From an uncultured Acidimicrobiia bacterium (GTDB taxonomy: Bacteria > Actinomycetota > Acidimicrobiia > Acidimicrobiales > AC-14): a DNA stretch of 64,000 nucleotides. The position numbers and the translations under genes are program-made. Below, in pieces: positions 1 to 64,000 of this stretch (positions are counted from its first letter, which is position 1; each line of letters opens with the position of its first letter). A model generated the notes under the pieces. That model was given only the letters and a program-made list of their open reading frames with translations, was not told where the DNA came from and did not search any database. Location of the stretch: assembly GCA_963836205.1 (NCBI GenBank), contig CAWIIV010000015.1, positions 384,001 to 448,000 on the forward strand, in the 5' to 3' direction.

Positions 1-1650
1 ATCCCGGCCGGCACCGAGGTGGCGACGCTGCGGACGGAGGCGATCGAGGCCGTCGCCTTCGAGACCGCCGACGACCTCGAGATCCTGCCCACCACGGCCG
101 ACCTGGTTGCCTCCGCCATCCAGCCCGGCCGCTACCGCCAGCACCGGGCCGCCCTCGACAGCGGGCAAAGCTTCTTCTGCTTCGACCAGGTGCCGAAGCC
201 CGACGACGCCCTCCTCGTGGGACTGTCCCGGGCCGCGCCCCGCTGCATCGTCACCCTGCGGTTCGACTGCCAGGTGGAGGGCGTCGGCGTCGACCCCACC
301 AACCCGCCGCTGGCGTGGGAGGCGTGGGACGGCGACGGGTGGGCTCCGTGCGAGGTGAGCCAGGACGACACCGGCGGCCTGAACCGTCCCGGCGACGTGG
401 TCGTGCACCTGCCCGACAACCACCAGACGTCGGTGCTCGACGGCCGGGCCGCGGGGTGGCTGCGCTGCCGGGTGATCCCGGCCCTGGAGAACCAGCCGGT
501 GTACAGCTCGTCGCCCCAGATCCGGCGGCTCGACGCGTTCACCGTCGGGGGCACGATCGCCGCGGTCAACGCCGAGGAGTTCACCGACGAGGCCCTGGGC
601 GCATCCGAAGGGGTTCCCGGCCAGCAGTTCCAGCTCCAGCACCCGCCGGTGGTGCCCTTCGGCGACCCGCCGGTGCTCGAGGTGGCGGGCGTCGAGGGGT
701 GGGACGAGTGGCGCCTGGTCGAGAGCTTCGCCGCCAGCGGGCCCGACGATCGCCATTTCGTCCTCGACGGGGGCCAGGGCCGGGTGGAGCTGGGGCCGGC
801 CGTGCGGGAGGGCGACGGCACCCTCCGCCACTACGGCGCCGTCCCGCCCAAGGGGGCGCAGGTGCGGATCCGGTCGTACCGCAGCGGCGGAGGACGCACG
901 GGGAACGTCGCCCGGGGGGCCATCAGCGTCCTGAAGTCGTCGATCCCCTACGTGGCCTCGGTGGAGAACCGGCGGGCGGCGCTGGGCGGCGTCGACGGCG
1001 AGTCGGTGGAGAGCGCCAAGGTGCGGGCGCCGATCCTGCTGCGGACGAGGGGGCGGGCGGTCACGGCCGAGGACTACGAGCAGCTGGCCCGGGAGGCGGC
1101 GCCGGAGGTGGCCCGGGTCCGCTGCGCGCTGACCGGGGAGGGGACCAACACGGCCGCCGTCCGGGTGCTGGTGGTGCCCGCTGCGCCCGAGGGCGACCTC
1201 GGCCAGCTGCGGATCGAGGACCTGGTGCCCGACGACCGGACCCTTGCCCGCGTCGCCGCCTACCTCGACGAACGCCGGGTGATCGGCACCCGGGTCGTGG
1301 TCGAGCCGCCCATGTACCTGGGCGTGACGGTGGTCGCCCGGCTGGTCGGGCGGGAGCGGGTGAGCGCCAAACAGCTCCACGACGACGCGCTGGCCGCCCT
1401 CTACGGCTACTTTTCTCCGATACGCGGTGGTCCCGACGGCACCGGGTGGCCGTTCGGGCGGTCGGTCCGGGCTGGGGAGGTCTACGGGGTGCTCCAGAGG
1501 GTGCGAGGCGTGGAGCTGGTGGAGGAAGCCCGGCTGTTCGGGGCCGACCCGGTGACGGGCGCCCGCGGGGTCGCCGCCGAGCGGCTCGACCTGCCCCGTT
1601 CCGCCCTCGTCTTCTCCTACCAGCACCAGCTCATGGTCTCCGAGGCCTGA
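1..1650 (+). CDS. Baseplate J-like (Afp11-type) protein of a contractile injection system, 5'-truncated by the window edge
   Basis: Motifs 'YRSGGGRTGNV', 'GGVDGESVE', 'RAVTAEDYE' and 'GWPFGRSV' are typical of eCIS/phage baseplate assembly proteins. The frame is open from position 1. Confidence 0.92.
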   Translation: MPAGTEVATLRTEAIEAVAFETADDLEILPTTADLVASAIQPGRYRQHRAALDSGQSFFCFDQVPKPDDALLVGLSRAAPRCIVTLRFDCQVEGVGVDPTNPPLAWEAWDGDGWAPCEVSQDDTGGLNRPGDVVVHLPDNHQTSVLDGRAAGWLRCRVIPALENQPVYSSSPQIRRLDAFTVGGTIAAVNAEEFTDEALGASEGVPGQQFQLQHPPVVPFGDPPVLEVAGVEGWDEWRLVESFAASGPDDRHFVLDGGQGRVELGPAVREGDGTLRHYGAVPPKGAQVRIRSYRSGGGRTGNVARGAISVLKSSIPYVASVENRRAALGGVDGESVESAKVRAPILLRTRGRAVTAEDYEQLAREAAPEVARVRCALTGEGTNTAAVRVLVVPAAPEGDLGQLRIEDLVPDDRTLARVAAYLDERRVIGTRVVVEPPMYLGVTVVARLVGRERVSAKQLHDDALAALYGYFSPIRGGPDGTGWPFGRSVRAGEVYGVLQRVRGVELVEEARLFGADPVTGARGVAAERLDLPRSALVFSYQHQLMVSEA

Positions 1651-1651
1651 C

Positions 1652-2191
1652 GTGCGCGGACTCGTCGACGGCCTCCCGTCGCCCCACCCGATCGGCGCCC
1701 TGCTCCCCGCCCTCTACCAGGAGGACGGGTTCGTGCAGCGGTTCACGTCCGGCCTCGACGAGGTCATCGCCCCCGCCCTGGCGGTCCTCGACAACCTGCC
1801 CTCCTACCTCGACCCGGTCCTCACGCCGGACGACTTCCTGCCCTGGCTGGCGGGGTGGGTCGGCATCGCCCTCGACGAGAACTGGCCCCTCGCCCGCCGC
1901 CGCCAGCTGGTGGCCCGGGCCGGCGACCTCTACCGGGCCCGGGGCACGGCGCGGGGCCTGTCCGAGCAGGTGGAGCTGCTCACCGGCTCGGCTCCCCGCA
2001 TCGAGGAGTCGGGCGGCACGGTGTGGTCGCCGACGCCGGGGGCTGCCCCGCCGGGCAAAGCGGTGGCCGAGCTGGTGGTGACGGTGCGCGAGGCCCCGGG
2101 CCAGCCCGTCGACCGCCGCCGCCTCGACTCGATCGTGCGCGACGCCAAGCCCGCGGCGGTCAGTCACCGCATCGAGGTGGTGCCCGCATGA
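1652..2191 (+). CDS. Phage tail I-like (baseplate wedge) protein of the CIS locus
   Basis: 'LPALYQED..FVQRF', 'YLDPVLTPDDFLPWLAGWVG', 'RGTARGL' and 'KPA' motifs; directly follows the baseplate J gene. Confidence 0.9.
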   Translation: MRGLVDGLPSPHPIGALLPALYQEDGFVQRFTSGLDEVIAPALAVLDNLPSYLDPVLTPDDFLPWLAGWVGIALDENWPLARRRQLVARAGDLYRARGTARGLSEQVELLTGSAPRIEESGGTVWSPTPGAAPPGKAVAELVVTVREAPGQPVDRRRLDSIVRDAKPAAVSHRIEVVPA

Positions 2192-3378
2192 TCATGTGCA
2201 AGAACTGCCGTATCCCCTTCGAGGAGGGGGCCCAGTTCTGCGGCAACTGTGGCGGGTTCGTCGACTACGTGGGCGTGAGCGAGGAGTCCGCGGCCCGGGC
2301 GGCGGCGGCCGCGGGCGCGCCCGGCCCGACCGCGGGTGGAGAGGCGGCGCCCAGTCCCGACACCGCCCAGATGGCGATCGCGGTCTCGGCGGCCGACGAC
2401 GCCGAGCGCAGGGCGGTGGCGGAGGCCGAGGCCAAGGACAGGGAACAGGCCGAGGCGTTGGGCCGTGCGGCTGCTGCCGCGGCGGCGGAAGCGGCGGCCC
2501 GGGCCGCGGCCGCGGCGGAGGTCGACACCGAGGCCAAGGCGAGGGCGGAGGAGGAGGCGAGGGCTCAGGCCGCGGCCAAGGCCAAGGCCCAGGCCGAGGC
2601 GGAGGCGGCCGCCCGCGCCGCGGAGGCGTCCCGGCGGGCGGCGGCCATGATCGCCAAGCCCGCCCCGACCCCGACACCGCCGCCTCCGCCCCCGCCGCCG
2701 CCCCCGAGGCCAGACGCCGGTCCCGCCCCGACGCCCGTGCAGCCGGGCGAGGTGGCCTGTGGCAACTGTGGTGCCGGCAACCCACCGAGCCGGACGTTCT
2801 GCCGCCAGTGCGGCACCGAGCTCCGCCCCGCGGCCGTGGTGCCGATCGCGGCGGCGAAGGCTCCCAGGGGAGGGTTCTGGGGGAAGTGGAAGGTGCCGAT
2901 CATCGGGGCGGTGATCGTCGCCCTGGTGCTCGGGTTCGTCCTCACGCGCGACGACGCCGCGGACGACATTCCCGACCTGCCCGACCTGCTGACGACGCAG
3001 CCCACGCGGCCGACGACATCGTCCGTGCAGCCGACGTCGGAGGTGGTGACCGTCGAGGCCAACGTGCCCTTCGTCGACACCGGCATCGAGCTCAAGGTGG
3101 GCGACCGTGTCGAGATCATCGCCCGGGGCGAGGCCGAGAGCGGCGGTGGGCCGTCGGGACCGGAGGGCGACCCCAATCCCGACTACCGGCCGGCCAGCGT
3201 CATCGACGGCGGCCACAACGCCCTGATCGCCAAGATCGGCCTCCGGGGCGACCCCTTCCTCGTCGCCGAACGGCTGACGTTCGATGCCGAGGAGGCGGGC
3301 ACCCTGTTCCTGGGCGTCAACGACACGGGCGTCGACAACAACGCGGGCGCCTACGTAGCCGACATCACGGTCTCGTAG
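2188..3378 (+). CDS. Zinc-ribbon, Ala/Pro-rich, single-TM protein with a C-terminal LecA/PA-IL-like domain (CIS-associated membrane protein)
   Basis: ATGA overlap with the tail gene. Two CxxC...CxxC ribbons, TM 'IIGAVIVALVLGFVL', and C-terminal 'DTGIELKVGDRVEIIARG...LIAKIG...GTLFLGVND..DNNAGAY'. Confidence 0.78.
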   Translation: MIMCKNCRIPFEEGAQFCGNCGGFVDYVGVSEESAARAAAAAGAPGPTAGGEAAPSPDTAQMAIAVSAADDAERRAVAEAEAKDREQAEALGRAAAAAAAEAAARAAAAAEVDTEAKARAEEEARAQAAAKAKAQAEAEAAARAAEASRRAAAMIAKPAPTPTPPPPPPPPPPRPDAGPAPTPVQPGEVACGNCGAGNPPSRTFCRQCGTELRPAAVVPIAAAKAPRGGFWGKWKVPIIGAVIVALVLGFVLTRDDAADDIPDLPDLLTTQPTRPTTSSVQPTSEVVTVEANVPFVDTGIELKVGDRVEIIARGEAESGGGPSGPEGDPNPDYRPASVIDGGHNALIAKIGLRGDPFLVAERLTFDAEEAGTLFLGVNDTGVDNNAGAYVADITVS

Positions 3379-3388
3379 GGTCGGGACC

Positions 3389-4882
3389 GTGGGCCGCAGG
3401 GAGAGGGATGAGCCGGAGGAGCTGCCGATCCTCCTCGACCCGGCGTCGAGCGACGAGTACCGCCCGCTGCCGCTGTCACCGGTCATCCGGGAGGCCCGCC
3501 GCCGGGCGTGGGCCCAGGCGGCCGACAACGCCCGCCGCGTCGGGATGTCCCGCCGCGACTTCCTGCGCACCTCCATGGGCGCGGCCACCGTCCTCCTGAC
3601 CCTCAACGCGTGCAGCAAGGAGGAGGCGGCCGACCGGGGGGCCCGGCCGGGCAGCACGTTCGCGGTGCCGAAAGAGGCGGGAGTCGACCCCGAGGCGGCC
3701 AACTCGGTGCTCGACGGCGACCTGCCGGTGATCGACGCCCAGAGCCACTTCCTCGACTTCGACCTGTCCCAGCCCCTCGACCCGGGTTTCTTCGGGTCCG
3801 ACTTCCCCCAGGCCATGTGCGGGGCCGACGACCCCCGGGCCTGCTTCGGCATCGACCGCTTCGTCGACACCCTGTACTTCCGCAGCGAGACGGCGGCGGC
3901 GGTGCTGTCGGCCGTGCCCGCGCCCGACGCCCGCACGGGCGAGCTGAGCATCGAGGTCATGGCCCGGGCCCGGGAGCGGATCAACCAGAGCATCGGTCCC
4001 GGCCGCCTGCTCGTCCACGGCCTCATCGTCCCCACCGGCCGGCCGTTGTCGGTCGCCCTCGACGACCTCGAAGCCATCGCCCAGACCTACAAGGTCGACG
4101 GATGGAAGGCGTACACCACCAACACCCAGGGGTGGCGGCTCGACGACGCCGACCTCGAGGGCCGGCAGGTGGGCATGGCGTCGCTGCAGAAGATCGTCGA
4201 GCTCGGGATTCCCCGCATCGCGATCCACAAGGGGATCTCCGGCGGCGACAAGTGGGCTTCCCCCGACGACATCGGCCCCGCGGCCAAGGCGTTCCCCGAG
4301 GTGAAGTTCGCGGTGTACCACTCGGGCTGGGAGCCGGGTGTGACCGAGGGCCCGTTCACGCCCGACACCGCCGACCAGGGCTCGAACCGGCTGGTCGCAT
4401 CACTGCGCAAGGCGGGCATCGGCCCCGGGCAGAACGTCTACGCCGAGCTCGGGACCACGTGGTTCAACATGATGCGCTCGCCCGACGAGGCCGCCCACCT
4501 GCTGGGCAAGCTCCTCCTGGCGGTGGGCGAGGACCGCATCCTGTGGGGCACCGACTCCATCTGGTACGGCTCGCCCCAGGGCCAGATCGACGCCTTCCGC
4601 ACCTTCGACATCTCACCCGAGTTCCAGGAGCGGTTCGGGTACCCGGCCCTCACCGACGCCATCCGGGGCAAGATCTTCGCCCGCAACGTGGCCGAGTACT
4701 ACGGGCTCGACCTGGCCACGATCGCCAAGCGGCCCCGGCCCGCGGGCTCGGCCGACACGACGACCACCTCGACGTCACCGCCCCGCCCGGCGACGACCGA
4801 GGAGACCACCACCACCCATCACGACACCACCACCACCGACCACGACTTCGACACCACGACGTCGACCACCGAACCGGACTAA
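3389..4882 (+). CDS. Amidohydrolase family protein with a Tat-like motif and a Thr/His-rich tail
   Basis: 'SRRDFL' followed by a hydrophobic stretch and a Cys; 'IDAQSH', 'IHKG', 'YHSG' and 'ILWGTDSIW' amidohydrolase motifs. Confidence 0.85.
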   Translation: MGRRERDEPEELPILLDPASSDEYRPLPLSPVIREARRRAWAQAADNARRVGMSRRDFLRTSMGAATVLLTLNACSKEEAADRGARPGSTFAVPKEAGVDPEAANSVLDGDLPVIDAQSHFLDFDLSQPLDPGFFGSDFPQAMCGADDPRACFGIDRFVDTLYFRSETAAAVLSAVPAPDARTGELSIEVMARARERINQSIGPGRLLVHGLIVPTGRPLSVALDDLEAIAQTYKVDGWKAYTTNTQGWRLDDADLEGRQVGMASLQKIVELGIPRIAIHKGISGGDKWASPDDIGPAAKAFPEVKFAVYHSGWEPGVTEGPFTPDTADQGSNRLVASLRKAGIGPGQNVYAELGTTWFNMMRSPDEAAHLLGKLLLAVGEDRILWGTDSIWYGSPQGQIDAFRTFDISPEFQERFGYPALTDAIRGKIFARNVAEYYGLDLATIAKRPRPAGSADTTTTSTSPPRPATTEETTTTHHDTTTTDHDFDTTTSTTEPD

Positions 4883-5166
4883 CTCTCCGCGGGGCCACCT
4901 GCGGGACGCGGTCCGCCCTCCGGTTCGGCCACGGCCGCCGATATCGCCTCCGTCGATCGCAAGGGCGTGGCAGCGAGTCTCCGCTGCCGGCCGTCTCCTC
5001 GTCGTCATCACCACGCGAGGGGTGCGACGAAATGGTCCGCCGGAGCAAGCGTGCACGTGTTCACAGACTCCGAGCACAAGGATCACGTCCACGTTGGCTC
5101 CAAGAGGAACCCTCCGGCCTAAGCAATTATCAACGACCTGGAACCTCAAACAGGTCTGATGTTTTC

Positions 5167-6602
5167 GGCTCTCCTGACCCAAGTGTGGATGGGATCGGAG
5201 CCGGCAGGCGTGTAAGTGGCTGGCTGAGCAGGTCTTCCGGTATCCGCGTGACGCGCACGGGCCGGGCCAAGGTTCACGGACTTCTCACACCCCTGAACCG
5301 GGAGGTCCTCAACCCGTGCGCGTCACCACCGCATTCAAGCGCCTCCTTCGGCTCGACGACGTCAACGTCGTCGCCGTGGAGTTCCTGACCACGATCGTGA
5401 TCGTCACCGTGGCCCTGCGCCGGCGGCGGCTGGTCTGCCCCCATTGCGGGTTCAAGACCCGGTTCCGCTACGACACCCGGCCGGCGCCGTCGTGGTGGCG
5501 CCACCTCGACCTGGGCACCTGGCGGCTGGAGGTCCGGGCCAGCCTGCGCCGTCTTCGTTGCCCCGACCACGGCGTGGTGGTGGAGGCCGTCCCCTTCGCC
5601 CGGCCGGGGGCGAACCTCACCCGGGACCTCGACGACCTGCTGGCGTGGCTGGCGACGAGGATGGACCGCACGGCGGTCGCTCGTCTGTGCCGGGTGTCGT
5701 GGCGGACGGTGGGACGGGCCTGCGAACGGGTGGTGGCGAGCGAGCTCGACGACCATCGCCTCGACGGCCTGTTCCGCATCGGGGTCGACGAGATCTCCTG
5801 GCGCAAGCACCACCGCTACCTGACGCTGGTGGTCGACCACGACCGGGGCAGGGTCGTCTGGGGAGCCAAAGGCAAGGACGCCACGACCCTCGACGCCTTC
5901 TTCGACGAGCTCGGGCCGGAGCGATCGTCCCAGCTCAGCGCCATTTCCATGGATCTGGGCCCGGCCTACCTCAAGAGCGTCAAGGCCGAGGGACACGCTC
6001 CCCAGGCCATCGTGTGCGCCGATCCGTTCCACCTCGTGTGCCTGGTGGGCGACGCTCTCGACGAGGTCCGCCGGGACCTGTGGAACCAGCTGCGCCGGCT
6101 TCCCGACGACCGCTGGGCCAAGGACTTCAAGGGAGCCCGGTGGGCCCTGCTGAAGAACCCCGAGGACCTGACCACCACCCAGGCCGCCCAGCGCAAGCGC
6201 ATCCGACGCAACCGGGGCGGGATGTGGCGGGCCTATGAGATGAAGGAGCAGTTCCGGGCCATCCTGGCCGGCGACCTCACCCGCGACGAGGCGGGCGAGC
6301 TTCTCGACCGGTGGTGCGCCCGAGCCCAGAGATCGCGGCTGGCGCCGTTCGTCAAGGTGGCCAAGACCATGCGCCAGCGTCGGGAGATGATCCTCAACGC
6401 CGTCGAGCACGGGATCTCCAACGGCCGGGTGGAGGGCTTCAACACCAAGGTCCGCCTCATCATCCGCAGGGCGTACGGGTTCCATTCCGCCGACGCGGCC
6501 CTGGCCCTCGTCATGCTCGCTGCCGGGCCCATCGACATCAAGCTGCCGCACGAGCGGGTGGTCTGGAAAGAGGCGTCCTGATCCACATCGTGTCAGAGAA
6601 CC
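5167..6602 (+). mobile_element. ISL3-family insertion sequence
   Basis: Imperfect terminal inverted repeats flank the transposase: left GGCTCTCCTGACCCAAGTGTGGAT, right (reverse complement) GGTTCTCTGACACGATGTGGAT. Confidence 0.75.
5316..6581 (+). CDS. ISL3-family transposase
   Basis: CPHC zinc finger, 'IGVDEISWRKHHRYLT', 'ISMDL', 'DPFHL' and 'SNGRVEGFNTKVRLIIRRAYGF'. Confidence 0.96.
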   Translation: MRVTTAFKRLLRLDDVNVVAVEFLTTIVIVTVALRRRRLVCPHCGFKTRFRYDTRPAPSWWRHLDLGTWRLEVRASLRRLRCPDHGVVVEAVPFARPGANLTRDLDDLLAWLATRMDRTAVARLCRVSWRTVGRACERVVASELDDHRLDGLFRIGVDEISWRKHHRYLTLVVDHDRGRVVWGAKGKDATTLDAFFDELGPERSSQLSAISMDLGPAYLKSVKAEGHAPQAIVCADPFHLVCLVGDALDEVRRDLWNQLRRLPDDRWAKDFKGARWALLKNPEDLTTTQAAQRKRIRRNRGGMWRAYEMKEQFRAILAGDLTRDEAGELLDRWCARAQRSRLAPFVKVAKTMRQRREMILNAVEHGISNGRVEGFNTKVRLIIRRAYGFHSADAALALVMLAAGPIDIKLPHERVVWKEAS

Positions 6603-6617
6603 CTCTGGTGGTTTCTT

Positions 6618-6662
6618 CCATGGATATTCGTGTACACTCAGGCTCTACATGCATATCCATGG
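6618..6662. promoter_or_regulatory. Inverted repeat CCATGGATAT-N25-ATATCCATGG, possible operator
   Basis: Perfect 10-bp arms at 6618-6627 and 6653-6662 in AT-richer DNA immediately upstream of the 6672 ORF. Confidence 0.4.
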
Positions 6663-6671
6663 GAGTACACC

Positions 6672-7205
6672 GTGATCAAGGTGGAGATTCGCTACGAGGG
6701 CACGCCGGCCGAAATTCGGGAGTACGAGCGGCTCGGGGAACCTGGGGGTCTGCCTCAAGCACCAGGCGAGGCGCACAACAACGAACTGGCGCCCGAGCTC
6801 TCACGGTTCCTTCAGCGTGTGAGCCACCGCAGCCTTGTGGGCGATTGGCTCCGCTGGGCACTCACGTTCGAGGTGTCCCTCTCAGGCTACGCGGGCGCTG
6901 GCGCCGCGCCGCAGCCGCGCCGGCTCATCACGGCGCGAATCGGACGGGGCGGCGGCGGGAACGAGCTCGACTACGTGCGGCTCTACACGGAGGGCTACCC
7001 AGCGACGATCGCCGTCCTGTATCGCAGCGGACGGCTAACGCTCCTGCTTGGACCCGACGCCGCAGGAGGACAGAACCACGTCCATGTCCGCGATGTTCGG
7101 GACCCTCACAAGGTGTTCGTCGAGCTGACTTCGAGTGAGGCTCTCGAGGAGGCTAAGGAACTCTTCGGCCGGACCGTCAGGTCGCGTTACGGACAGGGAC
7201 CGTGA
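6672..7205 (+). CDS. Hypothetical protein
   Basis: GTG start after GGGAG; ordinary globular composition; no family recognised. Confidence 0.6.
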   Translation: MIKVEIRYEGTPAEIREYERLGEPGGLPQAPGEAHNNELAPELSRFLQRVSHRSLVGDWLRWALTFEVSLSGYAGAGAAPQPRRLITARIGRGGGGNELDYVRLYTEGYPATIAVLYRSGRLTLLLGPDAAGGQNHVHVRDVRDPHKVFVELTSSEALEEAKELFGRTVRSRYGQGP

Positions 7206-7241
7206 TCCTGAGAACGCGCTCAAGCCGGCACCGGTAATCTG

Positions 7242-7433
7242 GTGTTCGTGGCCCATCACGCTCCGGATCTGCCCGCCGGCCCCGCCATCGTGGTGACGAA
7301 CGCCGACGAGGACTGCTCACCGCCGGCATTCCGCGCCCTGCTCGACGAGCTGTTCGCAAGCCCCGAGCCGGAGCTCGAGAGCATCGGTGCCGCTGAAGCA
7401 CTCAGAGAGCTGCGCGTCGACGCCGGCGCGTGA
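7242..7433 (+). CDS. Putative antitoxin (VapB-like)
   Basis: Small acidic ORF whose stop overlaps the PIN toxin start (GTGA); C-terminal 'AAEALRELR'. Confidence 0.65.
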   Translation: MFVAHHAPDLPAGPAIVVTNADEDCSPPAFRALLDELFASPEPELESIGAAEALRELRVDAGA

Positions 7434-7846
7434 GCGCAGTCGTCATCGATGCCTCCGCTGGCGCCGAGATCGTCGCCGACACGCGCCGTGGACGGGCGCT
7501 CGCCCAACTACTGCCTACCGACGCCGAGGGCTGGGTTCCCGAGCACTTCTATGCCGAGGTGCTCGCCGTCCTTCGGCGCCGGCTCCTGATCGAGGAGGCA
7601 ATCAGCGATCCCCAGGCCGCCGCGGCCGTCGCTCGGCTTTGCGCCTGGCACCTCCACTGCGCCTCGATCGCACCGCTGGTCAGCGCCGCCTGGGCCTACC
7701 GGCACAACATGACCGCCGCCGACGCCTTCTACGTCGCTCTGTCCGAACAGCTCGGCGCCGACCTTCTCACCGATGACCATCGCCTGGCTGACAGCCCCAC
7801 GTTCCCGCGCGCCGTCCGCGTGCTCCGGCTGGCCGCCAGGTCCTGA
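7430..7846 (+). CDS. vapC: PIN-domain toxin (VapC family)
   Basis: 'VVIDAS', 'AEV..VLRR', 'DAFYVAL' and 'LLTDDHRL' acidic PIN signature. Confidence 0.9.
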   Translation: MSAVVIDASAGAEIVADTRRGRALAQLLPTDAEGWVPEHFYAEVLAVLRRRLLIEEAISDPQAAAAVARLCAWHLHCASIAPLVSAAWAYRHNMTAADAFYVALSEQLGADLLTDDHRLADSPTFPRAVRVLRLAARS

Positions 7847-8010
7847 CCCTCCTCCGCGGGCGCCGTGGGGGGCCGCCAGCCGACCGCATCGGCGCCCTCC
7901 TGGCTGCCTGGCTGGTCAAGGGCAAGTCTTCCCTACCAGTGAACCCTCCAGAAACTTTTCAGCCCTTATCATGTACTTCCAGGGACAAAGCCCGGAGTCG
8001 GGCGCGCCGT

Positions 8011-8331
8011 TCAAACGACCTGAACCGCGTCCTTGAGCGCCACAGGTAGCTTCCCCGGAAAGGAGATGACGAGGTGCCGGTGCAAGGCCGTCGCGACCCT
8101 GGCGAGGGTGTCGATCCGGTTCCGAGCTCCGCCGCCTTCCTCGAGCCGGGAGATCACGGACTGGGTTGTTCCCATCCGCTGGGCGAGCTCTCGCTGGCTC
8201 AGGCCGGCCTCGGTCCGCAGGTCGTGGATGAGCTGCCCGAGCGCGAGGTCGCGCTCCACCTCGACGCGGGTCTCGGTCGAGGGGGCCGGTCGCTTGTTCT
8301 TGACGTCGTCCCAGCGGGAGTAGTTGGCCAT
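8011..8331 (-). CDS. XRE-family HTH antitoxin (HigA-like)
   Basis: 'LRTEAGLSQRELAQRMGTTQSVISRLEEG'; lies downstream of a RelE-like toxin. Confidence 0.88.
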   Translation of the reverse strand: MANYSRWDDVKNKRPAPSTETRVEVERDLALGQLIHDLRTEAGLSQRELAQRMGTTQSVISRLEEGGGARNRIDTLARVATALHRHLVISFPGKLPVALKDAVQVV

Positions 8332-8342
8332 CGTCGTCTCCT

Positions 8343-8669
8343 TCAGGGGTTCTCGCGGGCACACGCGGCGGCCACACGACGGGCTCGTGCGATCTCGTGT
8401 CGTTCGTTGTTGCGTTGCTTCCGGAACGTGGTCAGGATCACGATCCGCTGGTTAGTGGTGAAGCGATAGGTGATGCGTCGCGCCGTGGGACCGAGCGAGA
8501 AGCGAAGCTCGAACAGGCCGTCACCCACGCTCCTCGACATCGGCATTCGAGCGTCGGCGCCGAGCACGGCGAGCCGATCCCCCACGACGACCGTCCGCTC
8601 CCACTCCGGTTGCGGGAGCGAATCCAACCAATCGGCGACCTCATCGTGCAGCTCGATCTCGGCGACCGG
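8343..8669 (-). CDS. RelE/HigB-like (Gp49-type) toxin; start codon unclear
   Basis: 'EIELHDEVADWLDSL...MPMSRSVGDGLFELRF...RITYRF...ILTTFRK'. The frame is open to 8669, but the first canonical start is TTG at 8627. Confidence 0.8.
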   Translation of the reverse strand, partial: PVAEIELHDEVADWLDSLPQPEWERTVVVGDRLAVLGADARMPMSRSVGDGLFELRFSLGPTARRITYRFTTNQRIVILTTFRKQRNNERHEIARARRVAAACARENP

Positions 8670-9007
8670 TCAATGATCGCATGCACACGATCATCGCACA
8701 AGAGCGATCATCACAAGCCGTGCCCTCGGCTCGATCCCGCAGCTCAGCCCCCGCCTCAGAAGGTAGGCGCAGCGCAGGAGTCTCCTGCGGCCGTCCTGCC
8801 CCGCTCATGTCGACGCGATGCACGGCGGGCCTCAACCGCAGCCGCCCGAAACAGCAGACACCTGCTGGGGCGATCGGGCAGAACTGGCTGCCCTCCGTTT
8901 TCAAGCCGCCCGGTGTACCGTCCTACGGCCGGCCGCAGGGACGTCCGACGTCTCGTCCGACCGGATCCTCATGTCAGCGACGCGAGGCCAAGGGGTGGCG
9001 CGGCGTC

Positions 9008-11894
<2,887 letters not shown>

Positions 11895-11918
11895 CTCGCG
11901 GGAGGGCCGGACCGAGCG

Positions 11919-12219
11919 GGTGACCCGGGCGCGGGGCGGGCGTCCCGGGTCACCGGACGAGGCGTGCGGGGAGGCCGGGGAGACAGATCGGCAGCCACCG
12001 CGGTTCGCCTCGTCGGGGCTACCGGGGCGGAGGAGACCGTTCCCCTCCAGATCGAGCAGACCTCACACGTCCTCCTCTCAGCGAGCGAGCGACCGGTACG
12101 AGGCGAGTGTGCGCCGAACCGTCGCGGGACTCGATGAGGCATTCGGATCATTGCCTCAGGCAGCGAAGACCGGTGCTGCGTATCGTCGCTGGGTAGGGCG
12201 GATATCGTCCGATGGACGA
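11919..12219 (+). promoter_or_regulatory. Hairpin-rich intergenic region or leader
   Basis: Stems at 11919-11954, 12005-12013/12098-12106, 12135-12158, 12160-12179 and 12205-12219. Confidence 0.35.
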
Positions 12220-12235
12220 GAGGAAGGTTGGGACG

Positions 12236-12829
12236 ATGAGGGCGAGGAACTTCAAGATCAAGAGAACGGCGGGGGCACTGCTGGCCGGTGTGGTCGGCAT
12301 GCTGGCGGCGGCGATGTTGACCGCGGCTCCCGGTGCCGCGCAGACCGGCCTGACCAGCGGCGATGCGGTCGCCGCCGACGGCTCCACCGCGTCGGGCACC
12401 GCGTTCGCCGCCGACAACTCGACCGCGTCGGGCGACGCCACCGCCATCCACGATTCGACCGCGTCGGGCACCGCCGTCGCCGTCGACGGCTCCACCGCGT
12501 CGGGATGCGCCCAGGCGTTCGACGACTCCACCGCGTCCGGCAGCGCCATCGCCGTCGGTGGCTCCACCGCGTCCGGCGGGAGCGGGGTGTGCCCGGCGGA
12601 GGCCACGCCGACCGTCCCCACCACCGTCGGCCCATCCGAGACCACGGTCCCCACCACCGCGCCCCCGGCGACGACTCCTCCCGCCACCACCGGGACCACG
12701 CCGGTGTTGGCCCGCACCGGGTCGAGCGTGCTCGCCGTCGCCGCCACCGGCATCGTCGTGGCCCTCGCCGGCGGGCTGCTCCTCGGCTACGCGTCGCGGC
12801 GGTGGCCGGTGGCCTTCTACGGCTGGTAG
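12236..12829 (+). CDS. Secreted, sortase-type surface protein with six 12-aa SGxAxAxxxSTA repeats
   Basis: Signal peptide, 12-aa repeats, Pro/Thr stalk, then 'LARTG' + hydrophobic helix + RR (LPXTG-like sorting signal). Confidence 0.8.
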   Translation: MRARNFKIKRTAGALLAGVVGMLAAAMLTAAPGAAQTGLTSGDAVAADGSTASGTAFAADNSTASGDATAIHDSTASGTAVAVDGSTASGCAQAFDDSTASGSAIAVGGSTASGGSGVCPAEATPTVPTTVGPSETTVPTTAPPATTPPATTGTTPVLARTGSSVLAVAATGIVVALAGGLLLGYASRRWPVAFYGW

Positions 12830-12835
12830 CGGGCG

Positions 12836-14623
12836 TCAGTCATAGGTGGCCTCCACCGCCCACCGGCCACCTTCGACCACCAGCAGGTAGGCGGCGCCGT
12901 CGGCGGTGACGACCTGGGTGCGAGCCCGGCGGCGGTGGGCCGCCGGGTCCCACCATCGCTCGTCGACCGGCCACGGCCCGGCCCACGCCACCACGTCGGC
13001 CGGCGGCCGTCCCGCGACCGCCACCCGGGCGGGCGGGGCCGACACCGTCGCCCGGCCGGTGACCGCCACCACCCGGCCGGCGCCGTCGAGCACCTCCACC
13101 GGCGGGGGGACGGGGTGGACGGTGGCCGGTGCCGGCGGGGGGATTCGACCCGGCCACGGGGGGACGACGGCCGTTCCCTCGGCGAACTGAGGGTTCGGCG
13201 GCGGCGAGGGAGCGTCGCCCCACGGGACCAGGCGGGCCTGCTCCCACGGCCCTCGGCCCCCGGCGAGAGTGGCGGTGACCACCGACTCGGGACCGAGGAC
13301 GCCCTGCACCCGGGCCAGAGCCCGGGCGGCCCGCTCGGCGGCGGCCCGGTCGCCGCCCCAGAAGCCCAGTTGGCGACCATCGTCAGGCCCCACCTCGTCG
13401 GGCGTGAGGCGGAGGAGCACCAGTCCGCCGGTGGGGACGTCGGCGGCGGCCCCCCGCCCGGCCAGCCAGCCGTCGACCTGCCACCGCACCCGTTCGGCGA
13501 GGGCGGCCGGGGTGAGGCCGCCGTCGTGCCGCCATCGGCGGGCCAGCCACTCCCCGTGCTCGGTCTCGGCCTCCACCAGCACCCGGGTGGCGGCCAGGCC
13601 CCGGGTGGCCAGGGCCAGGTGGAGCTGCTCGGCCAGCGACCGGGCCAGGAAGGCCACCGTCTCCAACCGGTCGGCGGGCGGATCGATGGCGGCGGTGACG
13701 GCCAGGTCGGGGGGAGGGGTGCGGGCCGCGACCGGGCGTTCGTCGAGGCCCCGCGCCCGCCGGCAGGCGCCCGCCCCCTCGGTGCCGAACCGGGCCAGCA
13801 CCGCCGGCAGGGGCAGGGCGGCCAGGTCGCCCACGGTGCGGATGCCGAGGCGGACGAGGAGGTCGGCCCGGTCGGTGTCGCCGGTCGTGGCCGCCGCCAC
13901 CGGGAACCCGGCCAGGAACGCCCGGCTCCCGCCGCGGGGCACCACCACCGGCCCGCCGGACGACGTGGACGACAGGGCGGCCAGCTCGGCCGCCAGCCGG
14001 CCGTCGGCCACCCCCACCCGGCAGCGGGGGGCACCGGCCGCAATCCCCGCCAGGACCCCGTCGACCGCCGCGGCCACCTTCGCCGCCAGTGACGCGTCGC
14101 CGCCGAAATAACGGGACGGGCCCCGGGTGGCGAAGGCGCACACCCCCGGACGCACGATCTCCACCCCCGGCGTGAACGCCTCGACGGCGGCCACCACCGG
14201 CTCGAACGCCCGGGCGTCGCGGCCGGGGTCGTCGGCCACCACGACCACCTGCGGGCAACGGGACTCGGCCTGCCGCCGACGCAACCCTCGCTCCACGCCC
14301 TCGGCCCGGGCTGCCTCCGAGCACGCCACCACCCGGTTGGCGAAGACCACCGCCACCTTCGCCGCGCCCAACCGAAGACGGTCACCAGTTGCCAGGTGAC
14401 CCGACGCCCCCACCGGGGCCTCTCCCAACTGGTGACGGTTTTGGGGGTCAGGGCCACCGAAAACGTCACCAGTTGCGAGATGATCCGACGCCCCCACCGG
14501 GGCCTCTCCCAACTGGTGACAGTTTTGGGGGTCAGGGCCACCGAAAACGTCACCAGTTGCCAGGTGGCCCGACGCCACCACCGGCCAGTCGGGACAGTGC
14601 ACGACCAGCAGGCGTTCAGTCAC
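12836..14623 (-). CDS. imuB: ImuB-type Y-family DNA polymerase-like protein
   Basis: 'CPDWPVVA', 'ARAEGVERGLRRRQAESRCP', 'GPSRYFGG', 'WPGRIPPPAP' and 'WAGPWPVDERWWD' of actinobacterial ImuB; downstream of imuA. Confidence 0.9.
   Translation of the reverse strand: MTERLLVVHCPDWPVVASGHLATGDVFGGPDPQNCHQLGEAPVGASDHLATGDVFGGPDPQNRHQLGEAPVGASGHLATGDRLRLGAAKVAVVFANRVVACSEAARAEGVERGLRRRQAESRCPQVVVVADDPGRDARAFEPVVAAVEAFTPGVEIVRPGVCAFATRGPSRYFGGDASLAAKVAAAVDGVLAGIAAGAPRCRVGVADGRLAAELAALSSTSSGGPVVVPRGGSRAFLAGFPVAAATTGDTDRADLLVRLGIRTVGDLAALPLPAVLARFGTEGAGACRRARGLDERPVAARTPPPDLAVTAAIDPPADRLETVAFLARSLAEQLHLALATRGLAATRVLVEAETEHGEWLARRWRHDGGLTPAALAERVRWQVDGWLAGRGAAADVPTGGLVLLRLTPDEVGPDDGRQLGFWGGDRAAAERAARALARVQGVLGPESVVTATLAGGRGPWEQARLVPWGDAPSPPPNPQFAEGTAVVPPWPGRIPPPAPATVHPVPPPVEVLDGAGRVVAVTGRATVSAPPARVAVAGRPPADVVAWAGPWPVDERWWDPAAHRRRARTQVVTADGAAYLLVVEGGRWAVEATYD
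14381..14576. repeat. 84-bp tandem repeat (about 2.3 copies) built from alternating inverted 11-mers GTCACCAGTTG/CAACTGGTGAC, in frame inside imuB
   Basis: 11-mers at 14381, 14426 (reverse complement), 14465, 14510 (reverse complement) and 14549. Encodes repeats of the 28-aa unit HLATGDVFGGPDPQNxHQLGEAPVGASx. Confidence 0.92.
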
Positions 14624-14626
14624 GGG

Positions 14627-15382
14627 TCACCCGACCTCCTGGAAGCCGACGTCACTGCCGCCGACGCCGTCACTTCCGGCAGGGGCCACCGACGCCACCG
14701 CGCCCATCGGATCCGGCAGCCAGAGCAACGCCCGCCGCTCTCGGGACGCCGCCCCCCGACCGCCACCCACCACTTCCACCCGCCGGGCCCGCAGGCGCCC
14801 GTGCCCCGGCCCCGGACCGACCCACTCCGAGCGGACCACCGCCAGCCGGATGTCGGCCGCCTCCGGCCAACCCCCCGCAGCCACCACCAGCACCGACCCC
14901 CGCTCCCGGGCCCGGGCCGCCAGCCGCCGGGCGTCGGCCGGCCGCACCGAACCCGAGCCCGAGCCCGACCCCGACGGCGGCCAGGCCAGGACCACGTCGA
15001 GGGCGTCGAGGAGGGTGGCCACCACCCACGCCCACCCCCCGGGGCCGGTGGCCGACGGATCCGGCGCCGGCACCAGGGGAAACCGCTCGAGGACGATGCC
15101 GAGCTCGGCCGCCGCCACCAGGCCCAACGCGGGCCGGCCCACCGCCCCGCACCACGACCCCGACGCCGACGCGGCCGCGGCCAGGGCCAACGCCAACGAC
15201 GACGACCCCTCCACCGCCACGACCGATCCCCGCCGCAGCCCCCGCTCGGGCAGCAACGGCTGGAGGGCGGCCAGCACCGGCAGCCGCTGGTCGGCCGCCA
15301 AGGACACCGGCGCCGCCCGCTCCACCAACACGCCCGGGATGGCCGGCTTCCCCATCGCGAGCTCCCGGGCGGCCACGACCAT
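14627..15382 (-). CDS. imuA: ImuA'-like (RecA-fold) mutasome protein
   Basis: 'LPVLAALQPLLPERGLRRGSVV', 'GLVAAAELG' and 'ARRLAARARERGSVL', characteristic of the Rv3395c-like family. Confidence 0.85.
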   Translation of the reverse strand: MVVAARELAMGKPAIPGVLVERAAPVSLAADQRLPVLAALQPLLPERGLRRGSVVAVEGSSSLALALAAAASASGSWCGAVGRPALGLVAAAELGIVLERFPLVPAPDPSATGPGGWAWVVATLLDALDVVLAWPPSGSGSGSGSVRPADARRLAARARERGSVLVVAAGGWPEAADIRLAVVRSEWVGPGPGHGRLRARRVEVVGGGRGAASRERRALLWLPDPMGAVASVAPAGSDGVGGSDVGFQEVG

Positions 15383-15387
15383 GCCCC

Positions 15388-15429
15388 ACTGTAGGTGAGG
15401 CCAGGGCCAGTGGTCGAATGTATGTTCGT
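15388..15429 (-). promoter_or_regulatory. LexA (SOS) box and leaderless promoter of imuAB
   Basis: Minus strand ACGAAC-ATAC-ATTCGA (15414-15429) versus the actinobacterial consensus TCGAAC-N4-GTTCGA; TACAGT -10 element 5 nt before the ATG. Confidence 0.75.
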
Positions 15430-15528
15430 CTCTTTCGGGGCCCGCCGGGAAACGGGTTGGGACCCTTGCCGCGCCCCGGGGGACCTTCGCCTCTGGGACC
15501 ACGACCCCGCGTTCACGATGCTGGCACC

Positions 15529-16933
15529 ATGTACAGCCCCAACCCGACCTCCTCCCGGCGCGACAGCCTGTCCGCCTTCTCCGTGGGCCTCGCCGCCCTC
15601 GCCCTGCTCACCGCCATGGTGGCGGTCGGCTTCGGCGTCCGGGCGGTGGACGAGAACGGCACCGACGTCGTCGCCGGCGGGCAGACGAGCACCGCCCCCG
15701 CCACCGCGTCCGTCGACCTCACCGAGTTCGACATCCCGACCACCTCCGTCGCCGTCGGCGGCTCCCTCCACGTGACCAACACCGGCGCCACCGCCCACAA
15801 CCTGGTGGTCGACGAGATCGGCGTCGCCACCGACGAGCTCGGCTCGGGTGCCAGCCAGCACCTCGCCCTCACCGGCGTCGCCGCCGGCACCTACACCATG
15901 TTCTGCTCGATCCCCGGCCACCGTGAGGCCGGCATGCAGGCCAAGCTCACCGTCGCCGGCACCCCGGCCGCCACCGGGCGGCGACCACCGCCGGACAAGC
16001 CAGCGACGCCCCGTCACACGAGGGCATGGACTACCAGGCCATGACCCAGGCCATGCTCGAGACCATGGGCCAGTTCCCGGCCTCGACCGAGGGCGTCGGC
16101 AACACCGACCTCCAGCCGACCGAGGTCACCGCCGACGGCGTGAAGGTGTTCGACCTGGTCGCCGCCATCACCAAGTAGGAGCGGGCCCCGGGCGACGTGG
16201 TCGACGCCTGGAGCTACAACGGCGTGGTTCCCGCCCCGTCCATCCACCTCCAGGTGGGCGACCGAGCCCAGTTCCGCCTCCGCAACGACCTCCCCATCGC
16301 AACCGACCTCCACCTGCACGGCCTCAACGTCGAGAACCGGTTCGACGGGATCGCCCCGCTCACCCAGCCCCTGATCGAGCCGGGCGCCACCTTCACCTAC
16401 GAGTACACCGCCGACGAGGTGTCGGTGGCCATGTACCACCCCCACTTCCACTCCCAGGTGGGCCTGCCCAACGGGATGTTCGGCACCATCTTCGTGGGCC
16501 AGGTGCCGATCCCCCAGGGTCGCACCATCGGCGGAGAGGTGGTCCCCGCCGACATGCAGATCGCCCAGGACTTCCCCATGGTCCTCAACGACGCGGGCGT
16601 GATCGGCTACAGCTCAACGGCAAGAGCTTCCCCGCCACCGCCCCCATCGTGGCCGGCACCGGCCAGTGGGTGCTCTTCCACTACTTCAACGAGGGCACCC
16701 AGATCCACCCGATGCACCTCCACCAGTTCGACCAGATCGTGATCGCCAAGGACGGGTTCACCCTCGACCAGCCCTACGTCGCCGACACCCTCAACGTGGC
16801 TCCCGGCGAGCGGTACTCGGTGCTCGTCAACCTGGACAAGGCCGGCACCTGGGTCTGGCACTGCCACATCCTTCCCCACGTCGAGGACGAGGACGGGATG
16901 TTCGGGATGGTCACCGCGGTGGTCGTCCAGTAG
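15529..16933 (+). pseudogene. Cupredoxin + multicopper oxidase, disrupted (frameshifts near 16000 and 16612; TAG at 16176)
   Basis: 'FCSIPGHREAGM', 'LHLHG', 'MYHPH', 'HPMHLH' and 'WHCHILPH..GMFGM' copper motifs are spread over three frames. Confidence 0.8.
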
Positions 16934-16963
16934 TCGCCCCCCGAAAATCGCCGCAGCGGGCGG

Positions 16964-16998
16964 GTCACGGGGCAGGACGTACAGTCCTGCCTCGTGAC
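16964..16998 (+). promoter_or_regulatory. 15-bp stem-loop overlapping the ppk2 start codon
   Basis: GTCACGGGGCAGGAC-GTACA-GTCCTGCCTCGTGAC; the GTG at 16994 is inside the 3' arm. Confidence 0.45.
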
Positions 16999-17806
16999 GA
17001 CACGTGATGCCGACCGCTGGCGGGTGCCACCGGGCACGACCGTCGACCTCACCGCCATCGATCCCGGCAGCACCGACGGGATGCCGGCGAAGGACAGGGC
17101 GGCCGTGGTCGTGCCCGACCTCCACGACCGGCTCCGCAGCCTCCAGGAACGGCTCTTCGCCGAGCACCGGCAGTCGCTGCTGATCGTCCTCCAGGCGATC
17201 GACGCCGGCGGCAAGGACGGGACGATCAAGCACCTCTTCGGCGGCCTCAACCCGGCCGGCGCCCAGGTGGTGTCGTTCGGCGTGCCGTCGGAGGACGAGC
17301 TCGCCCACGACTTCCTGTGGCGGGTCCACCAGCGCACGCCGGCCAAGGGCAACGTGGTGGTGTTCAACCGCTCGCACTACGAGGACGTCCTCGTGGTTCG
17401 CGTGAAGGACCTGGTCCCGGAGGAGGTGTGGCGTCCCCGCTACAAGCTCATCAACCACTTCGAGGCCAACCTGGCCGCGGCCGGGACCACGATCGTGAAG
17501 GTCTTCCTCCACATCTCCAAGGAGGAGCAGGCCGAGCGCTTCCGCGATCGCCTCGACGACCCCACCAAGTGCTGGAAGTTCCGGGTCGGCGACCTCGACG
17601 ACCGGGCCCGGTGGGACGACTACCGCCAGGCGTTCGAGGAGGCCATCACCCGCACGTCGACCGAGCAGGCGCCGTGGTACGTGGTGCCCGCCGACCATAA
17701 GTGGTACCGCAACTGGGCCGTCAACCGCATCGTGGTGGAAACCCTGGAGGCGATGGACCCCCGCTACCCGCCCTGCGACGAGCTCAAGGGCGTCGTGATC
17801 AGCTAG
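16994..17806 (+). CDS. ppk2: Polyphosphate kinase 2 family protein
   Basis: 'QAIDAGGKDGTIK', 'HDFLWR', 'FNRSHYEDVLVVRV' and 'APWYVVPADHKWYR'. Confidence 0.93.
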   Translation: MTTRDADRWRVPPGTTVDLTAIDPGSTDGMPAKDRAAVVVPDLHDRLRSLQERLFAEHRQSLLIVLQAIDAGGKDGTIKHLFGGLNPAGAQVVSFGVPSEDELAHDFLWRVHQRTPAKGNVVVFNRSHYEDVLVVRVKDLVPEEVWRPRYKLINHFEANLAAAGTTIVKVFLHISKEEQAERFRDRLDDPTKCWKFRVGDLDDRARWDDYRQAFEEAITRTSTEQAPWYVVPADHKWYRNWAVNRIVVETLEAMDPRYPPCDELKGVVIS

Positions 17807-17846
17807 ACGGGCTGGATCAGCTGGACGGCTGGATCAGCTGGACGGG
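17797..17846. repeat. Three 17-18-bp direct repeats (GATCAGCTRGACGG..) between convergent genes
   Basis: gatcagctagacgggctg / gatcagctggacggctg / gatcagctggacggg. Confidence 0.7.
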
Positions 17847-18160
17847 CCGGCCATGGGGTCGACGACCTCGACGCCCTCCCGGTAGTACGTGAACAGGTCG
17901 CGGATGATGTCGCCCATGCCCTCGGTGTCGGCGCCCGCCTTGAGGTCGACGGTGACCATGTTGGAGTAGATGTGGACGCCCTCCACCCCGCCGGCGGCGA
18001 ACAGGCGGCGGGCCAGCTCGTCGACCGGCTTGTCGCGGGTGGCGTCGGACGCGGTCTTGAACCGCTCGTGGCCCATCCCCGACAGGCTGCGGTTGAGCTC
18101 GAAGATGGCGACATCGGGGCGGACCGACGGCTTCCTGGTGACGGTGATCAGCTGGCCCAT
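17834..18160 (-). CDS. Small protein resembling the NifU/Nfu N-terminal domain
   Basis: 'FELNRSLSG...LARRLF..GGVEGVHIYSNMVTV'. Confidence 0.6.
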   Translation of the reverse strand: MGQLITVTRKPSVRPDVAIFELNRSLSGMGHERFKTASDATRDKPVDELARRLFAAGGVEGVHIYSNMVTVDLKAGADTEGMGDIIRDLFTYYREGVEVVDPMAGPSS

Positions 18161-18250
18161 GCGGCCTGGACACTACTCACCGCCGGCACCCCCCATCGAC
18201 GCCGGATCGAAGACACGGCCCCCGGGAGCCCGCTGGGTACGATTCGGCCC

Positions 18251-19465
18251 GTGTCCGAACGGGAGCCGGTGCCGGTCCGCACCATCATGGCCACCATCGG
18301 GCTGGTTCTGGCCACCGCCCTCGGCATCTGGCTGATCCAGAAGGTCGCCCACACCCTCGCCCTGCTCGTCGTCTCCGCCTTCTTCGCCACCGTGCTCACG
18401 CCGGCGGTCGACCTCGTCAAGCGCACGCTCCACGTCAAGCGGGGACAGGCCACGGGCATCGTCTTCCTCCTTCTCCTCCTGACCCTGGCCGGGCTGATGT
18501 ACGCCTTCATCCGTCCCCTCGTCGACCAGACCACGGAGGCGGTCGACAAGTTCCCGCAGTACCTGAGCGACGCCCAGAAGGGCCAGGGACCGCTGGGCGG
18601 CCTGGTCCGCAAGTACGACCTCGAACGCCGCTACGAGGAGAACAAGGACAAGATCTCCGACGCCCTGAGCAAGTCGAGCAGCCGCCTGGTCGACTACGCC
18701 AGCAAGGCCTTCGCCGGCATCCTCTCCCTGCTCACGGTGCTGGTGCTGACGGTGATGATGGTGCTCTACGGCCCCGACCTGCTGAGCAGCGGCCTGGGGG
18801 CGCTCTCGCCACCAAAACGCGACCGGGTCAAGGCGGTGGCGGCCGACTGCGCCAAGGCCCTCACCGGCTACGTCATGGGCAACCTGCTCATCAGCGTGGT
18901 CGCGGGCTCGCTCACCTTCGTCGCCCTGTGGGTCTTCGGCGTGCCGTTCAAGGGGGTCCTCGCCCTGTGGACCGCTTTCGCCGACCTCATCCCCCTGGTG
19001 GGCGCCACCCTCGGCGCCATCCCCACCATCGGCGTCGCCTTCCTCCACTCGGTGCCCGCCGGGATCGGGATGCTGGTCTTCTACACGATCTACCAGCAGT
19101 TCGAGAACCACGTCCTCCAGCCCCAAATAATGTCCAAGACGGTGCAGATCAACCAGCTGTTCGTGCTGGTCAGCGTGCTCTTGGGGGTGGAGGTGTTCGG
19201 CATCCTGGGCGCGCTTCTGGCCATCCCCGCGGCGGGCGTGATCTCGGTGGTCGTCCGCGACCTGTGGGACAACCGCCGGGGCCGGTTCAAGGAGGAGCCC
19301 ACCATCGGCGAGGACGAGATCCCGGTCGACACCGCCATCGCCCACGAGGAGGCGGAGGAGGACCGGGAGGCGGAGGAGGAACGGGCGGCCGATGCCGACG
19401 ACCAGGACGACCCGGCGCCGACCCCGTCCCCGAGTGGCCCCGGCCCCGAACCGGGAGCCGACTGA
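18251..19465 (+). CDS. AI-2E family transporter
   Basis: Multiple TM helices; 'DLIPLVGA', 'YQQFENHVLQP' and 'GILGALLAIP'. Confidence 0.92.
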   Translation: MSEREPVPVRTIMATIGLVLATALGIWLIQKVAHTLALLVVSAFFATVLTPAVDLVKRTLHVKRGQATGIVFLLLLLTLAGLMYAFIRPLVDQTTEAVDKFPQYLSDAQKGQGPLGGLVRKYDLERRYEENKDKISDALSKSSSRLVDYASKAFAGILSLLTVLVLTVMMVLYGPDLLSSGLGALSPPKRDRVKAVAADCAKALTGYVMGNLLISVVAGSLTFVALWVFGVPFKGVLALWTAFADLIPLVGATLGAIPTIGVAFLHSVPAGIGMLVFYTIYQQFENHVLQPQIMSKTVQINQLFVLVSVLLGVEVFGILGALLAIPAAGVISVVVRDLWDNRRGRFKEEPTIGEDEIPVDTAIAHEEAEEDREAEEERAADADDQDDPAPTPSPSGPGPEPGAD

Positions 19466-20676
19466 TGCCCTCCGAGGTGGTGGAGGTCGAGGGCCACATC
19501 ATCGACTCGCTGATCCTGGCCAAGATCCTCGACGTGATCCTCGACGCGGGGGCCGACTACCGCCTGCTCGACTTCGACATCGGACGCACCAACACCGACG
19601 CCAGCCGGGCCCGCTTCGAGGTCACCGCCGACGACGACGACCTGCTGGGCGCGCTCCTCGACGAGCTCCACATCCACGGGGCCAACCGGGTGGTCACCGG
19701 CGACGCCGTCACCACCTTCGCCGACACCCCGGGCGTCCTGCCCGAGGGCTTCTACTCCACCACCAACCTGGCCACCGAGGTCCGCCTGCACGGGCGGTGG
19801 GTGCCGGTGGTCAACCCGGAGATGGACTGCGGGCTCGTGGTGCGCCCCGACGGGCAGGTCCGCACCATCCCCATGCACCGGGTGGTGGTGGGCGACGCCA
19901 TCGTGGTGGGCGCCGACGGGGTGCGGGTACGTCCCATGTCGCGTCCCCGCGGCCCGAGCCCGTTCGAGTTCATGAACTCCGACGTGTCCTCGGAGAAGCC
20001 CAAGGAGCTGCTGGTGTCCCAGGTGGCCGAGCGCATACGCCTGGCCCGGGCCGCGGGAGGCAAGATCCTCGCCGTGTGCGGGCCGGCGGTCGTCCACACC
20101 GGCGCCGCCCCCGACCTGGCCCGCCTGGTGCGGGGCGGGTGGGTCGACGTCCTCTTCGCCGGCAACGGCTTCGCCACCCACGACATCGAGTCCAACGTGC
20201 TGGGCACGTCGCTCGGCGTGCCCCTCGTCGGCACCCTGCCCCTGGAGGGGTCCCACAGCAACCACCTGCGGGTGATCAACGAGGTCCGTCGGCGGGGGTC
20301 GATCGCGGCTGCGGTGGCCGACGGGTTCATCCCCGGGGGCGTGATGTACGAGTGCGTGCGCCTGGGCATTCCCTTCGTGCTGGCCGGCTCGGTGCGCGAC
20401 GACGGTCCCCTCCCCGACGTCAAGACCGACATGGTGGAGGCGGCCGACGCCATGCGCGAGCTGGTTCCGGGGGTGACGGTGGCGCTCATGCTGGCGTCGA
20501 CCCTCCACGCCATCGCCACCGGCAACATGCTGCCTGCGGGGGTGGAGACATTCTGCGTCGACATCAACCAGGCGGTGGTCACCAAGCTCGCCGACCGGGG
20601 CAGCCACCAGGCGCTGGGGATCGTCACCGATGCCGGCCTGTTCCTCCACAGCCTGGCCGACCACCTCACCCCTTGA
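19465..20676 (+). CDS. TIGR00300/LOR-SDH family protein (AgrE/ArgZ C-terminal ornithine cyclodeaminase-like)
   Basis: 'EGHIIDS', 'PEGFYSTTN', 'EMDC', 'FEFMNSDVSSE', 'GNGFATHDIE', 'AGSVRDDGPLP' and 'KLADRGS'. Confidence 0.9.
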   Translation: MPSEVVEVEGHIIDSLILAKILDVILDAGADYRLLDFDIGRTNTDASRARFEVTADDDDLLGALLDELHIHGANRVVTGDAVTTFADTPGVLPEGFYSTTNLATEVRLHGRWVPVVNPEMDCGLVVRPDGQVRTIPMHRVVVGDAIVVGADGVRVRPMSRPRGPSPFEFMNSDVSSEKPKELLVSQVAERIRLARAAGGKILAVCGPAVVHTGAAPDLARLVRGGWVDVLFAGNGFATHDIESNVLGTSLGVPLVGTLPLEGSHSNHLRVINEVRRRGSIAAAVADGFIPGGVMYECVRLGIPFVLAGSVRDDGPLPDVKTDMVEAADAMRELVPGVTVALMLASTLHAIATGNMLPAGVETFCVDINQAVVTKLADRGSHQALGIVTDAGLFLHSLADHLTP

Positions 20677-20689
20677 CCGCCGGACCCCT

Positions 20690-21559
20690 GTGACGGCCCT
20701 CGCCTGGGGCCGGCGGTTCCTCATGTGCCCGCCGGTGCACTTCGGCGTCCTCTACGAGATCAACCCGTGGATGCACCGCGAGGTCCGGGTCGACGTCGAC
20801 CGCACCCGGGAGCAGTGGGACGGCCTGGTCGCCAACCTGGAGGCGGCGGGGGCGGAGGTCGAGGTCATGGAGCCCCAGCCCGACCTGCCCGACCTTGTCT
20901 TCACCGCCAACGCCGGCACCCTCAACCACGAGGTCTTCGTCCCCAGCCGCTTCCGCCACCCCGAGCGCCAGCCCGAGGTCCCCCACTTCGTGGACTGGTT
21001 CGAGCAGGCCGGCTATCAGGTGCGCCGGCTCCCGGAGGACGTGTCGCACGAGGGGGCGGGCGACACCCTGCCCTTCCGGGACGTGTTCCTCTCCGGCTAC
21101 CGCTACCGCTCCGACGCCGGCGCCCACGGGCCCCTGTCCCGGCTGATCGGGGCGCCGGTGCGTCCCATCGAGCTGGCCGACCCCCGCTGCTACCACCTCG
21201 ACCTCACCTTCTGTCCCCTCGACGACCGCCGGGCGCTGGTCGCCCGCCACTTCTGGGACGCCTACGGGCGCAAGGTGGTCGACGCCCTGGTGCCCGAGCC
21301 GTTCGCCCTGGAGGACGACGAGGTGCTGGCCTTCTGCGCCAACTCGGTGGTGGTGGGCACCACCGTGATCATGCCGTCGTGCCCGCCCCGGGTCGGCCGC
21401 CAGCTGGAGGCGTGGGGCTTCGACGTGGTCGTGTCGCCGGTGGACGAGTTCCAGAAGGGGGGCGGCGCCTGCCGCTGCCTCACGCTCGCGTTGGATGTCG
21501 CGGTGGGATCGGCGGACCGCGAACGCACCCGTGGGTCCTGGGTCGGAAAGGGGCGCTAG
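20690..21559 (+). CDS. Arginine dihydrolase-like amidinotransferase (pentein fold)
   Basis: 'YEINPWM', 'PDLVFTAN', 'EGAGD', 'YHLDLTFCPL' and 'EFQKGGGACRCLTL'. Confidence 0.88.
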   Translation: MTALAWGRRFLMCPPVHFGVLYEINPWMHREVRVDVDRTREQWDGLVANLEAAGAEVEVMEPQPDLPDLVFTANAGTLNHEVFVPSRFRHPERQPEVPHFVDWFEQAGYQVRRLPEDVSHEGAGDTLPFRDVFLSGYRYRSDAGAHGPLSRLIGAPVRPIELADPRCYHLDLTFCPLDDRRALVARHFWDAYGRKVVDALVPEPFALEDDEVLAFCANSVVVGTTVIMPSCPPRVGRQLEAWGFDVVVSPVDEFQKGGGACRCLTLALDVAVGSADRERTRGSWVGKGR

Positions 21560-21571
21560 GCGCCCCTTTTC
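21546..21571. terminator. Bidirectional intrinsic terminator
   Basis: AAAGGGGCGC-TAG-GCGCCCCTTTT between convergent genes, whose stop codons share the CTAG. Confidence 0.65.
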
Positions 21572-22183
21572 ATACCCAGGAAGGGTGGCGGCGGTGCGTC
21601 CAGCCGGGTCGTCACCTCCACCAGCGACGGGCGGCGGGGTGGCTCGCTGAACCCGAAAAGCAGCGGCGGCGTCAGCGGGCCGACGGAACCCAGGTCGAGG
21701 CCGCCGAGGGTGGCCCGGGCTGCCGTCACCGGCCGGTACCGCGACGCCTGATACCACTCCCGCACGCCGGAGGGGCTCACACCGTAGGCCTCGACGTGCA
21801 GCAAGCGGCGGGCGATCGGTGCCTCCAGGTACCGGGTGAACCACCGCGGCCGGCGGCGTGGGGCAGGGATGGGCCAGCCGCGGCCGGCCTCGAGATGAAG
21901 TTCGAGTCCGAGGTCGGGAGCGTGCAGGTCGAGGCCGTGGCCATCCGCCTGCACGACGAGCGGGGTCACGAGCACCCGGTCGAAGGCGTAGACGGCGGAC
22001 ACGAAGCCGGCCACGGCCTGCGTCGGCGCCGCCAGCCACCGCTCGCCGGTGGAGCGTCGCCCACATGAGGTCGTCCATCGGACCGAGCGGCCCCGACCGC
22101 CAGTGCCCGACCACGAACCGGTCGCCGGAGGCAAAGCCGGCGCTGGCGATCACGCCGACGAGCAAAGGACGCGGACGAGTCAA
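21556..22183 (-). CDS. Conserved hypothetical protein (frameshift near 22055)
   Basis: 'GFASGDRFVVGHW..GPLGPMDDLMWA' continues as 'GERWLAAP...GVREWY' in the adjacent frame. Confidence 0.6.
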
Positions 22184-22223
22184 GGACCCGGACGAGCCAA
22201 GGACGCGGACGAGCCAAGGACGC
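22157..22223. repeat. 17-bp tandem repeat GGACGCGGACGAGCCAA (about 4 copies)
   Basis: Seen directly; minor variants between units. Confidence 0.75.
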
Positions 22224-22448
22224 CTACGAGGACGTGTCGACCCGATCCCGTGCCCGCTGCCGGTTCCTCGATGCCACCCGCCAGATGGCGACCGCGAACG
22301 CCACCGACACGACCGCCAGGGCCACGTGGACCACCTTGAAGGCGGTGTCCCGGGTCTCGTCGCCCAGGATGTTGCGGATCCGGGTGACCCAGATGAACAG
22401 GGTCCAGGCGGCGGCGGACTTCAGGAGGATGGCGTCGCGGCGGCTCAC
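22224..22448 (-). CDS. Small two-TM membrane protein
   Basis: 'AWTLFIWVTRIRNI...FKVVHVALAVVSVAFA'. Confidence 0.75.
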   Translation of the reverse strand: MSRRDAILLKSAAAWTLFIWVTRIRNILGDETRDTAFKVVHVALAVVSVAFAVAIWRVASRNRQRARDRVDTSS

Positions 22449-22525
22449 GCCCCGACCGTACCGAAGCCAGTGCCCGATGGACGACTCCGGGCTACAGTCG
22501 CCCTCCCCGAGCGACGGCGGTGGCG

Positions 22526-24394
22526 ATGTCCGAGAAGCAGCTCGACCAATCCTCCTCCTACGACCTCGGCCCCGATCCGGCCGAGTGCGACATGGTCATG
22601 AAGGGCGGCATCGCCAGCGGGGTCGTCTACCCCGGGGCCGCCTGCCGGCTGGCCGTGAAGTACCGCCTCCGCCGGCTCGGTGGGACGTCGGCCGGCGCCA
22701 TCGCCGCCACCTTCGCCGCCGCCGCCGAGCGGGGCCGAAGCGCCGGCCCCGAGGGCGGGTTCGTGGCCCTCAACGCCATCCCCCAGGAGATCGGCGGCTC
22801 GCTGGCCAAGATGTTCCAGGCGTCCGCCGGCGGTCGACCAGCGTTCACGCTGCTCCTGGCCTGGGTCGACCCCGGCCGGACGACGGTCGGCTTCGTGGGC
22901 CGGGTGATCGGCGCACTGGTCCACCCGTTCTCGTTGCTCTGCGGACTGGTGGTGGCGGCGGTGGTCGCAGCCATCGGCGCGGGCTACACGATGGTCGTGA
23001 GTGACACCGACGCGGTCGGGGGGCTCCTGGCCTGGCTGCCGGCGGCCGTGGTCACCGGGGTGTTGGCAACGGTCGTCGTCGGCGCCATCCGGCTGGTCCG
23101 GGGGACGCTGCGGGCCCTCGACGCCAACGGCTTCGGCCTGTGCGACGGCCACACCACCGATCCCGCCGTCGACCACCCGCCCCTCACCGACTGGATGGCC
23201 GACGCCCTCGACCGCATCGCCGCCATCTCCCCGGCCCCGGCCCGGCCCGCGGGCACGCCGCTGACCTTCGGCGACCTCTGGGGCGAGGCCGCCTCCGCCG
23301 CCTACCGGGAGGCCATGCCCGACATCCACGACGGCGAGGCGTCGACGCTCTCGCTCATCGCCCGGCAGTCCCTGGCCAAGGCCCGCGACGTCGACGTGGT
23401 GGTGCTCACGACCAACCTCTCCCACGGCCGGCCCTACCGCTTCCCCTTCTCCCTCCAGGTCTTCTACTGGTGCCCGACGTGCTTCGCCCAGTACTTCCCC
23501 GAGCGAGTGGTCGACCACCTGCGGGCCACCGGCGCGGTGACCACACCGTCCGACGACCCCGGCGACGGCGACCGCAAGGTGGAGCTGCTCTGCCCTCGGC
23601 ATCCCGGCGTGCGCCTCTGGTACCTGCCGCGGGCGGTCGACCTCCCGGTGGTCATGGCCGCCCGCCTCAGCCTCAGCTTCCCGGGGCTGCTCAGCACCGT
23701 CCCGTTCCACGCCGTCGACTTCGCCACCACCGAGGGCAACGTGAAGGTGAAGACGGCCTGGTTCTCCGACGGCGGGATCGCCAGCAACTTCCCCATCCAC
23801 TTCTTCGACCAGCTGCTGCCCACCCGGCCCACGTTCGGCATCAACCTCACCGACGTCCACCCCGACAGCCCCGACCTCGTCTGGCGGCCTCGGGACGACC
23901 GGGCCTCGGGGCTCCTACCCCCGCACCGGACCATCACGTCCACCTTCGGGTTCGTCGGCGCGCTGGTCGACACCCTGCAGAACTGGGTCGACAACATGCA
24001 GATCACCACCCCCGGGTTCAACAAGCGGGTGGCCAACGTCCGTCAGCGGGAGGACGAGGGCGGCCTGAACCTGAAGATGTCGCCGCAGACGATCACCGAC
24101 CTGTCGGACCGGGGCAAGGCCGCCGCCGCCCTGTTCGACAACTTCGACTTCGACCGCCACCGGGTGGTTCGCTACCGGATCGCCATGGCCGGCCTCGACG
24201 AGGTGTTCGACGCCATGCAGGAGCCCTACCCCGCCTACCGGCCGGTTCTCAAAGCAGGCAAGGTGACGGACAAGCTCCTCGGCACCAGCGACGGATTGAT
24301 GGAGCTGACCGCCACCTGGGGCGAGATCGGGCATCCCGCCCAGGTCGGCGCGCCCAAGCCCCAACCCGAGCTCCGCCTCCTGCCGAGGCAGTAA
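22526..24394 (+). CDS. Patatin-like phospholipase with internal TM segments
   Basis: 'MKGGIASG', nucleophile motif 'GTSAG', and 'FSDGGIASNFP'. Confidence 0.88.
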   Translation: MSEKQLDQSSSYDLGPDPAECDMVMKGGIASGVVYPGAACRLAVKYRLRRLGGTSAGAIAATFAAAAERGRSAGPEGGFVALNAIPQEIGGSLAKMFQASAGGRPAFTLLLAWVDPGRTTVGFVGRVIGALVHPFSLLCGLVVAAVVAAIGAGYTMVVSDTDAVGGLLAWLPAAVVTGVLATVVVGAIRLVRGTLRALDANGFGLCDGHTTDPAVDHPPLTDWMADALDRIAAISPAPARPAGTPLTFGDLWGEAASAAYREAMPDIHDGEASTLSLIARQSLAKARDVDVVVLTTNLSHGRPYRFPFSLQVFYWCPTCFAQYFPERVVDHLRATGAVTTPSDDPGDGDRKVELLCPRHPGVRLWYLPRAVDLPVVMAARLSLSFPGLLSTVPFHAVDFATTEGNVKVKTAWFSDGGIASNFPIHFFDQLLPTRPTFGINLTDVHPDSPDLVWRPRDDRASGLLPPHRTITSTFGFVGALVDTLQNWVDNMQITTPGFNKRVANVRQREDEGGLNLKMSPQTITDLSDRGKAAAALFDNFDFDRHRVVRYRIAMAGLDEVFDAMQEPYPAYRPVLKAGKVTDKLLGTSDGLMELTATWGEIGHPAQVGAPKPQPELRLLPRQ

Positions 24395-24396
24395 CG

Positions 24397-24701
24397 GTGG
24401 AGGCGCCGTTCGAGTCTCTCGGGGGCGTCACCCGCGCTGCCGCCGAGGTGACGAGCTGGTCGGGGCCGGCGGGTGCGGTCACCCGGGGGATGGCGTGGTC
24501 GGCGCTCGCGATCGGCGTCCTCGACGTGGTCGAGAACTGCTGCCTGCTGGCCGAGCTGCGTCACGCCGAGGACCCAGCGACCTGGGCCGGCTGGCGAAGT
24601 CGGCCAAGGGCGCAGCCCAGGTCAAGTTCGCCCTGCTCGGGGTGGGCGGCGGATGGCTGTTCCTGGTCGTTGCCCCCGTTGTCGTCTTCCACCGGGGCTA
24701 G
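24397..24701 (+). CDS. Small membrane protein (frameshift near 24585)
   Basis: 'ALAIGVLDVVENCCLL' then 'QVKFALLGVGGGWLFLV' in the adjacent frame. Confidence 0.45.
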
Positions 24702-24778
24702 AGGCTCCAGCCGGACCAACGGCGGGGTGCCAGCCTCATCCCTGGCCGGTGATCCAGGGCGTCGTCGGTCGTGGCCTC

Positions 24779-25456
24779 CTACCAGAGCGTGGGCTGGGGC
24801 AGCTCGCGGACGAGGCGGGGGACGCCGGGCCACGGGAGGTGGTCCATGAACACCCAGGCCCGGCGGTGGATCGAGGTCGGTCCCCAGGCGGCCAGGGCGG
24901 CCTTGTGGCGGGGGCATGGGTAGCCCTTGTTGAGGTCGAAGTCGTAGCCGGGGAAGTGCTCGGCCTCGGCCCGCATGATGCGGTCGCGGGTGACCTTGGC
25001 CAGCACCGACGCCGTCGCGATCGACAGGCAGGAGGCGTCGCCCCGGACGATGCGGGTGACGTGGCCGCCGCCGACGAAGTCCCACCGGCCGTCGACCAGG
25101 ATGGCGTCGGGCGCAGCCGTCAGCCCGAGTCCCTCGAAGGCCCGGCGGGCGGCCAGCTTCTGGGCGGCCGACATCCCCAGGTCGTCGCACTCCTGCTGGC
25201 TGGCGTGGCCGACGGCCCACGTCTGGCACCACGCCGCAACCTTGGGGAAGAGCCGCTCCCGCTCGGGCTCGGTGAGCATCTTGGAGTCGCGGACCTTGTA
25301 CACCCGCCGGTCGCGGGGGAGCACCGCCGCCCCGACCGAGATCGGTCCCGCCCACGAGCCCCGCCCGACCTCGTCGACGCCCACCACCACCGCGGCCCCG
25401 GAGTCCCACAACGCCCGCTCCACACCCAGGCTGGGCACGGTTCGGGCAGCGGCCAT
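24779..25456 (-). CDS. rnhB: Ribonuclease HII
   Basis: 'GVDEVGRG', 'DSKML', 'LVDG', 'SIATASVLAKVTRD' and 'KGY'. Confidence 0.96.
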   Translation of the reverse strand: MAAARTVPSLGVERALWDSGAAVVVGVDEVGRGSWAGPISVGAAVLPRDRRVYKVRDSKMLTEPERERLFPKVAAWCQTWAVGHASQQECDDLGMSAAQKLAARRAFEGLGLTAAPDAILVDGRWDFVGGGHVTRIVRGDASCLSIATASVLAKVTRDRIMRAEAEHFPGYDFDLNKGYPCPRHKAALAAWGPTSIHRRAWVFMDHLPWPGVPRLVRELPQPTLW

Positions 25457-25518
25457 CGAATGCCGACGGTACTTCGCGACCTGGGATGATGCGAGGACGC
25501 AAAAGCGTTGGAAACGTC

Positions 25519-25776
25519 ATGAAAGGTGATCGAGTAGAGATCGTGATCGACGCGGGCGGCGAGACCCGCACCTACAACGTGGAGGCGACGCGGGCGGGCC
25601 GGAAGGTCGACGTCCGCACCGGGCGGGGATTGGTCGAAGTCACCGAGGTGACCCGGGGCGGCACCCCGGTGCGCACCGCCCGGTTCATGGCCAGCCGGGT
25701 TCTCGCCCTGGTCGAACACCCGGCGTCCCAACGGGCCGAGCCCGACGACCAGAAACCCCTGGCTTCCGTCGCGTGA
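25519..25776 (+). CDS. Small hypothetical protein
   Basis: Clean ORF with typical codon usage, coupled to the next gene (GTGA). Confidence 0.7.
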   Translation: MKGDRVEIVIDAGGETRTYNVEATRAGRKVDVRTGRGLVEVTEVTRGGTPVRTARFMASRVLALVEHPASQRAEPDDQKPLASVA

Positions 25777-26279
25777 CCGGCCACCACCTGGCCCAGTGCA
25801 ACGTCTCACGACTGCTGGCGCCGCTCGACGCGCCGCAGCTGGCCGACTTCGTCGCCGCCCTCGGGCCGGTCAACGCCCTCGCCGACGACGCCCCCGGCTT
25901 CGTGTGGCGGCTACAGGACGACGACGGCGTCGCCACGTCGATCCGGGCCTTCGTCGACGAGTCGGTGATCCTGAACCTGAGCGTCTGGGAGTCGGCCGAG
26001 GCCCTGGCCGACTTCGCCTACCGGTCCGGCCACCGTGACGTCATGCGCCGGCGGCGGGAGTGGTTCGTGCCCATGGACGAGGCCCAGCTCGTCCTGTGGT
26101 GGGTCCCCGCCGGGCATGTTCCCGACGTCGCCGAGGCCAAGGACCGCCTCGAGCTCCTCCGTCGGGTCGGCCCGTCCCCCGCCGCCTTCACGTTGCGCGC
26201 CCTCTACCCGGTCGGCGCCACCGAGCCCGTCTCCCTGGTCCGCCCGCCGGGGAGCGTCACCCTCGGTCGAAACGGCTGA
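25773..26279 (+). CDS. DUF3291 family protein
   Basis: 'HLAQCN', 'VNALADDAPGFVWRLQ', 'NLSVWES' and 'LWWVPAGH'. Confidence 0.9.
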   Translation: MTGHHLAQCNVSRLLAPLDAPQLADFVAALGPVNALADDAPGFVWRLQDDDGVATSIRAFVDESVILNLSVWESAEALADFAYRSGHRDVMRRRREWFVPMDEAQLVLWWVPAGHVPDVAEAKDRLELLRRVGPSPAAFTLRALYPVGATEPVSLVRPPGSVTLGRNG

Positions 26280-27483
26280 CCGTCTCCACGTGGAAGGTGT
26301 GGGGGAAGGCGTCGACCATCGCCACCGACCCCAGGCGATAGCCGGCGGCGGCGAGGAGGGCGACGTCGCGCCCGAGTGACGCGGGGTCGCAGCTCACCAG
26401 CACCAGGCGGGGGGCGCCCAGGGCGGTGAGCGCCGCCACGCCGGGACGGCCGAGTCCGGGACGGGACGGGTCGGCCACCACCACCTCGATGCGGCCTGCC
26501 CGCTTGCCGGTGGGACGCCACCGGCCCACCTCCGACACCACCACCTTGGCGTCGAGATCGGCCAGGTTGACCCGGGCGTCGGCCGCCGCCCCCCGGTCGC
26601 TCTCCACCGCCGTCACCCGCGCCCCCCGGGCCGCACCGAGGGCAGAGGCGAACAGGCCCACGCCGGCGTAGGCGTCGACCAGATGGCCGCCACCGCCGCC
26701 GCCGGCCGGCAGCGACTCGCCCACCGCGTCCGACACCGCGGCCACCAGACCCTCGGCCGCCACCGGGCCCGGTTGGAAGAACGACGCCGCCGACACCCGG
26801 AACCGCCGACCGGCCACGTCCTCGTGGACGAACGCCTGGCGGCCGTCGTCGTGGGTCACGACGACGACGTCCGCCGGCACCCGCACGTCCGCCGCCCCGG
26901 TGCGGACCTGCACCAGCCGTTCCCCCGACGCCACCCCCACCCGCAGCAGCACCTCGCCCGCGCCCGGGAAGCGCCCGTCGACCACCAGTTCCTCGAGCAA
27001 CGGGTCGACGGCCAGGCAGGCGTCGGTGGCGACGGCCCCGGCGGCATCGTCGCTCCCCCGGTGGCGGTGGCCGGCCCGGCCGTCGTCGGTCACCGCCAGG
27101 CGGACGGTGGTGCGCAGGGCCGGCCCGTCGAGGGCCACGATCGAGGGCGTCGGGGGATCGGCCAGGCGCCCGATGCGGCGGAGGGCGTCGACCACGATCC
27201 CGGCCTTGAGGCGGACCTGGGCGTCGGGCGCCACGTGCTGCCACGTGCAGCCGCCGCAGCCGGCGGCGAGGGCCACGCACGGGGGTGACACCCGGTCCGG
27301 CGACGCCTCCAGCACGTCCACCGCCACCGCCCGGGCGAAGTCCTTGCGCTCCTCGGTGAGCCGGACCCGCACCCGCTCCCCCGGCAGGGCCCCGTCCACG
27401 AAGACCACCCGGCCGCCGTCCTCCCGGGCCAGGGCGGCTCCGCCCGCGACCATGCCCGTGGGGACGAGGACGAGGTCGGTCAC
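26257..27483 (-). CDS. TRAM-domain RNA (uracil-5)-methyltransferase (RlmD/TrmA family)
   Basis: 'VFVDGALPGE', 'CGGC.WQH', 'SFFQ', 'DAYAGVGLF', 'DPSRPG', 'VSCDP' and 'DAFPHTFHVE'. Confidence 0.92.
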   Translation of the reverse strand: MTDLVLVPTGMVAGGAALAREDGGRVVFVDGALPGERVRVRLTEERKDFARAVAVDVLEASPDRVSPPCVALAAGCGGCTWQHVAPDAQVRLKAGIVVDALRRIGRLADPPTPSIVALDGPALRTTVRLAVTDDGRAGHRHRGSDDAAGAVATDACLAVDPLLEELVVDGRFPGAGEVLLRVGVASGERLVQVRTGAADVRVPADVVVVTHDDGRQAFVHEDVAGRRFRVSAASFFQPGPVAAEGLVAAVSDAVGESLPAGGGGGGHLVDAYAGVGLFASALGAARGARVTAVESDRGAAADARVNLADLDAKVVVSEVGRWRPTGKRAGRIEVVVADPSRPGLGRPGVAALTALGAPRLVLVSCDPASLGRDVALLAAAGYRLGSVAMVDAFPHTFHVETVSRFDRG

Positions 27484-27962
27484 TCCTCCAGCTTGGACCC
27501 ACCCGGCTCGGGGGGCGACTCGCCGTCGCGCAGCTGCTGCTCCCGGCGCCGGAGCTCGTCCTCCCGGCGCTGCAGGTCGGCCTCCCGCTCCTTGCGGGCC
27601 TGGTCCGCCTCCCGCCGCCGCAGCTGCTCCTCCCGGAGATGGAGCTGGGCCTGCTCCTCGCGCTCCCGCACGATCGGGCTGAGGCCGTCGAGGTCGACAC
27701 CGAAGTTGGGCTGGTCCTCGGGGCCGAGCGGGCGGTTGGGCGGCCGGTACCCGGGATCCCCGATGCGGAACGATGCCTTCTCCGGGCGACCGGCGACGAG
27801 CCAGATGATCGAGCCGACGTCGGGGAGGAAGACCACGATCGCCAGCCACAGCAGCTTGGGCAGGTGGCGGACCCGCGACTCGTCGGTGGTGATCACGTCG
27901 ACGATGCAATAGAGCCAGAGGGCGAGGAGGAACAGGCCCACCGCACCACGAGCAGCCAGCAT
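27480..27962 (-). CDS. PLDc N-terminal domain membrane protein with a coiled-coil tail
   Basis: 'LWLYCIVDVI...VRHLPKLLWLAIVVFLPDVGSIIWLVAGRP'; Arg/Glu-rich tail. Confidence 0.85.
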   Translation of the reverse strand: MLAARGAVGLFLLALWLYCIVDVITTDESRVRHLPKLLWLAIVVFLPDVGSIIWLVAGRPEKASFRIGDPGYRPPNRPLGPEDQPNFGVDLDGLSPIVREREEQAQLHLREEQLRRREADQARKEREADLQRREDELRRREQQLRDGESPPEPGGSKLEE

Positions 27963-28028
27963 GGGACCCCCTCAGGTTCGCCGTCGCCGTGACGCCAGGC
28001 AGGTAGATCGCCCGCCGGGGGCGCTCCG

Positions 28029-29046
28029 TTACAGCAGGCGCACGCCCGGCGGCCCGCTCCACCACCCGGCCGATGGCCACGAACCCGGCCGCGGCCAGTC
28101 CCGGGTCGGCGGCGGCCGACGGGGACACCGAGGCCAGCAGTCCCCCCGAGGTCTGGGGGTCGTAGGCCAGGGCCTCCATGGCCGCCGGTGCCGACGAGAC
28201 CACCCGGTCCTGGAGGTGGACCCGGTTGCGGGCGTCGCCGCCGGTGCGGACGCCGGCCTCGGCCGCGGCCAGGGCGCCGGCGTAGAGGGGCAGGACCGAG
28301 GTGTCGACCTCCAACACCGCACCCGACCGCTCCGCCATCTCCCACGCGTGGCCGAGCAGCCCGAAACCGGTGACGTCGGTGACCGCGTGCGGCGGGTCGA
28401 CCAGGGCGGACAGGGCCTCGGCCGCCCCCCGGTTGAGCCGGCGCATGACGGCGATGGCGGCGGCCTTGTCGTCGGCCCCGCCGCCCGCCAGGAGGATCCC
28501 GGTGCCGACGGGCTTGGAGAGCAGCAGGATGTCGCCGGGACGGGCGCCGGCCTTGGTCCAGATCCGGTCGGGGTGCACCAGGCCCTGCACCGCCAGCCCG
28601 AAGATGGGCTCCTCCGAGCGGATGGTGTGGCCGCCGGCCACCGTCCCCCCGGCCTCGGTGACAACCGCCGCGGCCGCGGCCAGGATGGCCGCCACCGCCT
28701 CCACCGGCATGCGCTCGGGGAAGGCGGAGATGTTGAGGGCGAGCACCACCCGCCCGCCCATGGCGAAGACGTCACTGCACGCGTTGGCGGCGGCGATGGC
28801 CCCGAAGTCGGACGGGTCGTCGACCAGGGGCGGGAAGAAGTCGGTGGTCGACACGAGGGCGGCGTCGTCGGACAGGCGGTAGACGGCGGCGTCGTCGAAG
28901 GGCGCCAGGCCGACGATGAGTGCCGGGTCGGCGCCGTCGGCCGCGGCCAACGCCCGGACCAGGCCGGCGAGCGGCGCCGCCCCCCACTTGGCCGCGCAGC
29001 CGCCGCACGTCGTCCACTCGGTGAGCTTGATGTGGAGTGCGGTCAC
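28029..29046 (-). CDS. selD: Selenide, water dikinase (Cys form; frameshift near 28060)
   Basis: 'CGGCAAK' (TGC codons), 'DDAAVY', 'DFFPPLVDDP', 'GGHT', 'TDVTGFGLLGH' and 'DPQTSGGLL'. Confidence 0.93.
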
Positions 29047-29453
29047 CTCTCCACCCGGGCGATGTTCCCCGCCTCGGACGGGTCGGGGTCGGTGCTGAGG
29101 AAGGCGTCCACGATCTCCTTGGCCACGGTCGGCGAGGTGAGGCGCAGCCCGACTGCGAGCACGTTGGCGTCGTTCCACCGGCGGGCGCCACGGGCCGTCT
29201 CGGCGTCGGTGCACAGGGCGGCGCGCACGCCGGCCACCTTGTTGGCCGCCATCGACACGCCCGTACCGGTCCAGCAGCACACGACGCCGCGGTCGGCCCG
29301 GCCCGCGGCCACCGACGCGCCGACGGTGCGGCCGATGTCAGGCCAGGGCTCGTCCTCCAGTCGCACGACGACCTCGTGACCGCCCTCGGCCAGGAGCCCG
29401 ATGATCTGGTCGGTCAGCGGGGTCCGCTCGTCGGTGCCGAAGGCGATACGCAT
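29043..29453 (-). CDS. RpiB/LacA/LacB family sugar-phosphate isomerase
   Basis: 'CWTGTGVSMAANKVAGVRAA' and 'ARRWNDANVL'. Confidence 0.9.
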   Translation of the reverse strand: MRIAFGTDERTPLTDQIIGLLAEGGHEVVVRLEDEPWPDIGRTVGASVAAGRADRGVVCCWTGTGVSMAANKVAGVRAALCTDAETARGARRWNDANVLAVGLRLTSPTVAKEIVDAFLSTDPDPSEAGNIARVER

Positions 29454-29497
29454 CACGGCGACCATACGGCCATCCGGAGCCCCTTGCGGACCGGTGG

Positions 29498-29866
29498 CTA
29501 CTCCTCGTCCCGGTGGACGAGGTCGGGGGCGAAGGCGGGCAGGCAGACGGCGATGTACTCGGCGCCGTCGGGATCGGGCGTGGAGTACCGGACCCACTCC
29601 CCCGCCGCGACAGCCACCGCCTGGCCCGCGGTCACGTCGAGGTCGTTGCCGTCGGCGCTGGTCACCCGCAGGCGGCCGGCGAGCACCACCGTGAACTCGT
29701 CGAACTCGGGCGTCTGGCCCGGCTCGACCCATCCGCCGGGCGAGCGCATGTGGGCGACGCTGATCGTCGGGTGGCCGCTGTTGACCCGGCCGACGTACTC
29801 GTCGATGACCTTGGGCTTGTTCCCCACCGCCTCGACGCGGGTCGGGGACGGGATCAGGGTGGGCAC
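29498..29866 (-). CDS. Cupin domain protein
   Basis: 'GNKPKVIDEYVGRVN...GWVEPGQTPEFDEFTVVL...GEWVRYSTP'. Confidence 0.85.
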   Translation of the reverse strand: MPTLIPSPTRVEAVGNKPKVIDEYVGRVNSGHPTISVAHMRSPGGWVEPGQTPEFDEFTVVLAGRLRVTSADGNDLDVTAGQAVAVAAGEWVRYSTPDPDGAEYIAVCLPAFAPDLVHRDEE

Positions 29867-29880
29867 GCCGGCGATCGTAG

Positions 29881-29970
29881 GGGCGCGTCGACCCTTCGTT
29901 GTGCAGTTGTGCGGGCTAGACCGACGTAACTGCACAACAAACGCCCGAGGCATCCCCCGTTTGGCGGATG
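29881..29970. repeat. REP-like palindrome between divergent genes
   Basis: GTTGTGCAGTT (29898-29908) pairs with AACTGCACAAC (29928-29938); second hairpin CATCC..GGATG at 29951-29970. Confidence 0.6.
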
Positions 29971-29983
29971 GCCCCGCGTAGCC

Positions 29984-32638
29984 TTGACAGCCGTGGCCCG
30001 GACCGTCGCCGTCGTCCCCCACACCCATTGGGACCGGGAGTGGTACCAACCCTTCCAGGCCTTCCGCCTGCGGTTGGTGGAGGTGCTCGACGACGTCCTC
30101 GACCGGCTCGAAGCCGATCCCTCGATCACCCACTTCCTCCTCGACGGGCAGATGGCCGTGGTCGACGACTACCTCGCCCTCCGGCCTGAGGCCGAGCCCC
30201 GCCTGCGCCGGCTGGCGGCGGCCGGGCGCATCGCCGTGGGCCCGTGGTACGTCCTCCCCGACGAGTTCCTCGTCTCCGGCGAGACCCTCGTCCGCAACCT
30301 CCAGATGGGCCTGGAGCGGGCGGCCGCCTTCGGGGGAGCGATGGCCGTGGGCTACCTGCCCGACATGTTCGGCCACGTGGCCCAGATGCCCCAGCTCCTC
30401 CGCCAGGCCGGCTTCGACCACGCGGTGGTGTGGCGGGGCGTCCCGGCCGCAGTCAACCGCACCGCCTTCTGGTGGCGGGGGCCGGACGGGTCGGGCGTGC
30501 GGGCCGAGTACCTCCCGGTGGGCTACGGCAACGGCGCCGCCGTCCCCGACGACGCCAAGGCCCTGGTCGAGCGCATCCGGGCCCACGAGATCGAGTTGGG
30601 AGCGCTCCTCCCGGCCGACGCCCCGCTCCTATGGATGAACGGCGGCGACCACCAGCGGCTCCAGCCCCACATCGGCCGGGTGGTGGCCGAGGCCGACGAC
30701 CTCACCGACGACCACCACCTCGCGGTGACGTCGCTCCCCGCCTACCTGGCCGCCTCGTCGGTGGTCGGCCTGCCCACGTGGACGGGCGAGCTGCGCTCGG
30801 GGGCGAGGGCCAACCTCCTCATGGGGGTGGCCTCCAACCGGGTCGACGTCAAGCAGGCCGCGGCCCGCGCCGAGCGGGCCCTCGAACGCCTGGCCGAGCC
30901 CCTCGCCGCCCTCTTCGACGACATCTGGCCGGCGGCCCCTCTCCGGGTGGCGTGGACCGGGATCGTGCGCAACGCGGCGCACGACTCGGTCTGCGCCTGC
31001 TCGGCCGACGCCGTCGTCGCCGCCGTCCTCACCCGGTACGCGGAGGCAACCCACGTGGCCGAGGCGGTCACCGCCCGCGCCCTCTCCGCCCTCGGCCAGT
31101 CGATGACGGTCAAGGGTCAGGTCGTCGTCAACCCGTCGCCCCGGGCCCGCGGCGGGCTGGTCGAGCTCGTGCTCCCGGGCGTCGGCGACGTCGAGGGGGG
31201 ACAGGTGGTCGCCGCCCGCACCGGCTCCGCCACCGAACGGGTCGTCAACGGGGGCCAGCTCGGGATACTCCTCGCCCAGGTCGCCAACGACGAGGCCGTC
31301 TGGGGCGGCGCCATCGTCGGGGTCGACGTGGCCGACGACGAGTCCGGCCTCGACGTGGTCCTCCGCACCGGCCCCAAGCCGCCCACGCCCGACCCGGCCC
31401 AGGCGTCGACCCTGGCCGGCCTCTACGCCCGGGCCGGCGCCCGCCGGCGGGAGCCCGTACATGTGCGCATCGAGCACGAGCCCTACCGGCGGGTCCTGGT
31501 GCGCGCCGACGACGTGCCCGGGTTCGGCTGGAAGGCGTGGACACCCGCCGATCCTCCGTCGAACGTGGCCCCGGTGAGCGCCAGCCGGGCGGCCCCCGAC
31601 GACGGTTTCATGCTGGCCAACGGGCTGATCACCGTGACGGTCGACCCCGCCGACGGCACGTTCTCAATCGACGGGCTGCGTGGCCTCGATCTCCTCGTCG
31701 ACGACGCCGACGCCGGCGACACCTACAACTACTCGCCCCCCGACGGCGACATCGCCATCGATGCCCCCACGTCGGTCACGGTCGGCATCCACGAGCACGG
31801 GCCTCTCCGGGCCAGCCTCCGGGTGGTGCGCACCTTCGACTGGCCCGAGCGCCTGGAGGGGAAAGAACGGGCCGGCTCCCGGGCGGTGGAGGTGTCGACC
31901 CGGGTCGAGCTGCGGGCCGGCGAGCGCCTGGTGCGGGTCACCACCACCCTCGACAACCCCTGCCGCGACCACCGCCTGCGGGCGTGGTTCCCCCTGCCGA
32001 CGCCGGCCACGTCGTCCCGGGCCGAGTGCGCCTTCGGCACCGTCGAGCGGGGCCTGCTGGCCGAGGGCGGGGCCACCGAGCGGGGGCTGCCGACGTTCCC
32101 GTCCCGGCGGTTCGTCACGGCCGGCGGGCTCACCGTCGTCCACGAGGGCCTGCTCGAGTACGAGCTGGTCGACGACGGCAAGGCCCTCGCCCTCACCCTG
32201 CTGCGCTGCGTCGGGGTGCTGTCGGGCACCTACCTCGCCTACCGGCCGATGCCCGCCGGCCCGCCCCTGCCCGTCCCCGACGCCCAGATGCCCGGCCGCC
32301 ACGTGCTGCGCTACGCGGTCGCGGTCGGCGACCCCGACCCGTACGCCCTCGTCGACGACTTCTCCCTCCCGTTGCTTGTCACTACCGGCTCTGGCTCCGG
32401 GCCCCGTGCCACCACCGGCTCCGCCCTGTCCGTCACCGGCGCCCAGGTGTCGGCGGTACGGCGGGTCGGCGGCGGCTGGCTCGAAGTACGCGTCTTCAAC
32501 CCTCGCGACGAGGAGGCCACGGTCGACCTCGGTGGCCGCACCGGCTGGCTGGTCGACCTCGTCGACCGCCCCCAGGCGCCGGTCACCGGCTCGTTCCGCC
32601 TCCGCCCGTGGGGCATCGCCACCGTCCACCTCGAATGA
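29984..32638 (+). CDS. GH38 alpha-mannosidase (mannosylglycerate hydrolase-like)
   Basis: 'PHTHWDREWY', 'FLLDGQ', 'GPWYVLPDEFLVSGE', 'PDMFGH' and 'HDSVCACS'. Confidence 0.92.
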   Translation: MTAVARTVAVVPHTHWDREWYQPFQAFRLRLVEVLDDVLDRLEADPSITHFLLDGQMAVVDDYLALRPEAEPRLRRLAAAGRIAVGPWYVLPDEFLVSGETLVRNLQMGLERAAAFGGAMAVGYLPDMFGHVAQMPQLLRQAGFDHAVVWRGVPAAVNRTAFWWRGPDGSGVRAEYLPVGYGNGAAVPDDAKALVERIRAHEIELGALLPADAPLLWMNGGDHQRLQPHIGRVVAEADDLTDDHHLAVTSLPAYLAASSVVGLPTWTGELRSGARANLLMGVASNRVDVKQAAARAERALERLAEPLAALFDDIWPAAPLRVAWTGIVRNAAHDSVCACSADAVVAAVLTRYAEATHVAEAVTARALSALGQSMTVKGQVVVNPSPRARGGLVELVLPGVGDVEGGQVVAARTGSATERVVNGGQLGILLAQVANDEAVWGGAIVGVDVADDESGLDVVLRTGPKPPTPDPAQASTLAGLYARAGARRREPVHVRIEHEPYRRVLVRADDVPGFGWKAWTPADPPSNVAPVSASRAAPDDGFMLANGLITVTVDPADGTFSIDGLRGLDLLVDDADAGDTYNYSPPDGDIAIDAPTSVTVGIHEHGPLRASLRVVRTFDWPERLEGKERAGSRAVEVSTRVELRAGERLVRVTTTLDNPCRDHRLRAWFPLPTPATSSRAECAFGTVERGLLAEGGATERGLPTFPSRRFVTAGGLTVVHEGLLEYELVDDGKALALTLLRCVGVLSGTYLAYRPMPAGPPLPVPDAQMPGRHVLRYAVAVGDPDPYALVDDFSLPLLVTTGSGSGPRATTGSALSVTGAQVSAVRRVGGGWLEVRVFNPRDEEATVDLGGRTGWLVDLVDRPQAPVTGSFRLRPWGIATVHLE

Positions 32639-34028
32639 GGAACGCGGCCGCCCCGTCCGCTCCCCCGCCGGCCGGCGTCCCCCGCCGCGACGCCAAGCCG
32701 GCCGCCGCCGCGCCCGCCGCCACACCGTCGGGCCCGGCCGTCGTCAACGGCGCCGCGGCGCCGCCCTCACCACCGAAGCCCCGTCCGCCTTCCCCACCCG
32801 GCCCCGGTTGGTGTCGTCGGCCCACGGACCCATCCGCCACGTGCTCCTGTGGTACCCCACCCACACCGCCGCCGACCGGGTGGTCTACGAACGAACCTAC
32901 GGCGACCTGCTGGCCGGCCTCCCGCCCACCACCGAGGTCACGATCGTCGCCCACCCCAAAGTGGTGAAGGAGATCACCGCCATCGCCGACGCCCGGCGCC
33001 TGCCGACAGCCACCACCACCGTCGTCCGGGCGCCGTCGTCGGTGGCCTTCTCGGTGTGGGCGGAGGACGCCTTCGTGGTCGTCGAAGACCTCGACCGCCG
33101 CCCACCGGTGACGTTCCTGCTCGAGCCCGAGCGATTCCCCCGAGTCGGCGACTTCCAGATCGCGGAGCTGGTCGCCACCGCGTCCCCGTTGGAGACGGCC
33201 CAGAGCCCACTCGTCTTCCAGGGCGGCAACATCCTCATCGGCGACGACTTCGCCTTCGTCGGCGCCGACTACCTCGACGACAGCGTGGCCACGATCGAAG
33301 CCATCGGGTCGGTGGAGGACTTCCCCTTCACCGGCTCGGCCCGGGCCAAGGAGGACTTCGTCAAACGCCTGTTCCGGGAGCAGTTCGACCCCGCCCGGAC
33401 GTTCCATTTCCCCGCTTCCCAGTCCCGCGACCGGGCCTCGAACGCGATCGTCGACATTGACGGGGAGCGGTGGCTGGAGACCGTGGAATCGGGACGGGGC
33501 AACCGCCAGCCCATCTTCCACATCGACATGTTCCTCTCCCTGGCCGGTCGGGCGGCAGGCGGGTCGGGCGCGAAGTACCAGATCCTGGTGGGCGACCCCG
33601 GCCTGGCCGATCGCACCCTGGGCTGGGACCCGGTGGCCCACAACCTCCAGGCCGAGTTCGACGCCGTCGCCAACCAGCTCCGGCGCCTTGGATTCTCTGT
33701 CCGCCGCACGCCGCTGCCCTACGTCTCGGTCGAGCTGCGGGGCGCGTTCGTGGTCGAGGTCGACGGCCGGCAGGTGGAGGTGGCCGGCGAGCGGTTCTGG
33801 TACTTCGCCACGTCGAACAACTCGCTGGTCCAGATCGACGGCGGGGCCAAGGACGTCTGGCTGCCCACCTACGGCCATGCCCCGTTCGCCGAGCTGGCCG
33901 CCACCGACGCCGCCCACCGGGCCACGTGGGAGTCGCTCGGCTTCACCGTCCACCAGCTGGGCGACTTCCACCTCTTCGCCATGCGCCTGGGCGCCCTGCA
34001 TTGCATCAAGAAGTATCTGGCCCGCTGA
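32635..34028 (+). CDS. Pentein-superfamily (agmatine/peptidyl-arginine deiminase-like) protein; N-terminal frameshift likely
   Basis: 'WAED', 'FQGGN', 'FHIDM' and C-terminal 'GALHC'; ATGA overlap with the GH38 gene. Confidence 0.7.
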
Positions 34029-34280
34029 GCGCGAGCAGCTCCCCGGCCACCCACCACTGAGGGGGCCGACCCGGTCGGACGGGGGTGACGTCGAGGGTTT
34101 GCAGGATCCCCCGGGCGGCCAGCGCCTCGATCGCCCCCCGGGCCGCCGGCGGCGACACCCCCAGGAGCTCGGCCACCTGCGGTGCAGTCACGACGAGCCG
34201 GAGCGGCAACAGCTCCACCAGCCGGCGGGCGGCGCCGCCAGCCGGCCCCTCCGAACGCCGCTGGTAGAGTCCCCGCCCAT
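34006..34280 (-). pseudogene. Fragment resembling the C-terminal wHTH of a Fic-family protein
   Basis: 'VVTAPQVAELLGVSPPAARGAIEALAARGIL...WWVAGELL'; no Fic catalytic region present. Confidence 0.45.
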
Positions 34281-34341
34281 GGTGAGAGTCGGAGGCGTAC
34301 GGGCGCCCGGCGGCCGCGCCGCGGACGGGTAGACCGGTCCC

Positions 34342-34596
34342 ATGGCGCAGAACGGCCACAAGCCGGTGAAGGCCTTCGTCCTCGGCAGCATCATCAGCCC
34401 GGTGGTGTTGTGGGCCGTCAAGCGAAGCCTCACCGACAGTGTCAAGGCCACGATCATGCCGGTCGTCACGCCCATGGCCCGCGACGCGGCCAAGAAGGTC
34501 ATCGGCGCCGGTCTCCAGGTCAGGCAGATCCTCGCCGAGGCCGCCGAGGAGGCAGCTGCGGCCGCGGCCGCGGCACCGGAGTCGGAGTCGGAGTAG
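34342..34596 (+). CDS. Small hypothetical protein (possibly DUF5132-like)
   Basis: Hydrophobic N-terminus followed by the amphipathic 'PMARDAAKKVIGAGLQVRQILAEA'. Confidence 0.55.
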   Translation: MAQNGHKPVKAFVLGSIISPVVLWAVKRSLTDSVKATIMPVVTPMARDAAKKVIGAGLQVRQILAEAAEEAAAAAAAAPESESE

Positions 34597-34606
34597 CGCC
34601 CCAGGC

Positions 34607-35554
34607 CTACGGCAGGCGGGAGAACCAGACCAGGCTGGCGGCGGCCGCGGCCAGGCCGAAGAAGAGGCCCAGGCCCACGAACCACGACGTGATCTCCCGC
34701 TTCTCGGTGCGGTAGCCGACCGAGCTGCCGATGTCGGAGTAGACCTTGCGCAGCTCCTTGGCGGTGGCCGCCTCGAACGCGCTCCCGTCGGTCTGCTCGG
34801 CCAGCTGGGCCAGGGCGTCGCGGTTGACGGGGACGGGGATGCTGCGGCCCTCGACCGACACGAAGCCCTCGTCGGTGCCGAAGGCGATGGTGGACACCGG
34901 CACCTTGGCGTCGATGGCGGCCGCCGCGGCCAGCTCGTTGGACCGGCCCACGGTGGTCTCGCCGTCGGACATGAGCACGATCCGGGCCGGGGGCGGCGTC
35001 TGGCCGGGGGCGGTGGGCACCGAGGCGATGGCGCCCAGGCTGGCGAAGACGGCCTCGCCGATGGCCGTGCGGGGCCCGAGGACGATGTTCTCCAGGTTGC
35101 GCTTGACCAGCTCGTGGTCGGTGGTGGGCGACACCATCACCTGGGCCACGCCCGAGAACACGACCAGGCCGAGGTTGAGGCGGGCGGGGACGATGTCGAC
35201 GAACTCGGACGCGGCCGCCTGGGCGGCCACGATGCGGGTGGGCGCCACGTCGGTGGCCTCCATCGAGAGCGACACGTCGATGGCCATCACGACGGTGGCC
35301 CGCTCCCGAGGCACCTTGATGGGCCGGGCCGGCTGGGCGAAGGCCGTCACCATGAAGCCGAGGGCGAGGAGGAAGGCGGTGGCGGGGACGTGCCGGCGCC
35401 AGCCGGGGCGCTTGGGGGCGATGGTGTCGAGCAGGGCCAGGTTGGTGAAGCGGACGGCGTACTTCTTGCGCCGGCCCTGCATCAGGACGTAGGCGACGAT
35501 CAGGCAAACCAGTCCCAGCAGCAGCCACAGCCGCGCCCCGGAGAGGAAGCTCAC
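34607..35554 (-). CDS. VWA domain membrane protein (BatA-like)
   Basis: MIDAS motif 'DVSLSM', 'TAIGEA' and 'LMSDG'. Confidence 0.93.
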   Translation of the reverse strand: MSFLSGARLWLLLGLVCLIVAYVLMQGRRKKYAVRFTNLALLDTIAPKRPGWRRHVPATAFLLALGFMVTAFAQPARPIKVPRERATVVMAIDVSLSMEATDVAPTRIVAAQAAASEFVDIVPARLNLGLVVFSGVAQVMVSPTTDHELVKRNLENIVLGPRTAIGEAVFASLGAIASVPTAPGQTPPPARIVLMSDGETTVGRSNELAAAAAIDAKVPVSTIAFGTDEGFVSVEGRSIPVPVNRDALAQLAEQTDGSAFEAATAKELRKVYSDIGSSVGYRTEKREITSWFVGLGLFFGLAAAAASLVWFSRLP

Positions 35555-36522
35555 CGCTTCACCGCCGCCCGGGACAGGGCGTCGCGCTTGCGGCGGGCCA
35601 TGAGCACGAAGCCGACGATGTCGCGCAACCAGTCACGGTCGGTACGCAGCTGGAGGTGCGACGCACCCGCGCCCCGGATGGACTTGGCAATGCCGGCCCG
35701 CTGCTCAACCGCCGCAACCGCGTACCGGCGGCGGAGCGACTCGTTGGCCGTCTGGACCTCCCGCAGGGCGCCGGTCTCCGGATCCACGAGCGTGAGGTAC
35801 CCCACGTTGGGAAGCTCAAGCTCCCGGGGGTCGACGACCTCGATGCAAAGCACCTGGTGGCGGGCGCAGAGGGCCCGCAGTGGGCGTTCCCATCCGGGGG
35901 GGGCCAGGAAGTCGGACACGACCACGGTGAGGCCCCGGCGACGCGGCGGGCGGAGGAGGCTCTCGAGGGCGGCACCGAGGTCGGTCGCGCCACCCCCCTC
36001 GATCCGGGACCGGGTGGCGAGGGTGTGGAGGAGGCCGAGGAGGGCCTGGCGCCCGGGACGGGCCGGCACCCGGGTCGTCCCGTCGGGGCGGACGATCACC
36101 GCGCCGATGCGGTTGCCGGTGCGGGCGGTGAGGAACCCGACCGCCGCCACCGCGGCCAGGGCCAGGTCGCGCTTCTCGCACAGGGCGGTGCCGAAGTCGA
36201 GGCTGGCCGAGCAGTCGACCAGGGCCCACGTCTCCAGCTCGCGGTCGGCGATGGCGTCGCGCACGTGGGGGACGGTCGTGCGGGCGGTGACGTTCCAGTC
36301 GATGCGGCGGACGTCGTCGCCCTCGACGTAGGCCCGGGTCTCCCCCGGCTCGGTGCCGTGGCCGGGGACGAGGCCGAGGTAGTCGCCCTGGAGCAGCCCG
36401 TCGAGACGGCGGGTGACGACCAGCTCGAGCTGGCGCAGCACCTCCTGGGGACGCCGCCCGGCCGATGACGGCACGGTGATCGGCGCCCGGGTCGGCGCCG
36501 GGACGGCTGCGGTGCGGGCCAA
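35551..36522 (-). CDS. DUF58 family protein
   Basis: 'RAYVEGDDVRRIDWNVTAR', 'DCSASL' and 'VSDFL'; start position approximate. Confidence 0.92.
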   Translation of the reverse strand: MARTAAVPAPTRAPITVPSSAGRRPQEVLRQLELVVTRRLDGLLQGDYLGLVPGHGTEPGETRAYVEGDDVRRIDWNVTARTTVPHVRDAIADRELETWALVDCSASLDFGTALCEKRDLALAAVAAVGFLTARTGNRIGAVIVRPDGTTRVPARPGRQALLGLLHTLATRSRIEGGGATDLGAALESLLRPPRRRGLTVVVSDFLAPPGWERPLRALCARHQVLCIEVVDPRELELPNVGYLTLVDPETGALREVQTANESLRRRYAVAAVEQRAGIAKSIRGAGASHLQLRTDRDWLRDIVGFVLMARRKRDALSRAAVKR

Positions 36523-36524
36523 CG

Positions 36525-37553
36525 TCAGGCCGAACGTTCCATGTCGGCCCCGTCCTGGCTGGGGGCCAACCGGGGCTGAGGAACGGTGGCGAGCACCTTG
36601 TCGATGAGCTCGTCGACCAGTTGGCCGTCGGCCAGGGCCTCGTAGGAGAGCACCAGCCGGTGGCGGAGGACGTCGTGGGCCACGTCGACCACGTCGGCCG
36701 GCAGGACGTAGTCGCGGCCCCGGAGCAGGGCCAGGGCCCGGGCGCCGGCGATGAGTCCCAGGCTGGCCCGGGGGCTGGCGCCGTACTCGATGGCCGAGGC
36801 CAGCTCGGGCATGCCGTTGTCGGCCGGGGCCCGGGTGGACTGCACGATGCGCACGGCGTAGTCGACGATGGCCCGGTGGGCGAAGACGGCGTCGCACGCA
36901 GCTTGGAGCCGGACCAGCTCCTCCAGGCTGATCACCTGGTTGGCGTGGGGCGGGTTGACGCTCATCCGCTGGACGATCTCGATCTCCTCTGCCCGGTCGG
37001 GGTACTCGACCACGATCTTCATGAGGAACCGGTCGCGCTGGGCTTCGGGCAGCGGGTAGACGCCCTCCGACTCGATCGGGTTCTGGGTGGCGAGCACCAG
37101 GAAGGGGCGGGGGACGGGATAGGTGTTGCCTGCGATCGAGACCTGCTGGGCCGACATCACCTCAAGCAGTGCCGACTGGACCTTGGCCGGCGCCCGGTTG
37201 ACCTCGTCGGTGAGGACGAAGTTGGCGAACACGGGGCCGAGCTCGACGTCGAAGGTCTCGGTGGAGGCCCGGTAGATGCGGGTTCCCACCAGATCGGACG
37301 GGATGAGGTCGGGGGTGAACTGGAGGCGCACGAACGTGCCCCCCACCACCTCGGCCAGAGTTTCCACGGCCAGGGTCTTGGCCAGGCCGGGGACGCCTTC
37401 GAGCAGGCAGTGGCCCCGGGCCAGCAGGCACACCATCATCCGCTCGACCACCCGGTCCTGCCCGACGATCACCTTCTTGACCTCGAACAGGGCCTGTTCG
37501 AGCGATGCGGCGGCAGAGAGGCCGGAGAAGGGCGACGAATGGGCATCGGTCAT
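36525..37553 (-). CDS. moxR: MoxR-family AAA+ ATPase
   Basis: 'LEGVPGLAKT', 'QFTPDL', 'DEVNRAPAKVQSALLE' and 'ATQNPIESEG'. Confidence 0.95.
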   Translation of the reverse strand: MTDAHSSPFSGLSAAASLEQALFEVKKVIVGQDRVVERMMVCLLARGHCLLEGVPGLAKTLAVETLAEVVGGTFVRLQFTPDLIPSDLVGTRIYRASTETFDVELGPVFANFVLTDEVNRAPAKVQSALLEVMSAQQVSIAGNTYPVPRPFLVLATQNPIESEGVYPLPEAQRDRFLMKIVVEYPDRAEEIEIVQRMSVNPPHANQVISLEELVRLQAACDAVFAHRAIVDYAVRIVQSTRAPADNGMPELASAIEYGASPRASLGLIAGARALALLRGRDYVLPADVVDVAHDVLRHRLVLSYEALADGQLVDELIDKVLATVPQPRLAPSQDGADMERSA

Positions 37554-38614
37554 GCCCGAATGGTACGCCCCCGAATCTGTGAAGGGGCTGTGTCGCGGGC
37601 GAGAAGTGTCGGTGAGAATGCCCCCGGTCCGAACTCGGGCTTGGCGCCGCGACCCATGAGGAGCGTGACCACCTCCGCCGGCGGCTTGCCGTGGTGGAGC
37701 ACGGCCACCACCTGCTCGGCGATAGGCATCTCCACGCCCACCTGGCCGGCCAGGTCGACCACTGCGGCCGACGTGCGCACGCCCTCGGCCACCATCCGGG
37801 TGCCGGCGAGGATGTCGACCAGGGTGTGGCCCTTGCTGAGCTGCTCGCCCACCCACCGGTTGCGGCTGTGGCGGCTTGTGCAAGTCGCCACCAGGTCGCC
37901 CATGCCCGTCAGGCCGGAGAACGTCACCGGCTGCCCACCGAGGGCGACGCCCAGGCGGGCCAGCTCGGCCAGGCCCCGGGTGACCACCGCCCCCCGGGTG
38001 TTGTCGCCGAAGCCCATGCCGTCGGCGATCCCGGCGGCAATGGCGATGACGTTCTTGAGTGCACCCCCGAGCTCGCAGCCGACCACGTCGGGGTTGGTGT
38101 AGACCCGGAAGCTGCCGGTAGTGAACAGGTGCTGGAGCTCGTTGGCCAGGTGTTCGTCGGCGGTGGCCACGACGCTGGCCGTGGGCTGGCCGGCCACGAT
38201 CTCGTCGACCAGGTTGGGGCCGGTGAGCACCGCGAACGGCTGGCCCGGCATGAGTTCGGCCACGATCTCGCTCATCCGGCGCAGGGCCACCTGTTCGACA
38301 CCCTTGGTGAGGCTGACGACGGCGGCGCCAGGTCGGATGTTCGGCCGACCCTCCGTGAGCACGGCGCGGAAGCCGTGGGAGGGGACGGCCATGACCACGA
38401 CGTCGGCCCCGTCGAGGGCCTCGGCCAGGTCGGCGGTGGCCCGCAGCGGTGCGGGAAGGCGCAGGTCGGGGAGGTAGTCGGGGTTGTGCCCGTCGGCCTG
38501 GATGGCGGCGGCGAGCTCGGGGCGGCGGGCCCACAAGGTCGTCGGGACCTTGGCCGACAGCATGGCCGCCATCGCCGTCCCCCACGACCCGGCGCCGACG
38601 ACCGCCACCCTCAT
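37550..38614 (-). CDS. gpsA: NAD(P)H-dependent glycerol-3-phosphate dehydrogenase
   Basis: 'GAGSWGTA', 'GALKNVIAIAAG' and 'GDLVATCTSRHSRN'. Confidence 0.95.
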   Translation of the reverse strand: MRVAVVGAGSWGTAMAAMLSAKVPTTLWARRPELAAAIQADGHNPDYLPDLRLPAPLRATADLAEALDGADVVVMAVPSHGFRAVLTEGRPNIRPGAAVVSLTKGVEQVALRRMSEIVAELMPGQPFAVLTGPNLVDEIVAGQPTASVVATADEHLANELQHLFTTGSFRVYTNPDVVGCELGGALKNVIAIAAGIADGMGFGDNTRGAVVTRGLAELARLGVALGGQPVTFSGLTGMGDLVATCTSRHSRNRWVGEQLSKGHTLVDILAGTRMVAEGVRTSAAVVDLAGQVGVEMPIAEQVVAVLHHGKPPAEVVTLLMGRGAKPEFGPGAFSPTLLARDTAPSQIRGRTIRA

Positions 38615-38648
38615 GACGCCGCCCTCCATCGGTGGCAACCCTACGACC

Positions 38649-41001
38649 TCACTGGCGGGTACCGACGGCCGACGACCGCTGCACCCCGGAGCCCGGCGTG
38701 CAGCCGGGTGGCTGGTGTCGAAGGTGGTCACCACCGATCCGGTCAAGCCGGTGGCGCGCCAGGCACCGCTCGGGGCGCGGGCGGCCGACGTCGGGCGGAG
38801 GTGGATCAGGACGGACGCCACGCCGGCGTTGGCCACCAGGAGCGCCCCGGTCGACAGGACGATGCAGTCCTGGGGGCCAGACGCCGAGACGACGTACTCC
38901 TCCACCTGGCGGAGGACCTCGTAGTCACCCGCCGTCCCCGAGACCGCCATCCGGAGGACGCATGGCGTCGAGACGCAGTCCGACCGGATCGTGTACGTCT
39001 TCTCCACGCTCTGGCCGATCTGGTCGCCGAAGAAGCCGGTCGACTCGAAGACGGCCAACCGCATCCGCCATGCGCCGGCGACGTCGGAGCCCGCGATCTC
39101 GGCCGGGCTCGGGGCCGCACCCGTCGGAGATCCGTCGGCGCGGGTGACACCCGGGCCGCGGGGGTCGGCGGCCTCGGTCGTCGTGTCGGTGGACTGGTTG
39201 CGGTCGACCGCGACGGCGATGCCAACCCCCAAGAGGATCAGCACCACCCCGGCCAGGCTGCGAACCACGGCCCGCGGGTAAGGCCGCCGCGCTCGGCCCT
39301 TGTCCGGCGGGACGGACGGGTCATGCGTCGGCGGGTCCTGGGTCGTCGGGGTAGTCGAGGTCGAGGGCTTCTCGGCCGTCACCACAACCGGCCGGGCCGT
39401 CGGAGCCGGGGCCGCCCGCCGCTTCTTGCCCCCACTCCGCTGGTGATGAGGCTTCTTGGCCACCGGCGCCGCCTTGGCCGCTGAGGTGGTCTTGGCCGGC
39501 GCGGGCGTCGTCGCCTCTTGGGCTGGTTTAGGTGCGCCTGGCACCCCTTTTCCGACCACAGAAGCCTTGGGCGTCGGCGACGCGGTGACTTGGTCGGGCG
39601 CGGCGCCTGCGTCGGGGGCGGAGGCTCGGCCGGAGGCGGCGGCGTGGTCGGAGGCGGCGGCGTGGTCGGGGCGGCGGCGTGGTCGGGTGCGGCGGCGTGG
39701 TCGGGTGCGGCGGCGTGGTCGGGTGCGGCGGCGTGGTCGGGTGCGGCGGCGTGGTCGGGTGCGGCGGCGTGGTCGGGTGCGGCGGCCTGGTCGGCTGCTG
39801 CCGCCTCTGGCAGCGCCGAGGCGTCGCCCGGCTCCTCCGGCGCGCCGGATGCGTCGGATGCGGCGAGCCCGGTGGGCTCGACCGATGCAGCGGCCTGTGC
39901 TGCATCGTCCGGCATACCGGCGGCCGCCTCGGCGAAGGCGCCGGCCTCAGCTGCATCGTCCGGCATACCGGCGGCCCCCGCGGCGATGGCGGCGTCATCG
40001 GGCGAGCCGGCCGCCTCGGGCGAGCCGGCCGCCTCTGGTGAGCCGGCATCGTCGTGCCCATGCTCCGAGTGGGCTTCGTCCAGGGCTACCGCATCGTTCC
40101 GGGCGGCGACGGCCTCGTCCGGTCCGGAAGCGCCATCGGCAGCGGAATCCTCCGGCGGGACCGCCGCGTCCGCGCCCGACCCGGTGCGCTCCCCCACCTC
40201 GGCCGCGTGGTCGGAGACCTCGGCGCCCAGCGAGTCGACTACGGCCGATGCCATCGGCTCGCTGTCTGCATCCGCCACCCGCGGCCCGGCGGGCGGGGCG
40301 ACGGCCCGGGTGGCGAGGGACGGGGTGGCCGTCCATCCCTTCCCGAAGTCCGACCCAGCGGCCTTCTCGATGGCCTTCAGCAACGCAGCCGCATCCTTGA
40401 ACCGGTCCTTGGGCCGGGTCGACGTCGCCCGGGCCACGACATCCTCCAGCTTCGGGTGACGGGCGCCGCCGGCCAGCAGGTCACGGAACACGGTCGCCAC
40501 CGCCACCACGTCGGACCGGACGTCGGCCGGTCCGCGCCCGGGTAGGCCGGCGAAGCCGAATCCGACCAGCCGGGGCACGCCCCCGGCCGCCACCACGATG
40601 GTCGCCGGGGAGATGTCCCCGTGGACGACGCCCCGCCCGTGGACGGCGCCCAACCCCCGCAGGACGCCCGAGGCCAGCGTCACCGACTGCTCGGCCGTCA
40701 GCCGTCCGTCGGCAAGCACCTCGCCCAACTCCCGGCCCTCGACCCAGCTCTCCACCACCCACACCCGCCCGGGACCCTCGACGACCTCCCGGATGGGCAG
40801 CACGTTCGGATGGCCGACCTTGGCCAGCGCCGCCACTGTCGAGCGGAGGCGACCAAGGACGGCTGCGTCCGACGCCGCCGCCGGGCTCAGCTCGGTGACG
40901 GCGACCGCCTCGCCGGTCGGCAGGTGCCTGGCCCACGACACCGCGCCGGTGGGTCCGACGGCCGGTGCGTCGGCGAGGGCGTAGTCGTCGAAGCCCCCCA
41001 C
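38649..41001 (-). CDS. Membrane Ser/Thr kinase-like protein with a degenerate kinase domain, a repeat linker and an extracellular domain (several frameshifts)
   Basis: 'HPNVLPI' and 'VVHGDISPATI...LVGFG'; TM 'LAGVVLILLGVGIAVAV'; C-terminal domain with Cys pairs. Confidence 0.65.
39636..39794. repeat. 18-bp tandem repeat (about 9 units) encoding PDHAAA
   Basis: GCGGCGGCGTGGTCGGGT: six perfect copies plus variants, one of which is 17 bp. Confidence 0.9.
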
Positions 41002-41071
41002 CGCTCCCCCTTCACCCGATCAAGAGGAGGCTAGCCCGGCGTCCCGGCCCGCTCCCGTACACTCGGCGGAG

Positions 41072-41944
41072 GTGTCTCGGAGCCAGCTCGTCATCGCCCA
41101 GCTGTCCGACCTGCACTGCGGGTCGCCCTTCTTCGACGGCGAGCTGTTGGCCGACGCGGTCCGGGAGACGATCGCCCTCGACCCCGACCTGGTGGTGATC
41201 GGCGGCGACCTCACCCAGGAAGGCTACGCGGGCGAGTTCACCACCGCCCAGCACTTCCTCGAGCCCCTGTTCGAGCACGGCCTCACCGTGCTCGTGATCC
41301 CCGGCAACCACGACTCCAAGAACGTGGGCTACCTGCACTTCCGGGACACGTTCGGCGTGGGCGACGTGGCCGACAAGGGCGACCGGGTCCTCTCCCTCAC
41401 GCTTCCCGGGCGAAACGGACCTGGTTTTCTGAACTCAGGCCCGATGCGGGTTCGGGTGGTGGCCATCGACTCGTCCAAGCCCGATCTGGCCGAGGGTGAG
41501 GTCGGCCGGGAGCGCTACACCTGGATCCGTGACCAGTTCGCGGGGGAGGCGGACTTCAAGATCTTCGTCCTCCACCACCACCTGGTCCCCGTCCCCGGCA
41601 CCGGCCGGGAGCGCAACACGGTCTGGGACGCGGGCGACGTCCTGGCCCTGCTCACCGAGCTCAAGGTCGACCTGGTCCTGTCCGGGCACAAGCACGTCCC
41701 CCACGTGTGGCTCCTCGACCACGTGCTGATCGTGAACTCGGGCACCGTGTCGTCCCACCGGCTCCGGGGCTACACCCGGCCCTCGTACAACATCCTGGAG
41801 GTTTCGCCGGAGGAGGTCCGGGTCACCCTCAAGTACCCGGGAACCGGCGAGCGGTTGGCGGGCGTGCTCGACCGGGGACGGATGGCCCTGGAGTCGAGTG
41901 CGGAGCTGGCGGGCATGTTCGCCAAGGCCCAATGGAAGCCATAG
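41072..41944 (+). CDS. Calcineurin-like metallophosphoesterase
   Basis: 'SDLH', 'GDLT', 'PGNHD', 'HHH' and 'GHKH'. Confidence 0.92.
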   Translation: MSRSQLVIAQLSDLHCGSPFFDGELLADAVRETIALDPDLVVIGGDLTQEGYAGEFTTAQHFLEPLFEHGLTVLVIPGNHDSKNVGYLHFRDTFGVGDVADKGDRVLSLTLPGRNGPGFLNSGPMRVRVVAIDSSKPDLAEGEVGRERYTWIRDQFAGEADFKIFVLHHHLVPVPGTGRERNTVWDAGDVLALLTELKVDLVLSGHKHVPHVWLLDHVLIVNSGTVSSHRLRGYTRPSYNILEVSPEEVRVTLKYPGTGERLAGVLDRGRMALESSAELAGMFAKAQWKP

Positions 41945-41960
41945 GGAGGAGGCAGCCCTG

Positions 41961-42269
41961 ATGCCCGAGTGCCTCAGGTTGTTCCAGAGCGCGGTCGACC
42001 CCGACGAGGTGGTCGAGTTGCGGCGCTTGTTCCTCGACGACGTCCGGCCCGCCTTTGCCGTGGTACCCGGCTGCCTCGGGATCGAGCTGGCCGTGAGCGA
42101 CCACTCCAACGCCGGCGGCCTGGTCGACGTCGACGCCATCTCCCGCTGGTCGTCGGCCGACGAGATGGACGCCGGCATCGCCTCCCGACCGATCCAGGAG
42201 GCGGTCGTGCGCTTCCGCTCCCTGCTGCGCCAGGAGCCAGTGGCCAAGGTGCTCAAAGTCCTGGCGTGA
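41961..42269 (+). CDS. ABM-like dimeric alpha/beta barrel protein
   Basis: Strong RBS (GGAGG); 'VPGCLGIEL...ISRWSS' pattern. Confidence 0.6.
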   Translation: MPECLRLFQSAVDPDEVVELRRLFLDDVRPAFAVVPGCLGIELAVSDHSNAGGLVDVDAISRWSSADEMDAGIASRPIQEAVVRFRSLLRQEPVAKVLKVLA

Positions 42270-42856
42270 CCGGTCCCCTTTCCATCGGGCCGCTGGCCGT
42301 GCTCCTGCCGGTGAAGTCGTTCGACGAGGCCAAGCGCCGGCTCGCGCCCGCACTCGGCCCGGCCGAGCGGGCCCGGCTGGCCCGAGCCATGGCCACGTCG
42401 GTGGTGGCGTCGGCCGCTCCCCTTCCTACCGCGGTGGTATGCGACGACGCCGACGTGGCCGCGTGGGCCCGCGACCTCGGCGCGCTGGTGGTCTGGGAGC
42501 CGGAGCGGGGTCTCAACCGGGCCGTCGAGGCCGGGGTCGAACGGCTCGGGACGGCGGGTGCCCGGCGGGTGATCGTCGCCCATGCCGACCTGCCCCTGGC
42601 TCGGGATCTCGTGTGGGTGGGCCGCTTCGCCGGCGTGACCCTCGTCCCCGACCGCAGTGGCGGCGGCACCAACGCCATCTGCGTCCCCACCGGGGCCGGC
42701 TTCACCTTCTCCTACGGTCCGGGCTCGTTCGCCCGCCACGGCGCCGAGGCCCACCGGCTCGGGCTGGCCCTGCGGGTGGTGCGGGAGCCTTCCTTGGCTG
42801 CGGATGTCGACGTGCCCGCCGACCTCGGCTTCGCCACGGCCGGGCTGGCGACGTGA
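42266..42856 (+). CDS. cofC: 2-phospho-L-lactate/PEP guanylyltransferase (F420 biosynthesis)
   Basis: 'PVKSFDEAKRRL', 'GLN', 'ADLP', 'PDRSGGGTNA', 'YGPGSFARH' and 'DVDVPADL'. Confidence 0.92.
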   Translation: MTGPLSIGPLAVLLPVKSFDEAKRRLAPALGPAERARLARAMATSVVASAAPLPTAVVCDDADVAAWARDLGALVVWEPERGLNRAVEAGVERLGTAGARRVIVAHADLPLARDLVWVGRFAGVTLVPDRSGGGTNAICVPTGAGFTFSYGPGSFARHGAEAHRLGLALRVVREPSLAADVDVPADLGFATAGLAT

Positions 42857-43579
42857 CCGTCAACCTCAACCCGCCCGCGCGGGCGCTGGCCATCGGCGCC
42901 CACCCCGACGACGTCGAGTTCGGTGCCGGCGGCACCCTGGCCAAGTGGGCGGCGGCCGGCTGCGAGATCTCCCACCTGGTCTGCACCGACGGGTCGAAGG
43001 GTTCGTGGGACCCGGCCGACGACGTGGCCGCCCTCGTCGCCACCCGTCAGGAGGAGCAACGAGCCGCTTCCCGGGCGCTGGGCGGGATCGGGTCGGTGAT
43101 CTTCCTCGGGTGGCGCGACGGCGAGTTGGAGTCGGGGCTGCGCCAACGGTGGGAGGTCTGCTACTGGATCCGGCGGCTGCGCCCGGACGTCGTGCTCGGC
43201 CACGACCCGTGGAAGCGCTACCGGCTCCACCCCGACCACCGCCACGCCGGGTACCTGGCCGTAGAGGGCATCGTCGCCGCCCGCGACCCCCATTTTTTCC
43301 CGGAGCAGAAGGTCGACCATCACCGGCCGTCGGCGTTGCTCCTGTGGGAGGCCGACGAGCCCGACCACACGGAGGACGTCTTCGGCTATCCTCGACGCCA
43401 AGGTGGCCGCCCTGCTGGAGCACCGCAGCCAGTTCCGGTCGACGATGCACATCGACGACCCGTCGTCGGAGGAGCAGGTCGAGGCATTCCGGGGCCTCGT
43501 GCGGGAACGGGCCAACGAGGCCGGCCGCGACCACGCCTTCCGCTACGCGGAACGGTTCAAGATCATCACCAAGCTCTGA
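42853..43579 (+). CDS. PIG-L family deacetylase (frameshift near 43390)
   Basis: 'AHPDDVEF', 'TDGSKG', 'HPDH', then 'KVAALLEHRSQ' in the next frame. Confidence 0.88.
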
Positions 43580-43623
43580 CCGACGACGCCGGCCGGCCCC
43601 CGGCTCCATGGGCATTCCTCGCC

Positions 43624-44771
43624 TCACCACCCCGGCTCCGCTCTCGGTGGTGACGTGGCCCGGACCATGCCGTTGGGGTCGGTGACCTCGAAGGTGGCGT
43701 CGGGCAGGAGCTTGGCCTGCCAGTCGGGCTGGTGGAGGCGGTGGTGATGGCGGCTGCACAGCAGGACGAGGTTGTCGATCTCGGTCGGCCCGCCGTGGGT
43801 GACCCAGCGCACGTGGTGGGCCTCGCACCACGACGAGGGACGATCACAGCCCGGGAAGCGGCATCCCTCGTCCCGGATGACCAGTGCGCTCCACAGGGTG
43901 ACGGGGATGGTCCTCGTCGACGTGCCGTAGTCGAGGATGGCCGAGCGGCCCCTGGTCAGGACCCGGTGCAGCGCCGGAGTCGCACAACATCGTCGACAGG
44001 GTCGGCCCGTCGAGTCCGGGACCGCCGATGACCCGTCCGCCCCGGCCCTCCTGGAGGGCGTCGAGGTCGACGACCACGTTGAGATGGGGACGGTGGCGAC
44101 CTGCGGGGATGGACTGCTGGTGGTCGAGGAAGAACCGGCTCACGGCCACGAGGGCCTCGGCCCGGCGCTGGGCCGGGCTGAGCCCGGGATCGTCCACCGT
44201 GGCCAGGCGCAGGGCGGTGGCCACCACGGCCCCGCCCTCGGCGTCGAGATGGCCCTCGATGACGTGGCGGCCGTCCAACGTCGCCGACAGGTGCAGGCTG
44301 CGCTCGGGCTCGGCTGAGTCCTTGGCTTCCTCGACCTGTTCCTTCCAGGCGGCCATGGCCCGGGCACAGCCGGCCAGGGTCAACGGAGCCAGGTAGGGAA
44401 CCAGCTCGGACTCGGCCTCGGCGAAGGCGTCGATGGTGGCGTCGTCGAGCTTGGCCACGATCACCTCGACCTGGCCCTTGGCCAGTGTCCCGTTGCGCGA
44501 AGGCGGCGGCGCAGACCGGGAGCTTCCGCAGCCGGCCGGCGAGCGATACCAGGCCATGAGCCGACCTCGAGGTCATGGAGGCCTTGTCCCGCAGCCAGGC
44601 CGTCATCGACGTGGCCCCGTCCAGGTCCCACAAACCGGCGGCGTCGAAGTCGCCCACGGCCTCGGCGATGCGGGCGTCGAGGCGATCCCGCAGGGCCAGC
44701 AGCTTCGCCAACGCACCACCCTCGGTCGGCACCCGCAGCTTCTCGATCGCCTCGGCCAGGTCCTCCAGCAC
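43624..44771 (-). CDS. DUF222 domain / HNH endonuclease (13E12-repeat-like), multiple frameshifts
   Basis: 'WDLDGATSMTAWL', 'AQRRAEAL', 'RPHLNVVVD', and the HNH end 'HHVRWVTHGGPTEIDNLVLLCSRHHHRLH'. Confidence 0.85.
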
Positions 44772-44807
44772 GGTCCCAATCGTACTAGTGTTCGATCGAT
44801 GATGCAA
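44772..44807 (-). promoter_or_regulatory. Leaderless sigma70-type promoter with an overlapping LexA box
   Basis: TTGCAT-N17-TACGAT, 7 nt before the GTG; TCGAAC-ACTA-GTACGA at 44780-44795. Confidence 0.75.
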
Positions 44808-44961
44808 GACACTCAGGCAATATTATGGGCGTCGGGCTCCTATGCGTTGAGCCCAAAGAGTAGGAGCCCCTAGAAGGGCAAACGCCTAGCCGTCACGGAC
44901 CACGCCTTCGTGAGCCGCCGGGTATGAACGACGAGCCGGCACCGGCGGCCTCGCGGGGGTT

Positions 44962-45165
44962 GGACTGGTCGAGGGCGGACTGGTCGGGGGCGGACTGGTC
45001 GGGGGCGGACTGGTCGGCGGGCTGGTCGGGGGCGGACTGGTCGGGGCCGGACTGGTCGGGGCCGGACTGGTCGGGGCCGGCCGGGTCGGGGCCGGCCGGG
45101 TCGGGGCCGGCCGGGTCGGGGGCGGCCGGGTCGGGGCCGGCCGGGTCGGGGCGGACTGGTCGGGG
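44962..45165. repeat. 15-bp tandem repeat array (GGACTGGTCGGGGGC / GGCCGGGTCGGGGCC), about 14 units
   Basis: Seen directly; unit variants are arranged in blocks. Confidence 0.88.
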
Positions 45166-45531
45166 TTATCTGGCCGGGGGCTAGTCCGGGCTCGGTCCGG
45201 GGGGCGGGTCGAGGGCCCGGTCGGAGGTCCTCGAGGGTCTCTCGGGGCTGGTCTCTCGCGGCGACCTGGTCTCATCCTGGCCGTCTGATCTCGCGGCCGC
45301 GGCATTCGGCGACCGCGTCGTGGCTGGTGGACGGGCGGGAGCGGACGGGCTCCGAAGGGGCGAGCCGCCCCGGCCAGGGCCGTCACCTGGGTGCGATCTG
45401 ATGGCTGGCGCCGATGGCCGGAGCCGCATCGCCCGGGAAGGCCGCGGCGGCAGGTGGCCGGCGCCCGGCCCCGCGTTCTCGGCCCATGTGGCCCGGACCG
45501 GCGTCCACGCCCAATTCCCCGCCGCCCCGCC

Positions 45532-46354
45532 TTACCCCTTGGGCAGCCCTCCCGGGTCGGGCGCACCCACCCCGCACGCGCATGCCCGTTCGACCGGAAC
45601 ATTCGGCACCGCGCGCGCCAACGTCGCCTGCACCTTCTCGATGTTCGCGGCCAGCACCTTGAACACGATCTCGATCGTCACCGGTTCGATCCCGGCGACA
45701 CCCTCGAGCCCGGCGTCGTAGTCCGTAACCAGCGCCACTCCCGAGTAGCACATTCCCAACTCTCGGGCCAGGATCGCCTCGGGGTATTGGGTCATGTTGA
45801 CGACCTCCCACCCGGCCGATCCGAACCAGCGCGATTCCGCCCGCGTCGAGAAACGCGGCCCTTGAATAACCACCACCGTCCCCGTCTCGTGGACCACGAC
45901 CCCCTCCGCCCGGGCCGCCGCGATCACCGCCTGTCGCAGCTCCGGGCAGTAAGGGTCGGCGAAGGAGACATGTGCGAGCGTGGGGCCGTCGAAGAACGTG
46001 TCCGCCCGGCCGCTCGTGCGGTCGACGAGTTGGTCGACCACCACGAACTCCCCCGGCTTCACGTGGGGTTGCAGCGAGCCCACCGAGCACGGGGCCAGGA
46101 CCCGCCGCACCCCGAGCCGCCGCAACGCCCACAGGTTGGCCCGGAAATTGACCTTGTGGGGTGGGAACTCGTGGTCGACCCCGTGCCGGGCCAGGAAAGC
46201 GACGTGCCGGCCGCCCAGCTCGCCCACCGCGACCTTGGCCGACGGCGGTCCGAACGGGCGTGGCGACGGCCACTTCCCGCAGGTTGTCGAGAAAGCGGTA
46301 GAAACCGGTGCCGCCGAAGATCCCGATCTCGGCCGCCGGGAGCGCCACCGCCAC
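45532..46354 (-). CDS. mtnP: S-methyl-5'-thioadenosine phosphorylase (frameshift near 46255)
   Basis: 'IGIFGGTG', 'ARHG', 'QGPRFSTRAES', 'MTQYPE' and 'VTDYD'. Confidence 0.9.
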
Positions 46355-46362
46355 CGAGGTGA

Positions 46363-46863
46363 CTACGCGGAGCGGGCGGTGTCCTTGGACCCGCCGGTGT
46401 CGCCCGACCCCGACCCCGACGACTTGTCCGACCCCTTCGAATCCCCGGACGACCTCGAATCCCCGGACGACCTCGAATCCCCGGACGACCTCGAATCCCC
46501 GGACGACCTCGAATCCCCGGACGACTTGGAGTCGCCACCGTTGGAGTCGCCGCCCTTGGAGTCGCCACCCTTGGAATCCTTCGAGTCCCCGCCCGAAGAG
46601 CCCGACTCGGACGACTTGCCGTCGGCGGAGACCGGCTCCCGGTCCTTGTCGCGCTCGGCCGGGCGGGTGCCGTCGGGCCGGTAGGGGCTCCGATGGTCGG
46701 TGCGGTAGAAGCCGGGGCCGCGCAGGACGATGCCCGGGCTGGAGAACACCTTGCGCAGCACGCCGCCGCACGTGGAGCACTCGGTGAGGGGGTCGTCCTT
46801 GAACGACTGCTTCACTTCGGTGCGCTCGCCGCACGACTTGCAGGCGTATTCGTACTTGGGCAT
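46363..46863 (-). CDS. FmdB-family zinc-ribbon protein with a Ser/Gly repeat tail
   Basis: 'MPKYEYACKSCG...CSTCGG...GPGFYRTD'; 18-bp SSGDSR repeats at about 46437-46525. Confidence 0.9.
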   Translation of the reverse strand: MPKYEYACKSCGERTEVKQSFKDDPLTECSTCGGVLRKVFSSPGIVLRGPGFYRTDHRSPYRPDGTRPAERDKDREPVSADGKSSESGSSGGDSKDSKGGDSKGGDSNGGDSKSSGDSRSSGDSRSSGDSRSSGDSRSSGDSKGSDKSSGSGSGDTGGSKDTARSA

Positions 46864-46964
46864 TCAGATCCTCAGACGGCGGGCGCTAGCAGTCGACACG
46901 GTGGAGTGCCAGCCAGCATACGCCACCCCTTGCCGTATGGCGGGGGAGGTCCCCCTCTACGATT

Positions 46965-48035
46965 GTGTCGGTGGACGACCTGGCCTCGCGAGTCCGCGAG
47001 CTCGAGGGGATGCGGGACGCCTTTCTCGACGCCCTCGCCCGCCTGGGCGACGCCATGGCGTCCACCCACGACCGCAGCGTCCTCATCGCCGCCCTCCTCC
47101 GGGTGACGGCCTCGTACCTGGACGCGCCGGCCGCCGTCTTCTACGTGTCCGTCGCCGGTAGCGAGCGGCTGCGGGCGATCGACAAGGTCGGAATCGACGA
47201 CGACGTACCCGACCTCGGCCCGGGCGAGGGCATCGCCGGCCGCTCCGCCCGCACCCGCCAGGTAACGGTGTGGCCGCCGGACGACCTCGTCGAGCCAGGA
47301 GACGCCCGCCCGTCCGAGTCCGAGCCGGCCGGCGACGCGACGACGGCCCTTGGCGTTCCGGTGCGCTCGGGCAACAACCCCTTCGGCGTCCTGGCCTACT
47401 ACGGACGGAACAAGGGCCGTCCCTACGACAGCGACGACGTGGCCATGCTCAGCGCCATCGTCCGCCAGGCCGAGATCGCCATCGACAGCAGCTTCCTGTA
47501 CGACGAGGCCACCCGCCTGTCGCTCACCGACGGCCTGACCGGGCTGTGGAACCGTCGCCACCTGGCCCTGCGCATCGAGGCCGAGCTGTCGCGGGCCGTC
47601 CGGTTCGGCGAGCCCTTCTCCGTCCTCTACCTCGACCTCGACGGGTTCAAGCCGGTGAACGACACCCTCGGCCACCAGGCGGGCGACACCGTCCTCATCG
47701 AGACCGCCCGCCGCCTCACCGACGCCACCCGCGAGGTCGACATCGTGGCCCGGCCGGGGGGCGACGAGTTCACCCTCCTGCTGCCCCGGACGGGGCTGGC
47801 CGGTGCCCTCCGCCTGGCCGACAAGATCCGCACCGCCGTCGGCGGCCGCCCCTTCGACCTCGACGGCAACCCGGTGGAGGTATCGGTCTCGGTAGGTGTG
47901 GCCGCCTACCCTGAACACGGGTCGTCGGGAAAGGAGCTCCTGGCGGCAGCCGACCGGGCCCTCTACCGGGCGAAGGCCGGCGGAAGGAACCGGGTGGAAC
48001 ACGCCCACGGCGACGTGACGGGAGGTCTCGCGTGA
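46965..48035 (+). CDS. GAF-GGDEF diguanylate cyclase
   Basis: 'DGLTGLWNRR', 'DLDGFKPVND' and 'REVD..ARPGGDEF'. Confidence 0.93.
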   Translation: MSVDDLASRVRELEGMRDAFLDALARLGDAMASTHDRSVLIAALLRVTASYLDAPAAVFYVSVAGSERLRAIDKVGIDDDVPDLGPGEGIAGRSARTRQVTVWPPDDLVEPGDARPSESEPAGDATTALGVPVRSGNNPFGVLAYYGRNKGRPYDSDDVAMLSAIVRQAEIAIDSSFLYDEATRLSLTDGLTGLWNRRHLALRIEAELSRAVRFGEPFSVLYLDLDGFKPVNDTLGHQAGDTVLIETARRLTDATREVDIVARPGGDEFTLLLPRTGLAGALRLADKIRTAVGGRPFDLDGNPVEVSVSVGVAAYPEHGSSGKELLAAADRALYRAKAGGRNRVEHAHGDVTGGLA

Positions 48036-48916
48036 AGAAAGGGGTTCGGAAGGCGGTCATCCCCGCCGCAGGCCTCGGCACCCGCTTCCTGCCCGCCACC
48101 AAGGCCCAGCCCAAGGAGATGCTGCCGGTCGTCGACAAGCCGGCCATCCAGCACGTGGTCGAGGAGGCGGTGCGGGCCGGGATCCGCGACATCCTCATCA
48201 TCACCGGCCGGGGCAAGCGCTCGGTGGAGGACCACTTCGACCGGTCCTTCGAGCTTGAGCACTACCTGGAGAAGGCGGGCAAGTTCGACCAGCTCAAGCA
48301 GATGCAAGAGATCGCGGAGATGGCCGACATCCACTACGTCCGCCAGGGGGAGCCCCTCGGACTGGGTCACGCGGTGTCGGTGGCCCGCCAGCACGTCGGC
48401 GACGAGCCCTTCGTGGTCCTCCTGGGCGACGACATCATGACCGAGACGTCGCCCGTCCTGCAGGAGATGCTCGAAGTCCACGAGCACTACGGGCGCTCGG
48501 TGCTGGCCCTCAAGGAGTTCCCCCGCCAGGACATCTCCGCCTACGGGTGCGTCCTGCCGGAGGCGGTCGACGACACGCTGGTCCGCATCCTCGGCATCGT
48601 CGAGAAGCCGCGGCCGGAGGACGCCCCGTCGAACTTGGCCGTCATGGGCCGCTACATCTTCACGCCGGAGATCTTCGACGCGCTCGAGCGCACGCAACCG
48701 GGGGCCAACGGCGAGATCCAGCTCACCGACGCCGTCGCCATCCTCCTCAAGGAGCAGACGGTGTACGGCTTCCTGTTCGAGGAAGGCCGCTTCGACATCG
48801 GCGACAAGCTCGATTACCTGCGGGCAACCGTCGAGCTCGCCATCGACCGGCCCGACCTCGGACCCGAGTTCCGCACCTTCCTGGCTCAGCTCGTCCAGCG
48901 GAAGAGACTCGTCTGA
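48032..48916 (+). CDS. galU: UTP-glucose-1-phosphate uridylyltransferase
   Basis: 'KAVIPAAGLGTRFLPATKAQPKEMLPVVDKP' and 'GEIQLTDA'. Confidence 0.97.
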   Translation: MKKGVRKAVIPAAGLGTRFLPATKAQPKEMLPVVDKPAIQHVVEEAVRAGIRDILIITGRGKRSVEDHFDRSFELEHYLEKAGKFDQLKQMQEIAEMADIHYVRQGEPLGLGHAVSVARQHVGDEPFVVLLGDDIMTETSPVLQEMLEVHEHYGRSVLALKEFPRQDISAYGCVLPEAVDDTLVRILGIVEKPRPEDAPSNLAVMGRYIFTPEIFDALERTQPGANGEIQLTDAVAILLKEQTVYGFLFEEGRFDIGDKLDYLRATVELAIDRPDLGPEFRTFLAQLVQRKRLV

Positions 48917-48917
48917 A

Positions 48918-50141
48918 GTGATTCCCCTCGAGGACGCCCGGGCCCGGGTCCTCGCCGCCTGCACACCCCTGCCGCCCCGGTCGGTGTCGCTGGCCGACGC
49001 CCTCGGACGGGTACTCGCCGACCGGGTCGTGTCCGACATCGACGTGCCGCCCTTCGCCAACACGGCGATGGACGGCTTCGCGGTGCGGGCGGCGGATACC
49101 GCGGACGCGCCGGTGGCCCTGGCCGTGGTCGGCACCCTGGCCGCCGGCGGCGACCCGGCCGGCATCACTGTCGGACCGGGGCAGGCGGTCCGCATCATGA
49201 CGGGGGCGCCCATGCCCGAGGGCGCCGACGCGATCGTGATGGTCGAGCGCACGGCGACCGCGGGCGACACGGTGACGGTGGAAGTAGCGGCCAACCCCGG
49301 CGACCACGTCCGGGCCGCGGGCGACGACTTGCAACGGGGACAGGAGGTCTTCGACGCCGGCACCCTGCTCACGCCCGGCCACCTCGGGGTCCTGGCCAGC
49401 CTGGGACTGGCGGACGTGACCGTCTTCCCCGCAGCCCGGGTGGGGGTGCTGTCCACCGGCGACGAGCTGGTCGAAGGGGACGCGCCCCTGCGCCCGGGTC
49501 AGATCCGGGACTCCAACCGGCCCACCCTGTTGGCCATGGTGCGGGAGGCAGGCTGCGAGGCGGTCGACCTCGGGACGGCCCGGGACGACGAGGACGCCAT
49601 CCGGTCGAAGCTGGAGGAAGGCCTGGCCATCTGCGACGCGGTGGTCACCTCGGGCGGGGTGAGCGTGGGCGACTTCGACTACGTGAAGGTCGTGCTCGAC
49701 AAGATCGGGCGCATGGACTGGTGGCAGGTGGCAATCCGCCCGGCCAAGCCGTTCGCCTTCGGGGTGGCCGGTCCCCGGGAGACCCCCGTGTTCGGCCTCC
49801 CGGGCAACCCGGTGTCGTCGATGGTCTCGTTCGAGCTGTTCGTCCGGCCCGGGCTGCGGCGGATGATGGGCCACCCGCCCGAGCGCCTGCTGCGGCCGAC
49901 GGTGCCCGCCGTTGCCGACGAAGCCCTCCCCCGGCGGCCCGACGGCAAGCTCCACCTCGATCGGGTGGTCGCCGTGAACGGCACCGACGGCCGCATTCAC
50001 GTGCGCCGGTCGGGCGGCCAGGCGTCCCACCTGCTGCGGGCCATGGCCCTGGCCAACGCGTTGGCCCTCGTCCCCGACGGCGACGGCGTGCCCGCCGGCG
50101 GTACGGTCGACGTGATGGTCCTCGGTACAGTCGAGGGGTGA
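48918..50141 (+). CDS. moeA: Molybdopterin molybdotransferase MoeA / gephyrin-like Glp
   Basis: 'AMDGFAV', 'IMTGA', 'STGDEL', 'SGGVSVGDFD' and 'LPGNPVS'. Confidence 0.95.
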   Translation: MIPLEDARARVLAACTPLPPRSVSLADALGRVLADRVVSDIDVPPFANTAMDGFAVRAADTADAPVALAVVGTLAAGGDPAGITVGPGQAVRIMTGAPMPEGADAIVMVERTATAGDTVTVEVAANPGDHVRAAGDDLQRGQEVFDAGTLLTPGHLGVLASLGLADVTVFPAARVGVLSTGDELVEGDAPLRPGQIRDSNRPTLLAMVREAGCEAVDLGTARDDEDAIRSKLEEGLAICDAVVTSGGVSVGDFDYVKVVLDKIGRMDWWQVAIRPAKPFAFGVAGPRETPVFGLPGNPVSSMVSFELFVRPGLRRMMGHPPERLLRPTVPAVADEALPRRPDGKLHLDRVVAVNGTDGRIHVRRSGGQASHLLRAMALANALALVPDGDGVPAGGTVDVMVLGTVEG

Positions 50142-51133
50142 CCTCTCCGCCGGTCCCGCTGGTCGACCCGTTCGACCGCGTGGTGCGCGATTTGCGCATT
50201 TCGGTCACCGACCGTTGCAACTTCCGGTGCAGCTACTGCATGCCCGAGGAGGGGCTGGACTGGGTGCCCCGCGGCGAGATCCTCACCTTCGAGGAGATCG
50301 AGCGGGTAGCGAGGCTGTGCGTGGAGCGATGGGGCTTCACCGGGATCCGCCTCACCGGCGGCGAGCCCACGGTGCGGGCCGGCCTGCCGACGCTGGTGGC
50401 CAAGCTGGCCGCCCTGGGCGTCGACCTGTCCCTCACCACCAACGGGGCCAGCCTGCGCCTGCTGGCCCACAACCTTGCCGCCGCCGGCCTCCAGCGCATC
50501 AACATCTCGTGCGACTCCCTGCGGGCCGACCGCTTCCGGGCCATCACCCACCGCGACGCCCTCCACCAGGTGCTCGACGGCATCGACGCCGCCCTCGATG
50601 CCGGATTCTCCCCCGTCAAGGTCAACGCCGTCCTCATGCGGGGGGTCAACGACGACGAGGTGGTCGATTTCGCCACCTTCGGCCGGGAGAGGGGCGTCGT
50701 CGTCCGCTTCATCGAGTTCATGCCCCTCGACGCCGACGGCGCCTGGACCGGCGACCAGGTCGTCTCCGCCACCGAGATCCTGGCCGCCATCGGGGCCGTC
50801 TACCCCCTGGAGCCGGTGGCCCAGCGGGGCTCGCAGCCGGCCGAGCGGTTCGTGTACGCCGACGGTGGCGGCGAGATCGGCGTCGTCCCCAGCGTCACCC
50901 GCAGCTTCTGCGGTTCGTGCGACCGGGTCCGGCTGACGGCGGAGGGGATGTTCCGCAACTGCCTGTTCGCCACCCGGGAGACCGATCTGCGGTCCCTGCT
51001 GCGGGGCGGGGCGTCCGACGACGACCTGGCCGCAGCCATCGAGGCCGACGTCGGCCAGAAGTGGGCGGGCCACTCCATCGGACAGGTCCGCTTCGTGCGA
51101 CCGGCTCGCAGCATGAGCCAGATCGGCGGCTGA
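50138..51133 (+). CDS. moaA: GTP 3',8-cyclase
   Basis: 'RISVTDRCNFRCSYCM', 'FCGSCDRVR..C' and C-terminal 'MSQIGG'. Confidence 0.97.
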   Translation: MTSPPVPLVDPFDRVVRDLRISVTDRCNFRCSYCMPEEGLDWVPRGEILTFEEIERVARLCVERWGFTGIRLTGGEPTVRAGLPTLVAKLAALGVDLSLTTNGASLRLLAHNLAAAGLQRINISCDSLRADRFRAITHRDALHQVLDGIDAALDAGFSPVKVNAVLMRGVNDDEVVDFATFGRERGVVVRFIEFMPLDADGAWTGDQVVSATEILAAIGAVYPLEPVAQRGSQPAERFVYADGGGEIGVVPSVTRSFCGSCDRVRLTAEGMFRNCLFATRETDLRSLLRGGASDDDLAAAIEADVGQKWAGHSIGQVRFVRPARSMSQIGG

Positions 51134-51158
51134 GCGGGAGGTCGGTAGACTCCTGCCC

Positions 51159-51674
51159 GTGACCGACCGTGGACTGACCCATCTCGACCCCCTGGGCCGG
51201 GCCCGCATGGTCGACGTCACCCCCAAGGAGGCCACCCATCGCCGGGCGTTGGCCCGGTGCAAGGTGATGATGCAGCCGGAGACGACGTCGCGGGTGGCCA
51301 CCAACGCCATCACCAAGGGCGACGTGCTGGCCGTGGCCCGGGTGGCCGGGATCCAGGCGGCCAAGCAGACTCCGATGCTCATCCCCCTCTGCCACCCACT
51401 CCTCGTGGGATCCGTCTTCGTGAACTTCACGATCGGTGACGATTGCGTCGAGGTCGAGGCCCAGGTGGAGACCGTCGACCGCACCGGGGTGGAGATGGAG
51501 GCCCTCACCGCCTGCGCGGTGGCGGCGCTCACGATCTACGACATGTGCAAGTCGGTCGACCGTTCGATGAGCATCGGCGAGCTCACCCTGTGGGAGAAGA
51601 CGGGCGGGCGATCAGGCATCTACCGGCGTCCGGTCGAGGCCGAAACCGGCCCCGGTAAACCGGCCGGAGCCTGA
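51159..51674 (+). CDS. moaC: Cyclic pyranopterin monophosphate synthase
   Basis: 'MVDV', 'KGDVL', 'LIPLCHP', 'TGVEMEAL' and 'KTGGRSG'. Confidence 0.97.
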   Translation: MTDRGLTHLDPLGRARMVDVTPKEATHRRALARCKVMMQPETTSRVATNAITKGDVLAVARVAGIQAAKQTPMLIPLCHPLLVGSVFVNFTIGDDCVEVEAQVETVDRTGVEMEALTACAVAALTIYDMCKSVDRSMSIGELTLWEKTGGRSGIYRRPVEAETGPGKPAGA

Positions 51675-51807
51675 AGAATCATCCCCTCGCGGGCTTGCCC
51701 GGCCGTCGAACGGCCTAGTAGAACTGGTCGGTGCCACTTCCCCACCATCCGCGTTTCGCGGGCGGTCGCGCAGTACGGTCCCTCGAGGAAAAGGTAGGTC
51801 GAGGAGC

Positions 51808-52440
51808 GTGACCTTGGTTCTTCTGGTCCTCGCAGTTGTCTGGGCAGCTGTCCTCATCCCCCCCGCGCTCCGTGCGCGTCAGGAGGGGCGACCGAGCGAC
51901 TCGATCAGCAACTTCCGGCGGCAGCTAGCCGTGCTCCGCCGCACCGGGCCGAAGAACAGCCGTGGCAGCGCCGACCACTGGGCTCGTCCCTACGCCTCGC
52001 CGTCGCCCACGCTCGCCAGCGTGAGCCGCCTCCATACCGCCCAGGCCGCCCCCGGTCGGCCCCGGCCGTACCTGGCTCCGTCGGGCGGCGGGCCGGCCCC
52101 CGGGCGCATGCCACCCATGGCGATCGCCGGGCGGCCTCGGGTCAACGCCTCCGCCACCCGCAGCCGCACCCTCCGCCGCCGGCGCGACGTCCTCACCGGC
52201 CTGGCCGCCACCGTGGCCGTCAGCCTGGTGCTGGCCGTCGTCACCGGGCTGGCCTCGATCTTCGTGCTGCTCCACATCCTCGCCGACGTGCTGCTCGTCG
52301 CCTACGTGGCGCTCCTGATCCACCAGCGCAACGCGGCCGCCGAGCGCGACATGAACGTCCGCTTCCTCCCGAACACCGGCAGCTTCGACCCGTCGCTCAT
52401 GCCTGGTGAGCCGGCGTTGCTCCGGCGCTCGGCCAACTAG
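51808..52440 (+). CDS. GlpR/SepX-like membrane protein
   Basis: N-terminal 'LAVVWAAVLIP', a disordered basic linker, then 'RRRR' and two TMs; position between moeA/moaC and tRNA-Ala as in other actinobacteria. Confidence 0.7.
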   Translation: MTLVLLVLAVVWAAVLIPPALRARQEGRPSDSISNFRRQLAVLRRTGPKNSRGSADHWARPYASPSPTLASVSRLHTAQAAPGRPRPYLAPSGGGPAPGRMPPMAIAGRPRVNASATRSRTLRRRRDVLTGLAATVAVSLVLAVVTGLASIFVLLHILADVLLVAYVALLIHQRNAAAERDMNVRFLPNTGSFDPSLMPGEPALLRRSAN

Positions 52441-52469
52441 CCCTCCGTCCCCGACAGCGGCGGCGGCCA

Positions 52470-53114
52470 ATGTCACCCGACCGGGCCGCCGAGCTGGCCA
52501 TCCTGGGCCACGACCTCCACCAGCACCTGGGCGCCTCGTCGCGGGCGCGGGAGGTGGCGCTCCCCGCCTGCCGGCAGACGATCCAAGCCTGTGGACGCTC
52601 GATCCGGGCCGTCCATCGCCAGGAGCCCGAGGTCGCCGCCCGCCTGGCCGACGAGGCCGCCGGGCACCTGCGCACGGCCCAGGAGGCGCTGAGCCCCTAC
52701 CCGGCCCTGGCCGCCAGCGGACCGCTGCACGACGCGGAGAAGGAGTACGCCGAGGCCCGCCTCACCGCGGCCATGGTCGACGAGCGGCCGTTGCCGTCGT
52801 ACTCCGAGCTGGCCGTGTCGGGCTCGGCCTGGCTCGGCGGCCTGGCCGAGGCCGCCAGCGAGCTGCGGCGCCACCTGCTCGATCGGTTGCGCGACGGCGA
52901 GCTGGCCCGGTCGGAGCGGTTGCTGGAGGCGATGGACGACGCCTACGGCCTGCTCATCACCATCGACTACCCCGACGCCGTCACCGGCGGCCTGCGCCGG
53001 ACCACCGACGCGCTGCGGGCGGTGCTCGAGCGGACGCGAGGCGACCTCACCACGACGGTGCTCCAGTCCAGGCTCCAACAGGCCCTCGAACGCCACGTGC
53101 CGCCAGCCGGGTGA
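52470..53114 (+). CDS. Translin/TRAX-family protein
   Basis: 'KEYAEA', 'WLGGLAEAASELRR' and 'GLRRTTD' match translin-family helices. Confidence 0.85.
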   Translation: MSPDRAAELAILGHDLHQHLGASSRAREVALPACRQTIQACGRSIRAVHRQEPEVAARLADEAAGHLRTAQEALSPYPALAASGPLHDAEKEYAEARLTAAMVDERPLPSYSELAVSGSAWLGGLAEAASELRRHLLDRLRDGELARSERLLEAMDDAYGLLITIDYPDAVTGGLRRTTDALRAVLERTRGDLTTTVLQSRLQQALERHVPPAG

Positions 53115-53144
53115 CCACCCTCCGCTAGCCTGGGAGTCCCGCCA

Positions 53145-53217
53145 GGGGGTGTAGCTCAGCTGGTAGAGCGCCACGTTCGCAACGTGGAAGTCGGCGGTTC
53201 GAGTCCGCTCACCTCCA
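53145..53217 (+). tRNA. tRNA-Ala(CGC)
   Basis: Full cloverleaf, anticodon loop TT-CGC-AA, G3:U70 identity pair, GGTTCGAGTCC T-loop; CCA not encoded. Confidence 0.97.
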
Positions 53218-53345
53218 CTCCGTCGAGAACAGACCGGCGACGTCGGGACGACCGAGAGCGTCGTCGTCCCTGCCCCGGCGATATGGCCGCTGGTGTCAGC
53301 GCGCAGGGGGGCGCTATTGGGTATGCGCCGAACGGCAAGTGGGCG

Positions 53346-53647
53346 TCATGACTGATCGATCTCAATGCCGAACAGGATGATGGAGCCGTCCGTGTGCAGC
53401 TGGCCCACGATGACGGCTGCGGCGACAAGGCTTCCTGTGGTCGCGAGGTATCGGTAATCCGTTCGGCGTCGTACATAGCCGGTAGGTCATCGAAGGACGT
53501 GGCGAACATGTCGGCGATCGACGGCAGGTCGATCAGCAGGAAGTCGCTACTGGAGGGCTCGCCGTTGTCCCCTCGGGTGTCATCGAGCTGCGCGTCGAGT
53601 TCGGCAAAGAACTGTGGGTCGACCCGGACGGGGCGGCGTTGGGTCAA
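53346..53647 (-). CDS. Hypothetical protein, possibly a RelE-like toxin (frameshift near 53462)
   Basis: 'RRPVRVDPQFFAELD...' continues as 'DYRYLATTGSLVAAAVIVGQLHTDGSIILFGIEID'. Confidence 0.5.
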
Positions 53648-53829
53648 TGCTTCGCGTCGGCGCCTTCGGTCGCGGCAATTCGGGCATCCGCCTTGCGTCG
53701 GGCACGGGCGAGAAGGTCAGGGGCAACGGCCGCGGGGTCAGTGACAAACCCTGCTCGGACCGCCGCGTCACGCTCGTCGGGCGACAGCGCTTCAAGCTCG
53801 GCCGCAGTTCGGACTCGCTCGCCGCTCAC
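53644..53829 (-). CDS. Small hypothetical protein, possibly an antitoxin
   Basis: About 61 aa; its stop overlaps the start of the next gene (TTGA). Confidence 0.55.
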   Translation of the reverse strand: MSGERVRTAAELEALSPDERDAAVRAGFVTDPAAVAPDLLARARRKADARIAATEGADAKH

Positions 53830-53892
53830 GTACTCACGGTACTGCGGAGCGGACAGAGAGTTGGTCAACACCGCGGACGCCGCCGGGTGCCT

Positions 53893-54291
53893 CTACTTTG
53901 CGATTGGATCGATCTCGAACTCGAAGTCCGCCGCTCGGAACGTGACGCTGAAGAAGCGGAAGAACGAGGCCTGACCGAGCAAACCCCACGCGTACGGCCA
54001 GGGGTCGCAGAACCCGGCTACGGCCTCCCACACCCGACCGCCGGCCCCGAACCGGACGGTGACGAACGTCGCTGACGTCGACGTGCCCCCGATGCCCAAG
54101 ATTCGAGACTGTCCCTCGGACAGCGGCAGAGCAGCAGCCTGCGCGACCCAGGTCGGCAGCAGCGTGTGCACTGAACCGCTGTCCACGAGGCACGGCACCA
54201 GCACATCGTCCATGTCCTCGATGACAACGTCGAGTACCGGGCGTGGCACGCCGCCCGCCTCGTCCGGCAACTCCGTGTAGGGCACGATCAC
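53893..54291 (-). CDS. Retropepsin-like aspartyl protease
   Basis: 'CLVDSGS', flap 'ILGIGG' and 'GLLGQ'; GTGA-coupled to the upstream gene. Confidence 0.8.
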   Translation of the reverse strand: MIVPYTELPDEAGGVPRPVLDVVIEDMDDVLVPCLVDSGSVHTLLPTWVAQAAALPLSEGQSRILGIGGTSTSATFVTVRFGAGGRVWEAVAGFCDPWPYAWGLLGQASFFRFFSVTFRAADFEFEIDPIAK

Positions 54292-54758
54292 GGCGTGGAA
54301 AGTGCAGACCCAGCCTGCTCTGGGCTGGCCGGTACCCGCCAGACTCTGGCGCGTCGCCCATGCCGACGGAGCCACCCCAACACGGTTTGGACGTCGTCAG
54401 CGGCGAAGAGAATCTCGACGCCGTCCTGGGCGACCCATTGACCGAGGTGCGCTTGCAGGAGCGCGGCCTCGGCACCCCCGCGAGGTCCTTGGTGACCAGC
54501 AACGCCGGGAACGACCTGCTCGCTGCGGCGGTACACCCCAAACCCGACTCGACGCAGCACGGCCCGTGCCTGATGGGTCGTGAAATCCGCCCGGTCGAGA
54601 CCCGTGACGACCGCCAGCACTTGCTTGGGCGGAAATCGGCGGCCTCTCACCACGACGTAGTGCTCGTTCACCGGCTCCGGCTCCACGGTCTCCAACAGCG
54701 ACTCGATGTGGCCGCCATCGAGTTCGAATCGACATCCGGCGACGGTCGCAACGGTCAT
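54288..54758 (-). CDS. Two-domain protein: putative DNA-binding N-domain plus DUF5678-like C-domain
   Basis: 'HYVVVRGRRFPPKQV..TG..DFTTHQARAVLRRVGF' and 'GQWVAQDGVEILFAADD'. Confidence 0.65.
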   Translation of the reverse strand: MTVATVAGCRFELDGGHIESLLETVEPEPVNEHYVVVRGRRFPPKQVLAVVTGLDRADFTTHQARAVLRRVGFGVYRRSEQVVPGVAGHQGPRGGAEAALLQAHLGQWVAQDGVEILFAADDVQTVLGWLRRHGRRARVWRVPASPEQAGSALSTP

Positions 54759-55067
54759 GGCGATTCCCTTCTCTACTAGGTACTCTCTGGTCTGTACTTA
54801 CTGAAGGGTACCCCCGAGCGGAGCGCCCTCGGGCCGTTCGGGAGGGCGCTCGATCGTGATGCCGCCGGCGCCGGGTCGATCGGATCAGATCACTGTCCGC
54901 GCCGGACCACCAGGCGTCAACAGCTACGGGGCCGCTGCGGCACGCTCGATCCGCAACATCCGCTCGTCCACGTTCGGTACCCGACCGGTCAGCATGAGGG
55001 CCGGCGTTCCGTTCCCCGCCCGGCCGGCTCGCGGAGACGGCCGCGACGGTCCCCTACAGTCGGGGTC

Positions 55068-55514
55068 ATGGCCCTCGAAGGGGAGTACGAGCCGAGCCCG
55101 CAGCAGTGGGTCCGGGACCAGGTCGACGAGTATGAGAGCTCGGGAGGCCAGCGGGGGATCACGCTCCTCGACACCGGACTGCCGGTCATCATCGTGACCT
55201 CTCGCGGCAACAGGACCGGCAAGCTCCGGAAGACCCCGCTGATGCGGGTGGAGCACGACGGCGAGTACGCACTGGTCGCCTCACGAGGGGGGGCGCCCAC
55301 CCATCCGGTCTGGTATTACAACCTCAAGGCCAGCCCGGAGACCGTCGTGATTCAGGACGGCCCTACCGTTTTCGACGCCCGCATACGTGAGTTGAGCGGA
55401 GACGAGCGGGCCGAGTGGTGGGAGCGCGCCGTCGCCGCGTTCCCGCCCTATGCCGAGTACCAGACGAAGACCGAGCGCGCGATACCCGTGTTCGTAGCCA
55501 GCCGCCGGAGCTGA
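55068..55514 (+). CDS. F420-dependent nitroreductase (Ddn family)
   Basis: '[12 protein letters not shown]', '[17 protein letters not shown]' and '[13 protein letters not shown]'. Confidence 0.93.
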
Positions 55515-55709
55515 CTTCGTAGGGTTCCTGGTAGTCGATCAAGCCAAGGTTCTGCGCCGTGGATACGCGTACAACGCAAGCCCGTCTAACCGTGATCGTT
55601 CACGAGCCCCGTCGAGCCGACGGCTGACGGTCCGCGAAAAGGCCCTCCCAGCAGCGAAAACTGCATGTGACGAAGCACGCAGGACCCGAGCGAGGAGGGC
55701 ACTTCCGAG

Positions 55710-56290
55710 GTGAACGCTACACGCGCCGTCGAGCCGTTGGTGGTGACCCAGGGCGACACCCAGGCCGCCTCCCTGGTGGGCATGCACCTTCTCGGGAATC
55801 TTGCCGATCGCCTCGGCCTGACTTCGGCCTATTTCGACAGCCGTGCCCTGGACCGGTGAGCGGGCTCCCGGTCAGGACCGGGGTCGGTTGTTCGCCCAGG
55901 TGGCGGTGATGCTGGCCGGCGGCGGGGAGTGCGTCACCGACATGGCCGCGCTGCGGGACCAACCCGAGCTGTTCGGCGACGTCGCCTCCTCGGCCACCAT
56001 CTGGCGCGCCGTCCGCGAGATCGACGAGACCGTGCTGGGCGACCTGCGCGTCGGTCGGGCCGCGGCCAGAGCCACGGCCTGGGCATCGCTCGACGTTCCC
56101 GACGAGGTCATCCTCGACATCGCCAGGGTGGAGAACTGCAGCAAGGACCTGCGCGACAGCGGTCTGGGCCGCATGCCGTTCGGCTCCTTCGCCATGAACC
56201 AGGCGTGGTTGGAGCTGGTGCTCACCGGAGCCGACCTGCTGGCCTGGCTGCCGGGGGGGTGCCTCGACGGCGAGTTGGCCAAGGATCGTC
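55710..56290 (+). pseudogene. IS1380-family transposase remnant, internally deleted
   Basis: 'LAGGGECVTDMAALRDQPELFGDVASSATIWR...VILDI' is joined directly to 'RVENCSKDLRDSGLGRMPFGSFAMNQAWLELV'. Confidence 0.8.
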
Positions 56291-56769
56291 TTCCTGGTGC
56301 CTCAATATCGCGCCCGACGGGGGTAATGCTCGAGTGGTTGGATACGACATCGTGGCGGCCGGTGGCGCCCTCGTAAAGGGGGGAGATGGGCTCCGGCGCC
56401 AGTGCTAGGAGGGACGTAGCGACGTAGCAGATGTGCGGCTCTCCGCTTCTTGAGGTAGACGGTCCACACTGAGCCATGGAGCCCCCCCTCTTTTTTTGCT
56501 GGAGTTGGTCCGACGCCGCAGGTTTTCACGAAGTCTCCTCGACGGCTGCGTTGACCATCGGGTTGATGTCGAGAACTGCTTCGCGAGGCCCTGAGCTCCT
56601 TCCAGCCGCCTGCTGGTATGCGGGAGCCGGTCATGGGTCGTCACCGTCTACGCGCAGGTCTCATGGCCGCCGACATTCGGCCGATCTGCAACCGCTGGGA
56701 CTCCAGTGGTACCACCATCATCCGCGGGTCTGGCCCACACCGAACAACCGGTGTGCGAGGCGCGAGCGG

Positions 56770-57792
56770 TTGACCGGTGCCCGATTTCTGGCGGCAGCCG
56801 TCGCAATCGTCGCCCTGGCGGGCTGTGCCGGCGACGGCGACCGGCGTCAGGCCCGGTCCGATGTGCCCGAGCCGGCCTCGGCCCCGCCGGCGGTGGCGTT
56901 GGCCGACCTTCCCGGCCGCATCGTCCCCTTGGCCGGGGAGCCCGAGGGCCTCGTCTGGGACTCGACCACGGGCACGATCGCGGTCGCCGTCCGCAATCCC
57001 GGCGCGCTGGCCCTCGTGGACGCCGCCACCGGCAACGAGCGGACCCGTTTGCCTCTCGGCGGGGCCGCCCGCCACCTCCAACTGGCGGGTGCGGGCGGGC
57101 CGGTGCTGGTCCCGTCGGAGAACGACGACCGCCTCTACCGCGTCGCTCTCCCGGACGGTCCGGCGGACGCGGGCACCCCCGTTGGCCGTCAACCCCACGA
57201 TGCCGCGCCCGCGGCCGGGGGTCGGGTGTTCGTCGGCGACGAGCTGGCCGACACCGTCCACGTCCTGGAAGCGGACGGGTCCAGCCGGATCGTGGCCGCA
57301 CCGGCCCAGCCCGGAGGCGTCGCGTCCGCCGTCGACGGCTCCGTCGTGGTCGTCGTCGGCGTGCGGGGACGGCGCATCGCCGCCTACGCACCCGACGGCC
57401 GCCAGCTCGGAGAGGCAGCGTGTGGCGTCGGGCCGACCCACGTGCGCGCCGGGGCCGCCGGAAGCGGGCTGTTCTACGTCGCCGACACCCAAGGCGACGC
57501 CGTGCTCGTGTTCCGGGCCGGGCCCGACGGCATCAGCCAGGTGGGCCGGGTGCGGACGGATGTCGGCGCTGCCCCCTACGGCCTCGCCTTCGACGCCCGC
57601 CGGTCACGCCTCTACGTCACCCTGACCGGCACCAACCAACTCCGCTCGTACCGGGTCGACGGCGCCACGCTCGTCGCCGAGCGGGTGTGGTCGACCCCTC
57701 GTCAGCCCAACGACGTGGCCGTCGACGACGCCACCGGGCGGGTGGTCGTGGCCGGGACCGCGGACGGCGTCCTCCAGTTCATCGAGCCCTGA
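56770..57792 (+). CDS. YncE-like beta-propeller lipoprotein
   Basis: Lipobox 'LAGC'; repeated blade motifs ('GRQPHD', 'AQPGG', 'GVGPTH', 'APYGLA', 'RQPND'); start approximate. Confidence 0.85.
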   Translation: MTGARFLAAAVAIVALAGCAGDGDRRQARSDVPEPASAPPAVALADLPGRIVPLAGEPEGLVWDSTTGTIAVAVRNPGALALVDAATGNERTRLPLGGAARHLQLAGAGGPVLVPSENDDRLYRVALPDGPADAGTPVGRQPHDAAPAAGGRVFVGDELADTVHVLEADGSSRIVAAPAQPGGVASAVDGSVVVVVGVRGRRIAAYAPDGRQLGEAACGVGPTHVRAGAAGSGLFYVADTQGDAVLVFRAGPDGISQVGRVRTDVGAAPYGLAFDARRSRLYVTLTGTNQLRSYRVDGATLVAERVWSTPRQPNDVAVDDATGRVVVAGTADGVLQFIEP

Positions 57793-57911
57793 CCGGTCCC
57801 GTCTTCAGAGCCGAATGGCTGACATAGGACGCCGACCAAGGGGGTAAGGCAGGGCCAGGTGATCGAGCCAGTGCCGCCTGACTCCGACAGACGAGGAACG
57901 AGAGGAGAATC

Positions 57912-58232
57912 ATGTTTTACGTCGCTCCCTGGGTAGCCAAGTTCTTGGCTGGGACCACCAAGGCGTATTACGCGGCACCGAAGGTCGCCGGGTACGCGGC
58001 GCACCGCACCGCGGCCGGGGCCGGATACGCGGCCCACCGCACGGCGGCCGGCGCAGGCTCTGCGGCCGCGACAGCCAAGGCGACGGCCACCGGCCGAACG
58101 GCACCGCACGCGGCCCGCAAGATGGCACGTTCGTCGGCCAAGCAGGCGAAGTACATGGCGAAGGGGACACCGCACGCGACCCGCCAGGCGGCAGACGAGG
58201 CGGCCAAGCAGATGAAGCATCTAGCGAAGTAG
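57912..58232 (+). CDS. Small basic Ala/Lys-rich hypothetical protein
   Basis: RBS GAGGAG; duplicated 11-aa unit AGYAAHRTAAG. Confidence 0.65.
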   Translation: MFYVAPWVAKFLAGTTKAYYAAPKVAGYAAHRTAAGAGYAAHRTAAGAGSAAATAKATATGRTAPHAARKMARSSAKQAKYMAKGTPHATRQAADEAAKQMKHLAK

Positions 58233-58294
58233 CCCCAAGAGGCGCTTGCCATCGGCGTGCGGAGCGGGCCGCGGCCTGCTTGGCGCGCCGCCGG

Positions 58295-60475
58295 TTACTG
58301 CCCCTGACCCTCTCCCAGCTGTAGCGGCACCGGGTGCGTCTCCGCCGCCGTCGTTCGAGTCTCACCGTCGATCTGATGCTTCCGCAGCGGGAGCTGGGCG
58401 ATGCCCAGACTGGCCAGCATCGAGGACACCCAGATCAACGTGGCCGGGACAATCCCGATGACGGCGGCCAGGGCACCGCCGATGACGACGACGCCCTGGC
58501 CGACCGAGACCACGTATCCCGCTTTCATGTTGGCATCGAACTCGTTCGCCAATTGCAGCACGAACGGCAACTGCGCAAGCCCTTGACCGGTCAGAACGAT
58601 CTGGGCCGAATCGGTGGCCGCGGTCGAGGCCCCGCGCAGTGAGATCGAGACGTTCGCTTTCTTCAACGAAATGGAGTCGTTGATCCCATCCCCCACGAAG
58701 CAGACCCGGCGACCCTCCGACTGCAATTGCGCGACCAGACTGGCCTTCTCCTCGGGGAACGTGTTGGAGAAGTAGCGGGAAATGCCGAGCTCGCCAGCCA
58801 ACTTGCTCGTGGGCTCTTCCTGATCGCCCGAGATGATGATGATGTCGAGTTGGCGCCGGCGGAGGTCGTCCAGCACCGCCTTGACCTCGGGCCGAAGCGT
58901 CGTCTGCAACTCGATCGCACCGACCAGCTGATCGTCGACGGCAACCATGATCAGCGAATGGCCCTGCTCGTGGCTCGCTTCCAGCGCGGCTTGGATGGTG
59001 GCCGGTATGGCGATCGACTCCAAGGCCATGTAACGGTCGCTCCCGACCCGGATGAGCCGGTCGTCGAGCTGAACGCTCAACCCGTAACCCATCTGGTACT
59101 GCGCACCACCGACGTCCGGCAGAGAGATGCCCCGCGTGGTCGCTTCGGTGAGAATGGCGCGGGCAATGGGGTGCGTCTGGCGATGCTCGGCCGCGGCCGC
59201 GTACCGCAACACGGTCTCGGCATTGTCTTCGGCACAGGTATGGATGGCGGCGATCTCCGGCTCGTCGAGCGTCAACGTGCCCGTCTTGTCGAAGATGACG
59301 GTGTCGACGTCCTTCAGCAGCTCCAACGACCGGCCGTCCTTCACCAGAATTCCGTGGTCGGCGGCCACGTTCAAGAAGTTCAGCATTGCGATCGGCGCGG
59401 TGAGGCGCACGTTCAGGCCGATGCCGGCGCCCAGGATCGTCACCACGTAGCGATAGCCGGCGAGGGGCAAGGCGAGGAGGGCCAAGACCATCGTCGGCCC
59501 TACTGACTTGTCGGCCACCTGCTCGCCTCTCGACACGATGCTGGCCTGATACGACGCAGTGTTGTTCAGGATGAACCCGACTTGCGCGGCGGCCGTCTCC
59601 TCACCGGTTTTCGCGACCTCGACGTTGACCTTTCCCGCCAACATCAAGGTGCCGGCGAGGACTTGGTCGCCCTCGCCCTTTTCCGCGGGCTGCGATTCGC
59701 CGGTGAGCATGTGCTGGTCGATGGTGGCGATGCCACCGACGATGACGCCATCGACGGGGATCGCCTGTCCGGCGTGGACGACCACGATGTCTCCGCCCTG
59801 GAGGGAGTCCACCGGGACTTCCACCTCGACAGTGTCCACGAGCTGCCAGGCGGTTCGCGGCTGCTCGCCGAAGATCTTGATGAGGCTTTGTTGCGAGCGA
59901 CGTTGGGTCATTGTGACCAACTTCTCGCTCAGGTAGTAGGCGAGCAGGGCAAAGGACCCGGCGAGAACGAAACCGCCGACGAAGACACCCAAGAAGTGGA
60001 GCGACAGCATCACGCTCATCGTCAACTTGTGCTCGTGAACCAGCGCGTTGAGGCCATGCCGGAAGATCCGAACGCCGCCGTACAGCCCGGCGCCCAACGC
60101 CAGAACTGAGAGCGGCGGGAAGAAGATGCTTCCGATGGCGGCGCCGATACTCACCGCGGAGGCGCCCACATAGCGGTTGAGTTGGCGTTCGTCCTCGGTC
60201 ATCACCGAGGAACCGTCGCTGGTCGTCAACCGCGCCAGCTCTTCCTGTGGCATCCGACCGAACATCGGATCGACCCTCTCCACCATGAACCCCTGGTAAT
60301 GGCGGTCCAGTGCCTTGAGCGCTCCCGGCGACCGGTCAGCCGTCTCCTCCTCGAACTCCCGTACCGCCTCCTGCACTCCCGAGAGGACCTCCTTGCACAG
60401 GTCCTTGAACCACCGTTCCAGGCGGCCGCGACCACTCGCCCGTCGACCGACCACAGGAAGCGGCCGCGACATCAA
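58295..60475 (-). CDS. P1B-type P-type ATPase without a CPx motif
   Basis: 'LTGES', 'DKTGTLT', 'HP' and 'GDGIND' present; the membrane segment before DKTG reads 'GAGIGLNVRLTAP'. Confidence 0.88.
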   Translation of the reverse strand: MMSRPLPVVGRRASGRGRLERWFKDLCKEVLSGVQEAVREFEEETADRSPGALKALDRHYQGFMVERVDPMFGRMPQEELARLTTSDGSSVMTEDERQLNRYVGASAVSIGAAIGSIFFPPLSVLALGAGLYGGVRIFRHGLNALVHEHKLTMSVMLSLHFLGVFVGGFVLAGSFALLAYYLSEKLVTMTQRRSQQSLIKIFGEQPRTAWQLVDTVEVEVPVDSLQGGDIVVVHAGQAIPVDGVIVGGIATIDQHMLTGESQPAEKGEGDQVLAGTLMLAGKVNVEVAKTGEETAAAQVGFILNNTASYQASIVSRGEQVADKSVGPTMVLALLALPLAGYRYVVTILGAGIGLNVRLTAPIAMLNFLNVAADHGILVKDGRSLELLKDVDTVIFDKTGTLTLDEPEIAAIHTCAEDNAETVLRYAAAAEHRQTHPIARAILTEATTRGISLPDVGGAQYQMGYGLSVQLDDRLIRVGSDRYMALESIAIPATIQAALEASHEQGHSLIMVAVDDQLVGAIELQTTLRPEVKAVLDDLRRRQLDIIIISGDQEEPTSKLAGELGISRYFSNTFPEEKASLVAQLQSEGRRVCFVGDGINDSISLKKANVSISLRGASTAATDSAQIVLTGQGLAQLPFVLQLANEFDANMKAGYVVSVGQGVVVIGGALAAVIGIVPATLIWVSSMLASLGIAQLPLRKHQIDGETRTTAAETHPVPLQLGEGQGQ

Positions 60476-60687
60476 CTTCCCCCCTTCTCACTCAGGGCAC
60501 CGGTCGGCATCGTGGCGTAGACGCTACGCCCCCGCCACCGCGCCGATGCCACGGTCTCTCCGAACCGGCCCGCTCCCGCGCCTTCGGCTCCGTCGGAGAT
60601 CGCCTGCGGAAAGTGTTAGGTCGGCGCGCTGACGCGGCTCCTTCAGGCGACGGGTGGAGCTGCCACCCGAACCGAATGGAGGACGCG

Positions 60688-61011
60688 ATGAGTCGCAAGG
60701 GAGTTCCGTTCCTGCTGGCGAGCATGACGCTGGCCGCAACCGTGCTGGCCCCACAGGCCGCGGGGGCGACCGAGTCCCGGAGGTCGCAATCGACCGGGAG
60801 TCCGGGTGCCGAGCGCACGACGTCGCAGGCCATGGTCCCGACCGGACGCCAGCTGCCCCCGGTCGGCGGTCAGAAGGGGCTCGCCGACTGTGCCGAGGGG
60901 CACCACCTGTCGCCGTTCGAGATGCCGATCTACGACGACGACGGGCTCTTCGTCATCGGCCACGAGACCGTGTGGGTCTGCATTCCGGACGACCTCGAGC
61001 CCGCGGGCTAG
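60688..61011 (+). CDS. Small secreted hypothetical protein
   Basis: RBS GGAGG; signal peptide; two Cys in the C-terminal part. Confidence 0.65.
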   Translation: MSRKGVPFLLASMTLAATVLAPQAAGATESRRSQSTGSPGAERTTSQAMVPTGRQLPPVGGQKGLADCAEGHHLSPFEMPIYDDDGLFVIGHETVWVCIPDDLEPAG

Positions 61012-61172
61012 AGGGGATGCCCCGGCCGTGGCGGCCTCACCGGACCGGTGAGGCCGACGGGCCGCCGTCCTCCGATTCCCCCGGCAAGTGGCCGGCAGGG
61101 CTCCGGCAGGGGCCGCGGCGCAGGGTGAGGGCGACCGAAGGATCGGTCCCGCCGACGCCGAAGGAGATTCCC

Positions 61173-61409
61173 ATGGCCTCTTCCCACACCCGCCGAGCCG
61201 CCCTTGCCCTCGCCCTGTTGACCGCGCCGATCGTGTCGCTGGCGGCACCGGCCAACGCCGACACCTACCACCCCCGCCTGTCCACCGGCGGCTGCATCAC
61301 GGGCATCGCCGACACCCACAACGGCCAGCCCGTGTGCCGGGTCATCGGCGGTCACACCACGATGATCATCGTCGGCGACGTCGGGGGCGACACCTGGCCC
61401 GGCTGGTGA
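61173..61409 (+). CDS. Small secreted hypothetical protein
   Basis: RBS AAGGAG; signal peptide ending 'APANA'; two Cys. Confidence 0.65.
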   Translation: MASSHTRRAALALALLTAPIVSLAAPANADTYHPRLSTGGCITGIADTHNGQPVCRVIGGHTTMIIVGDVGGDTWPGW

Positions 61410-61422
61410 TTTGCCGGGTGCC

Positions 61423-62823
61423 TCAGCCCCGGATGCAGTCGAGGAGGCTGTTGACGCCGGCCGCCTGATTGATGGCGAAGGCGCAGATGGTGCGCATACC
61501 GGTGGACGTGCCGGGGAAGAACGCCTCGAACCCGTGCTCGGGCCCGTAGACCGGACGACGGCTTCGACATCGAGCCGGGTCTGGTTGGCAGGCGTCGACC
61601 CCAGGAAGGCGCCATCGACGTACACGTAGACCGTGACCGGGCCGGCCACGTCCGGGTCGATCGCCCATCCCCTGACCGCGGTGCCCGACTGCCCCATCGA
61701 CATGGCCACCTGGAGCGATCCCATCGGGTCGAACGCCACCCAGACGACCTTGCACCCGAGCAGTTGGTTGGCGCCGGCGCCCTGGTTGAGGGCGAAGGTG
61801 CAGACGTTGTGGTTCCCGGCACTCACCGGGACGACGCCTTGGTACCCGTGGCTGTCGCCCGTACCCGGGTAGGCGCCGCCGACATCGGGCCGCAGCCGGT
61901 TGGCGGCCAGGGCCTGGCGGAAGGTCCCGTCGACATAGACGTACACGGCCACCGGGCCGGCGGTGTCGGGATCGATCGCCCAGCCCGACACCAGCACGCC
62001 CCCCGGGCGGCGGCCGACCGTGTCCAGTGAGCCGTAGGGGTCGGACGCGACCACGACGCTCCGGCAGCAGATCAGGGTGTCGACACCGGCGCCCTGGTTG
62101 ACGGCGTGGGCGCACACCGAGTGGTTCCCTCCCCCCAGCGACAACGTGGCCGCGAACCCGCGCCCGTCGGGCCGGCCGACGTCGGGTCGGGGCTGGTCGG
62201 CCACCACCGTCGAGCGCGCCGTACCGTCCACCTGGATCCGGACCGAGACCGGAGCCGAGGCGTCGGGTCGGGCGAACCATCAGCGTTGTAGCGAGCCACA
62301 GAGACGTCGGGCCCGTCCTTGCCGGCGACGACGACCCGGCCGTCGGGCAGGATCGCCAGCGCCACGCCGCGGCCACCGTCCGACCGGCCCCCCAGCACGG
62401 GTCGAGTTGGCCGTCGGCCAGGAGGCGCACGGTCTGGGCGAGGGTGGTGACCAGGATGCGACCGTCGGACTGGATGGCCAGGCCGTCGACCGTGGGCTGG
62501 GCCAGGCGGGGCAGCAGGAGCTGGCCGTCGACGCCGAAGGTGGGGTCGGGGCGGCCGTCGGGCCGGAAGCGGTTGACGACCATGTCGGTGTGGCCATTCG
62601 GCCGCCGGGCGCCGCCGCCCACGACCACCGAGCCTTCGGCCTGGACCGCCACCGCCCCGCCCCGGTCGATCGGCCCGATGTCGACGACCACCTTGCCCCC
62701 GGCGAAGGCCACGTCGAGGCCAATGGTCTCGGCCTCCGCCGCGGGTGTGCCGGCGACGAGCGTCAGGGCGCCGACGAGCACGGCGACCGCCAACCGCCGG
62801 GCGGTACGTGACTGGCTGACCAT
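61423..62823 (-). CDS. Secreted protein with delta-60 repeats and 'GWAIDPD' Ig-like repeats (several frameshifts)
   Basis: 'DPTFGVDG' and 'IQSDGRILV' delta-60 motifs; repeated 'GWAIDPD..GPV.VYVYVDG...HxVCxxAxNQGAG'. Confidence 0.75.
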   Translation of the reverse strand: MVSQSRTARRLAVAVLVGALTLVAGTPAAEAETIGLDVAFAGGKVVVDIGPIDRGGAVAVQAEGSVVVGGGARRPNGHTDMVVNRFRPDGRPDPTFGVDGQLLLPRLAQPTVDGLAIQSDGRILVTTLAQTVRLLADGQLDPCWGAGRTVAAAWRWRSCPTAGSSSPARTGPTSLWLATTLMVRPTRRLGSGLGPDPGGRYGALDGGGRPAPTRRRPARRARVRGHVVAGGREPLGVRPRRQPGRRCRHPDLLPERRGRVRPLRLTGHGRPPPGGRAGVGLGDRSRHRRPGGRVRLCRRDLPPGPGRQPAAARCRRRLPGYGRQPRVPRRRPGECREPQRLHLRPQPGRRRQPTARVQGRLGGVRPDGIAPGGHVDGAVGHRGQGMGDRPGRGRPGHGLRVRRWRLPGVDACQPDPARCRSRRPVYGPEHGFEAFFPGTSTGMRTICAFAINQAAGVNSLLDCIRG

Positions 62824-63117
62824 GCGCACGCCGATCTGCGCCCCGTCGGGGCGTCGTTCCGCTATCGACGGTCCATCGGCCGACCTTGAGCGCCGCCTGC
62901 CGGACGATTGTCGTCGGCCGTCGCCGGGAATGGGGACCCGTAGGAGCGAGACCCACGACCCGCGAGCCGTGGCCGTCACCCCGTCCGTCGTCATCGTGGC
63001 GGCCCGGGACGGACCCGGAGAGATACATCGGCGTTTCGGGACATCGGGGCCGCGTAACGGCGGGGGTCCGAGGACGGACGGAGCGTCGACCGTCGAGCGA
63101 GAGACCGGAGGGCCCCG

Positions 63118-63576
63118 ATGCGCAGGATCCGCCACACGATTGCCGCCATCGCCTGCATCGTCGTCGTCGGGCTGGCGACGGCCGGTCCGGCCCTGGCCGC
63201 GCCGGCGGACAAGCCCGTCGTCACCGTCGGCCGCCTCGACGTGTACGACAGCGGCGGCGTCTCACCCGACACCTGGCGGACCTACGTGAAGGTGCCCGTC
63301 GCCGGCTACAACTTCACGCCCGGCGGCAACGTGTACGTGACCTTCCAGGACCTCTCCGCAGGCACGCCCGCAATCTCCGGCGAGTGGATCAGGTCGGGCA
63401 CCGGGCCGTGCGGGTTCGAGTGCAACACCTACGGCAAGATCTCGTACAGCCGCACGCTGAACTTCGAGTACCTCAGCGTGTGCGGGCACTGGCTCCGGGT
63501 GTGGGCGTGGGACCAGGTCAAGAGCCCGCAGGCGGGGTACGGCTGGTCGTCGCGCGACGTCCAGGTCGCCTGCTGA
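63118..63576 (+). CDS. Secreted hypothetical protein
   Basis: RBS GGAGG; signal peptide ending 'PALA'; beta-rich mature part with four Cys. Confidence 0.75.
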   Translation: MRRIRHTIAAIACIVVVGLATAGPALAAPADKPVVTVGRLDVYDSGGVSPDTWRTYVKVPVAGYNFTPGGNVYVTFQDLSAGTPAISGEWIRSGTGPCGFECNTYGKISYSRTLNFEYLSVCGHWLRVWAWDQVKSPQAGYGWSSRDVQVAC

Positions 63577-64000
63577 GCCGGCGCCAGCGCCGAAAGCAGG
63601 TCAGAAGTCGGGCGTTCCTCGGAGTCCGGGGGAAGGGGACGAGGTCGCGACGCGGCTGCGTTTGGGGGGCCGGGTCTTGGCCTTGTCCGACTTCTCGTGG
63701 CGCGCCGCGCCGGCGGTCGCCGCGGGAGAGGCCCGCGGCTGCACTCGTCGGCGGCTGGTGGTGGTGGTGGAGAACTACATCGGCTTCGGGTGTCGGCTCC
63801 ACCGGGAGGGAAACGACGGCCTTGGGGAGTCTGCGGACGGGAGCGGTGCGTGGCCATCTCGGCGATGAACGGAGCGGCGTCATGACCACGGCGATGCACA
63901 GGTACCGGCGGCGACGACGCGATCTCGGTACTTTCTGGGGTCGGCTTCTTCGAAACGGAGAAGGAGGCCGAGGCCGGGTTCGCGCCGTTGGACGCGCCGG

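Follow-up and report, generated by a model that had tools for sequence, protein, structure and literature searches.

The gene at positions 2188 to 3378 of the window, the whole stretch of 64,000 nucleotides analysed here, probably encodes the CisA protein of an uncultured Acidimicrobiia bacterium, a bitopic adaptor of a Streptomyces-type (class IId-like) contractile injection system (CIS) with a putative glycan-sensing ectodomain of the PA-IL/LecA family. CisA itself is already known in Streptomyces; the PA-IL/LecA-like ectodomain on a CisA core is new. In S. coelicolor, CisA (Sco4242) is a membrane protein required for contraction and function of CIS-Sc (Casu et al. 2025, eLife, PMC12237407; PMC10020575), and the genetic evidence for its part in sheath contraction and CIS-mediated cell death comes from this species only (PMC12237407).

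The cisA-like gene and the injection system cluster

Three genes were located at the beginning of the window:

1..1650, + strand: cis11, baseplate wedge; 649 aa, of which the window contains the C-terminal 549; Pfam PF04865 Baseplate_J, E 7.4e-16
1652..2191, + strand: cis12, baseplate wedge, 179 aa; Pfam PF09684 Tail_P2_I, E 1.5e-16
2188..3378, + strand: cisA-like gene, 396 aa; ATG start overlapping the stop of cis12 (ATGA)

The GTG start of cis11 lies 300 nt 5' of the window (G000:C15:383701) and overlaps the stop of gp25. The start of cis12 follows 1 nt past the cis11 stop, and in the ATGA overlap the end of the cisA-like ATG is the beginning of the cis12 TGA stop. The CisA slot is occupied and translationally coupled to cis11 and cis12; the coupling of Baseplate_J and Tail_P2_I genes to a third gene, read from the letters in an earlier note, was borne out by the Pfam matches, the 1-nt gap and the overlap. 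Cis11 shared 55-59% identity with Streptomyces Cis11 (tblastn). For Cis12 the identity was 83-94% with four Acidimicrobiia MAG loci and 43-54% with 20 others. With Acidimicrobiia MAGs as the closest loci the host is a non-streptomycete actinobacterium, as had been supposed. The gene order around the cisA-like gene was the same in all four Acidimicrobiia relatives, and five close homologues of the 396-aa protein had the same architecture.

A complete contractile injection system is encoded in the 23 kb upstream of the window genes, comprising a Pvc16_N cap, a WHD+AAA ATPase, an eCIS_core protein, the sheath, two gp19-type tubes, a CIS_tube+LysM protein, VgrG, PAAR and gp25; the housekeeping genes DnaE, GlnD and PII lie beyond. 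Neither Pfam nor PHROGs detected a capsid, portal or terminase in the ORFs screened over 40 kb upstream. The PHROGs matches in this region were limited to a tail assembly chaperone, regulators and DnaE, and the CisA-like protein had no PHROGs match. Inspection of the upstream contig for phage genes, which the earlier note had advised, hence supports its reading of an injection system instead of a prophage, with cap, AAA ATPase, sheath, tubes, VgrG, PAAR, gp25, Cis11 and Cis12 all present.

On the downstream side, a Tat-lipoprotein amidohydrolase (3389-4882) was considered as a part of the system and rejected, because it follows cisA in only one (L011) of the four Acidimicrobiia relatives. A scan of positions 3000-8600 for promoters and terminators revealed nothing exceeding the shuffled expectation. 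An ISL3 transposase and toxin-antitoxin pairs are situated 1.5-5 kb downstream of the cisA-like gene. Such mobile DNA would suit an unrelated membrane lectin that lies beside the cluster as a mere bystander, or the remnant of a defective prophage tail. We regard this explanation as highly improbable: a bystander is contradicted by the ATGA overlap with cis12, by the gene order kept in the four relatives and by the homology of the N-terminal half in another 29 loci (sets 1 and 2) and in three PASTA-type proteins, a defective prophage by the missing capsid, portal and terminase genes in the 40 kb upstream.

The conserved arm and the predicted membrane topology

The 396-aa protein was divided into seven regions, among them all features described in the earlier note at the places given there, i.e., two CxxC zinc ribbons, an Ala/Glu spacer, a Pro hinge, one transmembrane (TM) helix and a C-terminal domain:

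2188..2277, + strand: N-terminal zinc ribbon, aa 1-30; C4, C7, C18, C21; weak Pfam DZR and Zn_Ribbon_1 matches
2374..2652, + strand: Ala/Glu-rich spacer, aa 63-155; 47 Ala, 14 Glu and 10 Arg of 93 residues
2653..2745, + strand: proline-rich hinge, aa 156-186; 18 Pro of 31 residues
2746..2832, + strand: second zinc ribbon, aa 187-215; C191, C194, C205, C208; Pfam DZR 1.6e-8, Zn_Ribbon_1 3.4e-7, DUF7577 3.5e-6
2890..2946, + strand: single predicted transmembrane helix, aa 235-253; the most hydrophobic part of the protein by hydropathy
2947..3036, + strand: Asp/Thr/Pro-rich linker, predicted to be extracytoplasmic, aa 254-283; assigned by composition; poorly conserved among homologues
3037..3375, + strand: PA-IL/LecA-like C-terminal domain, aa 284-396, ~113 aa; phmmer, Pfam on homologues, profile against PDB

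The Ala/Glu-rich spacer, presumably helical, was kept in the five close homologues. By hydropathy and charge, the TM helix is flanked by K/R/K/K (+4) on its N side and by one R plus six Asp (net -5) on its C side, so an N-in/C-out orientation is predicted by the positive-inside rule. The same topology was determined for CisA with a PhoA-LacZ reporter (PMC12237407).

In contrast to the framing of the earlier note, the two zinc ribbons form the conserved core of CisA itself and are no peculiarity of this protein. The gene next to cis12 in 19 of 24 Cis12-anchored loci, Streptomyces venezuelae included, coded for CxxC motifs near residues 4 and 18, followed by a second CxxC pair 40-55 aa ahead of a TM helix. 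An alignment of 19 CisA-like proteins (the window protein and 18 others, including that of S. venezuelae) had eleven columns invariant throughout, all eight Cys among them: C4, C7, C18 and C21 of the N-terminal ribbon and C191, C194, G195, N198, C205, C208 and L212 in the region of the second ribbon. In BLAST the second ribbon and the TM region matched the proteins of Rhizomonospora and Streptomyces with E values of 1.5e-9 to 4e-6, which are flattered by a database of 19 sequences. The window protein shares the CisA core of N-terminal zinc ribbon, variable spacer, second zinc ribbon and TM helix; together, the slot and the two ribbons invariant in 19 of 19 proteins identify the third gene as the true CisA relative suspected from its position. 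A Cys-rich, possibly Zn-binding region ahead of the CisA TM helix had been noted by Vladimirov et al. 2023 (PMC10020575). The word 'zinc' is absent from the main text of PMC12237407.

A released or surface-reaching particle, on which the lectin reads glycans of target cells as a tail-fibre-like receptor-binding protein, corresponds to the first proposal for Sco4242. It would suit the position of the gene in the fibre slot, the lectin domain, a typical component of receptor-binding proteins, and the Sco4242 peptides that were reported in purified particles (PMC10020575). The strongly predicted TM helix, however, separates the lectin domain from zinc ribbons that need the cytoplasm for folding, and Pfam detected no fibre-like repeats or trimerisation domains; a fibre function is therefore improbable. 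For the preferred adaptor function, the N-terminal arm would be cytoplasmic and dock to the baseplate, with Cis11 as the likely partner by analogy with Streptomyces, where the CisA-Cis11 contact is itself a prediction (PMC12237407). A complex prediction of Cis11 (649 aa, alignment A3) with the arm aa 1-230 (A4) scored 0.00 in both runs, and as these were without controls the score speaks neither for nor against binding.

The PA-IL/LecA-like C-terminal domain

Searches with the single sequence gave little for the C-terminal domain. Pfam PA-IL (PF07828) had no match at E<=10 for aa 257-396, the gathering score not being reached, a Pfam scan of the domain returned only DUF7245 (E 0.13), and phmmer against the PDB yielded E values of 0.94-1.2, with a PA-I lectin homologue at 1.2. 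Single-sequence evidence was insufficient, thus profiles were needed. With the domain as query, phmmer obtained 1526 representatives at E<=1e-3 from a library of 1.8 billion proteins; in this library the window domain matched P0016 at 3.5e-27, which in turn reached 85 bits on Pfam PA-IL. Eighteen of 36 sampled phmmer homologues matched Pfam PA-IL (E<=0.01), 11 of them above the cut-off with more than 22.5 bits. A family profile of 37 sequences (A2) detected in the PDB PllA (5odu, 4.2e-9), LecA (1l7l, 5.6e-7) and three more PA-I lectin entries, the weakest at 2.6e-5, and the match spanned the full domain (profile positions 51-154, chain residues 16-116). The first match in the ESM Atlas was a PA-IL cluster (0.93). 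Family membership is supported by this transitive and profile evidence: the LecA-type motifs claimed in the earlier note are significant at the profile level, but weak in the single sequence.

A second PA-IL-like domain was not found elsewhere in the source genome. Among 401 genomes of the class the full-length lectin variant was present only in the source genome, a count that is a floor because the search used a stricter first look; the PA-IL-bearing full-length variant is a narrow lineage feature. In other proteins a TM helix preceded the PA-IL-like domain in 18 of 23 cases checked, mostly within about 20-50 aa, and among those scanned cytoplasmic caspase, CHAT, kinase or Hsp70 modules preceded the TM helix and the domain, which speaks for an outside location of the domain in the window protein as well.

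LecA D100, N107 and N108 aligned with D379, N384 and N385 of the window protein. The columns aligned to LecA N99/D100 were N/D in 37 of 37 family sequences, the N107 column was conserved in 32 of 37 and the N108 column in 36 of 37 members. In LecA, N108 also has a role in the Ca2+/sugar site. Roles in Ca2+ and galactose binding are described for D100 and N107 (PMC9321714). The near invariance of the site residues in the family argues for a retained ligand binding. The galactose-specific contacts of LecA differed: His50 falls in an insertion when LecA is compared with the profile of the family, the position opposite Gln53 is variable, and Thr104 aligns to a Gly following a 2-residue deletion. 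His50 and Gln53 are the residues with which LecA reads the galactose O6, and neither is conserved in the family. Thus sugar binding and specificity of the domain stay putative, and its specificity is probably not the galactose specificity of LecA.

Ectodomains at the CisA position and comparison with known systems

A survey of the C-terminal domains at this locus position, one of the checks suggested by the earlier note, covered 40 related loci and revealed F5/8 (26 loci), PA-IL (4 loci), PASTA (3 loci) and PG_binding_1 (1 locus) ectodomains. For the family of every ectodomain seen at the slot, the Pfam annotation is glycan- or wall-binding. In canonical CisA the C-terminal domain was identified as F5/8 type C (PF25302, 33 bits), and its profile (A5) matched 7ji1 in the PDB at 2.4e-12 and CBM32 at 1.5e-4. 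Comparison of the window domain with this canonical domain of ~150 aa showed no similarity (hhalign probability 0.2%; no BLAST match); a predicted PA-IL/LecA-family domain stands in the place of the F5/8-type-C domain. The eLife study proposes signal sensing as a possible role of the CisA ectodomain, names no ligand and calls the domain solute-binding-like only (PMC12237407); the supplementary HHpred tables of PMC10020575 may be more precise on the canonical fold. A literature search found no paper joining contractile injection with LecA, and a looser search had only LecA chemistry among the best 12 of 158 records.

The domain may also be static, so that a CisA-type tether is only fixed to the wall or oligomerised by it; the domain would then sense nothing, and the trigger for firing would come from the cytoplasm. 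LecA is an oligomer, and PG_binding_1, a classic wall anchor, occurs at the same slot. PASTA domains, best known as ligand sensors, occur there as well and speak against a mere anchor, as do the near-invariant Ca2+/sugar-site residues and the sensor-like arrangement of PA-IL-like domains after TM helices in kinases and caspase/CHAT proteins. For the canonical C-terminal domain, the eLife authors predicted a drive to pentamerisation (PMC12237407), in line with an anchor. On balance a purely static domain is unlikely.

In the favoured reading as a sensing adaptor, the TM helix would anchor the protein in the cytoplasmic membrane and the lectin-like domain would face the cell wall and bind a glycan in a Ca2+-dependent manner, as suggested by the Streptomyces work and the site residues. 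The ligand would more likely be a component of the own envelope than a foreign surface. Its state (bound, released or clustered) may control the recruitment of particles to the membrane and their firing. For this uncultured MAG lineage, baseplate docking and the cytoplasmic location of the particles are borrowed from Streptomyces, and the putative sugar binding by the domain and a glycan-triggered firing, as put forward in the earlier note, are likewise extrapolated from the Streptomyces work.

At least four ectodomain types were seen at the slot: F5/8-C/CBM32-like, PA-IL lectin, PG_binding_1 and PASTA with beta-propeller. All four are in families with an annotation as glycan- or peptidoglycan-binding, which would point to the state of the cell's own envelope glycans as firing signal. 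We tentatively propose, as a possibility short of even chances, that CisA is a modular family of transmembrane triggers, with a constant cytoplasmic Zn-ribbon arm and interchangeable ectodomains, in which the state of the own envelope glycans licenses firing and cell death. For the firing signal of cytoplasmic CIS the results suggest a glycan, as the module joined to one and the same core is, depending on the lineage, a LecA-type lectin or of the CBM32-like, peptidoglycan-binding or PASTA type. The ligand question becomes testable with small soluble domains and the genetically tractable Streptomyces CisA; if the modular reading is true, the PA-IL variant offers a small soluble domain with a Ca2+ site for direct ligand identification. 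The CisA family is extended beyond the actinomycetes proper, to the Acidimicrobiia.

The protein resembles CisA (Sco4242) in its position directly downstream of cis11 and cis12, in the bitopic layout with an N-terminal arm that is predicted here to be cytoplasmic, in the N-terminal zinc ribbon and the Cys-rich zinc ribbon ahead of the TM helix, and in a C-terminal domain, predicted here to be extracytoplasmic, that measures about 110-155 aa. It differs in the host, Acidimicrobiia versus Streptomyces, in the C-terminal domain, PA-IL/LecA-like versus F5/8-type-C/CBM32-like, and in the cytoplasmic spacer, which is ~93 aa long, Ala/Glu-rich and followed by a poly-Pro hinge, whereas that of CisA is longer and largely unstructured according to the eLife authors. 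The CisA-type adaptors with PASTA and beta-propeller, PG_binding_1 or discoidin ectodomains (L050-L053) share the slot, the N-terminal zinc ribbon and the TM helix; they also expose a glycan- or wall-binding module, but a different one from PA-IL, and the PASTA type lacks the second zinc ribbon. With LecA of Pseudomonas aeruginosa and PllA of Photorhabdus (PDB 1l7l, 5odu) the homology at the profile level extends across the whole domain of ~100 aa. Of the LecA motifs, GPxG, the N-D pair (N99/D100) and N-N-x-G (N107/N108/G110) are kept, while His50, Gln53 and Thr104 are without counterpart and the domain lacks a 2-residue loop. LecA and PllA are soluble lectins that stand alone, whereas the domain described here is the predicted ectodomain of a membrane protein.

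Identity of the cluster and its surroundings

The window (G+C ~74 %) opens with three genes, the third coding for the CisA-like protein.

Genes at the window start and modules of the third product
1-1650, + strand: cis11 (Baseplate_J, Pfam 7.4e-16), C-terminal 549 of 649 aa inside the window
1652-2191, + strand: cis12 (Tail_P2_I, Pfam 1.5e-16)
2188-3378, + strand: cisA-like gene, 396 aa, ATG overlapping the Tail_P2_I stop as ATGA
aa 1-30: zinc ribbon 1 (C4, C7, C18, C21)
aa 63-155: Ala/Glu spacer (47 Ala and 14 Glu among 93 residues)
aa 156-186: Pro hinge (Pro at 18 of 31 residues)
aa 187-215: zinc ribbon 2 (C191, C194, C205, C208; Pfam DZR 1.6e-8)
aa 235-253: TM helix, one hydrophobic helix
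aa 254-283: outer linker rich in Asp, Thr and Pro
aa 284-396: C-terminal domain, ~113 aa

The GTG start codon of cis11, 300 nt upstream of the window, overlaps the gp25 stop codon. The earlier note had described baseplate J-like and tail I-like genes coupled to a third gene, a reading upheld by the Pfam matches and the ATGA overlap, and its layout of the third product (two CxxC zinc ribbons, Ala/Glu spacer, Pro hinge, one TM helix, C-terminal domain) was borne out at 2188-3378. The ORFs in 40 kb of upstream DNA (L009, L010) were screened for known families.

Upstream CIS genes, from the farthest to the nearest
1: Pvc16_N cap protein, LuxR-type HTH fused or adjacent
2: WHD and AAA ATPase
3: L009:2533-5670, + strand, 1046-aa protein without family match, next after the AAA ATPase
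4: TauD-type dioxygenase
5: L009:10845-11417, - strand, eCIS_core (PF13699) protein, divergent, just before the sheath gene
6: sheath
7: gp19-type tube
8: chaperone-like ORF
9: second gp19-type tube
10: CIS_tube and LysM
11: VgrG
12: PAAR
13: gp25, before cis11

Farther upstream, beyond the CIS genes, lie DnaE, GlnD, PII and MgtE. Sheath, tubes and VgrG were present and none of the screened ORFs belonged to capsid, portal or terminase families; thus the cluster is a contractile injection system (CIS) and not a prophage, as had been proposed. Next to this gene content and the stop-start overlap, the view of the third gene as a bystander or a prophage remnant is highly improbable. Candidates for cargo or an accessory role are the eCIS_core protein and the 1046-aa protein.

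When species-representative genomes were scanned with Cis12, 24 loci emerged. The four closest (L011-L014; 83-94 % identity) belong to uncultured Acidimicrobiia MAGs, in line with the proposed CIS in a non-streptomycete actinobacterium; the others, at 43-54 % identity, were from Streptomyces (17), Rhizomonospora, Actinocrispum and one Chloroflexi MAG. Given these relationships and the 55-59 % identity of the window Cis11 to Streptomyces Cis11, the CIS is of the Streptomyces type and probably of class IId.

Features downstream of the third gene
3389-4882, + strand: Amidohydro_2 protein with Tat signal and lipobox-like Cys, starting 11 nt after cisA
5316-6581: ISL3 transposase (within the apparent insertion)
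6630-7205: ORF without assigned identity (within the apparent insertion)
7242-7846: small ORF and PIN toxin pair (within the apparent insertion)
8011-8627, - strand: Gp49/HigB-like toxin and XRE-HTH antitoxin (within the apparent insertion)
8397-11894, + strand: large regulator, up to 1165 aa, carrying Trans_reg_C and BTAD (SARP-like) domains at the C-terminus
53145-53217, + strand: tRNA gene; Rfam matched nothing else in the window

L011, the closest relative at 94 % identity, also has the amidohydrolase after cisA. It was not found there in L012-L014, which makes membership in the CIS improbable. In L011 a large regulator comes directly after the amidohydrolase; relative to that locus the window has an apparent insertion of ~3.5 kb (~4900-8630). 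Relatives of the regulator adjoin CIS clusters in L011, L015 and L016 and directly follow cis12, replacing cisA, in five Streptomyces loci (L029-L031, L033, L034). It may be a conserved CIS-associated regulator.

The third gene as a CisA relative

Of the 24 loci, 19, S. venezuelae ATCC 10712 included, have after cis12 a gene that encodes CxxC motifs near residues 4 and 18 and a second CxxC pair 40-55 aa ahead of the sole strong hydrophobic helix. In L025 a frame change splits this gene; an AAA_22/Trans_reg_C/BTAD regulator stands instead after cis12 in the remaining five loci. Eleven columns are invariant in the alignment of 19 CisA-like proteins: those of the eight Cys and of G195, N198 and L212. 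By BLAST, the second ribbon and TM region of the window protein matched proteins from Rhizomonospora and Streptomyces (1.5e-9 to 4e-6, E-values flattered by the 19-sequence database). SCO4242/CisA of S. coelicolor occupies exactly the same gene position. Sequence and position thus identify the third gene as related to CisA.

For Sco4242, a TM helix, preceded by a Cys-rich, possibly zinc-binding region of ~50 aa, and a C-terminal domain of ~150 aa resembling carbohydrate-degrading domains by HHpred have been noted (Vladimirov et al. 2023, PMC10020575). Since the ribbons are shared by CisA relatives and the Cys-rich region was already on record, they are family features rather than peculiar to the window gene. 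CisA is bitopic in the membrane, with an N-in/C-out topology measured by PhoA-LacZ fusions, and is required for both sheath contraction in situ and CIS-dependent cell death; its contact with Cis11 is predicted only (Casu et al. 2025, PMC12237407). The purified particle does not include CisA (PMC12237407). That the window protein binds receptors like a fibre, on particles that have been released, is quite improbable. Its TM helix is flanked by K, R, K and K on the N side and by one R and six D on the C side; these charges predict N-in/C-out, in agreement with the measured CisA topology and with the outward-facing C-terminal domain proposed before.

The C-terminal domain and its putative ligand site

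The C-terminal domain had been called LecA-like. With the Pfam PA-IL model the window domain gave no direct match at E<=10; support came instead from a profile of the domain and 36 short relatives (A2), which matched the solved structures of PllA (5odu, 4.2e-9), LecA (1l7l, 5.6e-7) and three further PA-I lectin entries end to end. A phmmer search against 1.84 billion representatives returned 1526 proteins at E<=1e-3, 229 of them at E<=1e-10. Pfam PA-IL (PF07828) was found at E<=0.01 in 18 of 36 scanned relatives (11 above the gathering score), with the strongest match, 85 bits, in P0016, a protein matched by the window domain at 3.5e-27. An ESM Atlas feature search, taken as a lead only, ranked a PA-IL cluster first (0.93; 201 of 256 features shared). 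These comparisons show, at the level of profiles, a lectin-family (PA-IL/LecA) ectodomain.

The C-terminal domain of canonical CisA, an F5/8-type-C module, was matched by PF25302 (33 bits in S. venezuelae, 39-41 bits in two other proteins) and by PF00754. Its 14-sequence profile (A5) matched the S. pyogenes NADase translocation domain (7ji1, 2.4e-12) and the CBM32 modules of NagH and NagJ (1.5e-4 and 3.9e-3). Neither BLAST nor hhalign of A2 against A5 (probability 0.2 %) revealed similarity between window and canonical domains.

LecA residues were paired with the window domain through the A2 alignment, and conservation was counted by column (n=37).

Putative ligand-site residues
LecA N99/D100: window N378/D379, 37/37
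LecA N107: window N384, 32/37
LecA N108: window N385, 36/37
LecA G110: window G387, 36/37

Asn108 of LecA has a Ca2+ role. Asp100 and Asn107 touch galactose O2-O4, Asn107 being also a Ca2+ ligand (PMC9321714). Conserved counterparts were lacking in the A2 alignment for His50 and Gln53, which hold O6, and for Thr104. We infer a putative Ca2+-dependent sugar site whose specificity need not be galactose.

This PA-IL-like domain is the only copy in the source genome. Elsewhere, a TM helix preceded it in 18 of 23 other carriers, at ~20-50 aa in most; it is C-terminal after such a helix in the phmmer matches P0014, P0042, P0050, P0053-P0055, P0062, P0097 and P0109, and most single-domain relatives in A2 start with a hydrophobic anchor. 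The cytoplasmic part ahead of it, in the carriers scanned, is a caspase (Peptidase_C14), CHAT, Ser/Thr kinase or Hsp70-like module. The domain thus recurs as the outward-facing module of bitopic proteins linked to signalling or death. This pattern suggests that the lectin family serves widely as an extracytoplasmic sensor, a role so far undescribed.

Ectodomain variants after cis12 and their possible role

The C-terminal domains at this position were surveyed, as the earlier note had proposed, in two sets. Set 1 comprised the 24 loci of the species-representative scan. For set 2, 401 genomes of the phylum were searched with Cis12; 18 matched, the source genome included. Of 18 places outside it, 16 were taken; the two omitted lay at the end of a contig and in an unpublished genome. 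No locus of set 2 was >=98 % identical to one of set 1.

Domains after cis12 (set 1; set 2; both, n=40 loci)
F5/8: 15, one frame-split; 11, one being in G014, a genome of the same order as the source genome; 26
PA-IL: four Acidimicrobiia loci; none; 4
PASTA x3: none; 3, one adding a PD40/TolB-like part, one frame-split; 3
PG_binding_1: none; 1 (2.4e-8); 1
Without CisA: 5; none; 5
Contig too short for assignment: none; 1; 1

Fourteen of the F5/8 loci in set 1 had built the F5/8 profile and match it by construction. Two PA-IL loci were intact; in the other two the gene could be read only by crossing a frame change, which reflects either decay or faulty assembly. The full-length PA-IL form occurred only in the source genome among 401 genomes of its class, a floor count from a stricter first look. 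The N-terminal ribbon is kept in all variant forms, degenerate in the PG_binding_1 form; the PASTA forms are without the second ribbon. In L012, L014, L025 and L051 the CisA-like genes change frame within the C-terminal domain or ahead of it, and Cis11 was split in L011, L014 and L026; these too are either assembly errors or real decay.

The third gene, co-translated with the baseplate wedge genes, thus codes for a member of the CisA family whose ectodomain is of a lectin family. By analogy to Streptomyces, the zinc-ribbon arm would reach the baseplate, the spacer would set the distance (~93 residues, ~14 nm if helical, by arithmetic) and the helix would be the membrane anchor. A purely static anchor or oligomeriser is an unlikely reading of the protein. 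All modules seen in this slot belong to families annotated as glycan- or peptidoglycan-binding; hence an envelope-derived signal is likelier than a foreign surface. Most likely, judging from these families, the outside module would bind a glycan of the wall or envelope, and the state of this ligand would gate recruitment and firing.

CisA and the general architecture are already published. The searchable literature yielded no PA-IL ectodomain on CisA and nothing joining contractile injection and LecA, and the words 'lectin' and 'zinc' are absent from the text of Casu et al. 2025 (PMC12237407). The main value of the PA-IL variant is that it points to a glycan as trigger: canonical CisA carries an F5/8-type-C module at its C-terminus, whereas the CisA-like protein of the window has a PA-IL/LecA-like domain instead.
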